From: Shigella phage SP18
Reading direction: 5' to 3' (one strand)
DNA length: 64,000 nt
Sequence record: GQ981382
The notes under the pieces: generated by a model
What the model was told of the DNA's origin: nothing
What the model saw: the letters and a program-made list of their open reading frames with translations, nothing else
The model's database searches: none
Shown here: one piece after another, positions 1 through 64,000 of the stretch
How the letters are laid out: the number at the start of each line of letters is the position of its first letter
How positions within the stretch are numbered: position 1 is the stretch's first letter
Position numbers and translations under genes: made by a program

Positions 1-200
1 GCACTAGCAACGAAGGTGCGACCAGCTTCTTCCCCATAACAAGAGCTGTTCAACCAGTCTTCAAGACGGACTTCGCCGTCATAATCATCAAGCTCAACAC
101 CAAAATCTTGAGCAGAAGCCATATCTTTTACTTTCTTATACAGTGCAGCCAGTTCAAGGGCGGCTTTTTCTAATTCAGCACGTTCAACAGCAGTAGTCAT
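1..200 (-). CDS. hypothetical small acidic protein, 5' part only (runs off the window start); contains an internal W-L-N-S-S-C motif resembling the C-terminal motif of the adjacent paralog array
   Basis: ATG at complement 198-200, 9 nt after the stop of the upstream gene (GGTGATAAA spacer); frame open to position 1; absent from ORF track because truncated. Confidence 0.4.
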   Translation of the reverse strand, partial: MTTAVERAELEKAALELAALYKKVKDMASAQDFGVELDDYDGEVRLEDWLNSSCYGEEAGRTFVAS

Positions 201-209
201 TTTATCACC

Positions 210-437
210 TTAGCAAGACATAGAGGAGTTAAACCAGAAACCTTTACCATCTGGGATACCGTAATCACCACGAATCCAGTCATACTCTTCGTATTCTGGA
301 CAACCCGCAGGAATATATCGTTGAAGACTGTCAGCATACACATGAAAGTATTCACCAGTTTTATCGGCCAGTTGTTCACCTTCACAGATTAGTGCACGGA
401 TTTGGTCTTCAATTTCTTTAACAGTTTTAGCAGTCAT
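210..437 (-). CDS. small protein, paralog A of tandem array; C-terminus G-F-W-F-N-S-S-M-S-C
   Basis: ORF track 75 aa; C-terminal motif shared with the next three genes; AAGGAAAT RBS context. Confidence 0.6.
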   Translation of the reverse strand: MTAKTVKEIEDQIRALICEGEQLADKTGEYFHVYADSLQRYIPAGCPEYEEYDWIRGDYGIPDGKGFWFNSSMSC

Positions 438-446
438 TTTATTTCC

Positions 447-644
447 TTAGCATTCATAAGAGGAGGACACCCAGGAGCCACCCGTAATTGTAATACAGCC
501 ATTGTAAATCGTGATATGACGGTCCAGATGGTTTTCACCTTCGATATAGATGTCGGCTTCTTCACGTTCTTCTTTACAAATCTGGATAACGTTTTCAATA
601 GCTGCCGCGGCAGTACGGATTGCACAATCTAATTCACGAGACAT
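447..644 (-). CDS. small protein, paralog B; C-terminus G-G-S-W-V-S-S-S-Y-E-C
   Basis: ORF track 65 aa; conserved C-terminal motif; 9-nt spacing to next gene. Confidence 0.6.
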   Translation of the reverse strand: MSRELDCAIRTAAAAIENVIQICKEEREEADIYIEGENHLDRHITIYNGCITITGGSWVSSSYEC

Positions 645-653
645 AATAATTCC

Positions 654-935
654 TTAACATTCAGAAGAGGAGGACACCCAACCACCTTTTTCCAGGTCAG
701 TTGTATAGTCATGAGTATTAACAATAGCCCATTCAGGATGACCATGTTCTTCCCAATGGGCAAGGTCTGCTTTCAGGGCGCCAGGAGAATAATAGTCACC
801 GCCCATACCGCGAGCAGGGTATATATTAAAATGAGTCTCATATTTGTCTGCAATTTCCTCGGCACGACGAATAGCTTTATGGATGTCATTTACTGCGTTA
901 GCCAGTTCTTTATTTTTACGGTAATCATTCATCAT
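654..935 (-). CDS. small protein, paralog C; C-terminus G-G-W-V-S-S-S-S-E-C
   Basis: ORF track 93 aa; EEIADKY helix motif plus conserved C-terminus. Confidence 0.6.
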   Translation of the reverse strand: MMNDYRKNKELANAVNDIHKAIRRAEEIADKYETHFNIYPARGMGGDYYSPGALKADLAHWEEHGHPEWAIVNTHDYTTDLEKGGWVSSSSEC

Positions 936-944
936 AACGTTTCC

Positions 945-1235
945 TTAGCACATTGCCGAAGAGGAGACCCAAGCACCAACTGTAACGACACCGTTTTCAA
1001 CTTCACCGCCGTTGTTTTCAATTTCATTTTTAAACCACTGGGAGCATTCATAACCGACAGGATAATATGTACGGCCCGAACCATAATCACCGGTACCAAA
1101 TTGGATACCATATTCATCTGCGATTTCTTCACAGTGTTTTTCAATTTCAGAGGTCTTATTTAGAAGAGAATAGATAGCTTTTTCTGCAGATTTCTCATCA
1201 TAATACTTGGGGATAGCAATTTCAATTTTATTCAT
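945..1235 (-). CDS. small protein, paralog D; C-terminus G-A-W-V-S-S-S-A-M-C
   Basis: ORF track 96 aa; EEIADEY motif plus conserved C-terminus; ATGA overlap with upstream gene. Confidence 0.6.
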   Translation of the reverse strand: MNKIEIAIPKYYDEKSAEKAIYSLLNKTSEIEKHCEEIADEYGIQFGTGDYGSGRTYYPVGYECSQWFKNEIENNGGEVENGVVTVGAWVSSSAMC

Positions 1236-1585
1236 GATTTACATTCCTTAATAAAGGTTTCAAGTTCATTGCGTTTTGTTTTGTCTAGGAACTTATTATA
1301 CTCAGCCATTGCTGAAGCATATCTCTTCCGACTAGGAGCATTCACGGCATTTGTGTGACAGATATCATACACAACAGGGATAAAATAAGACACAACAGCC
1401 GGAGCGATTATCATAAAGAAGCCCATCTCAATAGGCATCACTCCCTCGATTGCAGCCATAACCGTGGTCATTACCAGACCAACCAGGCCGCCAAGCATGG
1501 CGGTGACAATCCCTAATAATAAATTGGCACCAATATCATATTCAGCCAATTGATAAACATGTGATGCAAGACTAGGCCGTTCCAT
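1232..1585 (-). CDS. small membrane protein with two predicted transmembrane helices
   Basis: Internal ATG at complement 1583-1585 preceded by AAGGAGG; two hydrophobic stretches followed by a basic C-terminal tail. Confidence 0.55.
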   Translation of the reverse strand: MERPSLASHVYQLAEYDIGANLLLGIVTAMLGGLVGLVMTTVMAAIEGVMPIEMGFFMIIAPAVVSYFIPVVYDICHTNAVNAPSRKRYASAMAEYNKFLDKTKRNELETFIKECKS

Positions 1586-1931
1586 TACGAACCTCCTTAA
1601 TAAATTCTTCGGCGCATTTAATTTTGTGCTCTTCTTGTAGGGAAACACATTTTTGTTCCCACTCTTTAACTCGTCCACGATATCCTTTATTCATATGATT
1701 TTGATGCCACACATTTATCAATATCATACACAGGACCGTAATAAAAGGAGCTGCAATTACTAGCGTCCAGGCGACTCCAACACTAATGATATTCATATCC
1801 CCACAAAGCACCATCATTATAACCCCAACGATGCACATGGACAGAGCCCCAAATGGAGGCATAAGGTCTTTATCAATCTTGTCCGCGTACACAAATTTTT
1901 CTGGTTTACTTGGCAGATATAACGTTCGCAT
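1572..1931 (-). CDS. small membrane protein with two predicted transmembrane helices, similar architecture to the downstream gene
   Basis: ATG at complement 1929-1931 with AAAGGGG RBS; two hydrophobic segments; 14-nt overlap with next gene. Confidence 0.5.
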   Translation of the reverse strand: MRTLYLPSKPEKFVYADKIDKDLMPPFGALSMCIVGVIMMVLCGDMNIISVGVAWTLVIAAPFITVLCMILINVWHQNHMNKGYRGRVKEWEQKCVSLQEEHKIKCAEEFIKEVRNGTA

Positions 1932-2460
1932 TTTGAACCCCTTTAGCATATTCACGACATTCAGCAATAAAACGATTAAGCTTACGTTTCCGTTTACGAC
2001 TCTCTAATGTGTACTCAGCCGCCAAATCAAGAAGCTCATCTTTATCATAATTTTTAATATCAGTATAAGTTGGACGACGGTCAACCATTCCAAAGTGGTC
2101 ACCATTTTCTAACATCAAATAACATACCAAATGGTCATCATCATCCGCATTAATAAGTTGTTTATAATCGCTAGGGTCGTTTAAAGCATATACTGAATAA
2201 CTCAGCCCAGCGAATTCCACTCGTTGAATACCCAGATTTACGTCAATAATTTCCAGGGCATCTGTGAAAGAAAGGTCTTCAGCTAAAGCAAAAATAAAAG
2301 GCAATTTTGTAGTATCACCGCGGCTAGTTGTTCTTCTTAAGAAATCATTGGAATAACCCAAGTCACCGCGGATTCTATAAAGAACTGTGTTAGTTTCAGT
2401 GGCAAGACCACTACCGCCAAACCAGTCTACATTTGATAGAAGGTCAGTATATAAGCTCAT
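1906..2460 (-). CDS. hypothetical protein
   Basis: ATG at 2458-2460 with GGAGAGGAG RBS; 184 aa; preceded by GGGGGC-AAA-GCCCCC hairpin. Confidence 0.55.
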   Translation of the reverse strand: MSLYTDLLSNVDWFGGSGLATETNTVLYRIRGDLGYSNDFLRRTTSRGDTTKLPFIFALAEDLSFTDALEIIDVNLGIQRVEFAGLSYSVYALNDPSDYKQLINADDDDHLVCYLMLENGDHFGMVDRRPTYTDIKNYDKDELLDLAAEYTLESRKRKRKLNRFIAECREYAKGVQNANVISAK

Positions 2461-2478
2461 AATATTCTCCTCTCCCAA

Positions 2479-2503
2479 TTAGGGGGCAAAGCCCCCTTTT
2501 ATC
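2479..2503. terminator. intergenic hairpin GGGGGC-AAA-GCCCCC with T-run on plus side
   Basis: Perfect 6-bp GC stem between two minus-strand genes. Confidence 0.4.
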
Positions 2504-3097
2504 TTACTTAAGCGAATTGATATATTCTTCAATGTCAGCGGACGTGGTATCCACACCAACCTGTGGGCCTTTGAAGGTTTCAACACGCATCAGAGTGTCT
2601 TCAATATCAATCTTAGTCAATGCAGCGATTTCAACAACATCATCTGCGGTTGCAATACCCAGTGCAGACACCTTACGGGTTTCGCGGATGTATTCCAGTT
2701 TAACAGCTAGTTCCTGACGAGAGTCATCCAGCTCTTTAACTTTCAATTTAATTTCATTACGCATTTCAACATAATCATCTGCCTTCTTACGAAGTTGTTT
2801 AGCAGTGCGACGATACAGGAGACCCAGTTTAGCATGGACCTGGACATCTGCACCATCAGCAATCAGTTTTCGGATTTCACGCTCTTTTGAAGCGGCGAGC
2901 TGGTCTTTTTCATTCGCTAACTCGCGGATGCGTTTTTCTTCATTAACAGACTTAACGTGGGCAGTCTGGAGCTCAGTAATCTTATCAATCAGGGTAGAAG
3001 CAGCTTTAGTATATTGGTCTTCAATAGACAGGTTTTGCGCCATTGCAGTACCCAGTTTGGAGCGGATGAATTCAACAAGTTTCTTTAAAGTATTCAT
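2504..3097 (-). CDS. hypothetical coiled-coil protein
   Basis: 197-aa ORF, heptad-rich charged sequence; MotA-box type promoter upstream. Confidence 0.55.
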
Positions 3098-3133
3098 GGT
3101 ATTTCCTTCAGTTAGTTAATGTTTTATTATCCC

Positions 3134-3165
3134 GGGAACATACTATCATGTTCCCGTTAAAGCAC
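3134..3165 (-). promoter_or_regulatory. MotA-box-like promoter (GTGCTTTAA-N11-TAGTAT) with -10 inside inverted repeat GGGAACAT/ATGTTCCC, upstream of gene 2504-3097
   Basis: Box to -10 spacing 19 nt; 8-bp inverted repeat flanking the -10. Confidence 0.4.
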
Positions 3166-3169
3166 TAAT

Positions 3170-3475
3170 TTAGATTTTGTTTTCCTGCACACCATAATAA
3201 AGTTCATCAGACACAATATCCAGGATGCGGCGAACATATTCATCATGGTATTGACAGTCAAAATCAAATGTAACAGTAGTTTCCGCTTCACGAGTGAATT
3301 TAACTTGCACATTCAGGTGATTAACAACGTTAGTTAATTTATCAGTAAAGAACTCTTTTGCTACCGCCTGTTGGACTTGCACTTTGAACTTGGTGTTACG
3401 AATCATATTTTCAGCAGATGCGAAATTACCAGTTTTATCAAAGTCAACAAGCGCCATGTTGATGATGAATTTCAT
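3170..3475 (-). CDS. hypothetical protein
   Basis: 101-aa ORF; GGAGAATAAA-ATG RBS; early promoter repeat upstream. Confidence 0.55.
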   Translation of the reverse strand: MKFIINMALVDFDKTGNFASAENMIRNTKFKVQVQQAVAKEFFTDKLTNVVNHLNVQVKFTREAETTVTFDFDCQYHDEYVRRILDIVSDELYYGVQENKI

Positions 3476-3496
3476 TTTATTCTCCAGTGTTTTATT

Positions 3497-3545
3497 GTGT
3501 AACTCAGTATGGAATCATTATGCCTTAAAGCAGGGGGCTTGTATA
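3497..3545 (-). promoter_or_regulatory. sigma70-like early promoter repeat (-35 TATACA, 17 bp, -10 CATAAT, conserved leader GATTCCATACTGAGTTACAC); -35 lies in loop of the upstream terminator hairpin
   Basis: One of three near-identical 26-nt copies (3497, 4543, 41998). Confidence 0.5.
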
Positions 3546-3557
3546 CCCCCTTTTTGA
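3531..3557. terminator. hairpin GGGGG-CTTGTATA-CCCCC followed by TTTTT (plus side); overlaps early promoter -35
   Basis: GC stem plus T-run. Confidence 0.4.
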
Positions 3558-3558
3558 A

Positions 3559-4002
3559 TTAAATTTCAAATTCTTTGCGGAAGTTGGAAGCATAAGACTG
3601 AACTGATGCTTTGTTGAATCCAAACTCACGCACAATCATATCAATAACAGCCCTACGAGCGGCACCATTAGACATATTGACAGTTTTGAACATATCATAG
3701 CATAAATCTTTGTTGCTCATACCGGAGCGTTTAGGTGTCTTACGTTCAGTTTTTGGTTCAGTCTTAGGAGTAGGTTTAACTTCTGGTTTAACCTGTCCAT
3801 CATTCAGACCTTTAAAAATTTTACCTGCCAGAGTTGCCAGTTTAGCAGCTTCGCCACGAGTGATACCAAATACTGCCGGGTTAAATGAAATACCTTCAGC
3901 TGTCAGACGTTTAAAGAACATACGTGCGGCGGATTGTGCTTCAGCTTCAGAAGAGTTGTTTAATGCCAGTTTAACATACTTAACCAGTTTTGAAGTTTTC
4001 AT
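3559..4002 (-). CDS. hypothetical protein sharing a C-terminal domain (AARRAxID...VQSYASNFRK) with the upstream paralog
   Basis: Internal ATG at 4000-4002; C-terminal 45 aa alignable with gene 4086-4511. Confidence 0.55.
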   Translation of the reverse strand: MKTSKLVKYVKLALNNSSEAEAQSAARMFFKRLTAEGISFNPAVFGITRGEAAKLATLAGKIFKGLNDGQVKPEVKPTPKTEPKTERKTPKRSGMSNKDLCYDMFKTVNMSNGAARRAVIDMIVREFGFNKASVQSYASNFRKEFEI

Positions 4003-4037
4003 TTTATTATCCCGTTTGTTTATTTGGTAACTCAATA

Positions 4038-4073
4038 TGGGATAATTATACACTATCCCACCTGGAAGTAAAA
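4038..4073 (-). promoter_or_regulatory. early promoter variant with -10 TATAAT in loop of inverted repeat TGGGATA/TATCCCA; -35 TTTTAC
   Basis: Related to the TATCCCAT promoter family; upstream of gene 3559-4002. Confidence 0.45.
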
Positions 4074-4085
4074 CACTTTTCTCAA

Positions 4086-4511
4086 TTATTTTTGAGCTTT
4101 GCGGAAGTTGGATGCATATGACTGAACAACAGTCTTTTTGATATCATGGGTGGTAACCAGAACATCAATCAGAGCGCGACGAGCTGCATTATCATTCATA
4201 TCAATTTCTGAAAATGCCTGGAAGCAAATGTCACGAGCGTTACCAGATTTGGACTGGATTTTTTCTTCTTTAACTTCTTCAATTGGGAATTCAATCATTT
4301 CAGCTTGGATTAATTCAATGATAGATTCTTTTGACTGTTTGGTGTTTACCTTCAGTTCAGAATTAAGGGACTTGGCGATGGCAACAATCTGGGTTGAAGT
4401 CAGATGAATAAGTGCATCTTCACGAATGCAGATTTCACATACTTCGTCAGCAACCATTTTGTTGGTGATGCGGGTAACAGAGAATGCAGAGGTCAGGGTC
4501 AGGAAGTTCAT
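4086..4511 (-). CDS. hypothetical protein, paralog of 3559-4002
   Basis: ATG at 4509-4511 with GGAG RBS; C-terminal ...NAARRALIDVLV...VVQSYASNFRK. Confidence 0.55.
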   Translation of the reverse strand: MNFLTLTSAFSVTRITNKMVADEVCEICIREDALIHLTSTQIVAIAKSLNSELKVNTKQSKESIIELIQAEMIEFPIEEVKEEKIQSKSGNARDICFQAFSEIDMNDNAARRALIDVLVTTHDIKKTVVQSYASNFRKAQK

Positions 4512-4542
4512 TTTATTTCTCCAAAGTTTTGTTTGATTCAGT

Positions 4543-4591
4543 GTGTAACTCAGTATGGAATCATTATGCACCCGGTCAATTCGGATGTACA
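4543..4591 (-). promoter_or_regulatory. sigma70-like early promoter repeat (-35 TGTACA, 17 bp, -10 CATAAT, conserved leader)
   Basis: Immediately downstream of minus-strand terminator and upstream of gene 4086-4511. Confidence 0.5.
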
Positions 4592-4630
4592 CTACTTTTT
4601 GAAGAAAATTTCAAATTTATTCGGGGTATA

Positions 4631-4659
4631 AAAAAAGCCCCAACCTTTCGGAAGGGGCT
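4631..4659 (-). terminator. rho-independent terminator (AGCCCC-loop-GGGGCT then U7 on minus strand) downstream of tRNA region
   Basis: Stem 4636-4641/4654-4659, A-run 4631-4636 on plus. Confidence 0.6.
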
Positions 4660-4660
4660 A

Positions 4661-4860
4661 TACCTTGTCGGGGTTCCACCTGCAAGGCAAGTGTTTGTAC
4701 GAAACGCCGGGATTCGAACCCGGTTATTAAGCAGTTGACGCTACTCAATATTTTTAAAAGGCCATATCTCGACCATATCCGAACGTTCCGTCAAAAACGC
4801 TACTCGGCTTACGGCAAAGATATTTCCTCGAATCGATAATTCGGTGCGCCGTTTCAGCTG
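4661..4860 (-). ncRNA. candidate stable RNA with a perfect tRNA-like T-arm (CCGGG-TTCGAAT-CCCGG) that does not fold as a canonical tRNA
   Basis: No ORF over about 300 nt between tRNA cluster and terminator; T-arm at complement 4704-4720; possible acceptor-like pairing CGGAACG/CGTTTCG. Confidence 0.3.
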
Positions 4861-4960
4861 TGAGATAAGGGACTTTAAGAGGTCAACTCATGTACGCCTT
4901 AAAGTCGGGTCTTATTCAGGGAACTTCAGTCCGACGACTTACCGGTAGCGACCCGGTTTC

Positions 4961-5200
4961 TCATTCAATTGTAATAGCTAATTTGACTTTAACAACCTTA
5001 TAATTGGAATCAAGGTCATTGAATTCCATAAAATTTGTTGCTAATCTGCGAGTCGGGAAACTTAGATATTTATTATGCTCAGGTGGAGCAGTTAATGCAA
5101 ACCATGGGACTTGTTTATCATTTTCATCAAACTCATCAAAGCTATAAACCAGCTCGTTGCTGGTTATATCCATAACTGCATATGATTCACTAATAACCAT
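4961..5200 (-). CDS. hypothetical protein
   Basis: ORF track 79 aa immediately downstream of tRNA cluster. Confidence 0.45.
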   Translation of the reverse strand: MVISESYAVMDITSNELVYSFDEFDENDKQVPWFALTAPPEHNKYLSFPTRRLATNFMEFNDLDSNYKVVKVKLAITIE

Positions 5201-5215
5201 AATATCCTCAGTAAT

Positions 5216-5291
5216 TGGTCGAGACAGTAGGGATCGAACCTACGACCTAGGACTTAGAAGGTCCTTGCTCTTCCTTCTGAGCTATGCCTCG
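5216..5291 (-). tRNA. tRNA-Arg (anticodon UCU), CCA encoded
   Basis: Manual cloverleaf: acceptor CGAGGCA/TGTCTCG, D-stem GCTC/GAGC, anticodon stem AGGAC/GTCCT with loop CTTCTAA, T-arm GTAGG-TTCGATC-CCTAC. Confidence 0.8.
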
Positions 5292-5298
5292 TAATTTG

Positions 5299-5370
5299 CG
5301 GACACACATGGATTCGAACCATGGACCAATTGATTAACAGTCAACTGCTCTACCACTGAGCTATGCATCC
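5299..5370 (-). tRNA. tRNA-Asn (anticodon GUU), CCA not encoded
   Basis: Manual cloverleaf: D-arm GCTC-AGTGGTA-GAGC, anticodon loop CTGTTAA, T-arm CATGG-TTCGAAT-CCATG, acceptor with two G-U pairs. Confidence 0.75.
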
Positions 5371-5374
5371 AAAT

Positions 5375-5449
5375 TGGTGGCCCTTGCTGGTTTCGATCCA
5401 GCTACCTATCAGTTATGAGCTGACAGCTCTCCCATTGAGCTAAAGGGCC
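5375..5449 (-). tRNA. tRNA with CAU anticodon (Met or Ile2), CCA encoded
   Basis: Manual cloverleaf: acceptor GGCCCTT/AAGGGCC, D-arm GCTC-AATGGGA-GAGC, anticodon loop CTCATAA, T-arm GCTGG-ATCGAAA-CCAGC. Confidence 0.75.
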
Positions 5450-5542
5450 AATTCTATTATGAAAGGCTCTTTGAGGGAAGAACCTTTGGTAATAGAGGGT
5501 ACTTATTAATAATAACACATAACTCTTAAAGCATATTACTTG

Positions 5543-5944
5543 TTAACCTTCATCAACAATAGTATGTGTATTGGCATTGACAATCTGCCACCAGTCAAAA
5601 CGGTTGGAACCATAACAAGGCTTCTTCTCGTTTTCTTTAATGATAACGCGCAGTTCATCTTCAGTCGCAGCCTTTGCGATTAAGTCAGCATAACCGCCAC
5701 GAGGATAATAGCTATCACCCGCGAACAAAAGGAAATTTACCTTCCCAGAAGGGATATAGGCTTCCTTTGGATACTTGTTTCCTGCATGGTCTACCACTTC
5801 AATATAACGATAAGGAATATCAGTATTTTCAATCCATTGCCACGCCGCGGCAGGAGAATCAAAAGCATCTACACCTAAACGGTTATCTTCATCTTTAGAC
5901 GGGTTATTTTCATAATCCGCATATACATAATATTCAACGTTCAT
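5543..5944 (-). CDS. hypothetical protein
   Basis: ORF track 133 aa; TAATG overlap with upstream small ORF. Confidence 0.5.
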   Translation of the reverse strand: MNVEYYVYADYENNPSKDEDNRLGVDAFDSPAAAWQWIENTDIPYRYIEVVDHAGNKYPKEAYIPSGKVNFLLFAGDSYYPRGGYADLIAKAATEDELRVIIKENEKKPCYGSNRFDWWQIVNANTHTIVDEG

Positions 5945-6063
5945 TATTCACCTTTAGAGATTTTATCCATAACGAAAGAGATTGAACCAATTAAAAATGC
6001 AACTACTAAAGAGATTATATTCTCAGAAGTTGAAAGCATATTCAACATAAAGCCAGCAAACAT
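5944..6063 (-). CDS. small hydrophobic peptide (39 aa), possibly the 3' part of a gene split by a frameshift from the 21-aa ORF at 6065-6130
   Basis: ATG at 6061-6063 without RBS; upstream tiny ORF 6065-6130 has a strong GAGGAG RBS and ends in a T-run. Confidence 0.3.
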   Translation of the reverse strand: MFAGFMLNMLSTSENIISLVVAFLIGSISFVMDKISKGE

Positions 6064-6150
6064 GCTAAAACCAAAAAGCGGTAACAGCAACAAGGGCAGT
6101 AACATTTCTAATTAATTCGCAACGTTTCATTTTATTCTCCTCAGTAGTTG

Positions 6151-6187
6151 ATGGGATAATCATACTACAGTTATCCCATCACGTACA
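6151..6187 (-). promoter_or_regulatory. early promoter variant: -35 TGTACG, 17 bp, -10 TATGAT inside inverted repeat GATGGGATAA/TTATCCCATC
   Basis: Near-duplicate of element at 6484-6521. Confidence 0.45.
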
Positions 6188-6466
6188 CTAAATTTTTGTA
6201 TATTGTCCAGCTTTAACTTTTTTCAGTTCACGAGGGCTTACCGCGTAAGTGAATGGAGCATTCCAGGAAGAACTGACTTTGTAACCTTTAGTCAACATCA
6301 TTGCTGAAACTTTCTTGTTATCAGGACCGTTTTCGCCTTTAACAAGAAACAACTCAAATGCGCCACCATCAACCGGTTTGGCCTTAACCATCAGATATCC
6401 TTTCAGGTCTTCCAGCATATCCGGGTGACTAATTGATTCGTTAATAAATTCTTGATAAGTTTTCAT
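6188..6466 (-). CDS. internal protein (IP) family member with capsid-targeting N-terminus MKTYQEFINE
   Basis: N-terminal 10 aa matches the T4 IP capsid targeting sequence; promoter with TATAAT in hairpin loop upstream. Confidence 0.7.
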   Translation of the reverse strand: MKTYQEFINESISHPDMLEDLKGYLMVKAKPVDGGAFELFLVKGENGPDNKKVSAMMLTKGYKVSSSWNAPFTYAVSPRELKKVKAGQYTKI

Positions 6467-6483
6467 TAGTAGCTCCAGTAGTT

Positions 6484-6521
6484 GATGGGATAATTATACT
6501 GCAACTATCCCATCACGTACA
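6484..6521 (-). promoter_or_regulatory. early promoter variant: -35 TGTACG, 17 bp, -10 TATAAT inside inverted repeat GATGGGATA/TATCCCATC, upstream of IP gene 6188-6466
   Basis: -10 within hairpin loop; followed by GGAG RBS. Confidence 0.5.
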
Positions 6522-6529
6522 TTACATTT

Positions 6530-6812
6530 TTACATTTTTGAACCACGAATTACACCATAAGCGGCGAAGTCGTCAGAAATATCTTTAGGAGAGTTCTTAC
6601 CAGTTTCAATGAAGGCAATGCTTGACTTCTGACTAAAAGAGGTAATTTTGTTATAGTTGGAGTCAAGGAAGGTATAACCATTTTTACGCAGCTGGTCAAA
6701 GTCTTCAGCGTCGCCTTTACCTTTGAAGTCAACCCATTTGTAGGTGTTTTTCTTCTGAAGACCCAGAGGCCAGGTAATTGTTTTCTACCAAAAATTCATG
6801 AAAAGTTTGCAT
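6530..6812 (-). pseudogene. internal protein-like gene interrupted by an apparent +1 frameshift in a 5-nt homopolymer (plus-strand T run 6747-6751)
   Basis: ATG at 6810-6812 gives MQTFHEFLVENNYLASGSSEE then TGA; the remaining 66 codons are open in the adjacent frame and lack any start codon. Confidence 0.5.
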
Positions 6813-6820
6813 TTGAAATC

Positions 6821-7093
6821 CTATTTTAGATAAATTGCGTATTTTTTATAACCAGCCGTCTCATGACGGAGACCCTTGTCATTGGCAAAACGCTCAATGT
6901 TATTAATTTGGTTCTGGTCAAGTTCTGAAATGTCAAACGCGAAAAAGTTGCGTTTGTTACCAATTGTTATATGGTCAGTCAAGTCAATGCTATACAAGTG
7001 ATTGATATTGTCAATCATAGCTTTGACTGCTTTACTAATTTTTACTTCTTCGTTCAGTTGGGACTCGTTGAAAAATTCATTGAAAGTTTTCAT
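6821..7093 (-). CDS. internal protein (IP) family member, N-terminus MKTFNEFFNE
   Basis: ORF track 90 aa; CTS-like N-terminus. Confidence 0.65.
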   Translation of the reverse strand: MKTFNEFFNESQLNEEVKISKAVKAMIDNINHLYSIDLTDHITIGNKRNFFAFDISELDQNQINNIERFANDKGLRHETAGYKKYAIYLK

Positions 7094-7101
7094 AAGAAAC
7101 C

Positions 7102-7434
7102 TTATTTATAAAGTTTTGCCAGTTCTTTACGTCCACGAGCAGACATAATAAATTGTTCATCGCCAATTTTAAAATAAGCCATACCACCGTCAACAGCGAT
7201 ACCAATTTCTTTAGTACCTTCTTTGCCTTTCCACTTGCCACCAGATTTCAGGACAGCTTCAACTGCAGCTTTGGAATATTTGGACGTTTGAAAACGTTCA
7301 TTACCAATCTGAAAGAAAACACCATCTGCATTTTTGGTTAAACCAAATTTCAGAGAGCCTTCACTATCATCAATTGATTTGGTCTCATTGATGGCGGATT
7401 CGGCTAAAAACTCGTTGTAAGTTTTGACGCTCAT
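7102..7434 (-). CDS. internal protein (IP) family member, N-terminus MSVKTYNEFLAE
   Basis: Internal ATG 11 codons into the track ORF; CTS-like N-terminus with L-x-E cleavage context. Confidence 0.6.
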   Translation of the reverse strand: MSVKTYNEFLAESAINETKSIDDSEGSLKFGLTKNADGVFFQIGNERFQTSKYSKAAVEAVLKSGGKWKGKEGTKEIGIAVDGGMAYFKIGDEQFIMSARGRKELAKLYK

Positions 7435-7494
7435 TTTAACTCCGTTTGTTCGTTGGTGTAGGAACATATTACTGCACCTACACTCATTTGTACA

Positions 7495-8182
<688 letters not shown>

Positions 8183-8183
<1 letters not shown>

Positions 8184-8860
8184 TATATTACCTTATTAAT
8201 TTTATCAAAAAGTTCATCGAGTGTGCCATCGTTTTTAATAACAATGTCACTAGCTAGTGGTGGAAGTCCAGCTTCCGTAATGTGTGTATCAGTAGAATGA
8301 TTTGCTTCATCGCGTTCTACAAAGATTATTGTAGCACCCATCGCCCGAAGCGAATCAAGTTCGTTCTTTTGGCGAACATCTGGGACAACGTAATATTTAT
8401 ATCCAGAATAGAGGTTGTCAAGATAGTTGCATGCAAAAGTTTTAATCCAAAACATGCTGTCGAACTCTGTACAAACGATGTCAGTTCCAAGGGTCTGCAT
8501 GAAACGTCTAACTGTCCAGGGCTCAACATTATTTAGTGTGTGAAATTCAATAATTTTACGAACCATATCTGGATTCGGAAGGTCAAGATTGTATTGTTGT
8601 TTCAACCATTCAAGAGCATCAACCAGAAGAATATAAGCTTCGGTGTTGTTCATTATCAAGGTTTTTTCACGGTCATAACCTTGTCCATCAAAATTTTCCA
8701 GGGTCAAATTGTGTGGCAGGTCTTGACGAATCCACGCGTTATAAAGCGCTTCTTTAATCGGACCTGCAAGCTGCCACTTTGTTCCATTTTGACTAATAAC
8801 ATAATCAGCAGTCGTATCTTTACCACTGCGTTTTTTACCCACAATCGCAATTAATTTCAT
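8183..8860 (-). CDS. 1: deoxynucleoside monophosphate kinase (gene 1)
   Basis: P-loop GKKRSGKDT and strong similarity to recalled T4 gp1 along its length. Confidence 0.9.
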
Positions 8861-9456
8861 ACGTTTCTCATAGATGGATGCATTGACTTAGACCTGATTT
8901 CCTGTTGCATTGCTGCATTACTATCAATCTGTGGTCTACCTTCTATTATTATACCATCAATTTCTACAGCAAAAGACTTAAAGTTGAAAGTTGCTGTTGC
9001 GTTGATAGCGGGGTCAGAATCTTCTTTATATGAATACTGAATCTCTGACAGGTCGGACGGCCATGCTCCATAGTAATGGATTGACATGACAATTTTGTCC
9101 TTGTTGTTATCTAAGATATGAAGCGTAACCGCTTCAGGACGACCCTTTGGATGCCATGCTTTTGATTCGTGTGTGATGTAGTTGTTGAGCGAGAGCATCC
9201 ATTTATAGATATCAAGCCATGCTCTTAAGTCTTTGTCGCACAGAAAGTTAACAATCAACGGGTCGAATTCTATTGTACTACCAGGAAGACTGGAGCGATT
9301 TATACCTTGTGTTCCCCCAGGGACATCCGTCACAGGAATGTGAACTCCTGGAAGGGTAACGTCTTGAACGTTGAGTTTAAAGGTCTGTGTGAGGTTTGAA
9401 TCGCTTACCTCTAATATAAAGTTAGTCGTGTTAGTTTGATTATATAAACCTGACAT
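8857..9456 (-). CDS. 3: gp3 tail completion / sheath stabiliser protein (assigned by position and size)
   Basis: ATG at 9454-9456 with AAGGTG RBS; 199 aa between genes 1 and 2 as in T4; the longer track ORF is rejected. Confidence 0.55.
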   Translation of the reverse strand: MSGLYNQTNTTNFILEVSDSNLTQTFKLNVQDVTLPGVHIPVTDVPGGTQGINRSSLPGSTIEFDPLIVNFLCDKDLRAWLDIYKWMLSLNNYITHESKAWHPKGRPEAVTLHILDNNKDKIVMSIHYYGAWPSDLSEIQYSYKEDSDPAINATATFNFKSFAVEIDGIIIEGRPQIDSNAAMQQEIRSKSMHPSMRNV

Positions 9457-9467
9457 AGTGCACCTTG

Positions 9468-9506
9468 TTTGCTTTAAAACAATCAGTGTTATAATGGTTC
9501 TAGACC
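9468..9506 (+). promoter_or_regulatory. MotA-box middle promoter (TTTGCTTTA-N13-TATAAT) with conserved start region GGTTCTAGACC, oriented antisense to genes 2 and 4
   Basis: TGCTT to TATAAT spacing 20 nt; identical -10/+1 block to copies at 44487 and 50159. Confidence 0.55.
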
Positions 9507-9541
9507 TTTTGTCCTTACCAATAACACTGACCGATAATAGA

Positions 9542-10375
9542 TTATGAATTTCTCCAAACTTTTTGTGCAGAGAATTTTTTGCCTTTGCTGTAAAAAGCTT
9601 GCAACGGAAGCATAACAACGTTTGCCCAGTCACTGGGCTTGATTTCAGTGATAGTACCTTTTATATTGCCAGGTATATATGCTTTAATCATCTGGTCAGC
9701 CCCTTTAAATCCCTTCACCTTTGACCAATCAATTTTCAGATGAGTCTTGTTCGTAATCGTAGGAGTATTAGCATATTGCTTAAGAAGTTCCTCAAGGAAC
9801 TCTTGACGCGCCTTCGGCGGAATATAGTGCAAGTTCAAACCATACATCAAATTGTGCTTACCTAGCCCAAGATAAATGATTAACGGATATTTGTCCCAGT
9901 ACGGAAGAGTATCCTTATGCTTTGCATCATAGATATAAGCATAAATTTTACCCGGTTGAGGTTTAGCCGTTACGTGGCCACGAACTGATTTCTTAATTGT
10001 CTCAGCGAACCATCTGGCAGATTTGGTGTTGCTTGCTGCACCTTCGTTAGCAATCTTATCTCTTATGCTCTTTCTAAAGCTATTCACCATTATCAGCTGG
10101 CGTTCAGCCTTCGTAAGTTTACCAGCAGGTTTCTTTTTGAGTTTGGATACTTTATAAGCAGTCTGAATTCTCGAATTGTATCTTGACATGCTTTTGGTAA
10201 AGGTCGAATAGTTGATTCCTTTCTCTTCAGCAAACTTCTTCGAAGTCATTCCCTTTTCTTTTGCTGTATAAAATTCAACCCCTATCTCAACCCATTGTTG
10301 TTCGGATTTACTGGGTTTTGGACCTGGTTTATCTGCAGATTCATTGATAAATGTAAAAATACTCATCCTTTCCAT
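9542..10375 (-). CDS. 2: gp2 DNA end protector protein (assigned by position and size)
   Basis: 277 aa, basic; lies between 3 and 4 as in T4. Confidence 0.55.
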
Positions 10376-10812
10376 CCTAATTTTTTCAGTGAGTTTTCAG
10401 TGATTATCCTGAACGTTATACCCATCTTATCCGCGGTAGCTTGTGCAGCTTTCCATTTGTCAGAGTTAACGCTCCAGGTGTACATTTCGTTAATAAATCT
10501 CTTTTTACTCGCAGTGGTATTATTGGCCGGTTTGGTTGGGGGTCTTGTTTCTTTTAATGGCTTAACTTCGAAAAAGAACTGCTGTCCTGTATCGAACTTA
10601 ACCCAGAAATCCATATAATATCTGCGCTTTTTACCTTCAGCATTGCAGAAGTATGGAATAATCACAGTCTCAGAGCCCCATTGAACAACGTTCGGATGGT
10701 TGTCGAGCCATCTCATCAACCAAGCCTCCCAGCTTGACCGGTATTGTATTTTCTTCCAGTCGCCCTTATATTTTTCTATGTTGGTGGGCTTGAATTTCCC
10801 GGAGTATGCCAT
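10363..10812 (-). CDS. 4: gp4 head completion protein
   Basis: 149 aa with GGAGG RBS and TATAAATA late promoter on minus strand 24 nt upstream; divergent from gene 53 as in T4. Confidence 0.65.
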
Positions 10813-10840
10813 ATAGCCTCCTAATAAATATTGATATACT

Positions 10841-10852
10841 TATTTATAAATG
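10841..10852. promoter_or_regulatory. palindromic late-promoter element between divergent genes 4 and 53 (TATAAATA on minus strand; TATAAATG on plus)
   Basis: Sequence TATTTATAAATG; exact 8/8 T4 late consensus on minus strand 24 nt from gp4 ATG. Confidence 0.6.
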
Positions 10853-10860
10853 GAGGCTTT

Positions 10861-11463
10861 ATGCTTTTTTCATTTTTTAACCCTATTGATTATGATGCGA
10901 AAACAATCAGAAAAAACTCGGCATCATTGACGAAAGAAGATGTCTTAAGCATTCCAATGACTGACATCTTCAGAAACTACCGCGCTTATTTCGATAAGGT
11001 CGCTGCTAATTATACACCCAAAACCTATTACATTGCAGGAGCTCCGAGACCCGAAGAATTGGCATATCAGCTCTATGGTAACACACAACTCTATTGGGTT
11101 CTCCTGATGATTAATGACATCTATGACCCTTATTATGGTTGGCTTGGTTCTCAGGAATCATCCTATCAGGCATCTATTCAGAAATATTCGAATGTCGGTG
11201 GTAACCAGGTCCTTTATCATGTGAATGAAGATGGTGAGAAGTTCTGGAACCTTGTATCTTATCCTGATAATCCATACACCTGGTACGATAAAGGTGATAA
11301 GAACAAATTATACCCGCAGTATGAAGGTCCATTAGCTGCAGTGGATATCTATGAAGATGCTATCCGTAAAAATGAATACAAACGCGAAATAAAAATAATT
11401 GACCCGGAAGACATTGAGTCATTTATTTCCGCGCTTATCCGTGAAATGGAGAAGGCTTTATGA
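10861..11463 (+). CDS. 53: gp53 baseplate wedge subunit
   Basis: ATG at 10861 with GGAGG RBS; 200 aa; immediately precedes gene 5 with ATGA overlap. Confidence 0.7.
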   Translation: MLFSFFNPIDYDAKTIRKNSASLTKEDVLSIPMTDIFRNYRAYFDKVAANYTPKTYYIAGAPRPEELAYQLYGNTQLYWVLLMINDIYDPYYGWLGSQESSYQASIQKYSNVGGNQVLYHVNEDGEKFWNLVSYPDNPYTWYDKGDKNKLYPQYEGPLAAVDIYEDAIRKNEYKREIKIIDPEDIESFISALIREMEKAL

Positions 11464-13247
11464 TTAATATGTCAGATAATGTAAGTTGGTTCGTCGGGGT
11501 TGTCGAAGACCGAATGGACCCACTTCAGCAAGGTCGTGTGCGTGTTCGTGTATGGGGTATGCATCCATATGAGAAAGCACAAGGGCCTGTTAAAGGTATC
11601 AGAACCGAAGACCTTCCTTGGATGTCTGTATTGATGCCGACATCATCTGCATCAGTTTCTGGGATTCAAACTGCCATGACTGGTATGGTCCCAGGTACTC
11701 AAGTATATGGTCACTTTTTAGACAAGTGGAAGCTCAACGGTCTTGTTATTGGTACGTATGGTTCAGCCTCAAGACAAAAGGCAAATCCTAACGAAGGCTT
11801 CTCTGACCCTACAGGACAATACCCGCTTTATGTTGGTAATGATGCTGCAGCGCTTAACCGTGGCGGTGAAGTCGGTTATGATGCAACTTCGAACGTAATT
11901 CAGGATGCGAACCTTGACCTTGGTATTAACCCAGATGGTCTTGATTTGAGCCAGGTTAAGCCTGATGATAATCCTAATTTCACAATTGAAAATATGCTCC
12001 ACCGTGATGAAGGTCTTCGACTGAAGGTATATTGGGACACCGAAGGTTATCCTACTATAGGCATAGGACACTTAATTGCACCACAACCTATTAGAGATAT
12101 GAATCAGATAAACAAAATATTATCTAATCAAATAGGCCGTGAAGTTAAAGGTAACCCTGGTGCAATATCAATGGACGAGGCTTCTAAGTTATTCCAAGAA
12201 GACCTTAAAAAAGTCCAAAACGATATAGGTAGGCATAGTGTTGTGGGTCCGGTTTATAATAAAGAAAACCGTTCGAGACAAATGGCTCTTGAAAACATGG
12301 CTTTCCAAATGGGATTAGGTGGATTGGCTAAATTCCGTGGAATGCTTAGCGCAATGTTAGTAGGTGATTATAAAAAAGCATTTGAGGAAGCTCGTAATTC
12401 AGTATGGTTTAACCAAACTAAAGGACGTGCATCAAGGGTATCAATGATTATCCTTACCGGTAATATGGAATCATATGGTATTATGGCTCCTAAAGAAAGG
12501 TCATTTAAAGGGCGTTCATATAGGATGATTCAAACCTTTGCAGCCCCTGCAAATTCTGACCCAGCCGACCCATGGACTCCAGAAGATACACGGATTCTAT
12601 TTAAAGAGCCAGAATCAAGTTACAAGGGCGAATATCCTTACGTGCAGACAATGCAAACTGAAGGCGGTCATATTCAGGAATTCGATAACACCCCTGGACA
12701 AGAACGTTATCGACTGATTCACCCAACCGGTTCCTACGAGGAAGTTGCACCAGATGGTCGTAAGACTTCGAAGACAGTGGCCGATGGTTATTATATGACC
12801 CAGGGTGATTCGAGTACTTACGTTGGTGGTAATAATAAAGTCAACGTTGGCGGTGATGAAACCTATTATAATATGGCTAATGTTCGTCGTCAGACCGATG
12901 GAAACGAAAGCATTCATATTCGTGGGAATGAAACCAAAACTGTAGAAGGTAATGGAACTTTGCTTGTTAAAGGAAATGTTAAAATAGTTATTATGGGTAC
13001 TGCTGATATAACTGTTGAACAAGAAGCATATATTACGGTTGAAAAAGATACAACAGTTAATGTCAACCAGAATGCAGATATAAGTGTTAAACAAAAGGCC
13101 ACAATCAATGCTCAAAATATGGATGTAAATGTCGAACAAGATTTAAATTTTGCAGCGACGAACATTAATTTAAACGCATCAAATACTGTGCATATGGATG
13201 GTGGTTCATTAGCTAAAGTATCTGGTGGCAACGTACAGGTCGGTTAA
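11460..13247 (+). CDS. 5: gp5 baseplate hub subunit and tail lysozyme (cell-puncturing device)
   Basis: N-terminal NVSWFVGVVED...; internal T4-lysozyme-like domain (HRDEGLRLKVYWDTEGYPTIGIGH); C-terminal beta-helix repeats. Confidence 0.9.
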   Translation: MINMSDNVSWFVGVVEDRMDPLQQGRVRVRVWGMHPYEKAQGPVKGIRTEDLPWMSVLMPTSSASVSGIQTAMTGMVPGTQVYGHFLDKWKLNGLVIGTYGSASRQKANPNEGFSDPTGQYPLYVGNDAAALNRGGEVGYDATSNVIQDANLDLGINPDGLDLSQVKPDDNPNFTIENMLHRDEGLRLKVYWDTEGYPTIGIGHLIAPQPIRDMNQINKILSNQIGREVKGNPGAISMDEASKLFQEDLKKVQNDIGRHSVVGPVYNKENRSRQMALENMAFQMGLGGLAKFRGMLSAMLVGDYKKAFEEARNSVWFNQTKGRASRVSMIILTGNMESYGIMAPKERSFKGRSYRMIQTFAAPANSDPADPWTPEDTRILFKEPESSYKGEYPYVQTMQTEGGHIQEFDNTPGQERYRLIHPTGSYEEVAPDGRKTSKTVADGYYMTQGDSSTYVGGNNKVNVGGDETYYNMANVRRQTDGNESIHIRGNETKTVEGNGTLLVKGNVKIVIMGTADITVEQEAYITVEKDTTVNVNQNADISVKQKATINAQNMDVNVEQDLNFAATNINLNASNTVHMDGGSLAKVSGGNVQVG

Positions 13248-13248
13248 T

Positions 13249-15312
13249 ATGAATTACTACGATAAAGTTGATGAAGTGGTAGGGACTGTAACAAGTCCCT
13301 GTGATGACGCAGTAGGACCCGGTGAATATCGCCGGGTTAAATGGGAATTATATAACCCAACAGGTGCTTTTATTCAACCTGGGAATGGCGTTGAATGGGA
13401 TACCGAGATTATTCCACTAGCTACACATTTATACACACAAAATCCATTTGGTAATAAGTCCGAAACTTTTCCTGCACCTCCGCCGCCGGAAGATGGAACA
13501 AGTCAAGGTATCTGGTGTGCTAAACTCGGAATATTCTTTATTACGCAATTGGATTTAGAAAATTATGTAGAATCGATTGGTGCAACTCTTTTGTCCGGTA
13601 ATGATTGGTACGGTGCTGATTTATCAAAATCCGTATTGTATAAAACATCTATTGAATATGATATGTATCGCATCGAAAACTGTGGCGGTGTATGGACGTC
13701 ACAAGGCCCTAGAATGGACCCCAGGACGATGATTGCAGTTACGGCTGATTATCATATGTATGTCAACTTTAACGGCCTTGGTGACTCCCGCAGGGCTTAT
13801 TTGAAGTACTATGAGACAAAACCTTGTACTTATGTTGGACTGGTATTAAATCTAGATGTTGATATGAGTATCCCAGGAACTCCGATTCCGGGACCGGTAT
13901 CCATTGGGTCTTTACCGCCAGAAATAACCGGGCGAGCCAGGGCAATAAGCTGTGTTCCTTTTACAGCGGAATTCCCTTACAACGGATTGACCAATGCGAT
14001 TATGGCTTCATGGAATACATCTAGGAATTCATTCAAATTATATTGGGATATGCTCCCTGGATGGCCATCATCTGGTGGAACCGATTGGGAAAAATTCTTC
14101 GATTCTGGTTATAGTAAGCTATCGGTCGCAATGGAAGAGCTAGGCAACTCAGCTGTTGCTATGTGTCAATATGTTCAGCAAATGGCTTTTCTTGCATTTA
14201 AAGATGCCATATCACAGGTCTTGAATATTGTTGGCGGTGGGTGGGACTTACTTAAAAGCTTTTTACCCTCGATTACTATTATGGGCATGACTATTGACCT
14301 GGAAGACCTCTGCACTTCAGGTGATGGTGTACAGAAATTAAAAGAAGCATGGAAAAACTTTAATTTAGAAGAAACCATCCAATCGATTTATTCTGCCATT
14401 GGGTCGGCATACGATTATTCGGTTGAACGCGTCAAGATGTATTCGCGTGACCTTATTGATGCAATTACAGACTTGTATGACTGGGCCTGGTCTCAATTGC
14501 TTATGGCTGGTGTTGCATTATCAAAACTGTGTGTAGACCTCGCTCAAATATGGAGTATGCCTCCTATAGTTCCGAACCCAGTTTGGAGCGTTATTACTGC
14601 GGTCAAGGAAATGATGAAGCAAGTTAAACCACTGGACATGATAATGAGCGGTAACTTTCCAGGATTCACAGCATCAGATGTTTATCAAATGGTTATGGAA
14701 AAGGTAGACCAGAAAATAGACGAAGCTTATGCAATGATTGAGGCTCTTAAAACCAAGGCACTCAATCTGTGGAATGAGATTAAGCTCAAAAAGCAAGAAG
14801 TACAAAAACAAGCTATTGAATTTAAACAATATCTTTCAGGAATGTACGAAAAAGTTACAGACGAGCTAACTGCTCAGAAGGAAGCCGCATTATCACAAGC
14901 TGAAGCTGCACTTGAACTTTTAAAGAATAAATATAATCAGATTAAGAACTCTATTACCGAAAGTCAAACCTCTGTTTCTGATGTATTAGATATGGCTTTA
15001 GAAGAATTCAAAAAACTTCCTATTGTGGCTCAAATGGAAGAACTTCTCGGTATGCTCGGAGCTACTGTAGATGATATCATGGTTATATACGAGAACTCAG
15101 TAACTAAAGCAAAATCTTTATATCACGAATTTACTGATGGTTCCAGGTCAATGAAAGACTTGTGCAAATCAATGTATAACCAAATATCAACATTATCCTT
15201 AAGTAAGGTGGTACAATGGATTAATAAGATGCTGGGAATATTCGGTTTAACGATTGCATTTCCATCCCTTTCCATTTGCATACCTTGTTTAGAATCTCCT
15301 ACTAGGAATTAA
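13249..15312 (+). CDS. unrecognised 687-aa protein between genes 5 and 6; Pro-rich N-terminal half, long helical C-terminal half
   Basis: ATG at 13249 just after gp5 stop (TAATATG); continuous ORF ending 1 nt before gene 6; no T4 counterpart recalled at this position (T4 has small 5.1/5.3/5.4). Confidence 0.6.
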   Translation: MNYYDKVDEVVGTVTSPCDDAVGPGEYRRVKWELYNPTGAFIQPGNGVEWDTEIIPLATHLYTQNPFGNKSETFPAPPPPEDGTSQGIWCAKLGIFFITQLDLENYVESIGATLLSGNDWYGADLSKSVLYKTSIEYDMYRIENCGGVWTSQGPRMDPRTMIAVTADYHMYVNFNGLGDSRRAYLKYYETKPCTYVGLVLNLDVDMSIPGTPIPGPVSIGSLPPEITGRARAISCVPFTAEFPYNGLTNAIMASWNTSRNSFKLYWDMLPGWPSSGGTDWEKFFDSGYSKLSVAMEELGNSAVAMCQYVQQMAFLAFKDAISQVLNIVGGGWDLLKSFLPSITIMGMTIDLEDLCTSGDGVQKLKEAWKNFNLEETIQSIYSAIGSAYDYSVERVKMYSRDLIDAITDLYDWAWSQLLMAGVALSKLCVDLAQIWSMPPIVPNPVWSVITAVKEMMKQVKPLDMIMSGNFPGFTASDVYQMVMEKVDQKIDEAYAMIEALKTKALNLWNEIKLKKQEVQKQAIEFKQYLSGMYEKVTDELTAQKEAALSQAEAALELLKNKYNQIKNSITESQTSVSDVLDMALEEFKKLPIVAQMEELLGMLGATVDDIMVIYENSVTKAKSLYHEFTDGSRSMKDLCKSMYNQISTLSLSKVVQWINKMLGIFGLTIAFPSLSICIPCLESPTRN

Positions 15313-15313
15313 A

Positions 15314-17272
15314 ATGGCTACTCCTACGAATTACCAATTAACAAGAACCGTTAACGCAATCCCAAAAGTATTTGTGGGAGCTACGTTTGAAGAAATTAAA
15401 AAGAACATCATTGACTGGTTATCAAGCCAGGATGAATTTAAGGATTATGATTTCGTAGGTTCGCGAATGAATATCCTGATTGATATGCTTGCATACAATA
15501 CATTGTATATGCAACAGTTTGCTAACACGGCAGTTTACGAATCATTTATCGGAACTGCAAACCTAAGGTCTTCGGTTGTTCAAGCTGCACAGGATAATGG
15601 TTATCTTCCATCTTCGCGTTCGGCCGCAAAGACTTCGGTTATGCTGACATGTTCTCACGCTCTCCAACCATCGAATATTGAAATCCCGCGTGGGACTAAG
15701 TTCCTGGCTTATGCTCGTGATACATCAGCTGACCCTTATATGTTTGTCACAACGGATAATGTAATCGCGGTAAAAGACATTAACAACCAATATCTGCCGA
15801 TTGTATCCCTTGCACAAGGTCGTATTATTCGTACTGAACTTTTGTATGACCCGAAACAACCTATTCTTATTCGTGACCCGGATATTGACCGAAAAGAAGT
15901 TAAGCTTTTTGTGAACGGTATCGAGTGGACTGACTGGACAAACAAATCAATGGTTCATGCTGGCTCAACGTCCACCATTTTCTATATGCGTGAAACTGTT
16001 GATGGTAATACCGAATTCTTCTTCGGTGAAGGTGAATCGACCAAATCTGTTGCCGGTGGCGTATTGGAAGCCAACTATATTGGTGGATTGAAACCCGTAC
16101 AGGATTCGACAATTGTTATCGAATATCTTCGCACATCAGGGGCCGATGCAAATGGTGCAGTTGATTTCAGCTATGCAGACTCCTTGACTTATATCACTGT
16201 TGACAAGATTACAGAAAACTACAATAACGATAAAGATTACGTTGGAGCTGATGGCGGTGGTGACCCGGAAGATATTGAACGAATCCGTGAACTGGCTGTA
16301 GTTAAACGTGAAGCGCAGATGCGTGCTGTCACCGGGACCGATTATGATACATTCGTATCAGAAAGATTCGGCTCAATCGTACAAGCCGTACAGACGTTTA
16401 CAGACCCAAATAAACCTGGATATGCGTTTATATCAGTTAAACCTAAATCGGGCTTGTATCTCACCGCAGTGCAGCGTGAGGACATCAAAAACTACCTTAG
16501 TGAGTTCAACGTATCGACAATTACACCATCAGTTATTTCTCCTGATTATTTGTTCCTTAAACACAATATCAAAGTGTCTTATGCGCTGAATAAATTACAG
16601 GAATCTGAACAGTGGTTGCAAGCACAAATCATTAACCAGATTGACCGCTATTATATTGATGAAGTTGAATTGTTTAACCACAGTTTTGCTAAATCGAAAC
16701 TGCTCACTTATGTAGATAATACCGACCATAGTATTTTGGGTTCGTCTGCAACGGTGACAATGGTTCGCGAGGTCTTGAACTTCTTTAAGACTCCAGAATC
16801 CGGCATTAAATATTATAATCAATATACTAATAGGTCGGTGGAATCAAGCGAATTTGAATTCGTTCCAACAAACCAAAGCGATACCGTTACCTCATATAAC
16901 GTCCGTATTGTAGCGACTGACCGCAACTCATCTGGTGATGGTAAAATGGTCATTGGTCCGTTCCGTCCAGGTGATGTTCAGCTTAATGCGAATATTCAAC
17001 CTTACACAGGTAATGACTTTAATAAGATGGTTGCACCAGCTGACCAGACTCAATACTTTGTAATCGGTGAAATCGATTATTGGTCTGATTATATCTTCTG
17101 GGACATTGCCGCGATTGGTTTGACTTCGGACCGTTTTGAAGTGCAATCAATCGAACTGTATGCGGGTCCAGACCAGGACAACATCTACACAAAAGACGGT
17201 TCGCTTATCGTATTCGAAAATGACCTTCGTCCACAGTATACGACTATTAATTTAGAACCAATTACATTATAA
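15314..17272 (+). CDS. 6: gp6 baseplate wedge subunit
   Basis: N-terminus MATPTNYQLTRTVNAIP... aligns with recalled T4 gp6; 652 aa. Confidence 0.9.
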   Translation: MATPTNYQLTRTVNAIPKVFVGATFEEIKKNIIDWLSSQDEFKDYDFVGSRMNILIDMLAYNTLYMQQFANTAVYESFIGTANLRSSVVQAAQDNGYLPSSRSAAKTSVMLTCSHALQPSNIEIPRGTKFLAYARDTSADPYMFVTTDNVIAVKDINNQYLPIVSLAQGRIIRTELLYDPKQPILIRDPDIDRKEVKLFVNGIEWTDWTNKSMVHAGSTSTIFYMRETVDGNTEFFFGEGESTKSVAGGVLEANYIGGLKPVQDSTIVIEYLRTSGADANGAVDFSYADSLTYITVDKITENYNNDKDYVGADGGGDPEDIERIRELAVVKREAQMRAVTGTDYDTFVSERFGSIVQAVQTFTDPNKPGYAFISVKPKSGLYLTAVQREDIKNYLSEFNVSTITPSVISPDYLFLKHNIKVSYALNKLQESEQWLQAQIINQIDRYYIDEVELFNHSFAKSKLLTYVDNTDHSILGSSATVTMVREVLNFFKTPESGIKYYNQYTNRSVESSEFEFVPTNQSDTVTSYNVRIVATDRNSSGDGKMVIGPFRPGDVQLNANIQPYTGNDFNKMVAPADQTQYFVIGEIDYWSDYIFWDIAAIGLTSDRFEVQSIELYAGPDQDNIYTKDGSLIVFENDLRPQYTTINLEPITL

Positions 17273-17300
17273 GCCTCTTCGGAGGCTTTAAGGAATCTTA

Positions 17301-20300
17301 ATGACTGTTAAAGCCCCTTCTGTTACTAGCTTGCGGATTGATAAACTATCTGCTAACCAGGTTAGTATTAAATGGGATGATGTAGGCTCCAACTTTTACT
17401 ATTTTGTGGAGATTGCCCAAATCACAGAAAATGGAGTACGCATCCCAACTAGAGATTTAATTTGGCGCGACCTTGGTTATACCGCAGACAATGAATGGTT
17501 CGAGCAGGAATATATTCGTCCGTTGACAAGTTATCAGATGCGTGTGTCTGTTGCGGCAATGGGCTTCGAACGGTCTGATTGGGAATATACCGAGGAATTT
17601 GAAACCTTTGCAACGAACGCATATACTTTTGAACATATGCGCGAATTTAGTTTGGCCAATAAATTCATTGAAGAAAAATTCACCAATAAAAATCAGAGCT
17701 ATATCAACTTTAACAATGATATTATTATGGCTTCATTGATGTCCGAAGACTTTACATGGACTTCTGCTTATTCTCATTTGTCTTCAATTTCGAACTATGT
17801 TTTGCAAGAAGACCAATATCATGAAATCCAGGGACCGATTCAAGCAGTTTGTGTTGACCAAAACCGTACGATGCTTGCTGAACTTGGTGGCGTGCTTTAT
17901 CTGTTCGAACGCTTTCAGCCGATGGTTAAAGTCTCCAATGACAAAGGTCAGAACTGGTATTATATAAGACTCTTTAATGAGCGTATCGGTAACCCTGTGT
18001 CAAGGACTGTATATTATCAGACTGATACCACAACTTACGTTCTGGGCTATGACCGCATATTCTATGGTCGCCAATCAAGCGATATAAGATGGTCTGCGGA
18101 TGATGTTCGATTCAGTTCTGAAGACATTACATTTGCTAAAGTCGGTTCAGATATTAACCTTGGATTTGATATTGAAATCTTCGGGAACTATGCAAGACTT
18201 CCGGCCTATATTTCACAAATAGCTGAAGCTATCACGGTTTCGGATGAATTCATTTATGTTGCGGCGCGCGGTCGTGTATATAAAGCAAAAACCTCTGATG
18301 CACCGATTGATACAACTCCAGGGTCTCCGACCTTCGGTGAAAAACTATTTGAAACTGGTTACAGTACAATTACGACAAACCCTAAAGCAGTTTGTTATAA
18401 AATGGATTCAGTTCAAGGTCATACGTTTGCATTAATTACGGGTGAAGTTAAAGAAGAAAGACAAGACCCAACTAAACCTGAAAACGTTGTTGACTCTCTG
18501 GATAAAGGCGTTTATAAATTAGACCCCGATACTGATACATGGACGAGAGTTTTTGGCAATACAGAAGAAGAACGTCGTCGAATCGAACATGGTTATGCGA
18601 GCATGTCAACTGATGGCATCGAAGTGTTCTTTAGCTCCAGTAACTTCAAATATTCGGTTGAGCCTGATACTGAACTACCTCTTAAATATCCTGATGAAGT
18701 TAATGAAGCAGTCAAATACGTTTACGATGAGCAATGGATACATGATAAGCATTACCTGATGATGAGCTTCAGAGCTGGCGAAGATTCTGGCTTCGAAGAG
18801 TTCAAACCAGGCCGTATGACTTACTATGCAGAGCCGTTCTTTAACTGGTCAAGACGTGACGATACTCGTTGTTGGATTACGACTTCAGACCGAGCAATGG
18901 TTGTCTATAACGATATTCTTTATCAGTACATCATCGATACATTTGGTGGAACTTCCCCGGAACGTATCGTGCATGAATATTGGAACAAAGGTCGAGTAAC
19001 GATTACTGCACCTAACATCGAATTCAACGGCTTTAAAAAATATGCGTCCGGGATTATGCTTCATAAAAATACCGGGGAATTAATTGGCTATTTTGAATTT
19101 GACTATCGCGTGCGTGATGAAGTGCGTATCATCTGGAAGCCAAAAGAAATTATGCTTATGGCTGAACTACAAAATCAGGAACATGATATTCCGTGGACTC
19201 CGGAAAATGAGAATAAGGAAAAAGACCCGGACTTGCAACCACTGTTAACGAAGATGATTCCAGATAGTTATCTTTTACAGGATAGTAAATTTGAAAAATT
19301 CTGTGAATACTATTTGCAGTTCATCAGTGATGGTTCCGGTACATATTATAACAACCTGTTGAATCTTATTCGTAATCAATATCCGCGCGAGGAAGATGCA
19401 TGGGAATATCTCTGGAGCGAAATGTACAAACGCAACATTTACCTCTCCAAGGAAAAACGTGACGAAGCTGTTCGATTCTTCCAGGCCCGACAGTCTGATT
19501 TTTGGGCAACAAAAGGTACAGAAGCGTCTTATAAATTCCTGTTCAAATTACTGTATAATGAAGATGTTGAAATTGACATCGAATCCAAGAACGGAACCGA
19601 GTATGATATCGTAGTTGAATCTGATAATATCAGTGAAGACATTGTAGGCCAAACCATTTATACCGCAACTGGGCGCAGTAATGTGACTTATATGGAGCGC
19701 GATTATAAAGATGGTAAATTAAGATGGCGTATTACTATTCATAACCTCCTGGGACGTTTTATTGTTGGACAAGAAATTAAATCAGAAAGAACCTCATTCG
19801 AGGGGATGATTGTACAAGGTGTTCGTGGTAAAGAGTTGTTGAGTAACAACATCGATTATATTAACCGTAATCGCTCTTATTACGTAATGACAATTAAGTC
19901 AAACCTTCCGACCTCCCGTTATCGTAATGACGTTTTGAGATTCGTTCACCCGGTTGGATTTGGATTCATCGGTATCACGTTGCTGACAATGTTTGTTAAC
20001 GTTGGTTTGACTCTTAAACATACCGAGACAATCATTAATAAATTAAGTAACTATAGATGGTCTTCTGGTATTCCATCAGAATGGAATGACCGAGTTGCGG
20101 TGATTGGTGTTGATGGCACTATTGAGAAAAACCCTATCACAGGTGAAGCAATATATAACATCGCTCCTAATGCTGGCCAGCCTTTCCCGTTACCAGCCGA
20201 TTATGACGCCGAGAACGATTTCTCTATGTTCTATGGATTGTTACCGTCACAACGTCGTGGAAAATATAGTCCACTGTTTGACCAGTCAGCTGTTACATTC

Positions 20301-20396
20301 TCGAACTGGAGAGCATTAGTTGACCAACGTCTTAAAGATGATATTGGTAATCCAAGAGACCCGGTTAATCCTACACAGGTAAATGTAAATGAATAA
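17301..20396 (+). CDS. 7: gp7 baseplate wedge initiator
   Basis: 1031 aa (T4 gp7 1032 aa), in conserved position. Confidence 0.85.
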   Translation: MTVKAPSVTSLRIDKLSANQVSIKWDDVGSNFYYFVEIAQITENGVRIPTRDLIWRDLGYTADNEWFEQEYIRPLTSYQMRVSVAAMGFERSDWEYTEEFETFATNAYTFEHMREFSLANKFIEEKFTNKNQSYINFNNDIIMASLMSEDFTWTSAYSHLSSISNYVLQEDQYHEIQGPIQAVCVDQNRTMLAELGGVLYLFERFQPMVKVSNDKGQNWYYIRLFNERIGNPVSRTVYYQTDTTTYVLGYDRIFYGRQSSDIRWSADDVRFSSEDITFAKVGSDINLGFDIEIFGNYARLPAYISQIAEAITVSDEFIYVAARGRVYKAKTSDAPIDTTPGSPTFGEKLFETGYSTITTNPKAVCYKMDSVQGHTFALITGEVKEERQDPTKPENVVDSLDKGVYKLDPDTDTWTRVFGNTEEERRRIEHGYASMSTDGIEVFFSSSNFKYSVEPDTELPLKYPDEVNEAVKYVYDEQWIHDKHYLMMSFRAGEDSGFEEFKPGRMTYYAEPFFNWSRRDDTRCWITTSDRAMVVYNDILYQYIIDTFGGTSPERIVHEYWNKGRVTITAPNIEFNGFKKYASGIMLHKNTGELIGYFEFDYRVRDEVRIIWKPKEIMLMAELQNQEHDIPWTPENENKEKDPDLQPLLTKMIPDSYLLQDSKFEKFCEYYLQFISDGSGTYYNNLLNLIRNQYPREEDAWEYLWSEMYKRNIYLSKEKRDEAVRFFQARQSDFWATKGTEASYKFLFKLLYNEDVEIDIESKNGTEYDIVVESDNISEDIVGQTIYTATGRSNVTYMERDYKDGKLRWRITIHNLLGRFIVGQEIKSERTSFEGMIVQGVRGKELLSNNIDYINRNRSYYVMTIKSNLPTSRYRNDVLRFVHPVGFGFIGITLLTMFVNVGLTLKHTETIINKLSNYRWSSGIPSEWNDRVAVIGVDGTIEKNPITGEAIYNIAPNAGQPFPLPADYDAENDFSMFYGLLPSQRRGKYSPLFDQSAVTFSNWRALVDQRLKDDIGNPRDPVNPTQVNVNE

Positions 20397-21393
20397 CTCT
20401 ACCGTAGTTTACCGTTCGATTGTTACATCAAAATTCAGAACGGAAAAAATGTATAACTTCTACAGCGTCATCGGAGATGGCGCCAATGAAAATACAATGT
20501 ATGTCACGTTCGGTCGTGCAGAACCATGGGCTGCAAACGAGAACGACCCGGGCTTTGCTCCACCTTATCCGGTTGATGATGCCCAAGGTGTTGAAGATGT
20601 TTGGACTAATATGATGGGTGCAGTCAAGGTGTATAAATCCATGCTTGACTGCGTGGTTCCTCGTAAGGATTGGGGTGATGTTCGTTATCCTAACCCGCTG
20701 AACTTTCAGATTGGCGAAATCGTCGTAAGTAATACCGCACCATATAACCGAACTGATGTTGGTAAAGGTTGGATGGTTTATCGTTGTGTGGATGTTCCTG
20801 AATCTGGGACCTGTTCGATTTATTCCATCACTAATAAGCAAGAATGTCTTAAGCTTGGTGGTAAATGGACTTCAGACTATGCTTCCAGCCGAGCACCATC
20901 AGGGACTGGTGATACTGAAGGACGTGTTGATATGGGTGATGGTTATCTCTGGGAATATCTCTATGAGATTCCACCTGACGTATCCATTAACCGTTGTACA
21001 AACGAATATATCGTTGTCCCATGGCCAGAAGAAATTGCAGAAGACCCTGAACGTTGGGGATACAAAGATAACCTGACATGGCAGCAAGATGATTATGGTT
21101 TAATCTATCGTATCAAGGGAAATACAATTCGATTCAAGGCTTTCATGGATTCGATTTATTTCCCTCAGTTCAGTCTTCCAGGTAACAAAGGTTTTAGACA
21201 AATTTCAATTGTCGCTAACCCTCTGGAAATTAAAGCTGCTCCTAATGACCCGAATATCAAAGCAACAAAAGAATATTACGATGCTATTGATTTGAGTCGA
21301 CATTCTGGTGAAATGATTTACATGGAAAACAGACCACCTGTTTATCGTGCGATGGACCAAACCGAAGAAGTAAATATTATTTTTGAATTCTAA
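20389..21393 (+). CDS. 8: gp8 baseplate wedge subunit
   Basis: 334 aa as in T4; terminator hairpin follows. Confidence 0.85.
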   Translation: MNNSTVVYRSIVTSKFRTEKMYNFYSVIGDGANENTMYVTFGRAEPWAANENDPGFAPPYPVDDAQGVEDVWTNMMGAVKVYKSMLDCVVPRKDWGDVRYPNPLNFQIGEIVVSNTAPYNRTDVGKGWMVYRCVDVPESGTCSIYSITNKQECLKLGGKWTSDYASSRAPSGTGDTEGRVDMGDGYLWEYLYEIPPDVSINRCTNEYIVVPWPEEIAEDPERWGYKDNLTWQQDDYGLIYRIKGNTIRFKAFMDSIYFPQFSLPGNKGFRQISIVANPLEIKAAPNDPNIKATKEYYDAIDLSRHSGEMIYMENRPPVYRAMDQTEEVNIIFEF

Positions 21394-21396
21394 CTA

Positions 21397-21420
21397 GGGA
21401 CCTTCGGGTCCCTTTTTATT
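21397..21420 (+). terminator. rho-independent terminator GGGACC-TTCG-GGTCCC-T5 after gene 8
   Basis: UUCG tetraloop hairpin plus T-run. Confidence 0.75.
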
Positions 21421-21421
21421 T

Positions 21422-21429
21422 TATAAATA
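21422..21429 (+). promoter_or_regulatory. late promoter TATAAATA upstream of gene 9
   Basis: Exact consensus 27 nt before ATG. Confidence 0.65.
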
Positions 21430-21456
21430 TAGCTATATCAATAATGAGGCTTACCT

Positions 21457-22326
21457 ATGATTAATCAAACCCCAAAACTTTTAATAGATGTCGGCGAAAT
21501 TGGTAACGCCAGCACCGGCGATATCTTATATGATGGTGGTCGTAAAATTAACGAAGATTTTAATAACGTCTATAATACCTTCGGTGACCAACGTCTTTAT
21601 TCAATCGATAACGGCCAGAACTCTCAGGTCTTGCATGCTACAGGTTATTATCAAAAAGCAACAAACATAATCGAATGGAACACTCCTGTTGCGCTTGGTT
21701 CTCTCCGCGATGTCGATACCTCCAAGGGTGTTGTTACTGCCAGGATTGCCCGCGGTAAAATGGGTGAAGGTATTATCTTCATTAACTCTAACGGGACTTT
21801 ATCACCAACTCAATCTCTGGAAATCGAACTTCAAGGCACAGATACTTTCGTTTCGGCTCCGACCAACAAAATTCGCTTCACAAGCCCTTATACAAAGATT
21901 ACTCTTTGGTGTATCGATGACGCAAACGGCGTTGGCACCTGGGATTATTCAATCGAAAATATGTTTGGTGTAAAACATATTCCTTTGGACCGAACTTATA
22001 ATATCGGTCTGAACGCAAGAGATATTCCGATTGCATTGCGCGGTGATTTCAAAACAATGAAACTTTTGTTAACCGCTATATCTACTGATGAAACTAAATA
22101 CAAAGCATCAGAGGTCATGCTCTTTGTAGACACTCAAGCTAACCAAGTGTATAGCACAGAATACGGTGTATTGCGTCGTGGTCACGTGGATGACGATGAT
22201 GAGTTATATACCATTAACTTTAAAATAGGCGCTGACAACTTCGTTACGGCGACCGTAAGCGCACCAGTCTCCATGAAGCTCGCCATTAAGGTAGCCGAGA
22301 CACAAACCATTGGGGTAGCAATCTAA
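21457..22326 (+). CDS. 9: gp9 baseplate wedge subunit / long tail fibre socket
   Basis: 289 aa; TATAAATA late promoter at 21422-21429. Confidence 0.85.
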   Translation: MINQTPKLLIDVGEIGNASTGDILYDGGRKINEDFNNVYNTFGDQRLYSIDNGQNSQVLHATGYYQKATNIIEWNTPVALGSLRDVDTSKGVVTARIARGKMGEGIIFINSNGTLSPTQSLEIELQGTDTFVSAPTNKIRFTSPYTKITLWCIDDANGVGTWDYSIENMFGVKHIPLDRTYNIGLNARDIPIALRGDFKTMKLLLTAISTDETKYKASEVMLFVDTQANQVYSTEYGVLRRGHVDDDDELYTINFKIGADNFVTATVSAPVSMKLAIKVAETQTIGVAI

Positions 22327-24136
22327 TGAAACAAAATTTAAAAATAGGCGTGATGGTCGATGATGGTACCGGCGATTATCTTCGTCTCGGCGGCCAAAAA
22401 TTAATAATAACTTTGATGACCTTTACTACCAGCTCGGTGATGGAGAAAATCCTCATGCTGCTGGTGCATGGAAAACATGGTCAGTAGCCGACGGTACAAC
22501 TCTGGAAGCCGTTATGGGTCGTAGCTATGCAGTGAATACCTCAAATGGTATGATTACTGTTAAGCTTCCTAAAGGAACTCCGTCTGAATATAATTACGTT
22601 ATTCGTTTGCGTGATGTGTTTGCAACTTGGCAAGTCTCCCCGGTGACGATTGTTCCGGCTGTTGGCGACACAATGAAAGGTTCTCCTGACCCTGTTGTTA
22701 TCCGTCGTAACCTGGCAGATATCGAACTGGTTTATTGCTCTCCTGGCCGTTGGGAATATATTGACAACAAACAGATTGACAAGATTTCGAATAACGACGT
22801 GGCAACTGTTGAGACCCAGCAATTCATCGCAACAGAAGGTCAAACGGACTTCCTGGATGTGTTTAATGGTCGTCCTTATAACATTGCAAGTCTCGAAGTT
22901 AAACATCGTGGTAACGACCTGTTTTATGGCAAAGATGATATTTTCGACCCGGTGAATGCTGAATTCGGTTCGCCTGGTGCAGCGCCTGGTGAAATTGTAA
23001 CCCTTGACGGTCGCAATATTCGTTTACGTATGCCTTGTGCAGCTGGTGACACGGTTATTGTCAGAACATTCAACGATGGTATTGCTCAGTATCGTAGTTC
23101 TTATAACCGTCGAGATGTTCAAATCCGTGATTCGAAATTTACTCTTGAAACCCCGGTCGAAGGCTCTTTGGTTGTAGCTGATTTATCTACTAAACACACA
23201 TTTATGGTTACTGAACTTGCGGTATCTCCTAGCAGTCCAATTAACCCGAATGCATGTGAAGTTTATATCAACAGCATATTACAGCACGAAGCAGGAACTG
23301 CAAACTATCCAGCTTATACATGCGAAGGTGCTAATGGTGACACTGCAGAAGAGTGTACAGATAATGGTGGTCAATGGGCTAAATCAAAAGAAGACTATAT
23401 AACAACCTTTGATGAAGACAACCGTATTGAATCTTTTGAGTTTGCTCGCACATTTGAAGATGGTGATATTCTGTCTATCGTTTGGTATAATAACGATATT
23501 GGCACCACAATGACTCTTGATGAAATTACAGATGAAACAAATAACATCTATGTTTCCCAGGGTCCAGAAGTTTCAATCACCGGTGATATAAGAATTACGG
23601 ATTACGATAATCCATTTGCTCCTAACCTGGAACCGGTTGACCCGAGCGAAATTAAACCATCTGCTGTTTCGATTCTCTTTAATATGTTCCATCCAATTGG
23701 CACAATTTACGAGAATACGACTAACCCAAATAACCCTGCGACATATATGGGTATGGGAACATGGAAGCGACTTGAAGAGCGTGTTTTGATTGGTTGGTCT
23801 GCTGACCCAGCCTCAAACTTCCATACAAACAATAACGACCTGGATTCTTCTGGTGTTCCGCAGGCAACCGCAGGGGGTACTGGTGGTAATGTACAAATTC
23901 ACATTAAACCAACCAATATTCCTAAAATTCAGACCGATGAAAAAGTATTGGTAGCTGATGCAACTGGCCCAATTATTGTTGGTGGTTGCCTGATTGACCC
24001 GGATGCACAAGGTCCTGCTTATACAAACTATCGCGAAGATTATGCGACTATTAATGAAGCTCTTGACCCACTGGCACAGCCAATAGATACGCTTCCTCCA
24101 TATTTGATTGTTTACCGTTGGGTAAGGATTGCATAA
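22326..24136 (+). CDS. 10: gp10 baseplate wedge subunit, reading frame interrupted by an apparent 1-nt deletion in an A5 run (22396-22400)
   Basis: ATG at 22326 (TAATG with gp9) gives MKQNLKIGVMVDDGTGDYLRLGGQ in frame A; from the A-run the T4-like sequence KINNNFDDLYYQLGDG... continues in the -1 frame to 24136; joined length 603 aa versus T4 602. Confidence 0.75.
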
Positions 24137-24801
24137 TGACTACGTTGACAAATAAAAAGGCGAGTGTAATATCTCGCCATGCTGGTTACCTCCAGTTTGA
24201 TTATACCACTACCGATTCCACTGCTGTAGCGGGTAACCGCTATATCGGTGGTCCATCTGCTAACCAGACAAATGACGGTGTATTCTATCCGACAGTCCAG
24301 AGCGCAATTGATGATATTGCATTTCGTGCAGAACTTCCTGTCGGGTCGATAATTACTCGTCATGAGAATACTGCTCCTGGATTTATTAGTCAGTCAGATA
24401 AGATTAAGTTCACCGGGTCTATTTCTGGCGAAAACCTTGGCGAAACGGTTCTTATTAAAGTATTCGGTTTCCCGGTAGAAGTTATTGTCGGTGACTCGAG
24501 CGTGCTGGTTGCATCGAAAGTCAATGACGTTCTTTTGACTGCAATTTCACAGGGAATGATTATTTCTGCGACTGCTATCGATGCACTGGACCAGTCTATA
24601 TTAAATATTACATATAACGACTATCAGAATCACATCTTTGCTCCCATGACTCAATATGGTTGTGTTATGGAACAAACTATTGTTCAACAACCACGTGCCG
24701 GGTATGGGCAATGGGAATATCTTGGTTTACAAGATGTAACATTGCAAGGCGGTTCGGTTAATGGTCCAACATCTCTTTACTACTATAAGCGAGTCTACTA
24801 A
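24136..24801 (+). CDS. 11: gp11 baseplate wedge subunit (short tail fibre attachment)
   Basis: TAATG overlap start; about 221 aa; similarity to recalled T4 gp11. Confidence 0.85.
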   Translation: MTTLTNKKASVISRHAGYLQFDYTTTDSTAVAGNRYIGGPSANQTNDGVFYPTVQSAIDDIAFRAELPVGSIITRHENTAPGFISQSDKIKFTGSISGENLGETVLIKVFGFPVEVIVGDSSVLVASKVNDVLLTAISQGMIISATAIDALDQSILNITYNDYQNHIFAPMTQYGCVMEQTIVQQPRAGYGQWEYLGLQDVTLQGGSVNGPTSLYYYKRVY

Positions 24802-26333
24802 TGACAACGACTAACACGCTAAAACATATTAGCGATAAATCCGAATATAAAACATTTGACCCGGTGGGAACTTCATTTCCTCCGTCGGTAACAAATGTTC
24901 AGGAAGCATTGGGAGCTTTGGCTCCTATTGCTATTGATGGATTTATCCCAGAATCTACGGTTGCAGTACCAGGTATTATTCGCCTGGCGACCGAACAAGA
25001 AGTTATTGATGGCATAGGCAATAACACTGCGGTAACCCCCGAAACTCTTAAAGCTCGTTTGAATATTCCAACTCAGGCCACAGAGACTGTTGTCGGAATT
25101 ACCCGTTACGCAACCGATGTAGAAGCTATTGATGGCACAGTAACCGATGCAGCTATTGTCCCATCAAGTCTTAAAGCTTCTATTGATAATACATTTAATA
25201 CCCGCACTTCTACAGAAGACCGTAATGGTGTAATTAAGATTTCGACTCAAGCCGCTGCTCTGGCAGGAACAGATGATACAACGGCAATGACTCCTTTGAA
25301 GGTTTCATTGGCCATCGGTGCAGCAACTGCAGCTCTTCCAACTTATAGCACAGCAACAACCACTGTACAGGGGATTGTTAAAATTGCAACCCCAGCCGAG
25401 GTTCAAGCCGGTGCAATGAATAACGGTGTGGCAGTTTCTCCACTTGGACTTATTTCATTGACTGCAAATGCCTCTCGCAGAGGGTTGGTCCAATTGGCTT
25501 CCAGTGCTGAAGCAATTACAGGTACGGATGCAACAAAAGCAATTACCCCACAAGCTCTTCAGGCAAAAACTGGTAATACCGGACGACTTGGTATTGTCAA
25601 ACTGACAACTACCGTTGGTTCAGGGGATGGTAACACTGCTCTTGCATATAATGCAAACGTAATTTCAACCACTGGTGGTACAATTACTGGAACTCTTAAC
25701 GTCAACGGAACTTTACGTAGAAATGGCCAGGACGTTGTAACCCGCAATGAAATTAAAGATGATGTTCCAATCGGAACTATTATTATGTGGGGTGGACAGA
25801 CAGGAAATATTCCTTCTGGTTGGGAAATTTGTGACGGTGGTAATGTCGGTGATGCTGGTTTCCGAAATGTCGTTGGTAGTAAATGGGGCGCAACTGGTAA
25901 TAAGCCAGATTTTCGTGGATTATTCCCTCGCGGTTCCAATAGCTCTAACGATGGCGCTATGAAGGAATGGGAAACAAACATTAATATAAGAAACGCCAAG
26001 GGAAATGATTCCAAACAAAAACCTAAATTGGGTCAAGGTGTTGGTTCATATGGCCATGGTACAGTGCAGGCACAACAACTCCGTTTCCACAAGCACGCAG
26101 GTGGGTTTGGTGAATTTTCTGATGACGGCTCTTTTGGTAATAGCATACGTTCTAATTTTGTAGGGACTAGCAAAAAAATAGACTGGGATAACCGCTCATA
26201 TTATACCAACGAGGGATATGAAATAGATGGTAATAATCGCACCCCTAAAAGTACATTAAACAGCGAAGGTCTGATAGGTAATGAAAGCCGCCCATGGTCC
26301 ATGTCCATTCTTTTTATTATTAAGGTCAGATAA
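24801..26333 (+). CDS. 12: gp12 short tail fibre
   Basis: 510 aa; Thr/Ala/Gly-rich repeats; conserved position. Confidence 0.85.
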   Translation: MTTTNTLKHISDKSEYKTFDPVGTSFPPSVTNVQEALGALAPIAIDGFIPESTVAVPGIIRLATEQEVIDGIGNNTAVTPETLKARLNIPTQATETVVGITRYATDVEAIDGTVTDAAIVPSSLKASIDNTFNTRTSTEDRNGVIKISTQAAALAGTDDTTAMTPLKVSLAIGAATAALPTYSTATTTVQGIVKIATPAEVQAGAMNNGVAVSPLGLISLTANASRRGLVQLASSAEAITGTDATKAITPQALQAKTGNTGRLGIVKLTTTVGSGDGNTALAYNANVISTTGGTITGTLNVNGTLRRNGQDVVTRNEIKDDVPIGTIIMWGGQTGNIPSGWEICDGGNVGDAGFRNVVGSKWGATGNKPDFRGLFPRGSNSSNDGAMKEWETNINIRNAKGNDSKQKPKLGQGVGSYGHGTVQAQQLRFHKHAGGFGEFSDDGSFGNSIRSNFVGTSKKIDWDNRSYYTNEGYEIDGNNRTPKSTLNSEGLIGNESRPWSMSILFIIKVR

Positions 26334-26342
26334 GGAATAAAA

Positions 26343-27920
26343 ATGATTAACAAATTAGAATTAGCGAATCTTCCGTTTGTCGATGGTGTACCAGAAGCTG
26401 ACCAGAAACGAATTGAATGGATTCGCAATGGTGATTGCTTAACTGCAGCCACTACCAAATATGGGCACGATGGTGCCCTTAACGCCGCAGCTTTTGGCGT
26501 ACAGACCAACGTTGAAACTCTGGAAAAGAATGACACAACCACTAAGGACAAAGTAAACGAAATTGTCGATAGTGTTAACCAGATTAAAGAAGCTCTGGAT
26601 ATTTCCACTGATGCAAGCGTTATCCAACAGATTGAAACCAACCGTCTTAATATTGTAAGTCTCCAGACGGGTTTAGCCGAAACTGATATTGCTTTACTTG
26701 ATACCAGCACAAATCTCGGTGAATTACAGGAAGATGTTGGTTATTATAACCCACTGGAAGATGGACCATATTTGACCGTTCGTGCTAATATTAACCGTAT
26801 TAAGCATGAAATGGGCCATTATGCAAACCAAGATATCAATGGTGACCCATTGCCTGAAGGCGAAACTAATGATGCCACCGGGATGAAACGTATTATCATC
26901 GATAACAGTACAGCAATTGCAACTACGCAACGTCGTCTTACTATTCTCGAGGAAAATTACAATGATTCTGATGTAGGTGGGCTCACGATTAAATTAAATG
27001 AGATACGCGAAGAATTAGGTCCGCGTACAGAAGGTATTGGTAAATCTCCTGTTTATACTCGTTTAACTGCAGTCGAAGCTAAAGCCGGAACTAATGAAAC
27101 TGATATAGGGAATATCAAAACCGCAATTGGTTTTGGCCAAGGTCAAAGTATCGCAAACCGTGTCGGGACTCTGGAAACCAAGGCAACAAATTTAGAAAAT
27201 ACCACTTCTGGTATGAATACAAGATTGTCGAAAGTTGAAACAGATATTGGTACTGATGCCGAACCGACTTCCATTAATGGTCGTCTAAAAACGTTGCGTG
27301 ATGACATGACAGGTGTTCGTGTTGTTATCGGGGAAAATACAAGCAGTGGTTTACAGGGACAAGTTGTTGCCCTTAACGTTGCAGTAGGTATTAGTGATAG
27401 CCCGGCACCGACTTCCTTAATTCCTCGTATGCGTGAAGTCGAAACTTCTAGTCGTGCGAACGCTGCAGCTATTCAGGATATTCAGGCTGAAATCGGTAAC
27501 AATCAGTCAGGCATCAAAGGTTCTATCCTGACTATTAAATCACAAATCGATGGGACCAACCCAAACGGTTCGACTGTTGCTGAAAAAGGTATTCTCCCGA
27601 CTGTTGAAGGTCTGGTCAATGAAATGCTGACTAAGCTCAGTGATGCACCATCTGATACGAAGATTTACGGTCGCCAAGACGGTGCTTGGGCCGAAATCGT
27701 TGGTGGTGATATTCCTGCTCTAGTATCACGTGTGGATGGTATCGAATCGCGCACCAGTGGAGCCGAGATACTGATAACTGAACTTGAAGGTAAAGTATCA
27801 GCCTTAGAAACAGAGCTCGCCAAAAGGCCTCCTGTCGCTCCTACGACTGACGGACTTCCTTATGTGCTCGTTGATAATGCATGGGTTCCTTTGTCGACAT
27901 TCGTGACTGTTGGACCATAA
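26343..27920 (+). CDS. wac: fibritin (wac), neck whiskers
   Basis: 525 aa; coiled-coil repeats with C-terminal foldon-like ...DGLPYVLVDNAWVPLSTFV. Confidence 0.85.
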   Translation: MINKLELANLPFVDGVPEADQKRIEWIRNGDCLTAATTKYGHDGALNAAAFGVQTNVETLEKNDTTTKDKVNEIVDSVNQIKEALDISTDASVIQQIETNRLNIVSLQTGLAETDIALLDTSTNLGELQEDVGYYNPLEDGPYLTVRANINRIKHEMGHYANQDINGDPLPEGETNDATGMKRIIIDNSTAIATTQRRLTILEENYNDSDVGGLTIKLNEIREELGPRTEGIGKSPVYTRLTAVEAKAGTNETDIGNIKTAIGFGQGQSIANRVGTLETKATNLENTTSGMNTRLSKVETDIGTDAEPTSINGRLKTLRDDMTGVRVVIGENTSSGLQGQVVALNVAVGISDSPAPTSLIPRMREVETSSRANAAAIQDIQAEIGNNQSGIKGSILTIKSQIDGTNPNGSTVAEKGILPTVEGLVNEMLTKLSDAPSDTKIYGRQDGAWAEIVGGDIPALVSRVDGIESRTSGAEILITELEGKVSALETELAKRPPVAPTTDGLPYVLVDNAWVPLSTFVTVGP

Positions 27921-27925
27921 CAAAA

Positions 27926-27943
27926 GGGCTTCGGCCCTTTTTT
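27926..27943 (+). terminator. rho-independent terminator GGGC-TTCG-GCCC-T6 after wac
   Basis: UUCG tetraloop hairpin plus T-run. Confidence 0.7.
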
Positions 27944-27945
27944 CG

Positions 27946-27953
27946 TATAAATA
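27946..27953 (+). promoter_or_regulatory. late promoter TATAAATA upstream of gene 13
   Basis: Exact consensus, follows wac terminator. Confidence 0.65.
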
Positions 27954-27971
27954 CAGTAAAGAGGAAAACAT

Positions 27972-28910
27972 ATGGCAACTGAATCATACAACCCGAAACA
28001 ATTAAAAGATGCAATCCTTCGTCGTCTTGGTGCTCCAATCACGAATATCGAAGTTACGACCGAACAGGTTTATGATTGTATCCAGCGCGCATTAGAATTA
28101 TATGGCGAATATCATTATAATGGCTATAACAAAGGTTATCAGGCTTTTTATATCGGTCATGATGAAGTTTCACAACAGAAATTCCGTGATGGTGTTTTCG
28201 ATTTAAAAGGTCGTAATATTTTTGCAGTAACGCAGATTATTCGTACTAACGTCGGTTCATTAACTTCGATGGATGGTCAAGCAACATATCCATGGTTCAC
28301 AGATTTCGTTCTGGGGCTGGCTGGTATTAATGGTGGAATGGGTAGTTCGTGTAATAGTTTTGGTCCAAATGCTTTTGGGGCAGACCTTGGTTATTTTACA
28401 CAGCTTATGCAATATCGTTCGATGATGCAAGACCTGATGGTTCCACTTCCAGATTACTGGTATAATGACGATACGGAACAACTTAAAATTATGGGCAACT
28501 TCCGTCAGGGAGATGTTATTGTAATTGAAGTTTACACCAAATCCTTTAATGGTGTTGATGCAATGGCCAGCAATACTGCGGGTTACGGTTATGCTTCTGG
28601 TGATTGTTCAAATCCATGGAATGCTGGTGCACAGTGGGATAACCCTGCACGCAGAATAAGCGGTATGAGAGCCGGTGAGGACTTCGGACTTCAAGATGGC
28701 GCATACAACAACCGTTGGGTGAAAGACTATGCCACGGCACTCGTTAAGGAAGTTAACGGCAACGTATTGGCTAAACACCAGGGAATGATGATGCCAGGTG
28801 GTGTCACAGTTGATGGTGTCCGTTTAATCGAAGAAGCTCGCATGGAAAAAGAACGTCTTCGCGAAGAACTTGACCTGCTGGATGCACCGGCTGGAATACT
28901 AATTGGGTGA
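27972..28910 (+). CDS. 13: gp13 neck protein
   Basis: 312 aa; late promoter TATAAATA at 27946-27953. Confidence 0.85.
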
Positions 28911-29549
28911 TTAATGACTACATACTATAGACTTTATGTATCAACATTTGAAACATCTAATGGGATAATGGTATATGGCGGTAAACGCCATTCACATTAT
29001 GAAGATTCTAAAGCGGATAGTTATTTCGGTTCTGGTACTATTGTCAAGCGAGCTAAACAAAAATACGGAAGGAAATGTTTAGTCGACATTACATGGTCTA
29101 AACCTTTTGAATCGCCTGCTCTATTAAAAGAAGCCGAAGCCTTACTAGTCAGTGAGCTTTTAGAAAGTTTCGATAATTGTGCAAATTTACATCCAACAGG
29201 GGGAGGTGGACCAGAAGGTTATAGTTGTCCAGAAGATTCCCCTGCCTTTGGTAAAAAGAGAACAGCAGAATCAAGAAAACGAATGTCAGACGCAGCAAAA
29301 CAAAGGGAATGGTCAGAAGAAGGATTAAAACGTCGTAAAGAATCAACAGCTCGAATGTGGATTGATTTTAAGGACAGACATCCAGATTTTTCTGATGATA
29401 AAAATCCGGCCGCGCGTAAAATTATTACCGGCGACCTAGAATTTTGTACCGGAAGAAAATGTGCAGAATATTATTCGATAACACCGGCGACGGTCATTTA
29501 CAGATGTAAAAGTACAGCCGAAAAATGGAAATTATGGAATTATGCGTAA
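28911..29549 (+). mobile_element. free-standing GIY-YIG-type homing-endonuclease cassette inserted between genes 13 and 14
   Basis: Genes 13 and 14 are adjacent in T4; inserted ORF has homing-endonuclease hallmarks. Confidence 0.5.
28914..29549 (+). CDS. putative GIY-YIG-type homing endonuclease (seg-like) with NUMOD3-like motifs and I-TevI-like C-terminal DNA-binding tail
   Basis: Inserted between genes 13 and 14 (adjacent in T4); degenerate GIY/YIG segment YRLYV...IMVYGG; C-terminus ...[16 protein letters not shown] resembles I-TevI end. Confidence 0.6.
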
Positions 29550-30330
29550 TTCTTATGATGCAAGCTTATTCGCTCGGCTCGAAGATGGAACCGGGTATGA
29601 CAATACAAACTCGTCAGAGATACTCAACCAATATGTAAACTTTATGCATCATGAAAATACCCAGACTTTAGCAGATGCTATTGTTGCTGAAAGTATTCAG
29701 ATGCGCGGAATGTCTCTCTATTATATCCCAAGACAATTCGTTAAACCAGATTTGTTATTCGGTGAAGACCTCCAGAGTAAATTTGATAAAGCATGGAAAT
29801 TTGCTGGTTATCTGGATACGTTCGATGCTTATCAGGGTGATGGTTCTATCTTTAGTAAATGGGGTATGTCTGTGAACGATGAAATCACAATATCGATTAA
29901 CCCTAATCTGTTTAAACACCAATGCAATGGAACTGAACCTATTGCCGGGGATTTGATTTATTTCCCTCTTGATAACAGCCTGTTCGAGATAACCTGGGTG
30001 CAACCTTATGACCCGTTCTATCAGGTAGGTCAAAACGCCATTCGTAAAATAACTGCGAGCAAATACATTTACTCCGGGGAAGAGCTTAAACCTGAATTAC
30101 AACGAAATGAAGGTATTAATATTTCAGAATTCAGTGAGCTCGATTTGCAACCAATCCACAATATCGATGGCCTTACAGATATCAGCGATATCCCTTATGC
30201 AGAATCCGATGAGATTAACGCAGAAGCGGCTGAATATGTTAAACCATATTTTGTGCAGAACGGTCGTGGACTTGAGTCTCCTCCTAAGGCAAAACAGGAT
30301 AGCTTTGACGATAGTTTCTTTGACGAATAA
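29542..30330 (+). CDS. 14: gp14 neck protein
   Basis: Strong similarity to recalled T4 gp14 (...ILNQYVNF...[24 protein letters not shown]...). Confidence 0.9.
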
Positions 30331-30373
30331 ATACATTTATTAATGCGCCCGAACTGGGCGCCTGGAGGTTACT

Positions 30374-31245
30374 TTGTTTGGGCATTTTTATAATTCGTCT
30401 CTGCGTCGCTATATCGTTTTAATGGGCGATTTATTTTCCCATGTACAAGTGGCCAGAACCAGAGAAGACACTGGACTTAAATATATTAAGGTCCCTATTT
30501 CTTATGCGTCAAAAGAAAAATTCATGATGCAGCTTGGAAAATGGACCGCTATTCAGAATACACCGACTCCTGACATGTCGCCACAAGAACGTGCTGCTCA
30601 GAAGGCTAAAATCGAGACCGTATTGCCCCGTATGAACCTACATATGGTTGACTTGATGTATAACGGACAATATAAAACGGCTCTCCAGAATCACACACAG
30701 GCGCGATTTGCTAATAACGACCCTCGCAAGCAGATATCTCAATATTCTCCTGTGCCGGTCAAAATGATTTTCGAGCTTGGAATATATACAAGGCATCAAG
30801 ATGATATGTTCCAGATTATCGAACAAATCATGCCTTACTTCCAGCCACACTTTAATACAACCATCACCGAACTTTATACGAATGAAATTACGTTCGAACG
30901 TGATATAAGAATTGTATTGCAGTCCATAGCAATGGATGAGCAAATTGAAGGTGATGCAATGACTCGTCGTAGACTCGAATGGTCCATTATGTTCGAAGTT
31001 AACGGTTGGTTATATCCACCGGTCAAGGAAGTAGCCGGGGAAATCCGTACTATCTATCTTGACTTCTTTGCAAATTCCAGAGAGCTTGCACCGGAAGGTA
31101 ATTTCGAATCTGTTGACTCGGAAGCCGTTCCACGAGACGTCGACCAAGAAGACTGGCAAGGCGAATCTGTTCAAACCTATTCGCAGGATATTCCTGTACC
31201 GGTTGACCCAGCACCTCCAGCTCCAAGAAAAAATAGGGTACCATT

Positions 31246-31249
<4 letters not shown>
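30374..31249 (+). CDS. 15: gp15 tail sheath stabiliser and completion protein
   Basis: [13 protein letters not shown]... matches recalled T4 gp15. Confidence 0.9.
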
Positions 31250-33556
<2,307 letters not shown>

Positions 33557-33585
33557 AAGTAAAGCAAACTATTAGAGGACTCAAA

Positions 33586-35565
33586 ATGGCTTTATTATCC
33601 CCGGGCATTGAGCTCAAAGAAACAACGGTCCAAAGCACTGTTGTTCGTAACGCGACGGGTCGTGCGGCGCTGGTTGGTAAATTCCAGTGGGGCCCAGCTT
33701 TCCAGGTAACTCAGATTACAAACGAAGTAGAACTTGTTGATTTGTTTGGTGGCCCGAACAATATCACGGCTGACTACTTTATGAGTGGAATGAACTTCCT
33801 TCAATATGGTAATGACCTGCGTACTGTTCGTGTAGTTAACCGCGACCACGCTAAAAACGCATCCCCGGTAGCAGGGAACATTGAAAGTACAATCGCTACT
33901 GCTGGTTCTAACTATGCAGTCGGTGACGCTATCCAGGTTAAATACAACCAGACTGTTGTTGAAACTTCTGGCCGTATCACCAAGGTTGACGTTGACGGGA
34001 AAATCCTCGCGGTCTTCATTCCGTCTGACAAAATTATTTCCTTTGCAAAATCTGTAAACCAGTATCCCGCTTTAGGCTCGGCTTGGACTGCTGAAATCCT
34101 GACCACTTCTTCAGGTGTGTCTGGCACGATTACCCTCGGGAAAATTGTTACCGATTCTGGTATCCTGTTGACCGAAGCAGAAAATAGTGAAGAAGCTATT
34201 ACCTCTCTGGAATTCCAGGCTTCCCTGCAGAAATATGCAATGCCGGGTGTTGTTGCTCTTTATCCTGGTGAAATCGGTTCGACTCTCGAAGTTGAAATCG
34301 TTTCCAAAGCTGCTTATGATGCTGGCTCTTCAAAGATGCTTGACATCTATCCGAATGGCGGTTCCCGTGCTTCTGTAGCTCGTGCAGTGTTTAACTATGG
34401 CCCACAGTCTGACGACCAGTATGCAATCATCGTTCGCCGTGATGGTGATATCGTTGAAAACGTCGTTCTGTCAACTAAAGAAGGCGATAAAGACGTTTAC
34501 GGCAACAACATTTATCTGGATGACTACTTTGCAAAAGGTACTTCCAATTACATCTATGCAACTTCTCTGAACTGGCCAAAAGGTTTTGCAGGCATCATCA
34601 ATCTGATGGGCGGTATTTCTGCAAACGACCAGGTGACCGCTGGTGATTTGATGCAAGGTTGGGACCTGTTTGCTGACCGTGAAGCACTGCATATTAACCT
34701 GCTTATTGCTGGTGCTTGTGCTGGTGAAGGTGATGCGACTGCTTCCACTGTTCAGAAGCACGTAGTTTCTATCGCTGACGAACGTCAGGATTGCTTGGCA
34801 TTTATCTCTCCACCGAAAGGTCTGTTGGTTAACGTTCCCCTGACCCGCGCAGTGGATAACCTGATTGACTGGCGTACAGGTAGTGGTGCATTTGATACTG
34901 ATAACATGAATATCAGCACGACTTATGCAGCGATTGATGGCAACTATAAATATCAGTATGATAAATATAACGACGTTAACCGTTGGGTTCCTCTGGCAGC
35001 TGATATGGCTGGTCTGTGTGCTCGTACTGATGATGTTTCTCAGCCTTGGATGTCTCCGGCCGGCTATAACCGTGGTCAGATTCTGAACGTTCTGAAATTG
35101 GCAATCGAACCACGTCAGACTCAACGTGACCGCATGTATCAGGAAGCTATCAACCCGGTTGTTGGTTTCGCAGGTGGCGATGGTTTTGTTCTGTACGGTG
35201 ATAAGACTGCAACTAAAGTTCCATCTCCGATGGACCATATCAACGTTCGCCGTCTTACGAATATGCTGAAGAAAAATATCGGTGACGCATCCAAATATAA
35301 ACTGTTTGAGCTTAACGATAACTTCACTCGTGCATCATTCCGTATGGAAACTTCTCAATACTTGGATGGTATTCGTGCGCTCGGTGGCATTTATGAAGGT
35401 CGTGTAGTTTGTGATACTACTAACAACACCCCAGCGGTCATAGACCGCAATGAGTTCGTTGCTAGCATTTATTATAAGCCTGCGCGCAGCATCAACTATA
35501 TACAGCTTAATTTCGTAGCCACTAGCACTGGTGCTGATTTTGATGAGTTGATTGGGCCACAATAA
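33586..35565 (+). CDS. 18: gp18 tail sheath protein
   Basis: 659 aa as in T4; late promoter TATAAATA at 33549-33556. Confidence 0.9.
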   Translation: MALLSPGIELKETTVQSTVVRNATGRAALVGKFQWGPAFQVTQITNEVELVDLFGGPNNITADYFMSGMNFLQYGNDLRTVRVVNRDHAKNASPVAGNIESTIATAGSNYAVGDAIQVKYNQTVVETSGRITKVDVDGKILAVFIPSDKIISFAKSVNQYPALGSAWTAEILTTSSGVSGTITLGKIVTDSGILLTEAENSEEAITSLEFQASLQKYAMPGVVALYPGEIGSTLEVEIVSKAAYDAGSSKMLDIYPNGGSRASVARAVFNYGPQSDDQYAIIVRRDGDIVENVVLSTKEGDKDVYGNNIYLDDYFAKGTSNYIYATSLNWPKGFAGIINLMGGISANDQVTAGDLMQGWDLFADREALHINLLIAGACAGEGDATASTVQKHVVSIADERQDCLAFISPPKGLLVNVPLTRAVDNLIDWRTGSGAFDTDNMNISTTYAAIDGNYKYQYDKYNDVNRWVPLAADMAGLCARTDDVSQPWMSPAGYNRGQILNVLKLAIEPRQTQRDRMYQEAINPVVGFAGGDGFVLYGDKTATKVPSPMDHINVRRLTNMLKKNIGDASKYKLFELNDNFTRASFRMETSQYLDGIRALGGIYEGRVVCDTTNNTPAVIDRNEFVASIYYKPARSINYIQLNFVATSTGADFDELIGPQ

Positions 35566-35601
35566 TTATCATCGCTTAGAAAGAATTAATTAGCAGCAAA
35601 A

Positions 35602-35652
35602 CCGTAGAACCATTATACAGTGCTATAAATAAAAGCATAATCGGTTCTACGG
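35602..35652 (-). promoter_or_regulatory. MotA-box middle promoter (ATGCTTTTA-N12-TATAAT-GGTTCTACGG) on minus strand between genes 18 and 19; -10 lies between 10-bp inverted repeats CCGTAGAACC/GGTTCTACGG
   Basis: Fourth copy of the conserved promoter block; inverted repeat at 35602-35611 and 35643-35652. Confidence 0.5.
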
Positions 35653-35710
35653 GCTCCTGTGGTTGATTCTGGGAAGCCATTATCTTGAGATGATGAATCA
35701 TATTACCTAG

Positions 35711-35718
35711 TATAAATA
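35711..35718 (+). promoter_or_regulatory. late promoter TATAAATA upstream of gene 19 (second copy at 35624-35631)
   Basis: Exact consensus motifs in the 205-nt gp18-gp19 spacer. Confidence 0.55.
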
Positions 35719-35770
35719 CATGCATCAGGGACGCGTTCGCGCGACCTGTGTCTATAAAGAGGATTCCTTA

Positions 35771-36262
35771 ATGGAACTTACCGATATCACCAGAGCCTTC
35801 GAGTCAGGGGACTTTGCTCGCCCTAACTTGTTCGAAGTCGAAATCCCATTCCTGGGTAAAAACTTTGCTTTCCATTGTAAAGCAGCCCCGATGCCAGCTG
35901 GCATTGTAGAAAAAGTTCCGGTCGGTTACATGAACCGTAAAATCAACGTAGCGGGTGACCGTACATTTGATGACTGGACTATTACGATTTATAACGACGA
36001 TGCTCATAAAGTTCGTCAAGCAATTGTTGATTGGCAAAATCTGTGTCACGGTATGACTAACGAAATCACCGGTGCAGCTCCTGCTGATTATAAGAAAACT
36101 GCTACTGTCCGCCAGTTCCATCGTGACGGCAAGACCATTACGAAAGAAGTTGTTATTACCGGCATGTGGCCAACCAACGTTGGGGAAGTCCAGATGGATT
36201 GGGACAGTAATAATGAGATTGAGACGTTTGAAACGACGTTCGCAATTGACTGGTGGGAATAA
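35771..36262 (+). CDS. 19: gp19 tail tube protein
   Basis: ATG at 35771 with AAGAGG RBS; ...TRAFESGDFARPNLFEVEI... matches recalled T4 gp19; 163 aa. Confidence 0.9.
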   Translation: MELTDITRAFESGDFARPNLFEVEIPFLGKNFAFHCKAAPMPAGIVEKVPVGYMNRKINVAGDRTFDDWTITIYNDDAHKVRQAIVDWQNLCHGMTNEITGAAPADYKKTATVRQFHRDGKTITKEVVITGMWPTNVGEVQMDWDSNNEIETFETTFAIDWWE

Positions 36263-36263
36263 G

Positions 36264-36271
36264 TATAAATA
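36264..36271 (+). promoter_or_regulatory. late promoter TATAAATA upstream of gene 20
   Basis: Exact consensus immediately after gp19 stop. Confidence 0.65.
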
Positions 36272-36319
36272 AAGTTATTATGAGGCTTCGGCCTCATTTC
36301 CCAAACTTCGGAGACTCTA

Positions 36320-37894
36320 ATGGCAGGTTTTAACACAATACTAAATTTTCTTAAGCCTTGGGCTAAAGAAGATGAACAAGAATATAAGCAACAAGAAAAA
36401 AATAATTTAGAGTCAATGACCGGGCCGAAGTTTGATGATGGGGCTCGCGAAATTGAGTCACAAGAACAAAACGTCCCGTATAATGCATTGATGCAACAGA
36501 TGTTCGGGAGCAATGAACCTGAAGTAAAAAATACCAGGGAATTAATTGACACTTACCGCAACCTACTAAATAATTATGAAGTTGATAACGCGGTGCAAGA
36601 AATTGTGTCTGATGCTATCGTTTTTGAAGACGGTAAAGATGTTGTAGCTCTTAACCTTGATGCTACCGAATTTAGTCAGAAAATTAAAGACCGAATCCTT
36701 GAAGAATTCGCGGAAGTTAATAACCTCCTTAATTTCGAGCGTAAAGGTTCTGACCATTTTAAACGTTGGTACGTGGATTCTCGAATTTTCTTCCACAAAA
36801 TTATCAACCCATCAAAACTTAAAGATGGTGTCCAAGAACTTCGTCGTCTTGACCCAAGACAAATCCAGTTCATCCGTGAAATCGTTACACGCATGGAAAA
36901 TGGTACAAAAATTGTCGACGGTTACAGAGAATATTTTGTATACGATACGGGCCATGAAAGTTATTGTGCCGATGGTCGTATATATGAAGCAGGTACTAAA
37001 ATAAAAATTCCTCGTGCGGCAATTGTATATGCGCATTCTGGATTACTCGATTGTTGTGGCAAGAATATCATCGGATACTTGCAACGAGCAATTAAACCTG
37101 CAAACCAATTAAAACTATTAGAAGATGCTTTAGTCATTTATCGTATAACTCGTGCTCCAGACCGCCGAGTCTTTTATATCGATACCGGGAATATGCCGTC
37201 TCGTAAAGCAGCAGCACACATGCAACATATTATGAACACGATGAAAAACCGTGTCGTATATGATGCAACCACGGGTAAAATCAAAAACCAACAGCACAAC
37301 ATGTCAATGACAGAAGATTATTGGTTGCAACGTCGTGATGGTAAAGCAGTCACTGAAGTTGATACACTCCCGGGTGCGCAAGGCATGTCGGATATGGACG
37401 ATATTCGCTGGTTTAAGAACAACCTATATCAGGCTCTCCGAATTCCATTATCTCGTATTCCTAACGACCAGAACAGCGGCGTTATGTTTGATGCGGGTGC
37501 GACAATTACTCGCGATGAATTGAATTTCTCTAAATGGATTCGACAGCTACAGAATAAATTTGAAGAAGTTTTCCTCGACCCGCTTAAAACCAACCTTATC
37601 CTGAAAAAAATTATTTCAGAAGAGGAATGGGAAAAGGAACTAAATAATATTAAAGTTACGTTCAACCGTGATAGCTATTTCACCGAAATGAAAGATGCAG
37701 AAATCATGGAACGCAGAATCAATATGCTAACGATGGCTGAACCGTTTATCGGTAAATATATTTCGCATCAAACGGCTATGAAGGATTTCCTCCAGATGTC
37801 TGATGAAGAAATTAATCAAGAAGCTAAGCAAATTGAATTGGAGTCCAAAGAGGCTCGTTTCCAAAACCCTGAAGAAGAAGAAGAGGATTTCTAA
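36320..37894 (+). CDS. 20: gp20 portal vertex protein
   Basis: 524 aa; high similarity to recalled T4 gp20. Confidence 0.9.
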
Positions 37895-38145
37895 TGGATG
37901 ATTTATTTGAAGCCATTAAATCAAACGACCTCGTAGCCGTTCGCAAATATTTTGCTGAAAACATTGGCCCAGTATGCGGTAGTTTGATTGAAGAACGTAA
38001 GATTGAAATTGCACGTTCCATCATGATTGAAGGCGAAGAGCCTAAAGAAGAAGATGAAGACGACGGTAAAGCAGAAAAGAAAGACAAAAAAGAATCTGAT
38101 GACGCTGACGAAGGCGACGACGATGAAGATGAGGACGATGAATAA
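37894..38145 (+). CDS. 67: gp67 prohead core protein
   Basis: 83 aa, acidic C-terminus, conserved position after portal. Confidence 0.75.
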
Positions 38146-38573
38146 TGTTTATTATCCCTGATGATTACGAATTAACTCTTGAAAACATTGAAAGTGTTTC
38201 CGAAGAAGCTCAGGGACAATTTGATTCATTATCTGAAGCCTTAGAAAAAGACGATATAAATATTATTGTAGAAAACATGTTTGCAGCCGGTGAATACGAA
38301 AAAGCAACGGTTATCGGCGCTCTGAATGAAGGTGTTCAGCTTAACGAATTTATCGTTAAACATGTATCGTCTCGCGGTGAGTTAACCCGCACAAAAGACC
38401 GAGCTACTCGTAAGCGTAATGCTTTCCAAACAACTGGTCTTTCTAAAGCTAAACGTCGTCAAATTGCCCGTCTGGCTACTAAAACGAAAAGAGCAAACCC
38501 ATCTACGCAAATCAGAGCAGAGCGCAAGCGCAAAAAAGCTCGAGCTAAGCGTAAAGCATTCGGACTTGATTAA
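38145..38573 (+). CDS. 68: gp68 prohead core protein
   Basis: 142 aa in conserved position. Confidence 0.75.
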
Positions 38574-39211
38574 TGGAACAGAAACCAGAGTTACTAATCG
38601 AACACTGGGGTCAACCGGGCGAAATTAAAGATGGTGTACCGATGTTGGAATCTCATGATGGTTCCAGCAGCGGTTTAAAGCCAGGACTTTATATTGAAGG
38701 TATTTTCCTACAAGCTGAAGTTGTTAACCGTAATAAACGACTTTATCCTAAACATATTTTGGAAAAAGCCGTTGCGGACTATATCGCCGAACAGGTTGAA
38801 ACCAAGCAGTCTCTTGGAGAATTAAACCATCCACCTCGTGCAAACGTTGACCCTATGCAGGCGGCAATTATTATCGAGGACATGTGGTGGAAAGGGAATG
38901 ATGTATATGGCCGCGCGCGTATTATCGAAGGCGACCATGGCCCAGGTGATAAACTTGCTGCGAATATAAGAGCAGGTTGGATTCCTGGTGTATCTAGTCG
39001 TGGACTTGGTTCCTTGACTAAATCAGCAAAAGGTTATAGCATCGTTAATGAAGGTTTTAAATTGACGGTTGGAGTAGATGCAGTATGGGGGCCAAGTGCT
39101 CCGGACGCTTGGGTCAAACCAAAGCAGATTACAGAATCACAAACGGCAGTTGCCGATACCAGTGCCGATGACGCCTTTATGGCTCTCGCAGAGGCTTTAA
39201 AGACGTTATAA
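38573..39211 (+). CDS. 21: gp21 prohead core scaffold protein and protease
   Basis: 212 aa as in T4. Confidence 0.85.
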   Translation: MEQKPELLIEHWGQPGEIKDGVPMLESHDGSSSGLKPGLYIEGIFLQAEVVNRNKRLYPKHILEKAVADYIAEQVETKQSLGELNHPPRANVDPMQAAIIIEDMWWKGNDVYGRARIIEGDHGPGDKLAANIRAGWIPGVSSRGLGSLTKSAKGYSIVNEGFKLTVGVDAVWGPSAPDAWVKPKQITESQTAVADTSADDAFMALAEALKTL

Positions 39212-39214
39212 ATA
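39207..39214 (+). promoter_or_regulatory. late promoter TATAAATA upstream of gene 22
   Basis: Exact consensus 30 nt before ATG. Confidence 0.65.
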
Positions 39215-39243
39215 AATGTATATCTTAACAACAGGACTACAAA

Positions 39244-40062
39244 ATGCTTAAAGAACAACTCATTTCTGAAGCTCAGAATATCGATGCTTCCGTTGCTCTT
39301 GATAGTATTTTCGAATCAGTTAATTTGTCCCCGGAAGCGAAAGCTACCTTCGGCACTGTATTCGAAGCTACCGTCAAGCAACACGCCATCAAACTGGCAG
39401 AATCTCACATTCACGCCATCGCTGAAAAAGCTGAAGAAGAAGTCGAAAAGAATAAAGAAGAAGCCGACGAAAAAGCAGAGAAAAAACTGAAAGAATCTGC
39501 AGCTAAATTCCTGGACCACGTTGCTAAAGAATGGCTCGCTGAAAATAAACTGGCTGTCGACCGCGGCATTAAAGCTGACCTGTTCGAATCCATGTTCACC
39601 GGCATGAAAGAACTGTTCGTTGAGCACAACGTTGTTGTTCCAGAAGAATCTGTCGATGTTGTTGCAGAAATGCAGGAAGAACTGGCTGAACAGAAAGAAG
39701 AAACCGCTAATCTGTTCGAAGAAGTTGCTAAGCGTGATGCTTATATCAATTATGTCCAACGTGAAGTTGCGTTGACTGAAGCGACTAAAGACCTGACTGA
39801 ATCCCAAAAAGAAAAAGTTGGTTCTCTGGTAGAAGGCATGGAATACTCTGATGCATTCGGTACCAAAATTGGCGCTATCGTTGAAATGGTTAAAGGTCAG
39901 GTAGAACCCACCAACAAACCAATCACCGAAGCCGCTATAAATAAAAATGTAGACGATGCTGCGGCACTGAATTACATTTCAGAAGCAGTTGAAGAAAAAG
40001 GCGCCAAGCCTACCCTGTCCTTCGCGGACTTGTCTGCTCTCGCAGCATCACGAATTTCTTAA
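39244..40062 (+). CDS. 22: gp22 prohead core scaffold protein
   Basis: 272 aa, highly charged helical; late promoter at 39207-39214. Confidence 0.85.
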   Translation: MLKEQLISEAQNIDASVALDSIFESVNLSPEAKATFGTVFEATVKQHAIKLAESHIHAIAEKAEEEVEKNKEEADEKAEKKLKESAAKFLDHVAKEWLAENKLAVDRGIKADLFESMFTGMKELFVEHNVVVPEESVDVVAEMQEELAEQKEETANLFEEVAKRDAYINYVQREVALTEATKDLTESQKEKVGSLVEGMEYSDAFGTKIGAIVEMVKGQVEPTNKPITEAAINKNVDDAAALNYISEAVEEKGAKPTLSFADLSALAASRIS

Positions 40063-40083
40063 TTTAATAAGGTTATACAACAC

Positions 40084-41643
40084 ATGAAAAAGAATGCATT
40101 AGTTCAAAAATGGTCCGCTCTGTTGGAAAACGAAGCTCTTCCGGAAATCGTTGGTGCTTCTAAACAAGCTATCATCGCTAAAATCTTTGAAAACCAGGAA
40201 CAAGATATTCTGACCGCTCCTGAATACCGTGACGAAAAAATCTCCGAAGCATTTGGTTCTTTCCTGACCGAAGCTGAAATCGGTGGTGACCATGGTTATG
40301 ATGCTACCAATATCGCTGCTGGCCAGACCTCTGGTGCAGTAACTCAGATTGGGCCGGCAGTTATGGGTATGGTTCGTCGTGCTATCCCGCATCTGATTGC
40401 GTTTGATATTTGTGGCGTACAGCCTCTGAACAACCCGACTGGCCAGGTATTTGCACTGCGTGCAGTATACGGTAAAGACCCTGTCGCTGCTGGTGCTAAA
40501 GAAGCTTTCCATCCGATGTATGCTCCGAACGCTATGTTCTCTGGTCAGGGCGCTGCTCAGACTTTTGAAGCACTGGCTGCAAGCAAAGTTCTGGAAGTTG
40601 GTAAAATTTATTCTCACTTCTTCGAAGCAACCGGTTCTGCACACTTCCAGGCCGTTGAAGCTGTAACCGTTGATGCCGCTGCTACTGATGCTGCTAAACT
40701 GGATGCCGCCGTAACCGCTCTGTTGGAAGCTGGTAAGCTGGCTGAACTGGCTGAAGGTATGGCTACCTCCATCGCCGAACTGCAAGAAGGTTTTAACGGT
40801 TCCCAGGATAACCCGTGGAACGAAATGGGCTTCCGTATCGACAAACAAGTTATCGAAGCTAAATCTCGTCAGCTGAAAGCAAGCTACTCCATCGAACTGG
40901 CACAGGACCTCCGCGCTGTTCACGGTATGGATGCTGATGCCGAATTGAGTGGTATTCTGGCTACCGAAATTATGCTAGAAATCAACCGCGAAGTTATCGA
41001 TTGGATTAACTACTCCGCACAGGTTGGTAAATCTGGTATGACCAACACCGTTGGCGCTAAAGCTGGTGTGTTTGACTTCCAGGACCCGATTGATATCCGT
41101 GGTGCTCGTTGGGCTGGTGAAAGCTTCAAAGCTTTACTGTTCCAGATTGATAAAGAAGCCGCTGAAATCGCTCGTCAGACCGGTCGTGGTGCAGGTAACT
41201 TCATCATCGCTTCCCGTAACGTAGTTAACGTGCTGGCTGCTGTTGATACTTCTGTTAGTTATGCTGCTCAGGGTCTGGGTAAAGGTTTCAACGTTGACAC
41301 CACTAAAGCTGTGTTCGCCGGTGTTCTGGGTGGCAAATACCGTGTCTATATCGACCAGTATGCTCGTGCAGACTATTTCACCATCGGTTACAAAGGCGCT
41401 AACGAAATGGATGCTGGTATCTACTACGCACCATATGTTGCACTGACCCCGCTGCGTGGCTCTGACCCGAAAAACTTCCAGCCGGTTATGGGCTTCAAAA
41501 CCCGTTACGGTATCGGTATCAACCCGTTTGCTGACCCTGCTGCTCAGGCTCCGACCAAGCGCATTCAGAACGGCATGCCGGACATCGTTAACAGCCTTGG
41601 CTTGAACGGTTACTTCCGCCGCGTATATGTTAAAGGAATTTAA
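40084..41643 (+). CDS. 23: gp23 major capsid protein
   Basis: 519 aa; near-identical to recalled T4 gp23 over long stretches. Confidence 0.95.
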   Translation: MKKNALVQKWSALLENEALPEIVGASKQAIIAKIFENQEQDILTAPEYRDEKISEAFGSFLTEAEIGGDHGYDATNIAAGQTSGAVTQIGPAVMGMVRRAIPHLIAFDICGVQPLNNPTGQVFALRAVYGKDPVAAGAKEAFHPMYAPNAMFSGQGAAQTFEALAASKVLEVGKIYSHFFEATGSAHFQAVEAVTVDAAATDAAKLDAAVTALLEAGKLAELAEGMATSIAELQEGFNGSQDNPWNEMGFRIDKQVIEAKSRQLKASYSIELAQDLRAVHGMDADAELSGILATEIMLEINREVIDWINYSAQVGKSGMTNTVGAKAGVFDFQDPIDIRGARWAGESFKALLFQIDKEAAEIARQTGRGAGNFIIASRNVVNVLAAVDTSVSYAAQGLGKGFNVDTTKAVFAGVLGGKYRVYIDQYARADYFTIGYKGANEMDAGIYYAPYVALTPLRGSDPKNFQPVMGFKTRYGIGINPFADPAAQAPTKRIQNGMPDIVNSLGLNGYFRRVYVKGI

Positions 41644-41666
41644 TCCTAGATTAAGTTAAATAAAAA

Positions 41667-41695
41667 GGGACCCTTGAGGTCCCTTTCTTGTTTTC
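41667..41695. terminator. hairpin terminator GGGACC-CTTGA-GGTCCC between gene 23 and the minus-strand gene 41694-41975
   Basis: 6-bp GC-rich stem, T-rich 3' flank. Confidence 0.65.
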
Positions 41696-41975
41696 ATACC
41701 ATACCATTTAAATGAACTTCTACTCGGCGCTTGATAAGGTCTCTGAAGTTAACATTGTTTTCTTGAAGTTTCAACCAGTTACCATTTTTATCTTTAGTGT
41801 GAGTAGAATAATTACCATTCCACCAGAAATCAGTGTCATATGCTAAGTTTTCATATTTTTTAACTAGTTTGTTCAGAGCATTACCATTAACACCATTTGG
41901 GTATTTGTTAACCAAGGCAATAACTTCAATTTCCAGATTTTTAAAGGTGTTCAGAAGGAAAGTTGCTTTGTTCAT
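41694..41975 (-). CDS. hypothetical protein between genes 23 and 24
   Basis: 93-aa ORF with GGAG RBS and early promoter repeat upstream. Confidence 0.55.
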   Translation of the reverse strand: MNKATFLLNTFKNLEIEVIALVNKYPNGVNGNALNKLVKKYENLAYDTDFWWNGNYSTHTKDKNGNWLKLQENNVNFRDLIKRRVEVHLNGMV

Positions 41976-41997
41976 TTTTAAACTCCAGGTTTTGTTT

Positions 41998-42045
41998 GTT
42001 AACTCAGTATGGAATCATTATGTCTTATCTTAATCTGGTTGTAAA
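41998..42045 (-). promoter_or_regulatory. sigma70-like early promoter repeat (-35 TTTACA, 17 bp, -10 CATAAT, conserved leader)
   Basis: Upstream of gene 41694-41975. Confidence 0.5.
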
Positions 42046-42052
42046 CAACTTT

Positions 42053-42060
42053 TATAAATA
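42053..42060 (+). promoter_or_regulatory. late promoter TATAAATA upstream of gene 24
   Basis: Exact consensus 26 nt before ATG. Confidence 0.65.
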
Positions 42061-42085
42061 AAGTATATCACAAAAGGAAATAGCA

Positions 42086-43366
42086 ATGGCTAAAATTAAC
42101 GAACTCTTAAAAGAGTCGACCACGACCACAAGTTCTTCGATTGGTCGACCGAATCTAGTAGCTTTAACCAGAGCTACGACTAAACTGATTTACACCGATT
42201 TAGTAGCACAACAGCGCACATCCCAGCCACTGGCGGCATTATACGGTCTTAAATACCTGACTCAGCAAGATGAATTATCTTTCCAGACTGGTGCAACCTA
42301 TTCCGGTGCAGTATCAGTAAAAGACCGTGCGACCATTCCGGTTTTTGTTGCTGGCGCAGTTTATGCTAAAGACGATTTGTTCCAGTTTGAAAATGTAGTT
42401 TATAAAGCGCTGGTAGCAACTCCATTTGCTGGAGCAACGGGCGATGAGTATGACCAGCTTCAAGAAGCGATGGTTAAATTGACCATCCGTATTATGTCCG
42501 AAGCTGCAATCACCGAACGTTTTGAAGGACCACAGGAAGTCGAAATTGCCGAAGCTAAATTTTTGGTTAACAAATGGAATGCTCCGGTTAAATCTCGTAA
42601 GCTGAAAAGCACTGTTACAGTGGAACTGGCCCAGGACCTGGAAGCAAACGGTTTTGACGCTCCAAACTTCCTGGAAGACCTGTTAGCTACCGAAATGGCT
42701 GATGAAATTAACAAAGATATCCTGCAATCCCTGGTAACAGTTTCCAAGCGTTATAAAGTTGCTGGGCTATGTGATGATGGCCTGATTGACCTGTCTTATA
42801 CTAACTCTCCGGAAGCTTCACGCAAGTTGTACGAAATCATGTGTGAGATGGTCTCCCATATTCAGCGGGCAACTTCTTACACCGCAACATACGTTGTTGC
42901 TTCTACGCGTGTAGCTGCAGTTTTGGCTGGTTCCGGTTGGTTGAAGCATCGTCCACAAGATGAGAAATATCTCTCCGATAATGCGTATGGTTTCTTGGAT
43001 AATGGTCTACCGCTTTATTGCGATACGAACACTCCATTTGATTATGTGACTGTTGGTGTTAAAGAAGATTTCGGTGGGAAAGAGATGGTGGGTTCACTGT
43101 TTTATGCACCTTATACCGAAGGTCTTGACCTGGAAGACCCTGAACATGTTGGTTCGTTCAAAGTTGTCGTTGACCCAGAAAGTTTGCAGCCGTCTATTGC
43201 ATTAATGGTTCGTTATGCGTTAGCAGCTAACCCTTATACAGTGACTGCTGATGATAAACAAGCTCGTATTATTGATGCAACAAATATGGATTTGATGGCA
43301 GGACGTTCAGATATGTCTGTACTGCTTGGTGTGAAACTTCCTAAAGTTCTGACTGAAATAAATTAA
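42086..43366 (+). CDS. 24: gp24 head vertex protein
   Basis: 426 aa; late promoter at 42053-42060. Confidence 0.9.
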   Translation: MAKINELLKESTTTTSSSIGRPNLVALTRATTKLIYTDLVAQQRTSQPLAALYGLKYLTQQDELSFQTGATYSGAVSVKDRATIPVFVAGAVYAKDDLFQFENVVYKALVATPFAGATGDEYDQLQEAMVKLTIRIMSEAAITERFEGPQEVEIAEAKFLVNKWNAPVKSRKLKSTVTVELAQDLEANGFDAPNFLEDLLATEMADEINKDILQSLVTVSKRYKVAGLCDDGLIDLSYTNSPEASRKLYEIMCEMVSHIQRATSYTATYVVASTRVAAVLAGSGWLKHRPQDEKYLSDNAYGFLDNGLPLYCDTNTPFDYVTVGVKEDFGGKEMVGSLFYAPYTEGLDLEDPEHVGSFKVVVDPESLQPSIALMVRYALAANPYTVTADDKQARIIDATNMDLMAGRSDMSVLLGVKLPKVLTEIN

Positions 43367-43369
43367 AAA

Positions 43370-43394
43370 GGGACCTTCGGGTCCCTTTATTTTT
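43370..43394. terminator. bidirectional terminator GGGACC-TTCG-GGTCCC between gene 24 (+) and rnlB (-)
   Basis: Hairpin flanked by A-run upstream and T-run downstream. Confidence 0.7.
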
Positions 43395-44400
43395 ATTCAC
43401 TAACTAATGCAATCCAAACATGTCTTAATGTTTCTCTTACATTTGCGATGAGTTGCTTTTTAACTTCAACAGGATTTTCCGTCAGAGACAATTCAAGACC
43501 TTCGCGCCCCGCTTCTTCCAGAATATCTTGGACTGTTAACCCCATTACCTTTCCAAAATCCTTCGGTGTTACTTCCCCAATTTTACTGATAACATTGTTG
43601 ATACGGTTAACAGTCACATAATCAGTGAAATTCCACAGTAAATCCATATCATTTTGGCTCAGAACCACTGCAGCCTTAATAGGCTTATCAGACTTTTTCT
43701 TTTCACTGAATTTAGAGTTCTTACATTTAATCGCCACACGCTCGCCGTTAGGTAACCAGGCAGGAACATCAGGTTTTAATACAAATCCTTCAGCAGTGAA
43801 TACTTTACCTTCCACCTTTGCATCAAAATCAGTGGTATTTGCTGTAGTCAATCCTGCGTTATCCACTGTAAAATTGTAATCAGGGACCACAGAATCCAGG
43901 TCATTAGGTAGCTTAATTAATTCTTCAAAACTACCTGTAGCCAGGCGCGGGGCAACTTTAAACTTATGAATAATACAAAAGGCTTCCATAAGTGTGTCAG
44001 TCAGGACGGATTCAGAGCCATCTTCCTTAGTAACGCGGATATCAAACACATAGAAATCTTTATCGCCGTAATTCACATTCTTCTGAATACCTGTACCAGC
44101 AAACTCACCATAAATCTGATATGCCTGGTAATTAATATCCTGCAAAAGTTTCTGCACAGATTTAATAGAATCTACGTAGTTCTTTAATACAATTTCATAA
44201 CCATAGAAATCTTCTGCAGGTAGGATAGGTCCAGTGCGTTTCGCGCATGTCACATTGTCTTGTTCAATAATTAATGAAAAATTGGTACCATGAATTTTCT
44301 CGCGGGCTACCCATTCACCGCTGGTGAAGCCTTGTAGGCGAATTTTTTCAATGAATTTGTTGTTATAGTGATTTTCAAGGCTGTTATATTTCTTAAACAT
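43393..44400 (-). CDS. rnlB: RNA ligase 2 (RnlB)
   Basis: [13 protein letters not shown]...[16 protein letters not shown]... matches recalled T4 Rnl2 including KxHG motif. Confidence 0.9.
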
Positions 44401-44486
44401 ATTCTCTCACTTTTGATGTTATAAATATCATTATAAATTAGACCCACTATACTTTCTTTCTCTGAAAGGAATTAATAGTTGCAAAG

Positions 44487-44525
44487 GGTCTAGAACCATT
44501 ATACCGCATTTTTATTTGAAGCAAA
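44487..44525 (-). promoter_or_regulatory. MotA-box middle promoter (TTTGCTTCA-N13-TATAAT-GGTTCTAGACC) upstream of rnlB
   Basis: Canonical box/-10 spacing; conserved start block. Confidence 0.6.
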
Positions 44526-44530
44526 AAGGG

Positions 44531-44794
44531 TCAGAATTTTACATACAGCATTGGCTTGGATTCTTGCCAATCATAATTCCAGGTAAAAGATGTAAATTTT
44601 TCTGCTCGCAGAAATTCAGATATCTTTGTGCGGTTTCCTTCTTCATACTCTTTTTCAGAAACTGCCATATTAACAGCATCTTTGCCATTTTCAGCGGCGG
44701 CAATAGCCACTTTGCGAAATATAGAAATAAAGTCATTTGCAACTTTATCTTGTGACTCTTTGGCTATTTGGCGTAGTTCTTCTGCGAATGTCAT
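44531..44794 (-). CDS. hypothetical protein
   Basis: ORF track 87 aa between rnlB and hoc. Confidence 0.5.
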   Translation of the reverse strand: MTFAEELRQIAKESQDKVANDFISIFRKVAIAAAENGKDAVNMAVSEKEYEEGNRTKISEFLRAEKFTSFTWNYDWQESKPMLYVKF

Positions 44795-44994
44795 TTCTTC
44801 ACCTTTTTGTTATTCAAACGTTTACGATAAACAATCTTTTCTTTCGCTTTAAATTTAGCTTTAGCTTGCTCTACATCAACCCAGGCCTTTGCCATCTCTT
44901 TAGCAGTCCCGCCTAATACCTTGGCGATTTCAATAAATGTCATACCAGATTCATGCAGAAAATGTACTTTAACCTTATCCATAATGATTCTCAT
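44791..44994 (-). CDS. hypothetical small basic protein with possible helix-turn-helix
   Basis: ORF track 67 aa; ATGA overlap with downstream gene. Confidence 0.45.
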   Translation of the reverse strand: MRIIMDKVKVHFLHESGMTFIEIAKVLGGTAKEMAKAWVDVEQAKAKFKAKEKIVYRKRLNNKKVKK

Positions 44995-45088
44995 GTTGAG
45001 TTAGTGAAGCTATCTTAACATGGAATTTTTAACTTGTAAACAGGGTTTTTATGCCAGGCAACGCTTGCCCAGTACCATAAAAAATAAA

Positions 45089-45110
45089 GGGACCTTCGGG
45101 TCCCTTTTTA
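45089..45110 (-). terminator. terminator GGGACC-TTCG-GGTCCC downstream of hoc (minus strand)
   Basis: Hairpin with flanking A/T runs. Confidence 0.65.
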
Positions 45111-45111
45111 A

Positions 45112-45960
45112 TTAATAAACGTAATCGTATATAATACCAGCTTCTAAAGCGGTGCGATGAATAATTCGACCATTACGAGATTCTTGTACATCAACCTCTG
45201 GATAGTCGGTAATCATTTTTTGAAGGGTATATCGGTGCAAATAATATGGGCTATCTGGAGCATCAGTTTTCCAGTCTTGTCCAGCAAGAGTCATTTTCTG
45301 AATTTCGTCCATAACCCACCAACCACACCAGATATAAGCTGAATTACGAACTGGCAGCGGATGAACGTAAGGTAATTCGCCATCTGGAACTGGTGCGACT
45401 TTAGCCGTGACTGTTACATTACCAGTTTTTGTGACAGTCACCGGGTCATAATCAGTCGCCGAAACCACAACAGAAACTTCAATAACCTGTGAACCTTCAG
45501 CGCTTGTATCGATTACCAGAGTATCCGTGGTGCCAACTACAGGAGAACCGTCTTTCTTCCAAGAATAGGCAAAAGTAGCATCACCAGGTGCGCCAACTAC
45601 ATCCGCTTTAAAAGAAGCCGGAGTACCTTCCTGAACATTAATTGATTCTGGGGTTAATGTCACAGAAACATCAGACATAGTTTTATTCTGGATAGTTAAA
45701 GTCGTCTCAGCTTCAGCTGTTTCTGGTTCGCCGTCCGCTGGTGTAGTTGTTGCAACAACTTTAATAGTCTTGCTACCTGCTGGACCAACAGCAACATAAT
45801 CCATTGCAGCAGTCACAGAAGATTGAGGAACACCATCAACGGTCCAGACAAATGATTCGGTACCTTCAGCTGCAGCACCGGAACCGGTTGCAGTGAAATT
45901 GGTTGTTGCTCCAATAACGGCCGTAGCCGCCAAAGGAGCAATATCTACGGTATAAGCCAT
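45112..45960 (-). CDS. hoc: Hoc outer capsid protein, apparently with two Ig-like domains (T4 Hoc is longer)
   Basis: C-terminal ...PYVHPLPVRNSAYIWCGWWVMDEIQKMT...YYLHRYTLQKM... matches recalled T4 Hoc capsid-binding region. Confidence 0.85.
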   Translation of the reverse strand: MAYTVDIAPLAATAVIGATTNFTATGSGAAAEGTESFVWTVDGVPQSSVTAAMDYVAVGPAGSKTIKVVATTTPADGEPETAEAETTLTIQNKTMSDVSVTLTPESINVQEGTPASFKADVVGAPGDATFAYSWKKDGSPVVGTTDTLVIDTSAEGSQVIEVSVVVSATDYDPVTVTKTGNVTVTAKVAPVPDGELPYVHPLPVRNSAYIWCGWWVMDEIQKMTLAGQDWKTDAPDSPYYLHRYTLQKMITDYPEVDVQESRNGRIIHRTALEAGIIYDYVY

Positions 45961-45969
45961 AATAAACCC

Positions 45970-46635
45970 TTATTTTAAAGTGACAAAAGATGAGTTACGA
46001 GTTTCTCGTACTAGAACAGACCCATTACGATTGATGTAATAAATCAAACTGAATAGAGTTTGGTGCGCGGTGGGATGTGGGAAAGCAGTTGGACGTTCTT
46101 TCCAATCTGGAGTCTCGGCAATCCACTGATAAATCCACCATGGAACAGTACAGAATCCAGGGTTCTTACCAATAAGCATTAAATTCGGGCTAAAGTTTTT
46201 TGGCAAATCAAATACAGGTTTTTCAGATTCGATAACCTTAGCAACAGCAGCTTCGAACTTTTCTTCGACAAAAGGAACGTCCTCTTCGACCAAAACAACT
46301 GGTTCTTCGATTTCAACAACTTCAACCTTTGCTTCGGTTGGAGCATCAAATAAGAGCTTAGCTTCTTCTTTAGCTGACTCATCGCCATCAAATTTAGCAC
46401 CTGACAATTCGTCATCGGCATCGATAAGGTCAGTGATGCTCAGTCCCTCATTATCATCAGGCATGGGCATGTCAGCAAATGCTTTAAGCCCTGCTTCCAG
46501 GTCAGCCAACATATTATCAAAGGTTTTTGTTTTCTTAACATCAACACCAAGTGATGCTGCATATTCGGCTAATTTTTCTTTGGCTTCTTTTTTCTCGAGG
46601 ACACGAATTTCCTCAATGTAGTTCTTGTCAATCAT
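45970..46635 (-). CDS. inh: Inh-like protein (inhibitor of prohead protease), assigned mainly by position
   Basis: 221 aa, acidic, directly downstream of hoc as in T4. Confidence 0.55.
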   Translation of the reverse strand: MIDKNYIEEIRVLEKKEAKEKLAEYAASLGVDVKKTKTFDNMLADLEAGLKAFADMPMPDDNEGLSITDLIDADDELSGAKFDGDESAKEEAKLLFDAPTEAKVEVVEIEEPVVLVEEDVPFVEEKFEAAVAKVIESEKPVFDLPKNFSPNLMLIGKNPGFCTVPWWIYQWIAETPDWKERPTAFPHPTAHQTLFSLIYYINRNGSVLVRETRNSSFVTLK

Positions 46636-46653
46636 GATGAACCTCGGTTAGTG

Positions 46654-46661
46654 TATAAATA
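46654..46661 (+). promoter_or_regulatory. late promoter TATAAATA upstream of uvsW
   Basis: Exact consensus 29 nt before ATG. Confidence 0.6.
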
Positions 46662-46689
46662 TAGATATATTTATTACCTTGGAATCATC

Positions 46690-48189
46690 ATGGATATTAA
46701 AATCAACTTTCTAAATTTTAGTCACGTGCATGTTGAATGTGAAGATGGAATCTTCTACGAACTCCGTGATTACTTCAGCTTCGAAGCTGAAAACTATCGC
46801 TTCAATCCAAAGTTCAAGCAGGGAGTTTGGGACGGACGAATCCGCCTCCTGGATTACAATCGTAAATTACCATACGGTTTGGTTAATCAAATTAAAAAGT
46901 TCGCTGACCAGTTTGGTTATTCATTCTGGATTGACCCGCAAATCACCGAGAAAGAAGAAATCTCTCGCGAAGAATTCGACAAATGGGTTGAGTCAAAAGA
47001 AATCTATTCAGGCAATACCAAGATAACGCCTCATTGGTATCAATCTGACGCCGTATATGACGGTCTGGTCAACAGAAGAAAGATTCTGAACTTACCTACG
47101 TCTGCAGGTAAAAGCCTCATCCAGGCGCTTCTGGCGCGATATTATCTCGAGAACTATGAAGGCAAGGTGCTTATCCTTGTTCCTACAACCGCGCTTGTTG
47201 ACCAGATGATTAATGACTTTGTTGATTATCGGCTTTTCCCTCGTGAAGCTTGTCTGGGTATTCGTTCCGGGACTAAACGCGATTCTGATGCGATGATTTA
47301 TGTATCGACTTATCAGACGGCTGTAAAACAACCTAAAGAATGGTTTGGCCAGTTTGGCCAGTTTATGAATGACGAATGCCACATGGCTACAGGTAAATCG
47401 ATTTCGACGGTTATCGAAGGCCTTACGAATTGCATGTTTAAATTTGGTCTGTCAGGTTCACTCCGTGATGGCAAAGCCAACCTTATGCAATATATGGGTC
47501 TGTTTGGTGATATCTTTAAACCAGTATCAACATCCAAATTGATGGAAGATGGCCAGGTTACTGACCTTAAAATAAATAGTATTTTCCTTCGTTACCCTGA
47601 TGAATTCACTGTTAAAATGAAAGGTAAAACTTATCAGGATGAAATTAAGGTAATTACAAAAGCTACACGCCGAAATAAATGGGTAACAAATCTTGCTCTC
47701 AAGCTTGCTAAAAAAGATGAAAACGTCTTTTTGATGTTTAAGAATATCGAGCACGGTAAATCGATGTTTGAAATGCTTAAGGAAGCTGGTCATGAGAAAG
47801 TGTATTATGTTTCCGGGGAAGTTGATACCGAAACCCGTAATGCTCTGAAGGTCATGGCAGAGAATGGAAAGGGAATTATTGTTGTAGCTTCATACGGTGT
47901 ATTCTCAACGGGGATTTCCGTTAAAAACCTCCATCATATTATTTTCGCTCACCCGGTCAAGTCAAAGGTAATTGTACTCCAGACAATTGGTCGTGTGCTT
48001 CGAAAACATGAATCCAAATCACAAGCAAACGTTTTTGATATCGTTGATGATATGGGTGTTAAACCTAAATCAGCAAATGCTAAAAAGAAATATGTTCATC
48101 TTAACTTTGCCCTAAAACATGGCCTTGAACGTATACAACGATATGCTGATGAACGTTTTAACTATGTAATTAAACAGGTGGAAATTTGA
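46690..48189 (+). CDS. uvsW: UvsW helicase
   Basis: ATG at 46690; MDIKINFLNFSHV... and helicase motifs (LPTSAGKS, MNDECH) match recalled T4 UvsW; late promoter at 46654-46661. Confidence 0.9.
   Translation: MDIKINFLNFSHVHVECEDGIFYELRDYFSFEAENYRFNPKFKQGVWDGRIRLLDYNRKLPYGLVNQIKKFADQFGYSFWIDPQITEKEEISREEFDKWVESKEIYSGNTKITPHWYQSDAVYDGLVNRRKILNLPTSAGKSLIQALLARYYLENYEGKVLILVPTTALVDQMINDFVDYRLFPREACLGIRSGTKRDSDAMIYVSTYQTAVKQPKEWFGQFGQFMNDECHMATGKSISTVIEGLTNCMFKFGLSGSLRDGKANLMQYMGLFGDIFKPVSTSKLMEDGQVTDLKINSIFLRYPDEFTVKMKGKTYQDEIKVITKATRRNKWVTNLALKLAKKDENVFLMFKNIEHGKSMFEMLKEAGHEKVYYVSGEVDTETRNALKVMAENGKGIIVVASYGVFSTGISVKNLHHIIFAHPVKSKVIVLQTIGRVLRKHESKSQANVFDIVDDMGVKPKSANAKKKYVHLNFALKHGLERIQRYADERFNYVIKQVEI
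48168..48185 (+). repeat. 18-bp direct repeat AATTAAACAGGTGGAAAT, copy 1 (3' end of uvsW)
   Basis: Exact second copy at 48860-48877 at the 3' end of the HNH endonuclease gene. Confidence 0.9.
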
Positions 48190-48877
48190 ATTATCAAAAA
48201 ATATATGATGATTTAATTGGGAGTCGAAAGGCTTCCAAACCGATTGGATACACGGAATCTCACCATATCATTCCAGAATGTATGGGTGGACCTGATACAC
48301 AAGAAAACAGAGTCAACCTTACTCCGGAAGAACATTTCGTTGCGCATAAATTATTGGCCAAAATTCATCCTAATCATTACGGTCTTATAAAGGCCGTCAT
48401 TGCTATGGGTATGAGCTCTCGAACACATCAACGACAATTCAATAAATCGTATGGATGGGAGCGTAGACAAATGTCAGTTCTTCAAACTGGTGAAGGCAAT
48501 CCTTTTTATGGTAAACACCATACTGAAGAACATAAAGAATATATGAGCCAATTATTAAAGGGTCGCAAAATAACTTGGGCTGATAAAATATCCGCGACAA
48601 AGAAAGCGAATCCGTATAAATACTCTCAAGCACAATGTCAAGCTATATCTGAAAGAAATAAAGGTGAAGGTAATTGGATGTATGGTAAATCACATACACC
48701 AGAAGCATCAAAGAAAATTTCAGATAAAGCAAAAGAACGTTATAAGGACCCATCCAAAAATCCTGCCGCTAAGAAAGTGGTTTTAAACGGGATTGAATAT
48801 GGTTCGATGAAGCAAGCTTCTGTAGCAACGGGGCTTTCTTTATATAAAATCAGAAATTTAATTAAACAGGTGGAAAT
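48186..48877 (+). mobile_element. free-standing HNH homing-endonuclease cassette inserted between uvsW and uvsW.1
   Basis: HNH ORF bounded by 18-bp direct repeats; uvsW and uvsW.1 are adjacent in T4. Confidence 0.6.
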
Positions 48878-48881
48878 ATAA
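48186..48881 (+). CDS. HNH homing endonuclease (mob-like) with NUMOD3-like repeats
   Basis: TTG start overlapping uvsW stop; ESHHIIP...N...EH HNH core; inserted between uvsW and uvsW.1. Confidence 0.7.
   Translation: MNYQKIYDDLIGSRKASKPIGYTESHHIIPECMGGPDTQENRVNLTPEEHFVAHKLLAKIHPNHYGLIKAVIAMGMSSRTHQRQFNKSYGWERRQMSVLQTGEGNPFYGKHHTEEHKEYMSQLLKGRKITWADKISATKKANPYKYSQAQCQAISERNKGEGNWMYGKSHTPEASKKISDKAKERYKDPSKNPAAKKVVLNGIEYGSMKQASVATGLSLYKIRNLIKQVEI
48860..48877 (+). repeat. 18-bp direct repeat AATTAAACAGGTGGAAAT, copy 2
   Basis: Exact match to 48168-48185; both encode the terminal IKQVEI. Confidence 0.9.
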
Positions 48882-49108
48882 TGAAATCCTTCGAAGAAAT
48901 TATGTACGAAGCATCAATTGAAGGCTTTATGGCTAAGATTGGCTCCTGTCAGACCATGGACGGTCTGAAGGAGTTGGAAGGCTATTATAAGAAACGCAGC
49001 AAAGAAGCTGAACTGAAAGATTCCGATGATATCAGTGTTCGTGACGCTCTTGCCGGTAAACGCGCCGAGCTTGAGGATATGGACGACGACGAAGACGAAG
49101 ATTTCTAA
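48881..49108 (+). CDS. uvsW.1: UvsW.1 small acidic protein
   Basis: 75 aa with acidic tail DDDEDEDF, TAATG start, in conserved position. Confidence 0.7.
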   Translation: MKSFEEIMYEASIEGFMAKIGSCQTMDGLKELEGYYKKRSKEAELKDSDDISVRDALAGKRAELEDMDDDEDEDF

Positions 49109-49115
49109 ATAAAAA

Positions 49116-49150
49116 GGCCCCAACCAAAAGGAAGGGGCAAAACCAAAAAA
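49116..49150 (-). terminator. rho-independent terminator for minus-strand uvsY operon (GCCCC-loop-GGGGC then U-run on minus)
   Basis: Stem 49117-49121/49134-49138, A-rich plus-strand flank 49139-49150. Confidence 0.6.
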
Positions 49151-49166
49151 TGGTTAACAACACTAG

Positions 49167-49334
49167 CTAAATTAAAAGTTGGGTCTCGTTCAGTTGCTCT
49201 TCTGTATTTTCCGTAACTGGCAAACTCTGAACATAATTATAACAGGCGCCCGGATGCACCGGACCTTGGTCTGTATCCACAACCAATGCAGAATCGATTG
49301 GAGTTTTACAGACAACACAAATCTTATCTGACAT
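49167..49334 (-). CDS. small Cys-containing protein (55 aa), position of T4 uvsY.-2
   Basis: Manual translation MSDKICVVCKTPIDS...; below the 60-aa track cutoff; followed by minus-strand terminator. Confidence 0.4.
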   Translation of the reverse strand: MSDKICVVCKTPIDSALVVDTDQGPVHPGACYNYVQSLPVTENTEEQLNETQLLI

Positions 49335-49362
49335 GATTGTCTCCTCAGTTAAACTTACATAT

Positions 49363-49473
49363 CTATTTAGTGCTCTTCATAATAGCAGCACGAGCTTTCA
49401 TCTCATTAACAATTTCAGTTATTCGGTTTGCAGAGATAACCATCTCGTCAAGAATCTTACTAATATTTTTCAT
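49363..49473 (-). CDS. tiny ORF (36 aa) immediately downstream of uvsY.-1
   Basis: ATG 1 nt after uvsY.-1 stop with AAGGAA 5 nt upstream. Confidence 0.3.
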   Translation of the reverse strand: MKNISKILDEMVISANRITEIVNEMKARAAIMKSTK

Positions 49474-49707
49474 TTAATTTTCCTTAAAGTATCTCATACC
49501 GGTATCTATCCCCATATTGTGAGAATAGAACGCATCATCGATGTATCCTGCAAATTTACCTTTAACATAGATAACATCTTCACCACAAGGGTGGTCAGCG
49601 CAGATACGAATATCCGCACGATTCAATTTCCATTCCTTCATCATATACTTAATTTCTTCTTCGAACTCTTCGTCTTGGTTAAACGCATCGTCGATAGAAT
49701 ATCGCAT
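49474..49707 (-). CDS. UvsY.-1-like protein
   Basis: 77 aa directly downstream of uvsY, translationally coupled. Confidence 0.6.
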   Translation of the reverse strand: MRYSIDDAFNQDEEFEEEIKYMMKEWKLNRADIRICADHPCGEDVIYVKGKFAGYIDDAFYSHNMGIDTGMRYFKEN

Positions 49708-50141
49708 TACTTGCCTGCCTCGAATTGTCTTATTTCTAACATATGTTTAAGTGCGAAACTTCGTGACTTAACACCATCTAATGCAGCGCTACAGAAGTCC
49801 TGGAGTAGTGCCCAATACTGAATTGAAGTATCAATCTTCAGTATGTTTGAATCTGCGGCCATGACTGTTTTCAATTCTGACTTCTCGTATACATCCATGC
49901 ATACTTCTTCCCCTGGGTCACCCCTTCCTGTATAATGGTCTAGCCGTTTTTTCAGTGCAGTTTTCTTCTGAATCTCAAGACGCATTATTTCTTTCTTGCA
50001 GTTGGTATACAATCTCAACCATTTGCTATGCAACAAAACGTTGTTTTGTGTTTCATATTGAAGTTGCGTACCATCAATTTTTAAATCTGCATCCAACTCA
50101 TCCTGAAAGACTTCTAACTTATATTCAATCTCTGTTTTCAT
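49707..50141 (-). CDS. uvsY: UvsY recombination mediator
   Basis: ATG at 50139-50141; ...LQYETQNNVLLHSKWL...YWALLQDFCSAALDGVKSRSFALKHMLEIRQFEAGK matches recalled T4 UvsY; MotA-type promoter upstream. Confidence 0.9.
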   Translation of the reverse strand: MKTEIEYKLEVFQDELDADLKIDGTQLQYETQNNVLLHSKWLRLYTNCKKEIMRLEIQKKTALKKRLDHYTGRGDPGEEVCMDVYEKSELKTVMAADSNILKIDTSIQYWALLQDFCSAALDGVKSRSFALKHMLEIRQFEAGK

Positions 50142-50158
50142 AATGTATCCAATGTAAG

Positions 50159-50196
50159 GGTCTAGAACCATTATACAGCCATAAAATTAAAGCATT
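50159..50196 (-). promoter_or_regulatory. MotA-box middle promoter (AATGCTTTA-N12-TATAAT-GGTTCTAGACC) upstream of uvsY
   Basis: T4 uvsY is a classical MotA-dependent middle gene; motif 18 nt upstream of ATG. Confidence 0.65.
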
Positions 50197-50584
50197 AACC
50201 GTTTTGACTTAACTGAATCCTGATTTGTTCGAGGGTGTCAGGGTCATCAACAATGCTAAACTGAACCGTTACGATAATGGAGTTATCATCATACATAGGG
50301 ACAACTGCAACCCGTAGATTGCTTATCCGTGGTTCGAAGTTCCGCACAGCGGAGACGATGTTGCGTTTAATGGTATCTGTGATTAATGGAGTGATATTCT
50401 CAAAAAGCTGATTACTTATATCACATCCAAATTCAGGCATAAAAGGCCTTGACCCTTTTCTTGTGGTGATTATTCCCAGAAGGCTGTTCTTAACAGACCT
50501 TGCGCCGGTTACTTTAGCAACGTCTTTATCCCAACTCATTGACAAGTCAGGAGACACATCGCTATACATTTTGTTTATATTCAT
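50195..50584 (-). CDS. 25: gp25 baseplate wedge subunit
   Basis: MNINKMYSDVSPDLSMSWDKDV... matches recalled T4 gp25. Confidence 0.9.
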   Translation of the reverse strand: MNINKMYSDVSPDLSMSWDKDVAKVTGARSVKNSLLGIITTRKGSRPFMPEFGCDISNQLFENITPLITDTIKRNIVSAVRNFEPRISNLRVAVVPMYDDNSIIVTVQFSIVDDPDTLEQIRIQLSQNG

Positions 50585-51208
50585 TTACATAAACTTAAAG
50601 AATTCTTTAAGCCCCTTAATTACATGGACAGAATGCGCTCCACACTCGCAAGAGATAGGAATAGCCATTTGGACCTGTGGCTTGAGAAGTTCTTCCGTTA
50701 GTGCATTTATATCATCGAGGGTAATTGCATTGTACAGGTCCTCGATTTCGGCTTCATTTAAGTCATCAACAACGATGCGCTCACCGCCTTCCGTGATAAT
50801 ATATTCGATACAACAAGCAATCATTTTTCCTTTATCGCCATCTTCAAACAGCCCAGGATAACGGAATTTAATTTTAAACGCCCCGAAATCACGAATAACT
50901 TCAGACTCATCCACGATGCTTGCGCGACTTATAGTCACAGGAATATCTTGTTCCTTTCCGCACTCACATATCCATGTATGCTCGACGTTAACAGCTCCGA
51001 GACTATTTGCCCAGAGATTAATAAGAAGCAGTTCAGCTTCCTGTTTGTTTAACCCTTTAGCATCAGTGCATTTATTAAGCAGTTCAATTATTGCAGGTTC
51101 CATACGCTTTTCTAATTTTGCTTGAAGCAAATCTTTGTATTCGCGCAAGGTAAAAGCCCTACAATTTATAGTTTTATTTTTAATTTGGACAATAAATTCA
51201 TAAGTCAT
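50585..51208 (-). CDS. 26: gp26 baseplate hub subunit
   Basis: ATG at 51206-51208 with AAGGAG RBS; 207 aa; minus-strand TATAAATA 16 nt upstream. Confidence 0.75.
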   Translation of the reverse strand: MTYEFIVQIKNKTINCRAFTLREYKDLLQAKLEKRMEPAIIELLNKCTDAKGLNKQEAELLLINLWANSLGAVNVEHTWICECGKEQDIPVTISRASIVDESEVIRDFGAFKIKFRYPGLFEDGDKGKMIACCIEYIITEGGERIVVDDLNEAEIEDLYNAITLDDINALTEELLKPQVQMAIPISCECGAHSVHVIKGLKEFFKFM

Positions 51209-51225
51209 AATTTGCTCCTTTACTG

Positions 51226-51237
51226 TATTTATAAATA
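51226..51237. promoter_or_regulatory. palindromic bidirectional late promoter between divergent genes 26 and 51
   Basis: TATTTATAAATA contains TATAAATA on both strands. Confidence 0.65.
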
Positions 51238-51261
51238 TCAATAAAGATAAAAGGGGATTCT

Positions 51262-52014
51262 ATGGCCAATATCGTAAGATGCGAAATGCCAGACGGAGTT
51301 CATCGTTTCAAACCGTTTACAGTCGCTGATTACCGTGATTTACTGCTTGTGCGAAACGACATGAACAACAAACCCGTCGAAGAACAAAAACAATTATTAG
51401 ACGAACTGTTGGAAGATTATTTTGGAGAGTATCCGAAAGCATGGAGGCCATACATATTCTTGAAGGTATTCACTTCCTCTATCGGTAAGACAAAAGTCCC
51501 GGTAGCGTTCGAATGTCAAAAATGTAAAAAGACAAAGCAGACTTTGTTTAATATGAGTCAAGGGCCATTGATAAATCCAACAATGGAAACTGCGGGGATA
51601 AAAATACAATTTAAGTTCCCCGAAGTGGAATATAAAGATAAGTCGGAGCTTGTTCTAAACACCATCCAGACTGTCGAAGACTCAGAACAAAAGTACAATT
51701 GGGAAGACCTTCCTGAAGAAACGAAGATGCAGGTTATTGATGCAATTGATATAGAGAGTCTCGAAGAGCTCCTTAAGAAAATGCATTCAGTTTATATTCC
51801 ATTTACATATGGTTGCTGCGAAAAACACAAAACCGAATATACAGACTTGATTGATGTCTTTAAGCTTATCCTTAACCCGGATGAAGTCTTTGTATTTTAT
51901 CAAATTAACCACTTGCTGGTAAAGAACCAATATACGCTCGATAGCATCATGCACATGATTCCCATCGAACGAGGTATTGCTTTATCGTTAGTTGAGAAGG
52001 ACTTGAAGAAATGA
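51262..52014 (+). CDS. 51: gp51 baseplate hub assembly catalyst
   Basis: 250 aa, divergent from gene 26 with shared palindromic late promoter. Confidence 0.75.
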
Positions 52015-53180
52015 CAGCTAAATCTATGCAGCGTGAAGGCTTTCCTAATATCAGCATACGCCTTTACGAAGATTATGATGCCTGGCTCGAACACCGTTTT
52101 GTAGAACTGGCTGCAACATTTACAACCATGACCATGCGCGATTCTCTTTACGGAAGAAACGAAGGCCTGTTGCAATTCTACGACACAAAGAACTTGCATA
52201 CAAAAATGAACGGTGAACAAATTATACAAGTCTCCGTTAAGAATGCCAACTCAGACCGAACCCAATCCAGGATATACGGAAGTAAGCACTTTGCTGTTTC
52301 CGTGGATTCAAAGGGTGATAACATAATTACAATTCAGCTGGCACCGATTCATGAAATTGAAGACCTGAAATTTAGTCGTATGTTTTATCCGAGTGTGCAA
52401 GAAACATTGGTCGAAATGACCGGGGTAATTTATCAGGATAGACCTTTGCTTGCTCCTCCGATAAACGGTATAAACGTTTATGCTCCTAATGTTCCGTGGT
52501 GTGATTCGATGAGCCAGTATATGGAATTCATCAGGGAAGTTGGTCTTGCAGTTGAATCTGATAAATTTGTATTTGTATGGCAAGATATTGACGGCATAAG
52601 TATCCAGGATTATGAATGGTTAATCGCGCAAGAGCCGATTAATTTCGTGGTGGGGGAACCCCGATTGGTTGGTCAGTTTGTACAAAACCTCGAGACCCCT
52701 TTGGCCTTCGATTTCGAATGGTTAACAAAGGCGAACCAACATACAAGAAAACCATACGAAAACGCAACCGTGTATGCGCATTCATTCCTTGATAAGAACG
52801 CAACCAGAATAACTTTTGGGGAAGGACAAAACAGCATTCTGGTATCTCGTTCTGGCGGCTATTCGGATTATACATATCGAAATGGTTTCGAGGAAGCACA
52901 ACGATTAATAACCATGTCACAATATGACGGTTACGCGCATTGCAAAACATACGGGAACTTTGAATTAACTCCGGGCGATAAGATAAATTTCTATGACCCG
53001 AAGAACCAATTCAAATATGATTTTTACGTAGACGAAGTTATTCATGAAGTGAGTAACAATACATCAATTACAAACCTCTATATGTTTACCAATGGTAAGC
53101 CTATCGAAGTTGAAGAACCACCGAAGGTTAAAAATGAACTTAAAACTGATTCTGCCGACGAAGAAAATACAGCTGGGTGA
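52011..53180 (+). CDS. 27: gp27 baseplate hub subunit
   Basis: 389 aa (T4 391). Confidence 0.85.
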
Positions 53181-53652
53181 TAAAGAGATTCACGTTCCCA
53201 AGCTTGGACTCAAGCATCACAATCTGATTAAAAACGAACCTAATCCTTATGTTGCATTAAGAAAGATTATGCAATCGATATTCCCTAATCTTACAGCAGC
53301 CGAATCCGACTTTGTATCTTTACATCTTCTGGAATTCAATGGTAAGCTAAAAGACAAACGCGAGATTAATGGATTTACATATAAGCTGGATGATGTTTAT
53401 ATCTGTCAGCGCCTTGAATTCTCTTATCAAGGAAAGACATTTAAATTCCGCTCCAATAAACCGTATGAAGAATTCGGACCAGTTGACAATCTCCTGGAGA
53501 CCCTTTATCTCGGGGAAGATGTTCCAGACTTTCTGGATATGCCTGCTTTTGTTGCTAAGTGGGCAGACGATATCACAAGCACATTAGCAATCCCGGGCCC
53601 GAATGGTCCTGTTAAGGGGTTACTGAAAATAATGGAACTCCTAAATGAATAA
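53134..53652 (+). CDS. 28: gp28 baseplate hub distal subunit
   Basis: ATG at 53134 with GAAGG RBS, overlapping gp27 3' end; 172 aa. Confidence 0.7.
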
Positions 53653-55390
53653 GAACTCCGAACAAACGAGCTTCAGACGCGGTGGACCTAATAAAAAGCT
53701 TATCGAAGAATTAGCACCACAAAGGAGGGCGGAAGCCCTCTCTGCTGAACAGAATGATGAATTATCGAATCTGAATACAACTCTTACAAATACTCAGGCT
53801 GCAACCGAACTTGTATCGGAAGCTATTGAGGATAAGGGTAATCAGATTATAGAGAATATCCAAACCAATAATGGAGTCCTCCAGGATATCAGTGCTGGGG
53901 TCGAACTGACGGCCGAAGCCACCGAGAAGACTCAACAAGGGATTAAAAACCTCACGGATATTCTCTCGGATAAGCTCGACAAACTCAGCGCAATGATAAG
54001 TGGTAAACTAGGCGTCACGTCTCCTGTGGCTGGTTCTGAAAGCCTTAAACCTGTGGAGGATGCACTACCAGAGCCTGAAGAGAATAAGCCCACGGCGAGC
54101 GTTCCAACGCTCATACCGCCTGAAGAACAAAAGCCCGACGCTGACTTCATTCCGGAACCAGAACAGCCAAAAACCGATGCAGAAGGCAAAGAGACTAATA
54201 CCTGGTCACTTGGTGATAAGCTTGATACCCTTTCGAAGATAACCGAAAAAGGATTTAAGGCATCGATTTCTGTAGCCGACCGAATCTCCGGAATGTTGTT
54301 CAAATATACAATTACAGCTGCAGCCGAAGCAGCCAAGCTTATTGGTGGATTATTGTTGTTGGTATTCGGTATCGATGCAATACGAGTTTACTTCCAATAT
54401 TTCATGAAGCAATTCGAAAAAGGATGGGCCGAATTTAATGATAAGTTCAAAGAATGGGGCCCACTGCTTGAAGGACTAATGACTTGGGCTAAGAACGCGC
54501 AAGCGATGTTTAGTGAAAAGAATTGGTTGGGATTAGCTGAAGCTATTATCCGTGGGATGGTCAACTTAACGAAGAACATGGCTCAACTTCTTATGCTTGG
54601 TATTTCGAAACTGATTTCAGCTATCTTAAGCAAAATCCCTGGGATGGGCGATTTAGCAGATAATGTGGAAGCCTCAGCTTTGATGTCTTATCAGCAAAAT
54701 ACAGGGGCAACTCTGGATGATGAAGACCAAACCAAGATAGCAAAATATCATGACAAACGTTCGGCTGAAGCAATGGAAGCTACAGAGAAGATGAATAAGA
54801 AGTATAAGGATAAACCTGAACTAATTAATCAAGCCGAAAAATATGGTAACCTTACCAAGGAACAAGCCGACCAGCTTCGCGCGGGTGGTATTGACACAAG
54901 CTTCAGAGACCTTCCGGAAGAAGAACGTCTGGACTATTTCAAGAAGCGTGACAAAGCACAGGCTGATATTATTCGTTTGACCCAAACTGCTGACAACCTA
55001 ATGAAGCCAGACGCAACCGATAAAAAGAATGCGATGGAAATGAGAGCTAACATTGAAAAACAATTAGCTGACCCATCTATGGCAAAAGGTGGAGCTCCGA
55101 AAGACCTGAATATGCGCGCCCTGTTGGAAAAACTTGATAAGTCTCTCGAGAAGTTCAAAGACGAACCGAAAGTTAAACCGCCGGATGTTAAGACTTCTCC
55201 GGATGCACAACAAGCTGCGAAGGTTGACGAAGGCATGAAGGCCAAAGAAAATAAATACAAGGATGCACCAGCTCAGGCACAAATTAACACAGTCAATAAT
55301 ATTCAGAAGACTTCCAGGACGCAATACAATATGCCTCCTCAAAGTTCAACCCCTGCCCCTGGCATGAGACAGGCCACGAGAATTAACTAA
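53645..55390 (+). CDS. 29: gp29 baseplate hub subunit / tail length determinator
   Basis: 581 aa (T4 590), conserved position. Confidence 0.8.
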   Translation: MNKNSEQTSFRRGGPNKKLIEELAPQRRAEALSAEQNDELSNLNTTLTNTQAATELVSEAIEDKGNQIIENIQTNNGVLQDISAGVELTAEATEKTQQGIKNLTDILSDKLDKLSAMISGKLGVTSPVAGSESLKPVEDALPEPEENKPTASVPTLIPPEEQKPDADFIPEPEQPKTDAEGKETNTWSLGDKLDTLSKITEKGFKASISVADRISGMLFKYTITAAAEAAKLIGGLLLLVFGIDAIRVYFQYFMKQFEKGWAEFNDKFKEWGPLLEGLMTWAKNAQAMFSEKNWLGLAEAIIRGMVNLTKNMAQLLMLGISKLISAILSKIPGMGDLADNVEASALMSYQQNTGATLDDEDQTKIAKYHDKRSAEAMEATEKMNKKYKDKPELINQAEKYGNLTKEQADQLRAGGIDTSFRDLPEEERLDYFKKRDKAQADIIRLTQTADNLMKPDATDKKNAMEMRANIEKQLADPSMAKGGAPKDLNMRALLEKLDKSLEKFKDEPKVKPPDVKTSPDAQQAAKVDEGMKAKENKYKDAPAQAQINTVNNIQKTSRTQYNMPPQSSTPAPGMRQATRIN

Positions 55391-55398
55391 GGAATAAC

Positions 55399-56487
55399 AT
55401 GAAAGTAAAAGAACTCGATATTGCGGGTTTATTTAACGGAGGTTCTAAGACCTCCGCTGGGCAGTCAAAAGCTGCCCAGACTCAAGCTACTATTGTGGCG
55501 CAATATCCAGCAGAACGAGCTTCCGGTAATGATTCTTCAGATGATATGCGAGTTAATGACCTTTATAAAAATGGTCTGTTATTCACGGCATACAATTTCA
55601 GTTCAAGAACATCTCCGGAATTACGCTCAGACAGGTCAAGCCAATTGACTTCATTAAAGAAAGTTTCCAATGGCGCTTCATTTAACCCGGTTAAAAGTTT
55701 AACATCTTTTGCTAAATCGAAATTAACCGGCGCTGGCTCAACAGGTAAAAGTTTTGATTCAAACGCTGTTGCAAATATCCTGTTGCCTCGTTCGAAGTCT
55801 GATGTAGAATCCGTATCGCACCGATTCAACGATGTTGGTGAATCTCTTATTACGAAAGGGGGCGGCTCAGCTACAGGTATTCTTAGTAACATCGCATCGA
55901 CTGCAGTTTTCGGCGCACTCGAATCAGTTACAAATGGTGTAATGGCCGACCATGGTGAACAGATTTACACAACCGCGCGAAGCATGTATGCTGGTCCTGA
56001 TAACAGGACAAAAGTTTACACATGGGAAATGACTCCACGTTCGGCCCAGGACTTAATCCAGATAGTGAAGATATACGAGATTTTTAACTATTATTCCTAT
56101 GGAGAAACCGGCAAAAGTTCGTTTGCTTCCGAGCTGAAAGAAAAAATCGATACATGGTATAAATCCACCTTCAAAAAAGAAGCAATCGATAACTTTGACG
56201 GCAAGTTGCTCGGTGAAGAGATAACAAGCTTCCTAACGAACGTTCTGGTGGTCTCTAACCCTACTATCTGGTATATCCGCAACTTCGGCGATACAAGCTC
56301 GTACGATGGTCGTGGGGAGCTATTTGGGCCGTGTCAGATTCAGAGCATACGATTTGACAAATCACCGGATGGTCATTTCGGTGGATTAGCTATTGCTCCT
56401 AACCTACCATCGACTTTTGTGCTTGAAATCACTTTCCGTGAAATCATTACGCTTAACCGTGGCTCGTTATATGCGGAGGGTTTCTAA
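55399..56487 (+). CDS. 48: gp48 baseplate tail tube cap
   Basis: 362 aa (T4 364). Confidence 0.8.
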   Translation: MKVKELDIAGLFNGGSKTSAGQSKAAQTQATIVAQYPAERASGNDSSDDMRVNDLYKNGLLFTAYNFSSRTSPELRSDRSSQLTSLKKVSNGASFNPVKSLTSFAKSKLTGAGSTGKSFDSNAVANILLPRSKSDVESVSHRFNDVGESLITKGGGSATGILSNIASTAVFGALESVTNGVMADHGEQIYTTARSMYAGPDNRTKVYTWEMTPRSAQDLIQIVKIYEIFNYYSYGETGKSSFASELKEKIDTWYKSTFKKEAIDNFDGKLLGEEITSFLTNVLVVSNPTIWYIRNFGDTSSYDGRGELFGPCQIQSIRFDKSPDGHFGGLAIAPNLPSTFVLEITFREIITLNRGSLYAEGF

Positions 56488-57431
56488 TGTTTACTTTACA
56501 AGAATTCCAAACGCAGGCGATTAATATCGACTTACAAAGGAATAACCTTTTTAGTGTGGTCTTCGCGACCGCACCTTCCTCTAAATCTCAGAATCTTCTG
56601 GACCAGTTTGGTGGCGCATTATTCAGCAACCTTCCTGTTAACTCAGATTGGTTCGGATTAACACAAGGTGACTTAACTCAAGGGATAACAACTCTTGTTA
56701 CTGCCGGAACACAAAAGCTTATTCGCAAATCAGGGATAAGCAAATATCTTATTGGGGCAATGAGTAACCGTGTTGTGCAATCATTATTAGGGGAATTTGA
56801 GGTTGGTACTTACCTGCTTGATTTCTTTAATATGGCTTATCCAACGGCTGGTCTATTAGTTCACTCTGTTAAGCTTCCGGATAACACATTGAACTACGAA
56901 ATGGACCTTAACCATAATGCGCCAAATATCAAGATAACAGGGAGAGAATATTCTCCGTTGGTATTGAGCTTTAGAATGGATTCAGAGGCGGGGAACTTCA
57001 GAGCATTTAACGATTGGGTTAACTCTGTACAGGACCCAGTTACCCAGCTAAGGGCTTTGCCTGAAGACGTTGAAGCTGATATTCAGGTTAACCTTCATTC
57101 GCGTAATGGGTTACCACATACGGTTGTTATGTTAACCGGTTGTGTTCCTGTAAGTGTATCAGCGCCTGAATTGAGCTATGAAGGGGATAATCAGATAGCT
57201 ACATTTGATGTAACTTTTGCTTATCGCGTTATGTCAACTGGTGCGGTGGGAAGAGCTGCAGCATTGGAATGGTTGGAAGATAAGGTTATTAAAGGTGTAT
57301 CTGGTATTAGTTCAGATAACAACTTGAACGCAGAAGTTGCCAAATTGAGTCGCTTGTCTGGTGCTCAATCTGGATTAACAAGTCTATACAATACGTTTAC
57401 TGGTTCTGGCGGAAGTCAACGTATATTATAA
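56487..57431 (+). CDS. 54: gp54 baseplate tail tube initiator
   Basis: 314 aa (T4 320); terminator follows. Confidence 0.8.
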   Translation: MFTLQEFQTQAINIDLQRNNLFSVVFATAPSSKSQNLLDQFGGALFSNLPVNSDWFGLTQGDLTQGITTLVTAGTQKLIRKSGISKYLIGAMSNRVVQSLLGEFEVGTYLLDFFNMAYPTAGLLVHSVKLPDNTLNYEMDLNHNAPNIKITGREYSPLVLSFRMDSEAGNFRAFNDWVNSVQDPVTQLRALPEDVEADIQVNLHSRNGLPHTVVMLTGCVPVSVSAPELSYEGDNQIATFDVTFAYRVMSTGAVGRAAALEWLEDKVIKGVSGISSDNNLNAEVAKLSRLSGAQSGLTSLYNTFTGSGGSQRIL

Positions 57432-57438
57432 AAAGAAA

Positions 57439-57459
57439 GGGACCGAAGGTCCCTTTTTA
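57439..57459. terminator. bidirectional terminator GGGACC-GAA-GGTCCC-T5 between gene 54 (+) and minus-strand gene
   Basis: Hairpin plus T-run; A-run upstream. Confidence 0.7.
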
Positions 57460-57746
57460 TTTGCGGAATGAAATGAAACCTGCTGCAGTCATTACAACTT
57501 CTTTCTTAGCAAAGACTGTAATTGCAATTGGTGCTTCAGATTCAAGTTGCCCAGTTACTACACCATTAAAAATATTTTCTGTTTGTTCAGAATTTACAAA
57601 GTTTTCAACAGGGCGAAGGTCAAACTTCTTATCTTCGCCAAACACGCGCCGCAGTTCATTACCCACCGCGCTGTCAAACTCTTCTGAAGCCGGGATAACA
57701 TTCTCAACTACCAGTTCCTGGCCATTAAAGCGAAAAGATGATTTCA
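57457..57746 (-). CDS. hypothetical protein downstream of alt
   Basis: Internal ATG at 57744-57746 with GAGGAAAA RBS; 96 aa. Confidence 0.5.
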
Positions 57747-57811
57747 TTTTGTTTTCCTCATGTGCAATTGATATGAACATTGTATCGCACTTCCTTGTGC
57801 TTGTAAACCCC

Positions 57812-59872
57812 CTACGAAAGGAATTTAGGAGGAATAGCTTCCAAATTAATACAACTAGCAAGAATACCAAGACCTTGATTGACTTTCTTCGTTACCCCAG
57901 AGGATGCAAACGATGCAAAGTCAACAGATTCTACTGGCTCTTCTGTTTCCTCGCCCTGATAAACGACAAGCTCACCAGTTTCCATCAACACATCACCATC
58001 ATAGATAACTGCATTTTCATCCAGTTGGTCAGTGGTCTGGATATCAGCTTCCAGCATTTTGACGTTCGCGTTTCCTTTATACGAAGCATCCGTAATTTTG
58101 GTAATCTTAACTACAGTTCCACGTGGAAGAATAACTTCCTGCTCGGATGGGTTGCCTGACAATTCCCCAGGAACAATTACGTTAATTAAGTCTGCCCCAG
58201 AAATTTTCCAACCGACATGAATCATTGCGTTGTCCGGGTTTGCACCTGGGATATTTGGTAAAACAATTTCGTCATCAGCCTGGAAAGATGTCCCGTCGCG
58301 ATAGTCCTGATGAACTGCGGCCATAGCAACGTTCGCCACCCAGCCACCAAAGATAATTGGTTTAAATGATGTTGATACATAGTTCCTAAAATAGAATAAT
58401 TTCGACTGTTTAATTTTATTAAATGTAGGAACGTTTAAATATTGACCACGCCAAAGAGTTGTATTAGGTGGCAACTTATGTCCAATTTCAAAGGCCGAAT
58501 CCAATTCCTTAATTGTTTCGACAACTCTGTCTAGATTTAGGAATTCGGTGTCTTCTTCATAATAATTACCCATCAAATAATTATTAATATCGACATAGTT
58601 GGCTCCACAATAATCTGCAATTGCTTCACGCTGGCCATAATGGAAACGGTTGTCAGTATACCCTGCTGTGAAATTAAGAGTATTTTCTGATGCTTCTTCT
58701 GCAAAGTCTTTAACTGCAACACGAATGGCGCTTGTGTATTCTTCTTCCCAGAGCGTGGCTGCATAAGTGGCTGCATCCAGGTTAGGAGGAGCATCATTCA
58801 TTTTTCTTTCGATAAATGCGGCTTTGCGAAGGTTAAGAATCTCTGCACATGATTCGGCAAAAATCTGCATCTGCTTCATACTACCAACTGGAGCACGTTT
58901 AAGTTCGCGATGCATACGGTTAAAAATTGGGTCAGAGTCTTCAACACGAATTTCTTCTTTCCAAACACCATTTGCACGCATAGCCGTATCTGCTGCGCGC
59001 ATACGAGCCATAGTATTCGTTTCGGAAGGTCGAACAAAAATTTCCAGTTCTTCGTAATCATCGATAAGTTCTGCCGTAGCCGGTCGACTAAACTTAGCAG
59101 CTTCTGCATCAATTTCGTCCCAACCTTCTGGCACGGAATCACTTGGAGCGTACTGGGCTTGTGCAATAGCTCGGCGACTGATTTTAGTTTTCTGGGCAAC
59201 AGCAGCATCGGTCTTTTTGTTTGCTGCATCAATCAGAACTTCGGCTGCGATTTCTTGTTTGGAGACTTGTGCGCCTGTATCTTTATTAGTGAATACATCG
59301 CCGACTTTAGTTTCAACTTTTTGATATTTCTCAGGGACCGGTGGCATACCATCAACCGAAAGCAGGTCAACACCCTTTTTGTACATAATTACATAAGCGT
59401 TCTTTTTACCGAGGCCGGAAGCATTCGGAAGAACATGATAACGCCCGCTGGTTTTCATTTGAATCAGTCGATTCATAATACGAATAACAGCTTGGTCTTG
59501 CCCTTTCATCTTTTTGGATGGGAAACGGAACAAGACTACATCAGGTTTGCCTAGTTTAATGCTTTCCCAGACTGTAACAAAAATCAGGTTAATCGCATCA
59601 AGAGGTTTTTCACCTAGACCACCCTTCAGAGGAACAGCATGGCCATGTGAAGTCCCGGATAACAGGAATACCTCGGCAATTGCATCGCCACGTTTATATT
59701 GTTTAACTGTTTCTTTGCCCGTGAATTGCATCAAACGGGCCATAAGAGAATTGGTCCCAGGAACACCGAATTGCCAAACCTGCGGGACCTTGTATTTTGG
59801 ATTCATATTAATGACAGGATAACCGAAGGCTTCGATATATTTGTCAAAGAGTTCATTTAATTGTTCAGACAT
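57812..59872 (-). CDS. alt: Alt-like ADP-ribosyltransferase (virion-packaged), copy 1
   Basis: 686 aa (T4 Alt 682); S-T-S and E-x-E motifs near C-terminus (YVSTSF, SEQEVILPRG). Confidence 0.8.
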   Translation of the reverse strand: MSEQLNELFDKYIEAFGYPVINMNPKYKVPQVWQFGVPGTNSLMARLMQFTGKETVKQYKRGDAIAEVFLLSGTSHGHAVPLKGGLGEKPLDAINLIFVTVWESIKLGKPDVVLFRFPSKKMKGQDQAVIRIMNRLIQMKTSGRYHVLPNASGLGKKNAYVIMYKKGVDLLSVDGMPPVPEKYQKVETKVGDVFTNKDTGAQVSKQEIAAEVLIDAANKKTDAAVAQKTKISRRAIAQAQYAPSDSVPEGWDEIDAEAAKFSRPATAELIDDYEELEIFVRPSETNTMARMRAADTAMRANGVWKEEIRVEDSDPIFNRMHRELKRAPVGSMKQMQIFAESCAEILNLRKAAFIERKMNDAPPNLDAATYAATLWEEEYTSAIRVAVKDFAEEASENTLNFTAGYTDNRFHYGQREAIADYCGANYVDINNYLMGNYYEEDTEFLNLDRVVETIKELDSAFEIGHKLPPNTTLWRGQYLNVPTFNKIKQSKLFYFRNYVSTSFKPIIFGGWVANVAMAAVHQDYRDGTSFQADDEIVLPNIPGANPDNAMIHVGWKISGADLINVIVPGELSGNPSEQEVILPRGTVVKITKITDASYKGNANVKMLEADIQTTDQLDENAVIYDGDVLMETGELVVYQGEETEEPVESVDFASFASSGVTKKVNQGLGILASCINLEAIPPKFLS

Positions 59873-59881
59873 TTTTAACCC

Positions 59882-61756
59882 TTAATTGAGAAGGTGTACA
59901 AGTTTTTCCATAGACAAATCATAAGAGATTCTGTCATATTTTTTCAAAAGCGAATTTGATTCGTCTATCTGGTCATTTTCTAAGATAGAGCATTCAACGA
60001 GAATGTATTTACCCATCGAACCCATCATGCCAGCTGTAGCACCATAGACTTTATCAATCTTAAGCATTGTTCCACGTGGAAGAATAACTTCGGTTTCAAC
60101 GGACCAGTTTGCCAGGTCACCAGGAATAACTACCTTGATATTTTCTGCACCTTTGATAATCATACCAATCTTGATTGTAGGTTTCGCCGAACCAGTTGCA
60201 CTTTTAATAGTTGCATCGATTGCCCCATCATCGATATCACTCGATAATGCATTTGGGTCAAGGTTCGCAGCGGTGTGGCCCATACGACCGAAAATATTTG
60301 GCGCCAGAGATGTACTCGCAAACATAGGAAGATACATCGTTTTATTTTTTATGGAATTAATTGCCATATCGGTTGGCATGACTTGAGCACGGTAGATGAT
60401 AGTTCCTTTTGGAAGCTTAACACCGTTTTCAAATACTTTATCCATATCGGAAATCATTTTGATTTCGCTTTCTTTTGCGTCAGCTTTCCCTAGCAGGAAA
60501 TTATTGATTGCAGTATATTTTCCGCGAGTATACGCCTTAATTGCTTCGGCCTGGTCTTCAGTTATTTCAGGGTTGTCGGAGATATGAAATAATGGTTGGA
60601 TGGCCTTGGTGTAAATTTCATCTGCGATAATACGAATAGCTTCTTTAGTCTTATCTTCGCGCGCCCAGGTCCCCACAATGGAGTCGTCAAGCAACATATC
60701 AGCAACTCTACGCAATGTATCAACAGGATTCTTTGAGGCCCGCAGGACGTTCGAAAACTCACTTATTTTGTGTTCCATGTCAACTTCTTTAAGAGCATTA
60801 AACACATCCATGGCTACACGAGTTTTTGTCTTATCTTCACCAACACCACCTTGTGCAACTAAATCAAAATAGTCTGCATACTCATCACCCGCACGGTCGA
60901 TTACTTTTATTGAAGCTTTAGCTATCTGACTTTCTCTGGCATCATCTGCTGAATGCACTGCGCTACTGGTCGAGAGTTTTGTATAAATCTCTTTGTGCTC
61001 TGGTGAGAATTTAGCAAGGCCAGTTGGTTCGTTCCCCGAATACAATGCGTTAATAGCTGCGCGTTTAGAAAACTTGGTTTTAACAACAACTGCCTGGTCT
61101 GTACGTTTTTCTTCAACCTTTGCAATAGAGGCCGCAATAGCTTCATTCTTGGTAACAGTTTCGCCGGTGGCTTTGTCTACATAAACATCACCGACTTTCG
61201 ATTCCACTTTTGTGTACAATTCGGTATTGATGCCAGGAATTCCGGCGATAGATTCAATTGGTTTGGATTTACGATAAATCAATACGTAAGTATGTTTACC
61301 CGTGTACTGATACATATCATCCAGAACTTTGAACTGACCGCCGGCACGGGCCATAATAAGCCGAGCAAGAACACGCTGAATAGTTCGTTCTTGTCCCTTC
61401 ATTTTGCGGGTCGGGAAGCGGAACATAATTGCATCCATTTTCATCAGTTTTACTTGTTCGTAAACTACATCAAAAATGGATTTAATTGCTCCAATCGGGT
61501 TATCACCAAGACCACCTTTAAGAATAGCTGGAGTACCGTTTGAATTTAATGACATCAAAATAACGTGTGCATACTTATCGCCAGTTTTGACCTGTTTAAT
61601 AGCATCGCCTTCGGATGCGTAAGACACCATACGAGCAATAAGATTATCATTCCCCGGGACCTGGATATTCCAAATCTGTGGAACTTTTGACTTTGAAAGG
61701 TTAATGGCCGGGATATTAGATTCCCCTTCAAAAACCTCTGACAATAATTCGGTCAT
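59882..61756 (-). CDS. Alt-like ADP-ribosyltransferase, copy 2 (tandem paralog)
   Basis: 624 aa; N- and C-termini alignable with copy 1 (FASTSL, VETEVILPRG). Confidence 0.75.
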   Translation of the reverse strand: MTELLSEVFEGESNIPAINLSKSKVPQIWNIQVPGNDNLIARMVSYASEGDAIKQVKTGDKYAHVILMSLNSNGTPAILKGGLGDNPIGAIKSIFDVVYEQVKLMKMDAIMFRFPTRKMKGQERTIQRVLARLIMARAGGQFKVLDDMYQYTGKHTYVLIYRKSKPIESIAGIPGINTELYTKVESKVGDVYVDKATGETVTKNEAIAASIAKVEEKRTDQAVVVKTKFSKRAAINALYSGNEPTGLAKFSPEHKEIYTKLSTSSAVHSADDARESQIAKASIKVIDRAGDEYADYFDLVAQGGVGEDKTKTRVAMDVFNALKEVDMEHKISEFSNVLRASKNPVDTLRRVADMLLDDSIVGTWAREDKTKEAIRIIADEIYTKAIQPLFHISDNPEITEDQAEAIKAYTRGKYTAINNFLLGKADAKESEIKMISDMDKVFENGVKLPKGTIIYRAQVMPTDMAINSIKNKTMYLPMFASTSLAPNIFGRMGHTAANLDPNALSSDIDDGAIDATIKSATGSAKPTIKIGMIIKGAENIKVVIPGDLANWSVETEVILPRGTMLKIDKVYGATAGMMGSMGKYILVECSILENDQIDESNSLLKKYDRISYDLSMEKLVHLLN

Positions 61757-61796
61757 ATTGTTTTCCTTATAAAATATGATGTATTTATACGAAAAA

Positions 61797-61820
61797 GGGC
61801 CGAAGCCCTTTTGTTATTTT
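61797..61820 (-). terminator. terminator GGGC-CGAA-GCCC downstream of DNA ligase (minus strand)
   Basis: Hairpin with A-run on plus upstream side (U-run on minus). Confidence 0.6.
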
Positions 61821-63355
61821 AATCCAGTCTTTGACCAGTCGCCAAATACATCTTCGAATGTGTCTGCATGGTCTTTATCGAAACGGAACCCTTTGATAAT
61901 CGGCAGGAACAATGCAACCGTATTATCTTTACGAGTCTCGGAAGTCACCCAACCATTACATTCACAGTCAGCAATCATTCCAACCAATTCACCTTTACGA
62001 GCTTTAACCATCAAGGCTTCACGGTCCAGTTCGTGACGTTCATCAATCGGAATAGAAACCCATTTTTTGGTTTTCTTATCTTTCACTTGAGTTGTGTCTT
62101 TAAAACCAGACCCACAGTTATTTGTAATCTTGCCACAAGAAGAACGAAGCACAACACCGCCAATTTTATCTGGGTCTTTATCGTGCTCGTAATATCCAAT
62201 GATTTCCATTGCAATGTCAATTACTTCTTTGAACTTATACAAGTTCTTTGAGCGCTTGTTTTCCCAAATCGATGCCATATTCTTAAGGATAATACCTTCA
62301 AGACCTTCATCAACATATTTCTTATAGATAACTTTCGCTTCATCGAGATTGTTAACAACATGGTTTTCAATCAGAATCATGCGGTCGAAACCATGCAGCA
62401 CCACATTATCTGCAATCATCTTTTCCAGAACAGCAAAACGCACATCGTATTTCAACGGATTGAGAATCTTAACATCAGAATAGACTTCAATCAGCGGAAC
62501 ATAATCCCAAACCTGGAATTTCATGCAAGAAGCTTCTGCTGCAGAAATAGTTCCTTTCAATGATTTGTTTGCCAGACCATTTGAAAAGGTTCTTGATTCC
62601 GCGAATTCTGTGAATTCTTTTGCCTTACTAAGCTCAGGCATATCGTCAAAAAGGAAGCTCAAACCATCATTCTGGGGAGCTATTTTCTGTTCATGATATA
62701 CTAACTCGCCGTCAATCAAAACGCCCTCAGGATGTCTCTCACGCGCTTCACGGGTAGCTTCAATCAATTCCTTTTTAAGGAGGTCAAGCTTGAGGTATTC
62801 GTTGCCAGCTCGGGATAACAATCGAACATCATCCAACTCATCGCCACGAACTTCTGCAAAACACCGAGCGCCGTCGGCTTTCAATTGCGCAAAGGCCGGG
62901 AACTTAATGTTCTTGGCAATACCGGCTTCATCATAGGAAGAAGCGAGCATCTGCGGTTGTTCAGGAATTAAACCTTTCCAAACCTTATTTGCAATTGATA
63001 CGGATGCCCCGCATTCCAGGTCACGCATCATAACACGCCGCAGGACTTCAACATCTGCTTTTTTACCATCAGCAATATAGCCAGATAATTCCTCGATTGC
63101 AGCATTACCTGTTAATTTACGAGAGGCTAATGTGAATTCAATAAAGTCAAGCATATCATCGATATTCAGCATACCAAAGCTTTGAGTCGTTGTCCCAGGT
63201 TTTGGCCATTTCTTAATATAGAACTGGATGCCTTTGGAATATGTCAAACGATACACACGTTTGAGGGTTTCATTGTCAGAATACGATTCCAGAATAGCTT
63301 GTTTCTCTTTAGTAGAATCGGTTGCAGCAATTTCATTTAAAATATCTAAAATCAT
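61814..63355 (-). CDS. 30: DNA ligase (gp30)
   Basis: ATG at 63353-63355 with AAGAGGTGA RBS; MILDILNEIA...KADGARCFAEVRGDELDDVRLLSRAGNEY... matches recalled T4 ligase incl. adenylation lysine motif. Confidence 0.9.
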   Translation of the reverse strand: MILDILNEIAATDSTKEKQAILESYSDNETLKRVYRLTYSKGIQFYIKKWPKPGTTTQSFGMLNIDDMLDFIEFTLASRKLTGNAAIEELSGYIADGKKADVEVLRRVMMRDLECGASVSIANKVWKGLIPEQPQMLASSYDEAGIAKNIKFPAFAQLKADGARCFAEVRGDELDDVRLLSRAGNEYLKLDLLKKELIEATREARERHPEGVLIDGELVYHEQKIAPQNDGLSFLFDDMPELSKAKEFTEFAESRTFSNGLANKSLKGTISAAEASCMKFQVWDYVPLIEVYSDVKILNPLKYDVRFAVLEKMIADNVVLHGFDRMILIENHVVNNLDEAKVIYKKYVDEGLEGIILKNMASIWENKRSKNLYKFKEVIDIAMEIIGYYEHDKDPDKIGGVVLRSSCGKITNNCGSGFKDTTQVKDKKTKKWVSIPIDERHELDREALMVKARKGELVGMIADCECNGWVTSETRKDNTVALFLPIIKGFRFDKDHADTFEDVFGDWSKTGLK

Positions 63356-63364
63356 AATCACCTC

Positions 63365-63646
63365 TTAGTCGTTGGCTCTATTATATGCCACATCTTCCAA
63401 AAGCAAATCCAGACGCTTATGATAAGAGAACACAAATCTCATTCGCCCATCTGGTTTAAACTTAGACATAAAGTGAACATAGATAAACCCTTGCTCAACA
63501 CATTCACGCCAAACCGGATGGTCTTTGGCTGGGTTAATATCAAACGAGTAATCATGATTCACATGACGAATAAACTGATTAACATGACCATAATCCATGG
63601 TAGTAGTAGGACCATAATCAGAAATAGTATGAACGACAAACATCAA
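63365..63646 (-). CDS. hypothetical protein
   Basis: ORF track 93 aa upstream of ligase. Confidence 0.45.
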   Translation of the reverse strand: MMFVVHTISDYGPTTTMDYGHVNQFIRHVNHDYSFDINPAKDHPVWRECVEQGFIYVHFMSKFKPDGRMRFVFSYHKRLDLLLEDVAYNRAND

Positions 63647-63960
63647 TTACCCCCTTGGCCGCCGGTCGGTTGATTGTACCAATATTCAATGCCAGTACCT
63701 ACGCATGGGCCATATTGATATGGATATGCTGGATTATAACCAGGAGTCCATGGTTGACCTGGCTGCCAGCCTTGTTGCATTTGTTGTTGAAGACGGCGAG
63801 TTTCACGAAACAGTTCGTCCAGTTTACGGAGTTCATCAGGGGTGAATTCTGGTTTGACCGGTTCATCTTTGTGTTTCAGTTTAAGCTGTCCAGCAACATC
63901 GTCCCAATTAAAAACTTTGGAAGCTGTTTTAGGAATAGCATCACGTTCGCCACGGGCCAT
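63643..63960 (-). CDS. hypothetical Gln/Pro-rich protein; reading frame stays open upstream to window end, so true start uncertain
   Basis: ORF track 105 aa; same frame open through 64000. Confidence 0.4.
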   Translation of the reverse strand: MARGERDAIPKTASKVFNWDDVAGQLKLKHKDEPVKPEFTPDELRKLDELFRETRRLQQQMQQGWQPGQPWTPGYNPAYPYQYGPCVGTGIEYWYNQPTGGQGGN

Positions 63961-64000
63961 CCAATAAACCGGGACTTCAAGGATTTCACTCGCATGGTCG

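Follow-up and report, generated by a model that had tools for sequence, protein, structure and literature searches.

Tandem small proteins with a conserved C-terminal cysteine in Shigella phage SP18 and their linkage to a DUF7277-DUF7275 gene in diverse phages

Why should a row of small phage genes encode proteins that differ in their bodies and end in nearly the same residues? The question is raised by the left edge of the window analysed here (the whole stretch of 64,000 nucleotides of Shigella phage SP18, record GQ981382). The genome is that of a Gaprivervirus, a T4-like coliphage, and the row of genes is found between e and the tRNA genes, in a stretch of early/middle accessory genes, many of them unknown. 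On the minus strand, four complete paralogs (65-96 aa, acidic, tail pattern W-[VF]-[SN]-S-S-x-x-C) were followed by a fifth, cut at the window edge. Paralog 1 (945..1235, 96 aa, pI about 4.7, tail GAWVSSSAMC) matched PHROG 899 (E=5e-23) and the family HMM (E=5.5e-25); paralog 2 (654..935, 93 aa, tail GGWVSSSSEC, the terminal Cys being its only one) matched PHROG 899 (E=1.9e-20); paralog 3, the shortest type (447..644, 65 aa, tail GSWVSSSYEC), matched PHROG 4882 (E=3.3e-36) and the family HMM (E=3.2e-14); and paralog 4 (210..437, 75 aa, tail GFWFNSSMSC) matched PHROG 899 (E=3.5e-15). The start codon of paralog 1 overlapped the stop codon of the upstream e.3-like gene (ATGA, 1232-1235). The N-termini of the array proteins read MNKIEIAIPK, MMNDYRKNKE, MSRELDCAIR and MTAKTVKEIE, and identity between paralogs was 20-29%.

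The preliminary description of this DNA had reported four consecutive minus-strand genes with Cys tails and 9-nt gaps, a shared helix (EEIADKY/EEIADEY), a Gly/Tyr-rich middle and a WLNSSC motif inside the truncated open reading frame; all of these were found again in the ORF listing and the sequence. Only 4 of the 588 window ORFs of at least 30 aa carried the tail motif and these four were adjacent, so the array is not a product of chance. The truncated gene (1..200, minus strand; first 66 codons only; PHROG 899, E=1.9e-6) has a full-length ortholog in phage P896, whose DNA is 98% identical; this ortholog is 77 aa long and also ends in WYPSSC, which makes paralog 5 a fifth member with a double motif.

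The small proteins are members of a large family confined to phages and belong, by HMM score, to PHROG 899/4882, families annotated as of “unknown function”. Scans against Pfam, NCBIfam and PADLOC returned nothing credible, a profile search of the PDB gave only coiled-coil/designed-helix noise on the N-terminal helix, and no sequence or structural similarity to known anti-defence proteins was detected. A word-indexed protein search with one paralog recovered close orthologs only. The syntenic region of T4 contained no such gene, and T4 e.2, considered as a homolog, was rejected, being an unrelated membrane protein; together with the lack of a match to any characterised family, this agrees with the earlier view that the array falls outside the described T4 families. 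The order of the paralogs (96-aa, 93-aa, 65-aa, 75-aa and double-motif types) was conserved across several genera, and judging from this comparison the array is ancient. A recent “accordion” amplification was rejected, given the 20-29% identity between paralogs and the types and order common to several genera; for the same reason, the expansion in a hypervariable region that had been proposed does not hold as a recent event.

Comparison with orthologs revealed purifying selection on the four complete genes (dN/dS 0.06-0.25, 0.10-0.34, 0.12-0.19 and 0.13-0.15 for paralogs 1 to 4 respectively; 0.06-0.34 overall), so the array genes are translated. The tail residues were fixed despite synonymous codon changes (GTC/GTG, TCC/TCT/TCG, TGC/TGT), between paralogs and between orthologs alike, and it is therefore the peptide that is selected, not only the overlapping ribosome binding site, as had been suggested. 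The same peptide tail was found in unrelated phages whose junction DNA differs, and no Rfam family matched positions 1-1300. The case that the preliminary description had set against its own reading, a regulatory RNA with untranslated ORFs, is contradicted by the dN/dS values, the Rfam result and the synonymous tail codons, and is largely refuted.

Of 1.8 billion cluster representatives, 19 matched a profile built from the four paralogs; 16 of these ended in W-x-[SAN]-S-[ST]-x-x-C, in one the Cys was preceded by an additional residue, and in two it was followed by one. In the family alignment W, S and C were the sole invariant columns, with a mean identity of about 24% in the body. A C-terminal Cys was present in 144 of the 149 distinct family members and Trp at position -7 in 121 of the 149; among the 144 ending in Cys, Ser was found at -4 in 129 and at -3 in 119. 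In 63 members the tail Cys was the only one. Family members were 60-110 aa long and acidic (median pI 4.45, range 4.0-5.4), with a near-invariant Tyr within a Gly-rich hairpin, and the longer ones (130-170 aa) showed no recognisable additional domain. In some the motif also occurred internally (WLNSSC-YG...), so a free carboxylate is not required for every copy.

Paralog 2 was modelled by AlphaFold2 with a 61-sequence alignment (pLDDT 92.3; only 50.6 from the single sequence). The model showed a helix (9-32), a beta-hairpin (35-41/44-49) bearing the GMGGDYY motif, helices 51-63 and 71-74, and a strand (84-87, GGWV) followed by a short terminal turn, that is, a predicted α/β fold with a helix plus a three-stranded sheet. 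In this model the conserved Trp would sit in the last β-strand and the S-S-x-x-Cys-COOH tail would be exposed. No solved structure resembled the predicted fold.

The tail acquires a context from what lies next to it. Eighty diverse phage loci were gathered with the DUF7277-DUF7275 protein as the sole query, covering T4-like phages of Escherichia, Klebsiella, Enterobacter, Aeromonas and Acinetobacter, jumbo phages of 350-390 kb and phages of 100-150 kb; the N-terminal domains of the query family in these loci formed 37 groups that shared less than roughly 60% positional identity. Of the 78 loci whose upstream sequence was intact, 77 had one to six Cys-tailed genes on the strand of the DUF7277-DUF7275 gene (locus L029 carried no detectable member). 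All 165 family HMM matches at the 80 loci were on this strand and 163 were upstream, the nearest member lying at a median of 424 nt and nearly always less than 1.5 kb upstream. The next commonest neighbour occurred in at most 29 of the 80 loci, and orthologs of paralog 5 in 29. In the reverse test, with loci picked by the tail DNA motif alone, 27 of 27 were true members and the DUF7277-DUF7275 gene was found on all 26 evaluable contigs; 15 loci drawn with a mis-specified DNA pattern, one codon short, served as a negative control and none had either gene. The pairing was also seen in Xanthomonas phage X1, Pseudomonas phage phiPsa374 and Acinetobacter phage Apostate. The linkage is thus near-obligate in both directions and is a new result: the database entries of these families and the searchable literature mention neither the Cys tail nor a link between the two, and literature searches on phage nucleotidyltransferases, AMPylation and anti-defence gave nothing relevant to these families. 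Such constant co-location in very different phages makes the pair look like a new two-part phage system. In SP18 the partner gene lies about 1.1-2 kb beyond the left edge of the window, downstream and on the same strand; being outside the window, it could not be seen when the array was first described. Four unrelated small genes separate it from the array, and the two are therefore not strictly adjacent in this phage.

The partner corresponds to PHROG 2141, with Pfam DUF7277 (PF23942) at the N-terminus and DUF7275 (PF23940) at the C-terminus, all of “unknown function”; ORF134c of RB69 is one example. At 90% identity the family forms at least 2,790 clusters, and 730 deposited genomes carry it, those of coliphages, jumbo phages and actinophages among them. 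In the N-terminal domain, G6, S7, D25 and D27 were invariant in 28 diverse homologs, the motif being visible in nearly all 80 loci, and near position 69 an acidic residue was conserved, giving a G-S...D-x-D...E signature. The short G-S...D-x-D motif is typical of nucleotidyltransferases, and the protein, which carries the label “putative nucleotidyltransferase” in two deposited genomes, may perform nucleotidyl transfer. Profile searches of the PDB with the full-length protein and with the N-terminal domain returned no nucleotidyltransferase, searches of NCBIfam and PADLOC were non-significant, and so was an hhalign comparison with kanamycin nucleotidyltransferase. In Pfam, one of 28 members had a weak match to a nucleotidyltransferase DUF (DUF6036, E=0.053), and DUF7277 and DUF7275 were otherwise the only families hit, with no E1/ThiF, PP-loop, radical-SAM or YcaO signature. 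Weak HEPN-type matches fell on one and the same stretch of the C-terminal domain (PADLOC CARF_HEPN, E=0.014; RNase L KEN domain, E=0.28). This DUF7275 domain had about 40 invariant positions, including His, Asp, Glu and one Cys, the last (Cys272) in a KVCTS[IV]TSG motif present in 80 of 80 main-clade proteins.

A distant clade from actinophages and from Vibrio phages K408 and PG216 lacked the Cys at this position in 5 of 5 proteins, [TS]ITSLTK replacing the motif in four and PG216 having no recognisable motif. None of the five loci had a Cys-tailed neighbour, and a different small protein, with an EVKPVQK.IT.Y motif, adjoined the putative enzyme. The enzyme Cys and the Cys-tailed partners hence co-vary, both being absent in this clade.

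The explanation we favour, at about an even chance, is that the array proteins are dedicated partners of the enzyme, their tail being docked on and probably modified and their bodies giving specificity. The enzyme would dock on the conserved C-terminal tail and would probably modify it covalently, the site being either the hydroxyl of the invariant Ser or the terminal Cys; the diversified bodies would give each paralog a different specificity, e.g. for different host targets; and the genes would act before the late phase, in host takeover or counter-defence. We infer the contact between the two proteins from the linkage, which also lends strong, if indirect, support to one half of the earlier proposal of a shared tail signal, namely recognition or modification; the other half, the analogy with packaging or injection, is not sustained. 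A bolder version is distinctly more tentative: an unrecognised phage protein-modification or conjugation system, in which an enzyme resembling nucleotidyltransferases and using a catalytic Cys would act on S-S-x-x-Cys-COOH tails (by nucleotidylylation, Cys loading or onward ligation), each paralog being armed for, or steered to, a host target of its own. If this were true, the Cys-tailed proteins would be a new carrier/modifier class beside the Gly-Gly and Pup types. The linkage by itself already makes one testable system of two sets of “hypothetical proteins”. Modification or conjugation of the tail would represent a new protein-tagging chemistry in viruses, with the paralogs as a ready panel of specificities, probably against host proteins or defences, of relevance to the host range of therapeutic T4-like phages.

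The closest known arrangements are MntA-HepT (MNT-HEPN) and GlnD-PII, in which an enzyme of the nucleotidyltransferase fold nucleotidylylates a dedicated small partner. As in these pairs, an hG[GS]...DxD signature is followed by a helical domain, the small partner is genetically coupled, and the array proteins offer conserved hydroxyls (Ser -4, Ser -3 and the hairpin Tyr). Unlike them, the putative enzyme had no significant sequence or profile match to MNT, GlnD or KNTase, the array proteins matched neither HEPN (Rx4-6H) nor PII and have a different predicted fold, there are several diversified partners per enzyme, and the C-terminal Cys has no counterpart.

A reading we hold to be unlikely is that the small proteins are antitoxin-like inhibitors or regulators, which would bind the enzyme through the tail and check or time a potentially toxic activity, being neither substrates nor adaptors. 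The combination that marks type II antitoxins, likeness to the Phd/YefM N-domain together with an adjacent toxin of a known family, was not found for the small proteins.

Marginally less probable still is that they are carriers or modifiers, the enzyme activating the C-terminus or loading the terminal Cys, from which a group or a protein would be passed on (conjugation, sulfur relay, or a cofactor- or RiPP-like route). An invariant C-terminal residue and a dedicated linked enzyme together typify ubiquitin-like, ThiS/MoaD and Pup modifiers as well as HypE-like Cys arms. The array proteins resemble ubiquitin/ThiS/MoaD-GG with E1, Pup-GGE with PafA and the HypE Cys arm in being small, in their invariant C-terminal residue (exactly Cys in 144 of 149) and in the enzyme gene nearby, and this enzyme has an invariant Cys of its own, which vanishes together with the Cys-tailed partners in the distant clade. 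Against this, the predicted fold differs from β-grasp and lacks structural relatives, the terminus is Cys rather than Gly-Gly or Glu, the enzyme has no E1, PafA or PurM-like domain and none of the activating-enzyme signatures sought in Pfam, and no acceptor or downstream enzyme was conserved in the neighbourhood. RiPP enzymes (radical-SAM, LanB/C/M, YcaO or similar) were absent from the neighbourhood clusters, and the variable folded body with a conserved 8-residue tail is the reverse of RiPP precursors, which have a conserved leader and a variable core.

It is improbable, in our estimation, that the small proteins are independent anti-host effectors (e.g. acidic DNA or protein mimics) whose tail serves folding, metal binding or stability, the enzyme being merely co-located in an accessory island. 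Their low pI, small size and early/middle accessory location form a profile typical of phage anti-defence proteins, and setting, size, acidity and tandem paralogy are shared with the acidic arrays of T-even phages (Arn, Ocr-like DNA mimics, tifA amplifications). A pI of 4.0-5.4 would suit DNA mimics of the Ocr, ArdA and Arn kind, and no likeness to any solved protein was seen in sequence or structure; the SP18 array differs from the T-even anti-defence arrays in having no sequence or structural likeness to known anti-defence proteins, an ancient conserved order and a tie to the enzyme gene. The synteny across lineages that have no other neighbour in common (maximum 29/80), with a constant strand and a distance rarely above 1.5 kb, and the reverse test (26/26) speak against independence; passive co-location would explain neither this synteny nor the joint loss of the Cys residues in the distant clade.

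The gaps between the array genes were exactly 9 nt (TAA-GGAAACGTT/GGAATTATT/GGAAATAAA/GGTGATAAA-ATG), a spacing at which the Shine-Dalgarno sequence overlaps the stop codon. Each junction belonged to a 42-nt direct repeat family (195-236, 432-473, 639-680 and 930-971, minus strand; 64-86% identity) containing the last tail codons, the TAA stop, the overlapping AAGGA/AAGGT Shine-Dalgarno, the 9-nt spacer and the next ATG; it was the only nucleotide-level repeat in the array, and its layout would suit translational coupling. That the tail reflects nothing but such nucleotide-level conservation (a ribosome binding site or regulatory RNA), or is a capsid-packaging signal of injected internal proteins, is very improbable: the overlap of stop and Shine-Dalgarno, the 42-nt repeat and the internal-protein genes a few kb upstream in relatives are in its favour, but the tail residues stay fixed over synonymous codons and over different junction DNA with no Rfam match, and the known T4 capsid-targeting sequence, about 10 aa long and removed by the prohead protease, is N-terminal (MKTYQEFI..E type), visible on internal-protein-like ORFs of related loci and absent from the array N-termini.

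Packaged T4 internal proteins are expressed late; no T4 late promoter (TATAAATA) was found in positions 1-6000, which, with the missing targeting sequence, counts against the analogy with injected or packaged effectors drawn at first. A site resembling a T4 middle promoter (1295..1321, minus strand; MotA box TATGCTTCA, 12 nt, TATAAT; a consensus match only) preceded the first array ATG by 86 nt and fell within the 3'-terminal part of the e.3-like coding sequence; these promoter patterns suggest expression of the array ahead of the late phase. Chance matches to such a site are estimated, not computed, at about 0.01 per 6 kb strand, and a MotA-like site was present at the same -86 position in six of nine close relatives.

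The array comprises five minus-strand genes, four of them complete: paralog 1 (945-1235, 96 aa, ending GAWVSSSAMC), paralog 2 (654-935, 93 aa, GGWVSSSSEC), paralog 3 (447-644, 65 aa, GSWVSSSYEC) and paralog 4 (210-437, 75 aa, GFWFNSSMSC). Paralog 5 (1-200), which carries WLNSSC, is cut at the window edge; in the closest relative, Escherichia phage P896, the ortholog is complete, with 77 aa and a second motif, WYPSSC, at its end. Exactly 9 nt separate each stop codon from the next ATG, the AAGGA/AAGGT Shine-Dalgarno sequences overlap the preceding TAA, and the start of paralog 1 shares ATGA with the stop of the gene upstream. The tandem array of the preliminary description was accurate in all details checked. 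In the RB69 reference genome (phage locus L004, 3679-3985), the first paralog is split by a frameshift or sequencing error into ORF139c (71 aa) and ORF138c (33 aa, with GAWVSSPALC at its end); a single intact 101-aa gene occupies this place in the relative phiE142.

The array proteins matched PHROG 899 and PHROG 4882, both annotated as of unknown function; searches of Pfam, NCBIfam, PADLOC and the PDB gave no credible match. From 1.8 billion representatives, a profile built on the four paralogs retrieved 19 proteins (72-97 aa); a wider profile retrieved 50 clusters, every one from phage genomes or phage-sized contigs. All are acidic (pI 4.0-5.4), with a mean identity of about 24% between bodies; one Trp, one Ser and the terminal Cys are invariant, and a Gly, two more Ser, and Phe and Tyr in a (Y)G-x-G-x-x-Y-x-P motif nearly so. 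Among 149 distinct members, gathered later than the profile set, 144 end in Cys, which is the only Cys in 63; Ser occupies position -4 in 129/144 and -3 in 119/144, and Trp lies at -7 in 121 members, -5 in 15 and -8 in 7. A minority, including paralog 5, combine an internal W-x-x-S-S-C-Y-G with the terminal motif. The tail motif stands twice in succession (W-x-S-S-x-C-Y-G ... W-x-S-S-S-x-x-C) in several unrelated members (L064 7432-7677; L132 3929-4174; P0021; window 1-200 with L002 4967-5200), the internal copy always being followed by an aromatic residue and then Gly or Asp. Paralog types and their order were common to Gaprivervirus, Dhakavirus and Mosigvirus and to T4-like phages of Klebsiella, Enterobacter and Edwardsiella, which argues that the set is old and subfunctionalised and did not arise by recent amplification.

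The AlphaFold2 model of the 93-aa paralog (61-sequence alignment; pLDDT 92.3, pTM 0.79) showed a long N-terminal helix (residues 9-32), a β-hairpin with the Gly-rich motif as its turn (35-41/44-49), two helices (51-63 and 71-74), a third strand formed by GGWV (84-87) and a short terminal turn (89-92), with a mean pLDDT of only about 50 for the three C-terminal residues (91-93). This predicted fold has no known relative. The conserved Phe, Tyr and Trp, placed on the three modelled strands, look structural, leaving S-S-x-x-C-COOH as the probably exposed and functionally suspicious part.

Just downstream of the Cys-tailed genes, P896, RB69 and the unrelated 366-kb Erwinia phage Kaldavass encode an enzyme-like protein of 300-320 aa with the Pfam domains DUF7277 and DUF7275 (hereafter, the enzyme). 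Scanning viral contigs with this protein as the sole query gave 80 loci, among them loci of T4-like phages from five host genera, of jumbo phages of 350-390 kb and of phages of 100-150 kb; enzyme identities went down to about 38%. The family HMM detected one to five members in 70 of the 80; inspection of the other 10 revealed diverged members in seven (e.g. ...NWDSSTC, ...WMSSSANC, ...WAGSSC), truncated upstream sequence in two and one true negative, giving Cys-tailed members in 77 of 78 evaluable loci. All 165 HMM matches were on the strand of the enzyme, 163 of them upstream of it, and the nearest member lay a median of 424 nt from the enzyme start (up to 1.5 kb in 76/77 loci). When same-strand ORFs were clustered, the Cys-tailed family was the only broadly common neighbour (75/80 loci by BLAST; at most 29/80 for any other). 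Conversely, all 27 loci picked by the tail DNA motif alone held true members, with the enzyme downstream on the same strand in 26/26 evaluable contigs, and a mis-specified control motif yielded 15 loci with neither gene in any. The same pairing was found in Xanthomonas phage X1, Pseudomonas phage phiPsa374 and Acinetobacter phage Apostate. The linkage is almost certain. In SP18 the partner gene falls about 1.1-2 kb left of window position 1 (P896 145159-146118), beyond the window's edge, and for this reason was invisible to the preliminary description. The T4-like contig L029 (IMGVR_UViG_650627040_000001) has the enzyme gene and no detectable Cys-tailed ORF; its closest relatives (L030, L032 and L033) have two. 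A calcineurin-like (NinI-like) Ser/Thr phosphatase gene follows the DUF7275 gene within a few genes in 16 loci (directly downstream in L040 and 15 other jumbo-phage loci; L005 7624-8403), and the wider neighbourhood in Kaldavass also includes RNA ligase, polynucleotide kinase and DNA ligase genes.

In the N-terminal domain, the 28 diverse enzyme homologs compared share h-h-h-G-S-x-A...D-x-D-h and, on a later strand, a conserved acidic residue, a pattern which we take to be the signature of Pol β-type nucleotidyltransferases. In the strikingly conserved C-terminal domain, about 40 residues are invariant, among them K125, H128, H174, H194, D195, H198, E240, E241, E248, R249 and the block K-V-C-T-S-I-T-S-G-W-F-R-E. 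Two deposited genomes label the protein “putative nucleotidyltransferase”, and putative it stays, since none of the enzyme profile searches reached a known one. Two weak matches, a lead only, locate a HEPN-type helical domain in one and the same stretch of the C-terminal domain. No functional name is attached to any of the 730 phage records and at least 2,790 protein clusters that the family spans.

A distant clade of enzymes (about 250-265 aa) was found in Streptomyces, Gordonia and Mycobacterium phages and Vibrio phages K408 and PG216 (L086 3378-4468; L087 3309-4393; L088 3312-4444; L089 3318-4479; L133 2306-3363). The Cys of KVCTS[IV]TSG, kept in 80/80 enzymes of the main clade, was absent from all five, four having [TS]-I-T-S-L-T-K in its place and PG216 no recognisable motif. 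Each of the five lacked a Cys-tailed neighbour and adjoined another conserved protein, about 100-120 aa long and with the ending ...(E)VKPVQK.IT.Y, which suggests that pairing of the enzyme with a dedicated small protein is general. The terminal Cys of the partner and the Cys of the enzyme appear and disappear together, a correlation that hints at thiol chemistry, a metal site common to both or a thioester linking them.

The Cys-tailed genes and the enzyme gene form a conserved and uncharacterised two-component phage module, the function of which we infer from genomic context only. The only database entries for its parts are PHROG 899, 4882 and 2141 and DUF7277/DUF7275, annotated as of unknown function and with no mention found in the literature searched. 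The invariant tail and diversified bodies may represent a handle-and-payload design: the highly conserved enzyme would recognise one tail common to all paralogs and probably modify it, either transferring a nucleotidyl group to the invariant Ser or reacting with the terminal Cys, and each paralog would draw its own specificity from the variable middle region (model residues ~50-83). The chances that the tail is the docking or modification site of the enzyme are evenly balanced, and any specific chemistry there is clearly more doubtful. MntA-HepT and GlnD-PII, nucleotidyltransferases with dedicated protein substrates, are the nearest functional analogies. It is rather unlikely that the Cys-tailed proteins are antitoxin-like regulators of the enzyme. 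Carriers or modifiers in a conjugation, relay or cofactor pathway, to which the C-terminally defined Ub/ThiS-GG, Pup and the HypE Cys arm are the nearest functional analogies, are a slightly less probable explanation. No membership test placed the module clearly in any of these systems. Independent acidic effectors, sharing no more than location with the enzyme, would suit the uniformly low pI and are improbable given the near-obligate linkage.

Conservation at the nucleotide level or a capsid-packaging signal is very improbable and largely refuted. The sole DNA-level repeat is a 42-nt junction of tail codons, stop, Shine-Dalgarno and start (64-86% identity). Compared with orthologs in related phages, all four complete genes had dN/dS values of 0.06-0.34 and synonymous changes in the tail codons; the tail motif occurred in 4 of the 588 ORFs of the window, the four being adjacent, and no Rfam family matched the array DNA. 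The genes are therefore real and conservation acts on the peptide, excluding the untranslated regulatory element that the preliminary description had named as its refutation.

A MotA-box middle-promoter-like site 86 nt upstream of the array and the absence of a late promoter within 6 kb point to pre-late expression. This predicted timing fits host takeover or counter-defence; it does not fit a virion role. The earlier interpretation is thus supported in part: the shared recognition or modification signal gains indirect support from the enzyme linkage, and the injected effector is not supported.

The first 3 kb of the window were 98.4% identical to P896 and 90-96% to VR20, VR25 and VR26; all four phages belong to Gaprivervirus (Tevenvirinae). 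Located between lysozyme gene e and the tRNA genes, the array begins directly downstream of homologs of T4 e.6, e.5, e.4 and e.3 (1232-3097). The family HMM found no member in the 15-kb syntenic region of T4, and e.2 was rejected as an array homolog, being an unrelated membrane protein. The minus-strand e.3-like (1232-1678) and e.4-like (1572-1967) genes directly upstream of the array encode predicted membrane proteins that cross-match each other's PHROG families (2330 and 2604), and appear to be an older pair of paralogs. The 25 nt that separate the e.6-like gene from the e.5-like gene contain a perfect GC-rich palindrome, AGGGGGCAAAGCCCCCT (2481-2497), terminator-like in the plus-strand scan; a similar one lies at 3532-3551. 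Three minus-strand tRNA genes, Arg(tct), Asn(gtt) and Met(cat), were found at 5216-5449, where the annotation of the near-identical P896 has Arg and Met only; tRNA content may differ between the two, or Asn may have been left unannotated.

Follow-up and report, generated by a model that had tools for sequence, protein, structure and literature searches.

Identity of the two overlapping genes

Do two small membrane proteins encoded side by side in a T4-like phage exclude other phages, time lysis, or do something else? We address this question for a gene pair in Shigella phage SP18 (record GQ981382), of which a stretch of 64,000 nucleotides, called the window below, was analysed. A preliminary description had reported two genes of 117 and 119 aa at 1232-1585 and 1572-1931 with an overlap of 14 nt, and these coordinates were verified on the sequence. 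It gave neither the minus strand of the genes nor their match to e.3 and e.4, which have been known in T4 for decades. The locus comprises the following features.

1232-1585, minus strand: e.3-like gene, ATG at 1585-1583, stop codon TGA at 1234-1232, 117 aa
1572-1931, minus strand: e.4-like gene, ATG at 1931-1929, stop codon TAG at 1574-1572, 119 aa
1572-1598, minus strand: e.4/e.3 junction as read from the sequence, with the 14-nt overlap (1572-1585) and the e.3 Shine-Dalgarno sequence
1906-2460, minus strand: e.5 orthologue (old name msp4), 184 aa, soluble, matching PHROG 8788 at E=7e-112
2481-2497, no strand: G+C-rich stem-loop AGGGGGCAAAGCCCCCT between e.6 and e.5, with no U-run on the coding strand
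2504-3097, minus strand: e.6 orthologue (old name msp3), 197 aa, matching PHROG 1203 at E=4e-84, first gene of the e.6-e.5-e.4-e.3 block

Each of the two genes has a strong Shine-Dalgarno sequence 6 bases before its ATG, namely AAGGAGG at 1592-1598 for e.3, which lies inside the e.4 codons for K-E-V, and AAAGGGG at 1938-1944 for e.4. The frames also overlap on both outer sides, by 26 nt between e.4 and the upstream gene e.5 and by 4 nt (ATGA) between e.3 and the downstream gene at 945-1235. An alternative in-frame start of e.4, the ATG at 1949 that is used by two database entries and yields 125 aa, is without a Shine-Dalgarno sequence. Pairwise dN/dS values among Gaprivervirus and Dhakavirus orthologues are 0.03-0.24 for e.3 and 0.04-0.19 for e.4. 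Searches with the window proteins recover near-full-length homologues from 283 (e.3) and 461 (e.4) phage records, and searches with the T4 proteins from 608 and 670. By these values and counts, both reading frames are genuine genes, beyond chance ORFs.

The two genes are almost certainly the orthologues of T4 e.3 and e.4. The e.3 protein matches PHROG 2330 at E=8.2e-46, its residues 1-117 covering positions 1-122 of the 122 in the profile (T4 e.3 itself gives 2.9e-57), and e.4 matches PHROG 2604 over its full length at E=2.3e-45. The Pfam family PF26873 (PF26873.1) is precomputed on e.4 relatives that are 76-95% identical, and the family link runs via those relatives. By phmmer the window e.3 matches e.3 of T4 and RB69; the name e.3 is annotated in the VR7 and vB_EcoM_RZ records, and e.4 in VR7, RB69 and T4. 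The window DNA shares 99.9% identity with Escherichia phage 212 and 92-98% with the remaining Gaprivervirus genomes listed, and the source phage is a Gaprivervirus, a T4-like coliphage. The gene order e.6-e.5-e.4-e.3 is common to the window, T4, RB69 and VR7; e.3 lies directly downstream of, and overlaps, e.4 or e.5 in the e-segB region of T4, RB69, VR7, RZ, JS10 and WG01, and the overlap of e.4 with the 3' end of e.5 is found in the window, T4, RB69 and KP182.

In T4, e.3 (UniProt P32274, old name msp6, PHROG 2330) and e.4 (UniProt P39222, old name msp5, PHROG 2604, Pfam PF26873) are each described as a 'conserved hypothetical, predicted membrane protein'; both have long been catalogued as uncharacterised genes. 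The window genes resemble them in their equal length, the plan of two helices plus tail, the gene order, the overlapping frames and the full-length profile matches. They differ in that the proteins are only 20-33% identical to those of T4 and RB69, that the e.4/e.3 overlap measures 14 nt, whereas it is 19 nt long in T4 and 22 nt long in RB69, that the e.4 start is displaced by a few codons, and that e.3 is followed by a set of four small soluble paralogues instead of e.2. The pair is not obligatory. The Dhakaviruses JS10 and WG01 carry e.3 alone after e.5, the Jiaodavirus KP182 has e.4 without e.3, together with unrelated-looking small membrane genes, and in VR7 e.3 is accompanied by an N-truncated e.4, with no intact e.5.

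A full-text literature search with gene names, accessions and family numbers returned no paper discussing the function of e.3 or e.4. Scans of e.3, e.4, e.5, e.6 and the downstream gene against Pfam, NCBIfam and PADLOC gave nothing above threshold, and in PADLOC-DB, which holds defence systems only and no phage counter-defence genes, e.3, e.4 and e.5 had no match at E<=1. When 1.84 billion representative proteins were searched exhaustively with e.4 by phmmer, the search recovered its own cluster and three other T-even clusters, so that no bacterial or distant relative lends it a function; the remaining two matches, a K/E-rich repeat protein and a protein of 1447 aa, were judged spurious.

Neighbourhood and expression

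The block belongs to the classical 'e-segB' region of T4. Within it, e.6 is conserved far above e.5, e.4 and e.3, with 67-95% identity across genera in the alignment. A PspA/IM30-like identity of this 197-aa helical protein was considered and found no support: Pfam gave no match of this kind, and the best hit in a profile search of PDB sequences was to DARPins at E=0.24. The T4 record L13089 annotates a stem-loop at the place equivalent to that between e.6 and e.5, and promoters solely upstream of msp1-msp3 (e.8-e.6). A promoter scan upstream of the window e.6 found nothing that clearly corresponds to the early promoter of T4. The overlapping frames of e.5, e.4 and e.3, together with the promoter positions in L13089, support co-expression. 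That no endolysin gene is adjacent, as first stated, holds within the window. In relatives of almost identical sequence the lysozyme gene e is found, with the same orientation, about 3 kb beyond the left end of the window.

According to the supplement of PMC9697503, T4 e.4 has early RNA and early protein, and T4 e.3 early RNA and a protein of the late class. The assignment to an early region thus agrees with the RNA of both T4 orthologues, and the assigned kinetic classes mean that both have been detected as proteins. In the supplement of PMC11879866, CRISPRi-ART knock-down of T4 e.3 and e.4 is scored 'Not Fit', which we read as no fitness cost. Transposon insertions are listed at 37 of 37 sites of T4 e.3 and at 42 of 43 sites of e.4, and both genes are classed as non-essential, in the supplement of bioRxiv 10.1101/2025.11.20.689424; among the conditional hits given in the text of the same preprint (RexAB, RnlAB, CBASS, DarTG1, DarTG2, minimal medium) there is no gene of the e region, and one of its comparison tables gives e.3, e.4 and e.5 as not significant. 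The e.5-e.4-e.3 string of T4 is transcribed early and dispensable on E. coli K-12.

Membrane architecture

The two proteins are laid out as follows, with the hydrophobic segments taken from Kyte-Doolittle hydropathy averaged over 19 residues.

e.3 protein, minus strand, 117 aa: short N-terminus, TM1 at about 19-46, acidic turn IEGVMPIEM, TM2 at about 54-76, basic tail ending in FIKECKS
e.4 protein, minus strand, 119 aa: K/R-rich N-terminus with conserved LPSKP, TM1 at about 25-45, turn of about 5 residues, TM2 at about 48-76, tail helix ending in EEFIKEVRNGTA

In both, the loop between the helices is very short, acidic and free of K and R, and the net charge over the 16 residues past the second helix is +3. 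The tail of e.3 has 9 K/R against 5 D/E, and that of e.4 has 9 K/R against 7 D/E. An AF2 model of e.4, of low confidence (mean pLDDT 60.7), gives a helix at 14-45, a turn at 46-50 and a helix at 51-115, the second helix of the hairpin running on into the tail. Foldseek with this model found nothing in the PDB at E<=0.001 and a sole match in BFVD, the orthologue of phage HY01; holins appear at E of about 6, a value that comes from the same low-confidence model. Hydropathy, charge counts and AF2 secondary structure thus bear out the view that these are small two-helix membrane proteins with charged tails, and e.3 and e.4 are each a two-helix hairpin with a basic helical tail of about 40 residues. 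The TM1 of e.3 is glycine-rich (GxxxxxxGGxxG).

Judging from the charge distribution, the N- and C-termini of both proteins are predicted to be cytoplasmic. In the respective alignments the invariant residues are P4, N82, K87, Y89, Y96, N97, F111 and C115 for e.3 and P7, S8, P10, R87, W91, C95, F110, K112, E113 and R115 for e.4, so the most conserved residues lie in the parts predicted to face the cytoplasm, the N-terminus and the tail.

A C-terminal motif common to e.3, e.4 and e.5

The tails of e.3 and e.4 carry a motif, F-[IV]-x-[ED]-C-[RK] or in its wider form F-[I/V]-x-[E/D]-[C/V/S]-[R/K], that is also present in the soluble e.5.

1238-1255, minus strand: e.3 tail motif F-I-K-E-C-K (TTTATTAAGGAATGTAAA), overlapping the ribosome-binding region of the next gene; F111 and C115 invariant
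1587-1604, minus strand: e.4 tail motif F-I-K-E-V-R; F110, K112, E113 and R115 invariant
1954-1971, minus strand: e.5 tail motif F-I-A-E-C-R-E-Y, near the e.5 C-terminus

Among all ORFs of the 64-kb window the motif, written as a regular expression after viewing the sequences, occurs 3 times, at the ends of e.5, e.4 and e.3; shuffles gave a mean of 0.12 occurrences, with 0 of 1000 reaching 3, and the tail similarities span 20-40 columns. It also stands at the end of RB69ORF133c, of full-length e.2 and, in Klebsiella phage KP182, of the small membrane proteins encoded after e.4. Hydropathy finds no hydrophobic segment in the window e.5, and in its alignment with e.5 of T4, RB69 and KP182 the only invariant internal residues are F164, C168, R169 and E170; an AF2 model of e.5 from a 24-sequence alignment was unusable (pLDDT 41).

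The codons of the motif vary synonymously, with CGT, AGA, AGG and CGC for R, TGT and TGC for C, and TTT and TTC for F. In the window e.5 the motif is kept though its embedded Shine-Dalgarno sequence is lost (AAG to GCT), the real one being 20 nt downstream. This pattern supports a constraint that would act at the protein level. In most cases the motif extends over the region where translation of the following gene is initiated, so some of the conservation could be at the RNA level.

Paralogy and wider family

Sequence comparison shows e.3 and e.4 to be tandem, distant paralogues with about 20% identity. They match each other by blastp at E=1e-5, by reciprocal PHROG cross-matches at about 1e-3, and by hhalign with a probability of 93.8% (E=1.7e-7), and an N-terminal M-x-[KR]-P-x-L motif is common to the two families in addition to the C-terminal one. 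Full-length e.2 (PHROG 2203, 'membrane protein'; RB69, VR7) resembles them in its C-terminal half, made of two hydrophobic helices, a basic helix and a terminal F-I-x-E-C-R-K; it differs by a soluble domain of about 75 residues at the N-terminus that e.3 and e.4 are without. To this two-helix-plus-tail half e.3, RB69ORF133c and the 98-aa protein of KP182 match at 5e-4 to 8e-3, e.3 at 4.9e-4 with a similarity that is short and weak. A merged e.3/e.4 HMM run on 460 ORFs picks out ORF133c (1.2e-5) and the KP182 98-aa protein (1.3e-3). By hhalign, e.3 reaches 86.7% (E=4e-6) against e.2 and 66% (E=6e-5) against e.5, and e.4 against e.2 is not significant. The e.3/e.4 family is small and confined to T-even phages of enterobacteria.

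Possible functions of the pair

The best explanation as a whole, to which we give a probability of roughly one half, is that the two e.3/e.4 orthologues are anchors presenting a common cytoplasmic tail. The transmembrane hairpin would be mainly an anchor, and the working part would be the cytoplasmic tail with the conserved N-terminus, because the tail is conserved and its motif also closes e.5, the e.2 half, ORF133c and the KP182 proteins. A common helix would in this way be placed on the cytoplasmic side of the inner membrane. Since the conserved tail and motif recur in the soluble e.5 and in other proteins, assembly or recruitment through this helix would be the likeliest mechanism, which we hold as tentative: e.3 and e.4 may assemble with one another and e.5, or may have a single binding partner in common, and may so serve an accessory, host-dependent early function, e.g. 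membrane-level host takeover, exclusion or counter-defence. The different kinetic classes of the T4 proteins make a strict 1:1 complex a poor fit, and the phages with e.3 or e.4 alone (JS10, WG01; KP182) and VR7 also speak against an obligatory pair. The low confidence of the e.4 model, the shortness of the tail similarities, the non-significant comparison of e.4 with e.2 and the lack of e-region genes among the conditional hits likewise count against this explanation.

The superinfection-exclusion, immunity and lysis-timing families to which the pair had initially been compared showed no link to it in our searches. Exclusion in the manner of T4 Imm, where the two early inner-membrane proteins would alter the membrane at the site of DNA injection and block the DNA of later phages, is improbable. 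It has in its favour that T4 Imm, of 83 aa, is likewise a small protein of the inner membrane that has two hydrophobic helices, is made early and is dispensable, that the dispensability of e.3 and e.4 comes from single-infection screens, which are blind to an exclusion phenotype, and that a variable region diversified in copy number and sequence across genera is expected for genes of inter-phage competition. However, Imm has a short tail without the conserved 40-residue helix and motif, and no sequence relationship was found: the e.3/e.4 profiles score 0.8-9.2 bits against T4 Imm in hmmsearch with hhalign probabilities of 2.4-9.4%, the Imm family in Pfam has no match at E<=1, and PHROGs gave no Imm or Sp match. 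T4 Sp (spackle), with a signal peptide and a soluble periplasmic domain, is unlike two transmembrane helices with a tail predicted to be cytoplasmic, and hhalign gives a probability of <=1.1%. SieB (PF14163) reaches 12.3 bits against a Pfam cut-off of 26 (E=0.13), and its likeness, as that of VirB3/DUF3487 and MotA-ExbB, consists of generic hydrophobic segments only; the latter two labels, taken from record PQ341120, were rejected, DUF3487 scoring 14.6 bits against 27.8 and MotA/ExbB having no Pfam match at E<=1. In addition, superinfecting phages act periplasmically, where few e.3/e.4 residues are exposed, whereas the conservation lies in the predicted cytoplasmic tail; a conserved cytoplasmic N-terminus and tail with a periplasmic loop of a few residues argue against Sp-like or rI-like periplasmic action, and T4 already has imm and sp. 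Less probable still is a holin/antiholin-like or lysis-timing pair of class II holin or pinholin topology, encoded upstream of lysozyme gene e. Proteins of this class, such as S21 of phage 21, have two transmembrane helices, cytoplasmic termini and a charged C-terminal tail, and e.3 and e.4 match this architecture in their predicted topology; they share strand and region with e, the glycine-rich TM1 of e.3 is as in oligomerising helices, and a neighbouring e.2-like gene is called 'holin' in one automated annotation. Yet class II holins are expressed late and linked to an endolysin, while e.3 and e.4 are about 50 residues longer, are transcribed early in T4 and lie about 4 kb and more than 10 genes away from e. 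The T4 holin is the product of gene t, and t or e mutants fail to lyse, so that by established T4 genetics no second functional holin is known at native expression. The antiholin rI has a single N-terminal membrane or signal-anchor segment and binds holin T through a C-terminal domain in the periplasm, unlike two hydrophobic helices with a K/R-rich tail predicted to be cytoplasmic; the comparison with rI relies on this architecture and on the missing match to it in Pfam and PHROGs, which also hold no holin family match at E<=1. The late accumulation of T4 e.3 protein (PMC9697503 supplement) would suit lysis timing, but knock-down or insertion has no fitness effect.

Alternatively, e.3 and e.4 could be independent small membrane proteins whose overlap is ordinary T4 gene packing and whose motif is a duplication footprint kept by RNA-level constraint at the junctions, which would double as short homologies for the gain and loss of cassettes. 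At most junctions the K-E or C-R codons indeed supply the next Shine-Dalgarno sequence (AAGGAG, AAGGAA or GCAGGAAA), the N-terminal M-x-K-P-x-L motif stands directly past the junction, the patterns of presence and absence (e.5 to e.3 in Dhakavirus; e.5 to e.4 to other genes in Jiaodavirus) resemble recombination at repeated junctions, and e.3 and e.4 have no known phenotype. We nevertheless consider this unlikely, as the motif survives synonymous substitutions and variation at its x position, persists in the window e.5 with its embedded Shine-Dalgarno sequence destroyed, and is missing at every other gene end in the 64-kb window, though embedded ribosome-binding sites occur there too; purifying selection moreover extends over the whole of both proteins.

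Implications

Even in T4, the virulent phage that has been studied best, many genes have no assigned function, the entire e.2-e.8 block among them. New here are the distant paralogy of e.3 and e.4, the conservation predicted to face the cytoplasm, and the C-terminal motif common to e.5, e.2 and others, which together may join what were separate 'hypothetical membrane proteins' in a module that can be tested, with the tail Cys and Phe as obvious targets for mutation and partners to seek. Going beyond the reading of tail-presenting anchors, the C-terminal half of e.2, e.3, e.4, the RB69ORF133c-type proteins and the soluble e.5 might form one tail-defined module, an idea we regard as doubtful: the shared cytoplasmic F-I-x-E-C-R helix would join several diversifying two-helix anchors and one soluble subunit in a complex of the inner membrane, formed early and peculiar to T-even phages of enterobacteria. 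If so, the module would have a host- or competitor-specific role, e.g. neutralising a membrane-acting abortive-infection effector or excluding rivals, that would be invisible on E. coli K-12.

Identification of the gene pair

At this end of the window all genes run on the minus strand, and two overlapping open reading frames of 117 and 119 aa are found among them.

Features of the variable region
210-437, minus strand, small gene 4 after e.3, 75 aa
447-644, minus strand, small gene 3 after e.3, 65 aa
654-935, minus strand, small gene 2 after e.3, 93 aa
945-1235, minus strand, small gene 1 after e.3, 96 aa (PHROG 899, E=5e-23)
1232-1585, minus strand, e.3-like ORF, 117 aa
1572-1931, minus strand, e.4-like ORF, 119 aa
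1906-2460, minus strand, e.5 orthologue, upstream of the pair
2504-3097, minus strand, e.6 orthologue, upstream of the pair
3559-4053, minus strand, adjacent variable-region gene, 164 aa
4086-4592, minus strand, adjacent variable-region gene, 168 aa
5216-5449, minus strand, three tRNA genes: Arg (TCT), Asn (GTT), Met (CAT)

The coordinates, lengths and 14-nt overlap claimed in the preliminary description match the sequence exactly. Both starts have a strong Shine-Dalgarno sequence six bases before the ATG, AAGGAGG for e.3 and AAAGGGG for e.4. The two hydrophobic segments and charged tail claimed for each protein are likewise borne out: the segments span about 19-46 and 54-76 in the 117-aa protein and 25-45 and 48-76 in the 119-aa protein, with few residues between, and the last 40 or so residues of both form a K/R-rich tail. 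Near-full-length homologues are carried by hundreds of phage genomes, with dN/dS of 0.03-0.24 between orthologue pairs, and both are real genes. The 117-aa protein matches PHROG 2330 (E=8e-46) and the 119-aa protein PHROG 2604 (E=2e-45), while relatives of the latter are assigned to the precomputed Pfam family PF26873; the genes are almost certainly orthologues of T4 e.3 and e.4. Deposited proteins match them at 99-100% identity, and the pair is already catalogued in the T4 family, with its function uncharacterised. Escherichia phage 212 is 99.9% identical to the window over 1.5 kb, and the other listed Gaprivervirus members (Straboviridae, Tevenvirinae) are 92-98% identical. An in-frame ATG at 1949 (window 1932-1949) offers an alternative e.4 start giving 125 aa; it is the positional counterpart of the T4 start and is used by two database entries (P0001 and P0002), its Shine-Dalgarno is lost in the window (AAGGAA to GCTGAA), and a new one serves the ATG at 1931.

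The block is the classical T4 'e-segB' region; near-identical relatives carry the lysozyme gene e on the same strand as these genes, about 3 kb past the window's left edge. In a 1993 T4 record e.3 and e.4 are named msp6 and msp5; its promoter annotations are confined to sites upstream of msp1-msp3 (e.8-e.6), and it marks a stem-loop after msp3, corresponding to that at window 2481-2497. Near-identical G+C-rich hairpins (AGGGGGC...GCCCCCT) occur at 2481-2497 and 3532-3551, in intergenic gaps between minus-strand genes. T4 has one such stem-loop annotated, in the e.6/e.5 gap. Only on the plus, non-coding strand are the window's hairpins followed by a T-run; read on the coding strand, they would form stable stem-loops between cistrons.

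Paralogy and the shared tail

By our comparison e.3 and e.4 are distant paralogues, tandemly duplicated. They align by blastp at E=1e-5 across 84 residues, their PHROG profiles cross-match reciprocally at about 1e-3, and hhalign gives a probability of 93.8% (E=1.7e-7). The joint alignment has a common N-terminal motif M-x-[KR]-P-x-L and a common C-terminal motif F-[IV]-K-E-x-[RK]; in both families the residues that never vary are at the N-terminus and in the tail, the membrane helices and loop being variable. Since K and R are absent from the loops between the helices, and the net charge of the 16 residues past the second helix is +3, both proteins probably form hairpins with cytoplasmic N- and C-termini, and by this prediction the conserved part would be cytoplasmic. 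The AlphaFold2 model of the 119-aa protein, of low confidence (mean pLDDT 60.7), has helix 14-45, turn 46-50 and a single helix 51-115, which suggests that the second membrane helix continues straight into the tail.

A similar end is found in other proteins of the block. The soluble e.5 protein ends in F-I-x-E-C-R-E-Y, the sole invariant internal block of a family elsewhere about 20% identical. In full-length e.2 (RB69, VR7, RZ, PYps47T) two membrane helices follow a soluble N-domain and lead to a basic helix terminating in F-I-[TE]-E-C-R-K; this helix/tail plan recurs in RB69ORF133c (101 aa) and in the product of a 98-aa gene after e.4 in phage KP182 of Klebsiella. Independent profiles agree: e.3, ORF133c and the KP182 protein match PHROG 2203, the e.2 family, in the half that holds the two helices and tail, at 5e-4 to 8e-3, and a merged e.3/e.4 HMM retrieves ORF133c at 1.2e-5. 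By hhalign, e.3 reaches 86.7% with e.2 and 66% with e.5, and the e.4/e.2 comparison falls short of significance. Across all 64 kb of the window the tail motif F-[IV]-x-[ED]-[C/V/S]-[RK] occurs three times, at the ends of e.5, e.4 and e.3, against a mean of 0.12 in shuffled controls (0/1000 reached three); as the motif was defined post hoc, this is only indicative of its being specific to the block.

Distribution and neighbouring genes

An exhaustive HMMER search of 1.84 billion representative proteins yields no genuine e.4 clusters beyond four, each of them T-even in type. By tblastn nearly all occurrences of the two genes are in phages that infect Escherichia, Shigella, Yersinia, Salmonella and Citrobacter, with e.4 also in Klebsiella and Raoultella phages; a handful of records bear other names. 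Not every phage has the complete pair: in Dhakavirus (JS10, WG01) e.3 comes immediately after e.5, in Jiaodavirus (KP182) e.5 and e.4 are succeeded by other genes for small membrane proteins, and VR7 has an N-truncated e.4 without an intact e.5. For the two Dhakavirus loci e.3 alone is confirmed, a syntenic 'membrane protein' gene being cut by the locus end. In fully examined loci, tail-family members number 2 plus a frameshifted e.2 in T4, 3 in PYps47T, 3 in RZ-type Gaprivervirus, 4 in RB69 and 2-3 in KP182. T4 e.2 (102 aa; KJ477684, 5722-6030) looks frameshift-truncated beside the 162-195-aa e.2 elsewhere in T-even phages (as at 4360-4848 of comparison locus L010); its remnant is a separate 63-codon ORF (6018-6209; 'orf 63aa' in X57093), still encoding the second membrane helix and a tail ending NNFITECRKLK.

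Where T4 has e.2 after e.3, the window has four tandem small genes (210-1235), immediately downstream of e.3. These are paralogues of 20-27% identity sharing an invariant C-terminus, G-x-W-[VF]-[SN]-S-S-x-x-C then stop, and the family also follows e.3 in RB69, JS10 and WG01. The genes at 3559-4053 and 4086-4592 have nearly the same C-terminal segment (...N-x-A-A-R-R-A-[VL]-I-D-...-V-Q-S-Y-A-S-N-F-R-K) and probably represent a further tandem duplication. At the place that corresponds to the three-tRNA cluster, T4 carries eight tRNA genes. The e.6 protein (197 aa, all-helical-looking, without a match in family and PDB sequence searches) keeps 67-95% identity across five genera, against 20-33% for the neighbouring e.5, e.4 and e.3; such conservation is unusually strong for a dispensable gene. 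In phage EAWsc9 (PQ341120, 5993-8461), the automated product names, among them 'VirB3', 'MotA-ExbB domain', 'ubiquitinyl hydrolase 1', 'malate synthase', 'transposase' and 'holin' are unsupported by Pfam scans, and could misdirect similarity-based annotation.

Possible roles

In T4, the supplementary tables of PMC9697503 class e.4 as early in RNA and protein, and e.3 as early in RNA and late in protein, so both proteins were evidently detected. The PMC11879866 supplement scores CRISPRi-ART knock-down of e.2-e.8 as 'Not Fit', which we read as no fitness cost. The supplement of bioRxiv 10.1101/2025.11.20.689424 lists e.2-e.8 as non-essential by transposon sequencing, with insertions at 37/37 sites in e.3 and 42/43 in e.4; its text includes no e-region gene among conditional hits against RexAB, RnlAB, CBASS, DarTG1, DarTG2 or minimal medium, and e.3, e.4 and e.5 are non-significant in one of its comparison tables. 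Our full-text literature search found no discussion of e.3/e.4 function. The two are early genes that T4 can do without, a tandem duplicate pair encoding two-helix proteins whose tail is conserved.

The preliminary description, sound as to the genes, took them as candidates for exclusion, immunity or lysis timing, and this interpretation is only partly supported. Pfam scans give noise (SieB 12.3 bits against a threshold of 26; DUF3487 14.6 against 27.8), and nothing related to Imm, Sp, rI, holins or defence is matched in PHROGs, NCBIfam or PADLOC. The T4 Imm and Sp sequences, compared directly with the e.3 and e.4 family profiles as had been proposed, score at most 9.2 bits (hhalign probability at most 9.4%). 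The pair thus does not belong to those families, and an Imm-like exclusion role, which also fits poorly with cytoplasmic conservation, is improbable. A holin-like or lysis-timing role agrees with the topology but not with timing, linkage or T4 genetics, and is the least probable of all. Somewhat more probable than either, though still unlikely, is that the proteins have no common mechanism, the motif being a footprint of duplication and of ribosome-binding sites: in most junctions its K-E or C-R codons also supply the Shine-Dalgarno for the overlapping gene that comes next. However, the motif is kept despite synonymous codon changes and a variable x position, and persists in the window's e.5 though the embedded Shine-Dalgarno is gone, showing that at least part of the constraint is on the protein.

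The most economical mechanism, to which we give a probability of roughly 0.4, is assembly or recruitment through the tails, as the same short helix closes e.5, which is soluble, and also e.2 and ORF133c, which are membrane proteins. The hairpin would be the anchor and the tail the functional surface; on the cytoplasmic side of the inner membrane the tails would assemble with each other, or recruit a single shared partner, in an accessory, host-dependent role. What is new here, the paralogy of e.3 and e.4 and the shared, predicted cytoplasmic tail motif, defines a small family and a concrete experiment.

What the first reader, a model, noticed from the sequence alone, without database searches (positions are those of the whole stretch)
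3497..6521. Early-promoter repeat family: conserved 26-nt block and variants with the -10 hexamer inside a hairpin loop
Three near-identical copies (3497-3522, 4543-4568, 41998-42022, all minus) read CATAAT-GATTCCATACTGAGTTAC with a T(G/T/A)TACA -35 exactly 17 bp upstream. Three further copies (4038-4073, 6151-6187, 6484-6521) keep the -35 and TATCCCAT but place the -10 in the loop of an inverted repeat (GATGGGATA / TATCCCATC). At 3531-3557 the -35 sits in the loop of the preceding terminator hairpin. This recurring promoter-in-hairpin arrangement is not explained by simple sigma70 promoters.
Basis: partly seen in the sequence, partly recalled or inferred. Interest (0 to 1): 0.5.

Follow-up and report, generated by a model that had tools for sequence, protein, structure and literature searches.

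The report
T4-type early promoter cassettes with hairpins
The repeats are the early promoters of a T4-like (VR7-group) coliphage, packaged with a hairpin and a shared leader into small reusable cassettes of a kind already described ("PeSLs"); related phages shuffle small genes by recombining between them.

Summary
The 24-nt block occurs three times (0 expected by chance). Three promoters have TGGGATA…TATCCCA arms around the -10, and a fourth at 7494-7450, with unrelated arms, was missed.

The window comes from a VR7-like T4-type phage, in the ipI / trna.4 / tRNA / rnaC region. Each element is a sigma70 early promoter: an A-rich tract, GT(G/T/A)TAC, a 16-17 nt spacer, YATAAT, a predicted start at the A of CCA, and a leader with GGAG and ATG. 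Each carries one hairpin. It is either a true terminator upstream or, where the promoter abuts the previous stop codon, a hairpin wrapped around the -35 or the -10.

This is the published "promoter-early stem-loop" (PeSL) cassette of T4-type phages.

New detail from this work:
- The block is the -10, discriminator and first ~12 transcribed nt of a family with 9-14 copies per genome in VR7-like phages, also present in Morganella phage MP1.
- The arms around the -10 change in a compensatory way between phages, are enriched about tenfold at early promoters, and lack a U-tract.
- The copy at 4072 is a chimera left by a one-gene indel whose crossover lies inside the block.

What the hairpin does is inferred, not shown.

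The parts
3499..3545 (-). Block-type early promoter. -35 TATACA 3545-3540, 17-nt spacer, -10 CATAAT 3522-3517, block 3522-3499, predicted +1 at A3510. Leader with GGAG, ATG at 3475 (101-aa ORF, phrog_7474).
   Evidence: the +1 is inferred from the usual 7-nt distance after the -10
3532..3551 (-). G/C hairpin (AGGGGGU / GCCCCCU) with the -35 hexamer in its loop, starting 8 nt after the stop codon (3561-3559) of the upstream ORF. No U-run on the sense strand.
   Evidence: -13.5 kcal/mol, z = -2.0
4026..4072 (-). Chimeric promoter. -35 TTTACT 4072-4067, 16-nt spacer, -10 TATAAT 4050-4045, arms 4061-4054 / 4044-4037, then leader ATTGAGTTACC. The 5' half is IR-type and the 3' half is the block-type leader. 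ATG at 4002 (147-aa ORF).
4545..4591 (-). Block-type early promoter. -35 TGTACA 4591-4586, -10 CATAAT 4568-4563, block 4568-4545, predicted +1 at A4556. ATG at 4511 (141-aa ORF).
4630..4659 (-). Canonical intrinsic terminator (AGCCCC...GGGGCU plus U7) after the rnaC-like RNA. It is the separate hairpin of the 4591 cassette.
   Evidence: homologous to the T4 rnaC end
6141..6187 (-). IR-type early promoter of the trna.4 homologue. -35 TGTACG 6187-6182 abuts the ipI-like stop codon (6190-6188). -10 TATGAT 6164-6159, arms 6180-6172 / 6158-6150, leader AUCAACUACUGAGGAG, ATG at 6130.
   Evidence: I12
6475..6521 (-). IR-type early promoter of the ipI-like internal-protein gene (6466-6188). -35 TGTACG 6521-6516, -10 TATAAT 6498-6493, arms 6514-6506 / 6492-6484.
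   Evidence: I6
6142..6538 (-). The internal-protein ORF flanked by a 63-nt direct repeat (6142-6204 and 6476-6538, 86% identical) formed by the two IR-type promoters, i.e. one cassette.
   Evidence: D3
7450..7494 (-). A further promoter of the same design with unrelated arms. -35 TGTACA 7494-7489 abuts the upstream stop codon. -10 TAATAT 7471-7466, arms GTGTAGG 7483-7477 / CCTACAC 7462-7456. ATG at 7434 (IP-like ORF, MSVKTYNEF...).
41999..42045 (-). Block-type early promoter. -35 TTTACA 42045-42040, -10 CATAAT 42022-42017, block with 1 mismatch. ATG at 41975 (93-aa ORF, phrog_6003).

Best explanation
These are the early (host sigma70) promoter cassettes of a VR7-like T4-type phage, of the kind published as PeSLs.

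Each cassette reads, on the minus strand:
- one hairpin;
- an A-rich UP-like tract;
- a -35 GT(G/T/A)TAC;
- a 16-17 nt spacer of free sequence;
- a -10 YATAAT;
- a C-rich discriminator, with initiation predicted at the A of CCA;
- a conserved leader, then GGAG and ATG of a small early ORF.

The 24-26 nt block is the -10, the discriminator and the first ~12 transcribed bases of one cassette sub-family.

The hairpin belongs to the transcript arriving from upstream, not to the promoter's own transcript.
- Where there is intergenic room, it is a normal terminator (stem plus U-run) just upstream of the A-tract.
- Where the promoter abuts the preceding stop codon, it is folded over the -35 (3551-3532) or the -10 (4072, 6187, 6521, 7494). 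Its 5' arm then lies in the sequence-free spacer and its 3' arm lies on the discriminator and +1.

My inference is that it forms only in read-through RNA. There it would act as a weak attenuator and/or a 3'-end barrier that insulates neighbouring early transcription units.

Because the cassettes are near-identical direct repeats, they also serve as homology patches for recombination that inserts, deletes and swaps the small ORFs between them.

Status of each step:
- Shown by sequence: promoter anatomy, dispersed copies, covariation of the arms, one indel with a crossover inside the block.
- Inferred: initiation site, promoter activity, and what the hairpin does.
For: Identity of the phage and region. 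The region is 95-99% identical to VR7-group T4-like phages and about 40-42% G+C. Gene order matches T4 ipI / trna.4 / trna.3 / tRNAs / rnaD-rnaC.

Promoter anatomy. The homologous T4 positions carry GTTTAC-N17-TAnnAT promoters. This fits the T4-type early consensus, including C at -3 to -1 (PMC1524935; PMC2988021).

Dispersed family.
- 37 phage records carry the block, with 9-14 places per complete genome, all VR7-like apart from 2 Morganella MP1 records (3 places), one partial record (3 places) and 2 weaker single-place hits.
- The block stands in front of 18 different small ORFs.
- Most copies are preceded by GGACCC-UUCG-GGGUCC plus a U-run and AAAAAGTA.
- The MP1 depositors annotate the same unit as a terminator plus a promoter.

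The hairpin is selected.
- 31% of 36 census promoters fold at or below -14 kcal/mol, against 3.3% of random 52-mers from the same strand.
- In a swap test on 15 hairpin-bearing promoters I picked by hand, native upstream/downstream halves average -17.1 kcal/mol against -7.8 when swapped, and 0 of 20,000 permutations reach the native value.
- Orthologous trna.4/IP promoters keep pairing through double changes: GATGGGATA / TATCCCATC versus GATAGGGTA / TACCCTATC. On the alignment, 94% of cells are paired, 3 pairs show compensatory change, 0 of 500 shuffles match this, and slid controls give 30-60%.
- motB orthologues show GGGACC/GGTCCC, GGGAGC/GCTCCC and GGGGTC/GACCCC.

Placement. All IR-type promoters start 0-13 nt after the upstream stop codon, whereas the 4591 copy has its own terminator.

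Recombination. VR20 and VR25 carry an extra ORF between an IR-type and a block-type promoter. The window has one chimeric promoter whose junction lies inside CCATA(C/T)TGAGTTA. A 63-nt direct repeat flanks the internal-protein ORF.

Literature. PeSLs are defined with stem-loops between the -35 and -10 or overlapping either box, with promoter and terminator activity and mini-circle formation shown for RB49/phi1 (PMC2839356). PeSLs in T4/PST use TTTACW-N17-TAYWAT (PMC4122927).
Against: - No transcript 5' or 3' ends are available for this phage, so promoter activity and the +1 are predictions.
- The hairpins around the -10 are followed by 0-4 T in 8 nt, so they are not canonical intrinsic terminators. 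The only PeSL stem-loop tested as a terminator was a G/C-rich RB49 one. The attenuator/barrier role is therefore my weakest step.
- Preference for the sense strand (G.U tolerated) is only suggestive: 18 of 21 hairpins are more stable on the sense strand, but so are 60% of random segments.
- The 2014 paper describes the T4/PST stem-loops as lying 'just upstream of the promoter', not around the -10. That placement in T-even-like phages rests on my own analysis and on the RB49 description.
- The near-invariance of +1 to +11 exceeds what a promoter is known to need. Part of it is ascertainment, because the loci were fetched by exact match to the block.
Confidence: 0.8

Rival explanations
1. Structure-dependent initiation. 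The inverted repeat extrudes as a cruciform or hairpin in supercoiled DNA and presents the -10 single-stranded, so promoter activity or its shut-off depends on DNA structure.
For: The -10 lies in the loop in four window promoters and in many T4 ones. The arms covary, which any structural model predicts. The mechanism of T4 early-promoter shut-off is still described as not understood (PMC2988021; PMC3014915).
Against: Hairpin position relative to the promoter is not fixed. It can lie upstream, over the -35, in the spacer, around the -10, or reach the SD (PMC2839356). Most block-type copies have no repeat around the -10 yet keep the same -35 and -10. G.U pairs in the stems would be A.C mismatches on the other strand of a cruciform. 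Loops are 9-18 nt and stems A/T-rich, which is poor for extrusion. From general knowledge, T4-type phages use host sigma70 holoenzyme, not an N4-type virion polymerase.
Confidence: 0.06
2. Transcript-origin switch. The hairpin exists so that read-through RNA and promoter-proximal RNA of the same gene behave differently, for example in translation or decay of the downstream cistron. This would parallel the known T4 cases where a promoter inside a hairpin frees a sequestered ribosome-binding site (e, soc, 49, I-TevI; from my own knowledge).
For: The predicted start site lies between or at the end of the arms, so only read-through RNA can fold. In T4 several early promoters have a 3' arm covering the SD: regB (62797), motB.2 (8218), denV (65413), alc (136336), alt.-3 (123093), 30.8 (130310) and ndd.4 (166807), at -12 to -24 kcal/mol.
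Against: In the window's copies the 3' arm ends at about +3 and GGAG starts at about +11 to +30, so the SD is not sequestered.
Confidence: 0.12
3. The block's transcribed part (AUACUGAGUUA) is itself a functional signal. Candidates are a downstream promoter region that tunes escape, a sigma70 -10-like element (CATACT at -1 to +5) causing promoter-proximal pausing, or a target for a phage regulator. On this view it is not merely homology kept by recombination. This is not exclusive of the best explanation.
For: Positions -12 to +11 are as conserved as the -10 hexamer and more so than the -35 across 18 paralogues, while the 17-nt spacer is free. Among the promoters detected by -35/-10 pattern in the held loci (many fetched by the block itself), mismatch counts to the block are bimodal, 0-3 or 7 and above. 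The block is kept in another genus, Morganella phage MP1. T4 itself has no such common leader.
Against: There is ascertainment bias, because the loci were fetched by exact block match. Gene conversion between cassettes could homogenise it. The TTGACC-N16-CATACT overlapping promoter occurs in only 3-4 of 18 paralogues. No partner sequence or fold was found: the only fold is -2.4 kcal/mol, z = -0.25, and there is no antisense copy in the window.
Confidence: 0.15
4. Palindromic operator. The two arms are half-sites for a dimeric DNA-binding regulator of early promoters.
For: Arms of 8-9 bp lie about two helical turns apart and centred on the -10 in the three TGGGATA copies.
Against: Arm sequences differ from promoter to promoter and covary pairwise rather than matching a common half-site. 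Loop length varies from 5 to 18 nt.
Confidence: 0.02

Closest known systems
PeSL (promoter-early stem-loop) cassettes of T4-type phages (Arbiol et al. 2010, PMC2839356; Comeau et al. 2014, PMC4122927)
   Same: AT-rich tract, sigma70-like -35/N17/-10, a stem-loop placed upstream of, between or over the boxes, and an SD plus start codon at the 3' end. Many dispersed copies in front of small ORFs of unknown function. Indels and replacements between close relatives have junctions in the cassettes.
   Different: This sub-family has -35 GTGTACA, -10 CATAAT and an invariant transcribed block ATACTGAGTTA that I did not find described in the papers I read. Here the stem-loops around the -10 are A/T-rich, lack a U-run and show compensatory change. 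Promoter and terminator activity and mini-circles were shown only for RB49/phi1.
Conserved untranslated blocks flanking internal-protein (IP) genes of T-even phages (Repoila et al. 1994, as cited in PMC2839356 and PMC4122927)
   Same: The 6521 and 6187 copies flank an ORF that starts with the IP leader MKTYQEFI. They form a 63-nt direct repeat carrying transcription and translation signals.
   Different: I could not read the 1994 paper. The block-type copies lie outside the IP locus.
Classical T4 early promoters (Liebig and Rueger 1989; Wilkens and Rueger; Miller et al. 2003; review PMC2988021)
   Same: UP-like A-tract, GTTTAC-type -35, 17-nt spacer, TAnnAT -10, C-rich -3 to -1, and location before early genes.
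   Different: G instead of T at the third position of GTTTAC in most copies, C at the first -10 position, and a shared transcribed block that T4 lacks.
T4 genes whose ribosome-binding site is sequestered in a hairpin that contains an internal promoter (e, soc, 49, I-TevI; own knowledge)
   Same: A promoter inside a hairpin, so that only transcripts from upstream can fold.
   Different: Those cases use late or middle promoters, and the 3' arm covers the SD or AUG. In the window's copies the SD is free.
Phage N4 early promoters (hairpin recognised by the virion RNA polymerase; own knowledge)
   Same: A promoter associated with a DNA hairpin.
   Different: N4 hairpins have 5-7 bp stems with a 3-nt loop of fixed sequence and need the N4 virion polymerase. 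Here the loops are 9-18 nt, the arm sequences are free and sigma70 hexamers are intact.

Membership tests
PeSL cassette | sigma70-like early promoter (-35, about 17 nt, -10) with an AT-rich tract upstream | tested here: met
   All eight window copies. Consensus aAAAAgt.GTgTACA-N17-cATAAT.
PeSL cassette | Stem-loop within or next to the promoter, in one of five published positions | tested here: met
   Over the -10 at 4072, 6187, 6521 and 7494. Over the -35 at 3551-3532. Upstream terminator at 4659-4630 and in most VR20/25/26 copies.
PeSL cassette | SD and start codon of a downstream ORF at the 3' end, usually a small ORF of unknown function | tested here: met
   GGAG or GGGA plus ATG 26-51 nt after the -10. 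All downstream ORFs fall in PHROGs of unknown function.
PeSL cassette | Many dispersed copies per genome | tested here: met
   9-14 places per VR7-like genome and 18 different downstream ORFs.
PeSL cassette | Indels or replacements between close relatives with junctions in the cassette | tested here: met
   One-ORF indel, window versus VR20/VR25, with the crossover in CCATA(C/T)TGAGTTA. VR20 has two IP genes upstream of trna.4 where the window has one.
PeSL cassette | Promoter and terminator activity in vivo; mini-circle formation | not testable with these tools
   Shown only for RB49/phi1 elements (PMC2839356).
Rho-independent terminator | Stable stem-loop immediately followed by a U-run on the transcribed strand | tested here: not met
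   For the hairpins around the -10 and at 3551-3532, the tails are AACUACUG, AUUGAGUU, CAACGAAC and UGCUUUAA, and the scan lists none of them on the minus strand. It is met only by 4659-4630 and by the GGACCC...GGGUCC-U6 elements.
Hairpin-sequestered ribosome-binding site with internal promoter (T4 e/soc/49 type) | The 3' arm pairs with the SD or start codon | tested here: not met
   In the window the 3' arms end at about +3 and the SD is unpaired. It is met by sequence for several T4 early promoters.
N4-type hairpin promoter | Short stem, 3-nt loop, conserved bases, dedicated virion RNA polymerase | tested here: not met
   Loops are 9-18 nt and arm sequences vary. Polymerase content was not examined; the use of host RNAP by T4-type phages is established knowledge.

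The most novel reading that the evidence does not exclude
The hairpins that enclose the -10 and start site are neither terminators nor by-products of compaction. They would be a selected, sense-strand RNA (or strand-specific DNA) device common to T4-type early promoters. Together with the invariant transcribed block of the VR7/MP1 lineage, they would control how early units are insulated or switched off. That would bear on the still unexplained rapid shut-off of T4 early promoters.
Probability: 0.1. Interest if true: 0.6.

Novelty: new member of a known kind. Interest (0 to 1): 0.28.

Why it matters
As it stands the finding is ordinary for a T4 specialist. It mainly gives correct promoter, terminator and cassette annotation for VR7-like phages, and a clean example of cassette-mediated gene gain or loss.

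Two points are worth a small experiment:
- The stems around the -10 covary yet have no U-run, so the published 'terminator' label may not describe what they do.
- The first ~12 transcribed bases are conserved as strongly as the -10 across two phage genera. This suggests information in the initially transcribed region of very strong phage promoters.

Tried and rejected
- Rfam gathering scan of the whole window found only the three tRNAs and no family for the leader or the hairpins.
- A search of a 16-kb T4 segment (62-78 kb) for the block with up to 3 mismatches found none, and T4 early promoters share no common leader.
- The T4 GenBank records hold no promoter features, so experimentally mapped start sites could not be transferred. 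Miller et al. 2003 is not held. A literature search for genome-wide T4 start-site maps gave nothing usable.
- The G.U versus A.C test with ungapped stems was inconclusive: 33 versus 29 promoters improved, close to background. The MFE version was only suggestive.
- A fold of the block leader itself is negligible (-2.4 kcal/mol, z = -0.25).
- A palindromic operator was rejected because the arms differ between promoters.
- An overlapping promoter TTGACC-N16-CATACT is present in only a sub-group.
- The mini-ORF ATGATTCCATACTGA starts upstream of the predicted +1 and has no SD, so I treat it as coincidence.

Full report
**What is in the sequence**

On the minus strand, CATAATGATTCCATACTGAGTTAC occurs at 3522-3499 and 4568-4545 (exact) and at 42022-41999 (one mismatch). 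None of 100 dinucleotide-preserving shuffles produced a match. Each copy has a T(A/G/T)TACA hexamer exactly 17 bp upstream.

TGGGATA-N(9-13)-TATCCCA occurs three times, at 4038-4060, 6152-6178 and 6486-6512, again with none expected. In each case the two arms bracket a TATAAT or TATGAT hexamer that lies 16-17 bp downstream of TTTACT or TGTACG.

As RNA these segments fold at -18.3, -15.9 and -14.7 kcal/mol (z = -5.3, -3.8, -2.8). The repeat finder returns the same families (D1, D3, I6, I12).

It reads TGTACA, N17, TAATAT, with unrelated arms GTGTAGG / CCTACAC (-14.8 kcal/mol). At 3551-3532 a G/C hairpin does hold the -35 TATACA in its loop, but its sense-strand tail is UGCUUUAA. The T-run is on the other strand.

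**Where this is**

- The region is 95-99% identical to T4-like coliphages of the VR7 group: vB_EcoM_VR7/VR20/VR25/VR26, phage 212 and others.
- G+C is about 40-42%.
- Gene order on the minus strand matches T4 ipI / trna.4 / trna.3 / tRNA genes / rnaD-rnaC / small early ORFs.
- The ORF 6466-6188 starts MKTYQEFI, the leader of T4 internal proteins.
- All ORFs downstream of the elements fall in PHROG families of unknown function.

**What the elements are**

Every copy has the anatomy of a T4-type early promoter:
- an A-rich tract;
- GT(G/T/A)TAC;
- a 16-17 nt spacer;
- YATAAT;
- a C-rich discriminator;
- then GGAG or GGGA and an ATG, the ATG 26-51 nt after the -10.

The homologous T4 intergenic regions (ipI, trna.4, e.8, e.7, e.6) carry GTTTAC-N17-TAnnAT at the same places. 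Published descriptions of T4-type early promoters include the UP-like A-tract and a preference for C at -3 to -1 (PMC2988021; PMC1524935).

With the usual 7-nt distance, the start is the A of CCA: 3510, 4038, 4556, 6152, 6486, 7459. That is an inference, because no transcript data exist for this phage.

**The block is part of a larger, dispersed cassette**

The block plus a few flanking bases (31-nt query) is found in 37 phage records. Thirty-two are VR7-like, all but one partial record being complete genomes with 9-14 places each. The rest are 2 Morganella phage MP1 records with 3 places each and 2 weaker single-place hits.

Three VR genomes in IMG/VR carry 8-9 exact copies each.

Across 18 different downstream ORFs the consensus is aAAAAgt.GTgTACA, N17, cATAAT-GATtCC-ATACTGAGTTA, then an A-rich stretch, GGAG and ATG.
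- The 17-nt spacer is free.
- Positions -12 to +11 are nearly invariant.

Most copies are preceded by a canonical terminator, GGACCC-UUCG-GGGUCC plus a U-run, directly abutting the A-tract. In the window the 4591 copy has the rnaC terminator (4659-4630) upstream.

Morganella phage MP1, from a different genus, has the same unit. Its depositors annotated it as 'terminator' plus 'promoter' (PMC5384007).

**This is a known kind of element**

Arbiol et al. 2010 defined PeSLs (promoter-early stem-loops) in RB49/phi1 as an AT-rich tract, sigma70-type boxes, a stem-loop, and an SD plus start codon.
- They state that the stem-loop can lie between the -35 and -10, overlap either box, lie upstream, or lie just before the start site.
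- They showed promoter activity for one such cassette and terminator activity for the stem-loop of another.
- They detected circular excision products.

Comeau et al. 2014 extended PeSLs to T4/PST (TTTACW-N17-TAYWAT) and nt-1/KVP40. They linked them to the conserved blocks flanking internal-protein genes noted by Repoila et al. 1994.

The window's elements meet every sequence-level criterion of that family.

**Is the inverted repeat around the -10 more than shared ancestry?** Yes.

1. Enrichment.
   - I ran a census by promoter pattern alone: 36 candidates in about 116 kb of T4 plus the window.
   - 31% fold at or below -14 kcal/mol and 28% at or below -16. The figures for random 52-mers of the same strand are 3.3% and 1.4%.
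   - A cruder stem score gives 31% versus 2%.
2. Promoter-specific arms.
   - I hand-picked 15 hairpin-bearing promoters and exchanged their downstream halves.
   - The mean energy rises from -17.1 to -7.8 kcal/mol, and none of 20,000 permutations reaches the native value.
   - Because the set was selected for hairpins, this shows specificity of the arms, not prevalence.
3. Compensatory change at orthologous promoters.
   - Upstream of trna.4 and IP genes the arms are GATGGGATA / TATCCCATC (window, VR), GATAGGGTA / TACCCTATC, GATGGGGTA / TACCCTATC (one G.U), ATAGGGT / ACCCTAT (T4), GGGCT / AGCCC and TGATGAGGTA / TACCTCATCA.
   - On a 10-sequence alignment, 94% of cells pair and three of nine pairs change on both sides.
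   - 0 of 500 shuffles reach the observed pairing or covariation score. Slid controls pair at 30-60%.
   - motB-promoter orthologues show GGGACC/GGTCCC, GGGAGC/GCTCCC and GGGGTC/GACCCC.

The sample is small and the sequences are related, so these numbers are support, not proof.

**What the hairpin probably does**

- Its 5' arm lies upstream of the predicted start, so it can form only in RNA arriving from upstream promoters.
- Its position relative to the promoter varies. It can be upstream, over the -35, in the spacer, around the -10, or reaching the SD.
- All IR-type promoters in the window begin 0-13 nt after the preceding stop codon. The 4591 block-type copy, which has more intergenic room, has a separate terminator.

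I therefore read the hairpin as the 3' element of the upstream unit, overlapped with the next promoter for lack of space. It uses the sequence-free spacer for one arm and the C-rich discriminator for the other.

It is not a canonical terminator, because the tails have 0-4 T in 8 nt. A role as weak attenuator and/or barrier against 3' exonucleases is my inference.

Sense-strand preference (G.U pairs) is suggestive only.

In T4 a second class of such hairpins has a 3' arm covering the SD (regB, motB.2, denV, alc, alt.-3, 30.8, ndd.4). That would silence read-through copies, as known for e, soc and 49. The window's copies do not sequester the SD.

**Recombination**

VR20 and VR25 carry, after the 141-aa ORF:
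- an IR-type promoter;
- an extra ORF of about 105 aa (MFNAPAWH...);
- a block-type promoter;
- the 147-aa ORF.

The window lacks the extra ORF and has a single chimeric promoter at 4072-4026. The switch point lies inside the shared CCATA(C/T)TGAGTTA. This is the product expected from recombination between two cassettes.

The ipI-like ORF is flanked by a 63-nt, 86%-identical direct repeat. VR20 has two IP genes upstream of trna.4 where the window has one. One IMG/VR phage shows a tandem duplication of the -10 plus 3' arm.

**What remains open**

The invariance of +1 to +11, also kept in MP1, is stronger than promoter recognition requires. Possible causes are a downstream promoter region affecting escape, a -10-like CATACT at -1 to +5, or homogenisation by recombination.

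My sample is biased towards exact matches, so I cannot separate these. No fold, antisense partner or Rfam family was found for the block.

**Verdict**

The interpretation as early promoters is supported. The 'unexplained promoter-in-hairpin' is the published PeSL architecture. I file it as a new sub-family of a known kind, of modest interest.

Noticed in passing
window 4700-4960 (-): Homologue of the T4 stable RNAs rnaD/rnaC (species 2 and 1) downstream of the tRNA cluster. Its 3' end and terminator are nearly identical to T4's. The Rfam gathering scan has no family for it.
   Followed up: partly
window 5944-6130 (-): The trna.4 homologue appears split. ATG 6130 runs to a stop at 6065 after 21 codons, and a second frame (6105-5944, 53 aa) carries the rest. 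This is a frameshift, a sequencing error or a real truncation.
   Followed up: no
window 6530-6784 (-): An 84-codon open frame ending ...YGVIRGSKM*, directly upstream of the 6521 promoter, has no ATG/GTG/TTG start giving 30 aa or more. It looks like a 5'-truncated remnant in the internal-protein locus.
   Followed up: partly
window 3559-4511 (-), plus L003 in VR26: The 141-aa and 147-aa ORFs and a 71-aa VR ORF share a C-terminal ...VQSYASNFRK domain (phrog_9997, 18416, 17275). They form a small paralogous early-protein family, each member behind its own cassette.
   Followed up: partly
window 4552-4579 (-): A second promoter-like site, TTGACC-N16-CATACT, overlaps the 4591 promoter and is offset by about one helical turn. 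Its -10 lies inside the block. It is present in only 3-4 of 18 block paralogues.
   Followed up: partly
window 3550-3572 and 4595-4617: A 23-nt direct repeat (91% identical) upstream of two block promoters, AATTTGAAATTT..TTCAAAAAG. It contains its own A/T hairpin (TTTGAA / TTCAAA) in the UP-element region.
   Followed up: no
L087 about 1920-2003 (-) (IMG/VR 2706796299): Tandem duplication of 'gatactattacctcatcaa' (-10 plus 3' arm) upstream of an internal-protein gene. This is the kind of slippage product mentioned for degraded PeSLs.
   Followed up: no
L121, L132, L150, L172, L198 (metagenomic viral contigs): Contigs outside the identified VR-like genomes also carry AAAAGTA-GTGTACA-N17-TATAAT promoters. 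Their spacer (TCCTAG) is complementary to the downstream SD region (CTAGGAG). The promoter-inside-hairpin design may therefore be widespread beyond coliphages.
   Followed up: no
window 6821-7434 (-): Two further internal-protein-like ORFs (MSVKTYNEFLAE..., MKTFNEFFNES...) lie upstream of the ipI-like gene. Together they form a multi-gene IP locus served by the 7494 promoter.
   Followed up: partly

What the first reader, a model, noticed from the sequence alone, without database searches (positions are those of the whole stretch)
3559..4511. Two tandem early genes sharing a conserved C-terminal domain
Genes 3559-4002 and 4086-4511 differ at the N-terminus but end with an alignable 45-aa segment (ARDICFQAFSEIDMNDNAARRALIDVLV...VVQSYASNFRK versus KDLCYDMFKTVNMSNGAARRAVIDMIV...SVQSYASNFRKEFEI). 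Each has its own early promoter. A shared C-terminal module on different N-terminal domains suggests a common interaction or targeting domain.
Basis: seen in the sequence. Interest (0 to 1): 0.45.

Follow-up and report, generated by a model that had tools for sequence, protein, structure and literature searches.

The report
Shared helix-turn-helix-like domain in two phage genes
Two neighbouring small genes of a T4-like coliphage end in the same roughly 50-residue three-helix domain, which probably binds DNA, attached to unrelated front halves; the similarity is real, but this is an ordinary uncharacterised phage family whose function is still untested.

The parts
4086..4511 (-). Gene B, 141 aa (phrog_9997): N-domain, acidic linker and shared C-domain
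   Evidence: ORF. phrog_9997 E=2.4e-71. Full-length homologs at 51-57% identity among the metagenome proteins and in Erwinia RF1; 42-45% in Acinetobacter T4-like phages and about 28-33% in Rosemountvirus. AlphaFold pLDDT 85.5.
4278..4511 (-). B N-terminal domain (aa 1-78): three short strands plus helices 31-36, 39-49 and 61-74. Helices 39-49 and 61-74 with the loop between them read as a helix-extended loop-helix (Rho_N/SAP-like) motif.
4089..4238 (-). B shared C-terminal domain (aa 92-141), helices 92-100, 108-122 and 126-140
   Evidence: Invariant C96, F100 and V129-Q-S-Y132, S134.
3559..4002 (-). Gene A, 147 aa (phrog_18416): helical N-domain, Lys/Pro-rich linker and shared C-domain
   Evidence: ORF. 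phrog_18416 E=1.5e-92. Homologs at 47-62% identity. AlphaFold pLDDT 72.7. Net charge +13.
3811..4002 (-). A N-terminal helical domain (aa 1-64): hairpin of helices 3-15 and 19-36, then helices 42-45 and 49-58
   Evidence: Found only in Gaprivervirus, Morganella MP1, Erwinia RF1 and a few metagenome contigs. The resemblance to DUF2786 is only a weak lead (E=0.16 in 1 of 26 members).
3715..3810 (-). A disordered basic linker (aa 65-96, KPEVKPTPKTEPKTERKTPKR), with a variable number of PK[AT]E units in close relatives
   Evidence: pLDDT below 50 for residues 65-91. The EAWsc9 ortholog is 8 residues longer in this stretch.
3562..3714 (-). A shared C-terminal domain (aa 97-147), helices 97-105, 113-127 and 131-145
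   Evidence: Invariant C101, F105 and V134-Q-S-Y137, S139.
4512..4597 (-). Promoter-leader cassette before B: -35 TGTACA, -10 CATAAT, conserved 23-mer at 4545-4567, GGAG Shine-Dalgarno
4629..4659 (-). Terminator-like hairpin (AGCCCCTTCC-GAAA-GGTTGGGGCT followed by T7) just upstream of B's promoter. It closes the preceding transcription unit.
   Evidence: Read directly from the sequence. The scan tool did not call it because of two internal mismatches. The same arrangement occurs before the B ortholog in L007.
4003..4085 (-). Promoter-leader cassette before A: TTTACT-16-TATAAT (4072-4045), diverged 23-mer at 4027-4049 (3 mismatches)
3476..3558 (-). Third copy of the cassette directly after A: G5-loop-C5 stem-loop (3532-3551) overlapping the -35, and the 23-mer at 3499-3521. 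It drives the unrelated 101-aa gene at 3170-3475.
   Evidence: The 101-aa product is phrog_7474, unknown function.

Best explanation
Genes A and B are two old paralogs of a small, phage-restricted family. The family is defined by a C-terminal domain of about 50 residues that folds as a three-helix, helix-turn-helix-like bundle. This module is fused to unrelated N-terminal domains. In B the N-domain is a small beta-plus-helix domain with a helix-extended loop-helix motif. In A it is an all-helical domain followed by a histone-tail-like Lys/Pro-rich linker. Elsewhere the module stands alone.

My proposal is that the third helix (VQSYxSNxRK) is a recognition helix that docks on nucleic acid, most likely double-stranded DNA. 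Its conserved polar residues Q, S, S, N, R and K lie where the exposed face should be, judged from sequence periodicity. The N-terminal parts would supply extra DNA contacts, oligomerisation or an effector activity.

Each gene is an independent unit made of a terminator or stem-loop, a sigma70-type early promoter and a conserved leader with a GGAG Shine-Dalgarno. This is a PeSL-type mobile cassette. The products would therefore be made immediately after infection, and the genes are shuffled among T4-like genomes.

Shown here: the paralogy, the modularity, the predicted fold, the cassette structure and the distribution. Inferred: early timing, nucleic-acid binding and the target.
For: Paralogy and modularity:
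- BLASTP E=1e-17.
- hhalign of the C-terminal parts gives 99.7%, of the N-terminal parts 0.1%.
- Stand-alone forms exist: P0025-27 and VR7ORF277c.
- The family has only about 13 true representatives at 50% identity among 1.84 billion proteins.

Fold:
- Both models give three helices in the C-domain, with block pLDDT of about 84-90.

Sequence:
- The domain profile's best PDB match is a homeodomain (2da3_A). It improved from E=0.046 to E=0.0061 when the profile was widened.
- hhalign against a verified homeodomain profile places C/F on L16/F20, Y on W48, N on N51 and R on R53, with P=0.007-0.011.
- The helix-2/turn/helix-3 stretch fits the classical HTH pattern: hydrophobic at positions 4, 8, 10, 15 and 18, and G/N/D at the turn (my reading).
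- A-type proteins are strongly basic, +8 to +13.

Cassette:
- The 23-mer occurs 4 times in the window against 0 expected.
- It occurs 9 times per Gaprivervirus genome, and 3 of those 9 precede the three family genes.
- The promoter form matches the PeSL consensus TTTACW-N17-TAYWAT reported for the PST/T4 pair (PMC4122927).
Against: - There is no significant sequence match to any curated DNA-binding family. Pfam shows nothing at E<=1 for HTH, homeodomain or BEN. hhalign probability to homeodomains is only 3.8-5.7%.
- The C-domain alone is only mildly basic, mostly 0 to +5 with two members slightly negative (-1, -2). B-type proteins are neutral to acidic overall, -6 to +4.
- I could not inspect model coordinates, so surface exposure of the conserved residues is inferred from helical periodicity only.
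- No experimental data on expression, binding or phenotype were found.
Confidence: 0.5

Rival explanations
1. The C-domain is a protein-binding module. Either it docks all paralogs on one conserved host protein (for example RNA polymerase, a nucleoid protein or a chaperone), or it mediates homo- or hetero-oligomerisation among the paralogs. Any DNA contact would then come from the N-domains and linker. This is essentially the first reader's reading.
For: - The helix-3 motif is almost unchanged in phages of Escherichia, Salmonella, Erwinia, Morganella, Providencia and Acinetobacter, including non-T4-like Rosemountvirus. That fits a target conserved across these hosts.
- The C-domain is only weakly basic.
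- Three paralogs per genome could form mixed oligomers.
- The stand-alone copy lies 3 nt upstream of motA, the middle-transcription activator.
Against: - The invariant residues are polar (Q, S, S, N, R, K) and fall on the predicted exposed face of a helix-turn-helix arrangement. That is more typical of nucleic-acid recognition than of a protein interface.
- The best fold and sequence matches are DNA-bound domains.
- A and B occur without each other in many phages, so hetero-oligomerisation cannot be the essential role.
Confidence: 0.3
2. The proteins bind RNA (tRNA precursors or early mRNA leaders) rather than DNA.
For: - In Gaprivervirus, Providencia phage PSTRCR_127 and Acinetobacter phage ZZ1 the genes lie next to the phage tRNA cluster.
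- The family genes all carry the same conserved transcribed leader.
Against: - The tRNA region is a known variable region where unrelated small ORFs accumulate, so proximity is weak evidence.
- Rosemountvirus homologs are not near tRNA genes.
- The conserved leader also precedes unrelated genes, and it is absent from Rosemountvirus, ZZ1 and RF1, although the recognition helix there is the same.
- No Rfam element lies in the region apart from the tRNAs.
Confidence: 0.12
3. The proteins, at least A, are packaged basic internal head proteins injected with the DNA, like T4 IPI-III, which are encoded nearby.
For: - A is small and very basic, +13.
- It begins MKT... and lies in the e-segB-ipI part of the map.
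Against: - No L/I-x-E capsid-targeting cleavage motif is visible near the N-terminus, and no late promoter TATAAATA lies upstream (sequence reading).
- B-type and stand-alone members are not basic.
- The family also occurs in unrelated 53-kb myoviruses.
Confidence: 0.03

Closest known systems
PHROG families phrog_18416 (A), phrog_9997 (B) and phrog_17275 (stand-alone domain)
   Same: Full-length matches at E=1.5e-92 and 2.4e-71. Each protein also cross-hits the other two families through its C-terminal 50-70 residues.
   Different: These are automatic clusters with no assigned function. The link between the three through one shared domain is not recorded in them.
Homeodomain and homeodomain-like tri-helical HTH (Pfam PF00046; PDB 1du0, 1pog, 2da3)
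   Different: There is no statistically secure sequence relationship (hhalign 3.8-5.7%; one PDB hit at E=0.006; no Pfam hit). The loop between helices 1 and 2 is four residues longer. The domain is much less basic. It lacks the WF pair, and the N-terminal arm is weak or absent. The family is phage-only.
BEN domain (Pfam PF10523; PDB 4x0g, Bsg25A bound to DNA)
   Different: Only about half of the 108-residue BEN chain is covered. Sequence identity is 4-13%, and there is no Pfam BEN hit.
PeSL (promoter-early stem-loop) mobile regulatory cassettes of T4-type phages (Arbiol et al. 2010, PMC2839356; Comeau et al. 2014, PMC4122927)
   Same: A composite of stem-loop and sigma70-like early promoter, repeated through the genome. 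It flanks small ORFs in variable regions and coincides with gene insertions and rearrangements between close relatives.
   Different: Here the most conserved part is the -10 box plus about 17 nt of transcribed leader (ATAATGATTCCATACTGAGTTAC). It is 100% identical between phages whose A and B proteins are only 55-62% identical. Gapriverviruses were not among the phages analysed in those papers (no occurrence of VR7 in PMC4122927).
Domain-shuffled small DNA-binding regulators of DNA viruses (Bro-N, KilA-N, Ant-type architectures; my own knowledge, Iyer, Koonin and Aravind 2002)
   Same: One small nucleic-acid-binding module combined with varied partner domains in phage early or accessory genes.
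   Different: No sequence relationship was detected to any of those domains.

Membership tests
PHROG phrog_18416 / phrog_9997 / phrog_17275 | Significant full-length HMM match | tested here: met
   A: phrog_18416, E=1.5e-92, 1-147/147. B: phrog_9997, E=2.4e-71. Both hit phrog_17275 (71 aa) through the C-domain, at 7.6e-07 and 3e-09.
Homeodomain (PF00046) | Three-helix HTH fold of about 60 residues | tested here: met
Homeodomain (PF00046) | Significant sequence or profile match to the family | tested here: not met
   No Pfam hit at E<=1 in 26 members. hhalign probability 3.8-5.7%, P about 0.01. A single PDB homeodomain hit at E=0.006.
Homeodomain (PF00046) | Signature W48-F49-x-N51-x-R53 in helix 3, L16/F20 in helix 1, and a basic N-terminal arm | tested here: inconclusive
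   Y-A-S-N-F-R aligns in register: aromatic, Asn and Arg are kept and F49 is lost. C/F fall on L16/F20. The arm is basic in A types and weak in B types.
Homeodomain / HTH | Sequence-specific DNA binding through helix 3 | not testable with these tools
   Needs EMSA, ChIP or a structure.
BEN domain (PF10523) | Profile match and the complete helical BEN fold of about 90-100 residues | tested here: not met
Rho_N / SAP helix-extended loop-helix (B N-domain) | Profile match to Rho_N or SAP, and the two-helix motif | tested here: inconclusive
DUF2786 (PF10979) (A N-domain) | Pfam match above the gathering score | tested here: not met
   Only one of 26 scanned members matches, at E=0.16. The window protein has no hit.
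PeSL mobile early cassette | Sigma70-like early promoter (TTTACW-N17-TAYWAT in the PST/T4 pair) joined to a stem-loop | tested here: met
   TTTACT-16-TATAAT before A, and G(T/A)TACA-17-CATAAT before B and the 101-aa gene. Stem-loops at 3532-3551 and 4636-4659. Consensus quoted from PMC4122927.
PeSL mobile early cassette | Repeated in the genome, flanking variable small ORFs, and associated with indels between close relatives | tested here: met
   4 copies in the window and 9 per VR20, VR25 and VR26 genome, before 8-9 different small ORFs. An extra 98-aa cassette gene lies between B and A in VR20 and VR25. Two genes present upstream of B in EAWsc9 are absent from the window.
Known anti-defence or defence proteins (PADLOC) and NCBIfam families | Any HMM match | tested here: not met
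   PADLOC gave 0 hits. NCBIfam gave only a chance-level hit, 16 bits against a cut-off of 200.

The most novel reading that the evidence does not exclude
The C-domain is a previously undescribed, phage-specific homeodomain-like DNA-binding module. It sends three differently equipped paralogs (A, B and the stand-alone copy beside motA) to one and the same conserved site on host or phage DNA within the first minutes of infection. That would make it a new family of host-takeover or nucleoid-targeting proteins spread by mobile promoter cassettes. A more speculative version is that the site is the conserved promoter-leader 23-mer itself, giving the cassettes their own regulator.
Probability: 0.25. 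Interest if true: 0.55.

Novelty: new member of a known kind. Interest (0 to 1): 0.3.

Why it matters
T4-like phages carry scores of small early genes of unknown function in their variable regions. These genes are a major reservoir of host-takeover and anti-defence activities. Three otherwise unlinked orphan families turn out to share one helix-turn-helix-like module with an almost invariant recognition-type helix. That gives a concrete, cheap hypothesis to test: DNA binding, and mutation of Q, S, N and R in VQSYxSNxRK. It also justifies a curated domain entry that would annotate these proteins in Gaprivervirus, Morganella, Providencia, Erwinia and Acinetobacter T4-like phages and in Rosemountvirus. 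The very strong conservation of the promoter-leader cassette extends the PeSL concept to another genus. None of this overturns current understanding.

Tried and rejected
1. Homology of the N-terminal halves. A weak tblastn hint (28% over 53 aa, E=0.7) was rejected by hhalign (0.1% probability) and by the different predicted secondary structures.

2. Recent gene conversion between A and B. A 40-nt block around VQSYASNFRK is 38/40 identical. However, orthologs in other phages use nearly the same codons, and A and B still differ at synonymous sites. Amino-acid constraint plus low codon degeneracy explains the block.

3. The 23-mer leader as a family-specific operator. All three family genes carry it, and in locus L007 only the two family genes do. 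But 6 of the 9 copies per genome precede unrelated ORFs. Rosemountvirus, ZZ1 and RF1 homologs lack it, yet keep the same recognition helix. I keep it only as a low-probability variant.

4. Curated family assignment. Pfam, NCBIfam, PADLOC and PDB sequence searches gave nothing significant. Weak PBP_like hits (best E=0.0046, below cut-off) and a CT847 effector hit (16 bits against 200) are treated as chance.

5. The 'RNA polymerase sigma factor' label under a BLAST hit in phage DCP80. It belongs to a neighbouring plus-strand gene in a rearranged record, not to A or B.

6. Tandem DNA repeats in the A linker. None was detected; the length variation is visible only at the protein level.

7. Literature searches on VR7 and on DUF2786 yielded no functional information.

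8. A profile search of the 5.8-billion-protein index with the domain alignment returned only 4 hits because of its word filter. The exhaustive representative search was used instead.

9. The pairwise identity matrix was computed with five A-type sequences accidentally truncated at a second Cys. The corrected alignment is A9. The conclusion that C-domains group roughly by N-terminal type rests and is only moderately supported.

Full report
**What is there**

The finding lies in a run of small minus-strand ORFs. Gene B is 4086-4511 (141 aa, MNFLTLTSAF...). Gene A is 3559-4002 (147 aa, MKTSKLVKYV...). The window is a Gaprivervirus, a T4-like coliphage of the VR7/VR26 group. The 1.4-kb stretch is 95-99% identical to about 33 such genomes. 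In annotated relatives it lies between the e.6-like gene and the tRNA cluster, in the e-segB-ipI part of the T4 map. Three tRNA genes follow at 5216-5449.

**Check of the observation**

- BLASTP of A against B gives 42% identity over 73 residues, E=1e-17, restricted to the C-terminal part.
- tblastn shows that these are the only two copies in the window.
- I built family alignments of the two halves from orthologs. hhalign gives 99.7% probability (E=2e-25, 50 columns) for the C-terminal parts and 0.1% for the N-terminal parts.

The N-termini are not merely diverged; they are unrelated at the level a profile can see. The predicted structures agree: B has strands plus helices, while A is all-helical.

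**Family and distribution**

Neither protein matches Pfam, NCBIfam, PADLOC or any PDB sequence. They belong to PHROGs 18416 and 9997. Through the C-domain they also match phrog_17275, a 71-aa family. All three have unknown function.

An exhaustive HMMER search with the C-domain profile against 1.84 billion cluster representatives found only about 13 true members. The architectures found are:

- A type;
- B type;
- a divergent A type (P0031, P0035);
- an A type with an insertion (P0034, 198 aa);
- stand-alone domains of 69-74 aa.

B-type proteins occur full-length in Acinetobacter T4-like phages, in the unrelated 53-kb Rosemountvirus group and in Erwinia phage RF1. The A-type N-domain is confined to Gaprivervirus, Morganella phage MP1, Erwinia RF1 and a few metagenome contigs.

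Every Gaprivervirus has a third paralog, a stand-alone 71-72-aa copy about 95 kb away and outside this window. In VR7 its stop codon is 3 nt before the start of motA.

The Providencia stand-alone protein looks like a B type that lost its N-domain. It shares its first 10 residues, its C-terminal tail and 66% domain identity with the B-type protein P0030.

A and B are neighbours in the window, in contig L007 and in RF1, where an HNH-like ORF lies between them. VR20 and VR25 carry an extra 98-aa gene between them. Morganella MP1 has the order A, other gene, B. Many phages have only one type. The two are old paralogs that travel independently, not an obligate pair.

**Structure**

AlphaFold2 with the family alignments gave pLDDT 85.5 for B and 72.7 for A.

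- B has an N-domain (residues 1-78: three short strands and helices 31-36, 39-49, 61-74), a low-confidence acidic linker, and C-domain helices 92-100, 108-122 and 126-140.
- A has a helical N-domain (helices 3-15, 19-36, 42-45, 49-58), a disordered Lys/Pro-rich linker (residues 65-91, pLDDT below 50), and C-domain helices 97-105, 113-127 and 131-145.

**Sequence-level resemblance to homeodomains**

- The C-domain profile's best hit in the PDB is the ZFHX3 homeodomain 2da3_A. With a broader profile the E-value improved from 0.046 to 0.0061. The alignment runs from helix 2 through the turn into helix 3 (...GLKKRVVQVWFQN against ...GfkKrvVQSYaSnY).
- hhalign against a homeodomain alignment gives only 3.8-5.7% probability (P about 0.01).
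- The register is the one expected from the fold. The invariant C/F pair falls on L16/F20, Y on W48, N on N51 and R on R53.
- The stretch also obeys the classical HTH pattern: hydrophobic at positions 4, 8, 10, 15 and 18, and G/N/D at the turn. This is my reading of alignment A9.
- Helical periodicity puts V, Y, A and F/Y on the buried face. Q, S, S, N, R and K, the most conserved residues of the family, fall on the exposed face.

I take this as a working resemblance to a recognition helix, not as membership of the homeodomain family. The profile test for membership was run and not met.

**Charge**

A-type proteins carry +8 to +13 net charge. B types carry -6 to +4. The C-domain itself mostly carries 0 to +5, with two members slightly negative. 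This supports nucleic-acid binding for A. It is neutral evidence for the domain as such.

**Regulatory context**

The three intergenic regions before the 101-aa gene, before A and before B are homologous. Each has an A-rich stretch, a -35 of the form GT(T/G/A)TAC, a spacer of about 17 nt, (C/T)ATAAT, a conserved leader GATTCCATACTGAGTTAC, and a GGAG (GGGA for A) Shine-Dalgarno.

The scan tool calls TTTACT-16-TATAAT before A and TGTACA-17-CATAAT before B. A G5-loop-C5 stem-loop overlaps the -35 downstream of A (3532-3551). A terminator-like hairpin followed by a T7 run precedes B's promoter (4629-4659).

The 23-mer ATAATGATTCCATACTGAGTTAC occurs four times in the window, with none expected by chance. 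The fourth copy (41999-42021) drives a 93-aa ORF wedged between genes 23 and 24.

In IMG/VR the exact core occurs nine times in each of VR20, VR25 and VR26. Three of the nine copies precede the three family genes. The others precede unrelated small ORFs. In contig L007 the A and B proteins are only 55-62% identical to the window's. There the 23-mer is 100% identical, and within 8.9 kb it occurs only before B and A.

This is the composite promoter plus stem-loop cassette (PeSL) described for T4-type phages as a vehicle of modular shuffling. The PST/T4 pair's consensus is TTTACW-N17-TAYWAT (PMC4122927; PMC2839356).

Early timing is inferred from these features, and from my own knowledge that T4 RegB cleaves GGAG in early Shine-Dalgarno sequences. 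It was not measured.

**How it most likely works**

My best-supported reading (confidence about 0.5) is as follows. A and B are immediate-early, cassette-borne small proteins. Their common C-domain is an HTH-type module that docks on nucleic acid, most likely dsDNA, through the invariant helix 3. The N-domains and A's basic linker add affinity, oligomerisation or an effector function.

The helix is unchanged in phages of enterobacteria and Acinetobacter, and in phages that lack the cassette. The ligand is therefore more likely a conserved host feature or generic DNA than a phage-specific operator.

Lesser rivals are RNA binding (about 0.12) and a packaged internal protein (about 0.03).

**Novelty and score**

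The proteins are already in databases as hypothetical proteins and in PHROGs. What is new here:

- the explicit link of three orphan families through one module;
- the HTH or homeodomain-like fold assignment;
- the third paralog beside motA;
- the cassette context.

That makes this a new member of a known kind: a modular small HTH-type phage early protein on PeSL-type cassettes. It is useful for annotation and easy to test, but not surprising to a specialist. Interest is 0.3.

Noticed in passing
window 41694-42070 (minus strand): A fourth copy of the promoter-leader cassette (23-mer at 41999-42021, 1 mismatch, preceded by GTTTAC) drives a 93-aa ORF (41694-41975). The ORF is inserted on the opposite strand between the major capsid gene 23 (40084-41643) and gene 24 (42086-43366). 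It looks like a mobile early cassette sitting inside the late structural block.
   Followed up: partly
outside the window; VR7 locus L010 3501-3716: All Gapriverviruses carry a third, stand-alone copy of the shared domain (71-72 aa, VR7ORF277c). It lies about 95 kb from the A/B pair, between gene 52 and motA. Its stop codon is 3 nt before the motA start, and the identical cassette lies upstream.
   Followed up: partly
window 4660-4960: About 300 nt has no minus-strand ORF of 60 aa or more, between the terminator-like hairpin upstream of B and the 79-aa gene (4961-5200). Phage EAWsc9 has two extra genes in this position (185 aa DUF7338-like and 128 aa), and CJ20 has a 231-aa gene. This is an indel hot spot; the stretch in the window may be a deletion scar.
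   Followed up: no
window 3715-3810 (A linker): The number of PK(A/T)E units in the Lys/Pro-rich linker differs between near-identical phages (147 aa here, 155 aa in EAWsc9). Tandem Repeats Finder detects no DNA repeat.
   Followed up: partly
loci L014 and L023 (VR20, VR25); L002 (CJ20): VR20 and VR25 have an additional 98-aa gene with its own cassette between B and A. CJ20 has a gap of about 450 nt between A and B where the window has 84 nt. The spacing of the 'tandem pair' is variable within the genus.
   Followed up: partly
window 5216-5449: The tRNA cluster here is Arg(tct), Asn(gtt), Met(cat). The EAWsc9 record annotates only Arg and Ile2(cat) at the homologous place. Either the tRNA content differs within the genus or the CAT-anticodon tRNA is annotated differently.
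   Followed up: no
L003 2450-2674 (Providencia phage PSTRCR_127) compared with P0030: The 74-aa stand-alone protein keeps the first roughly 10 residues (MNFxxLTTxFA) and the C-terminal tail (...AQANS) of a 146-aa B-type protein. It appears to be a B type with its N-domain deleted in frame.
   Followed up: partly
L006 2941-3444 (Erwinia phage RF1): A 167-aa ORF with an HNH-like motif sits between the B-type and A-type genes. It may be a homing endonuclease inserted into the pair.
   Followed up: no
window 3476-3490, 4512-4527; loci L003, L007, L008, L010: Nearly all genes behind this cassette use a GGAG Shine-Dalgarno 6-9 nt before ATG. GGAG is the motif cleaved by T4 RegB in early mRNAs (my own knowledge). 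I did not check whether this phage encodes RegB.
   Followed up: no
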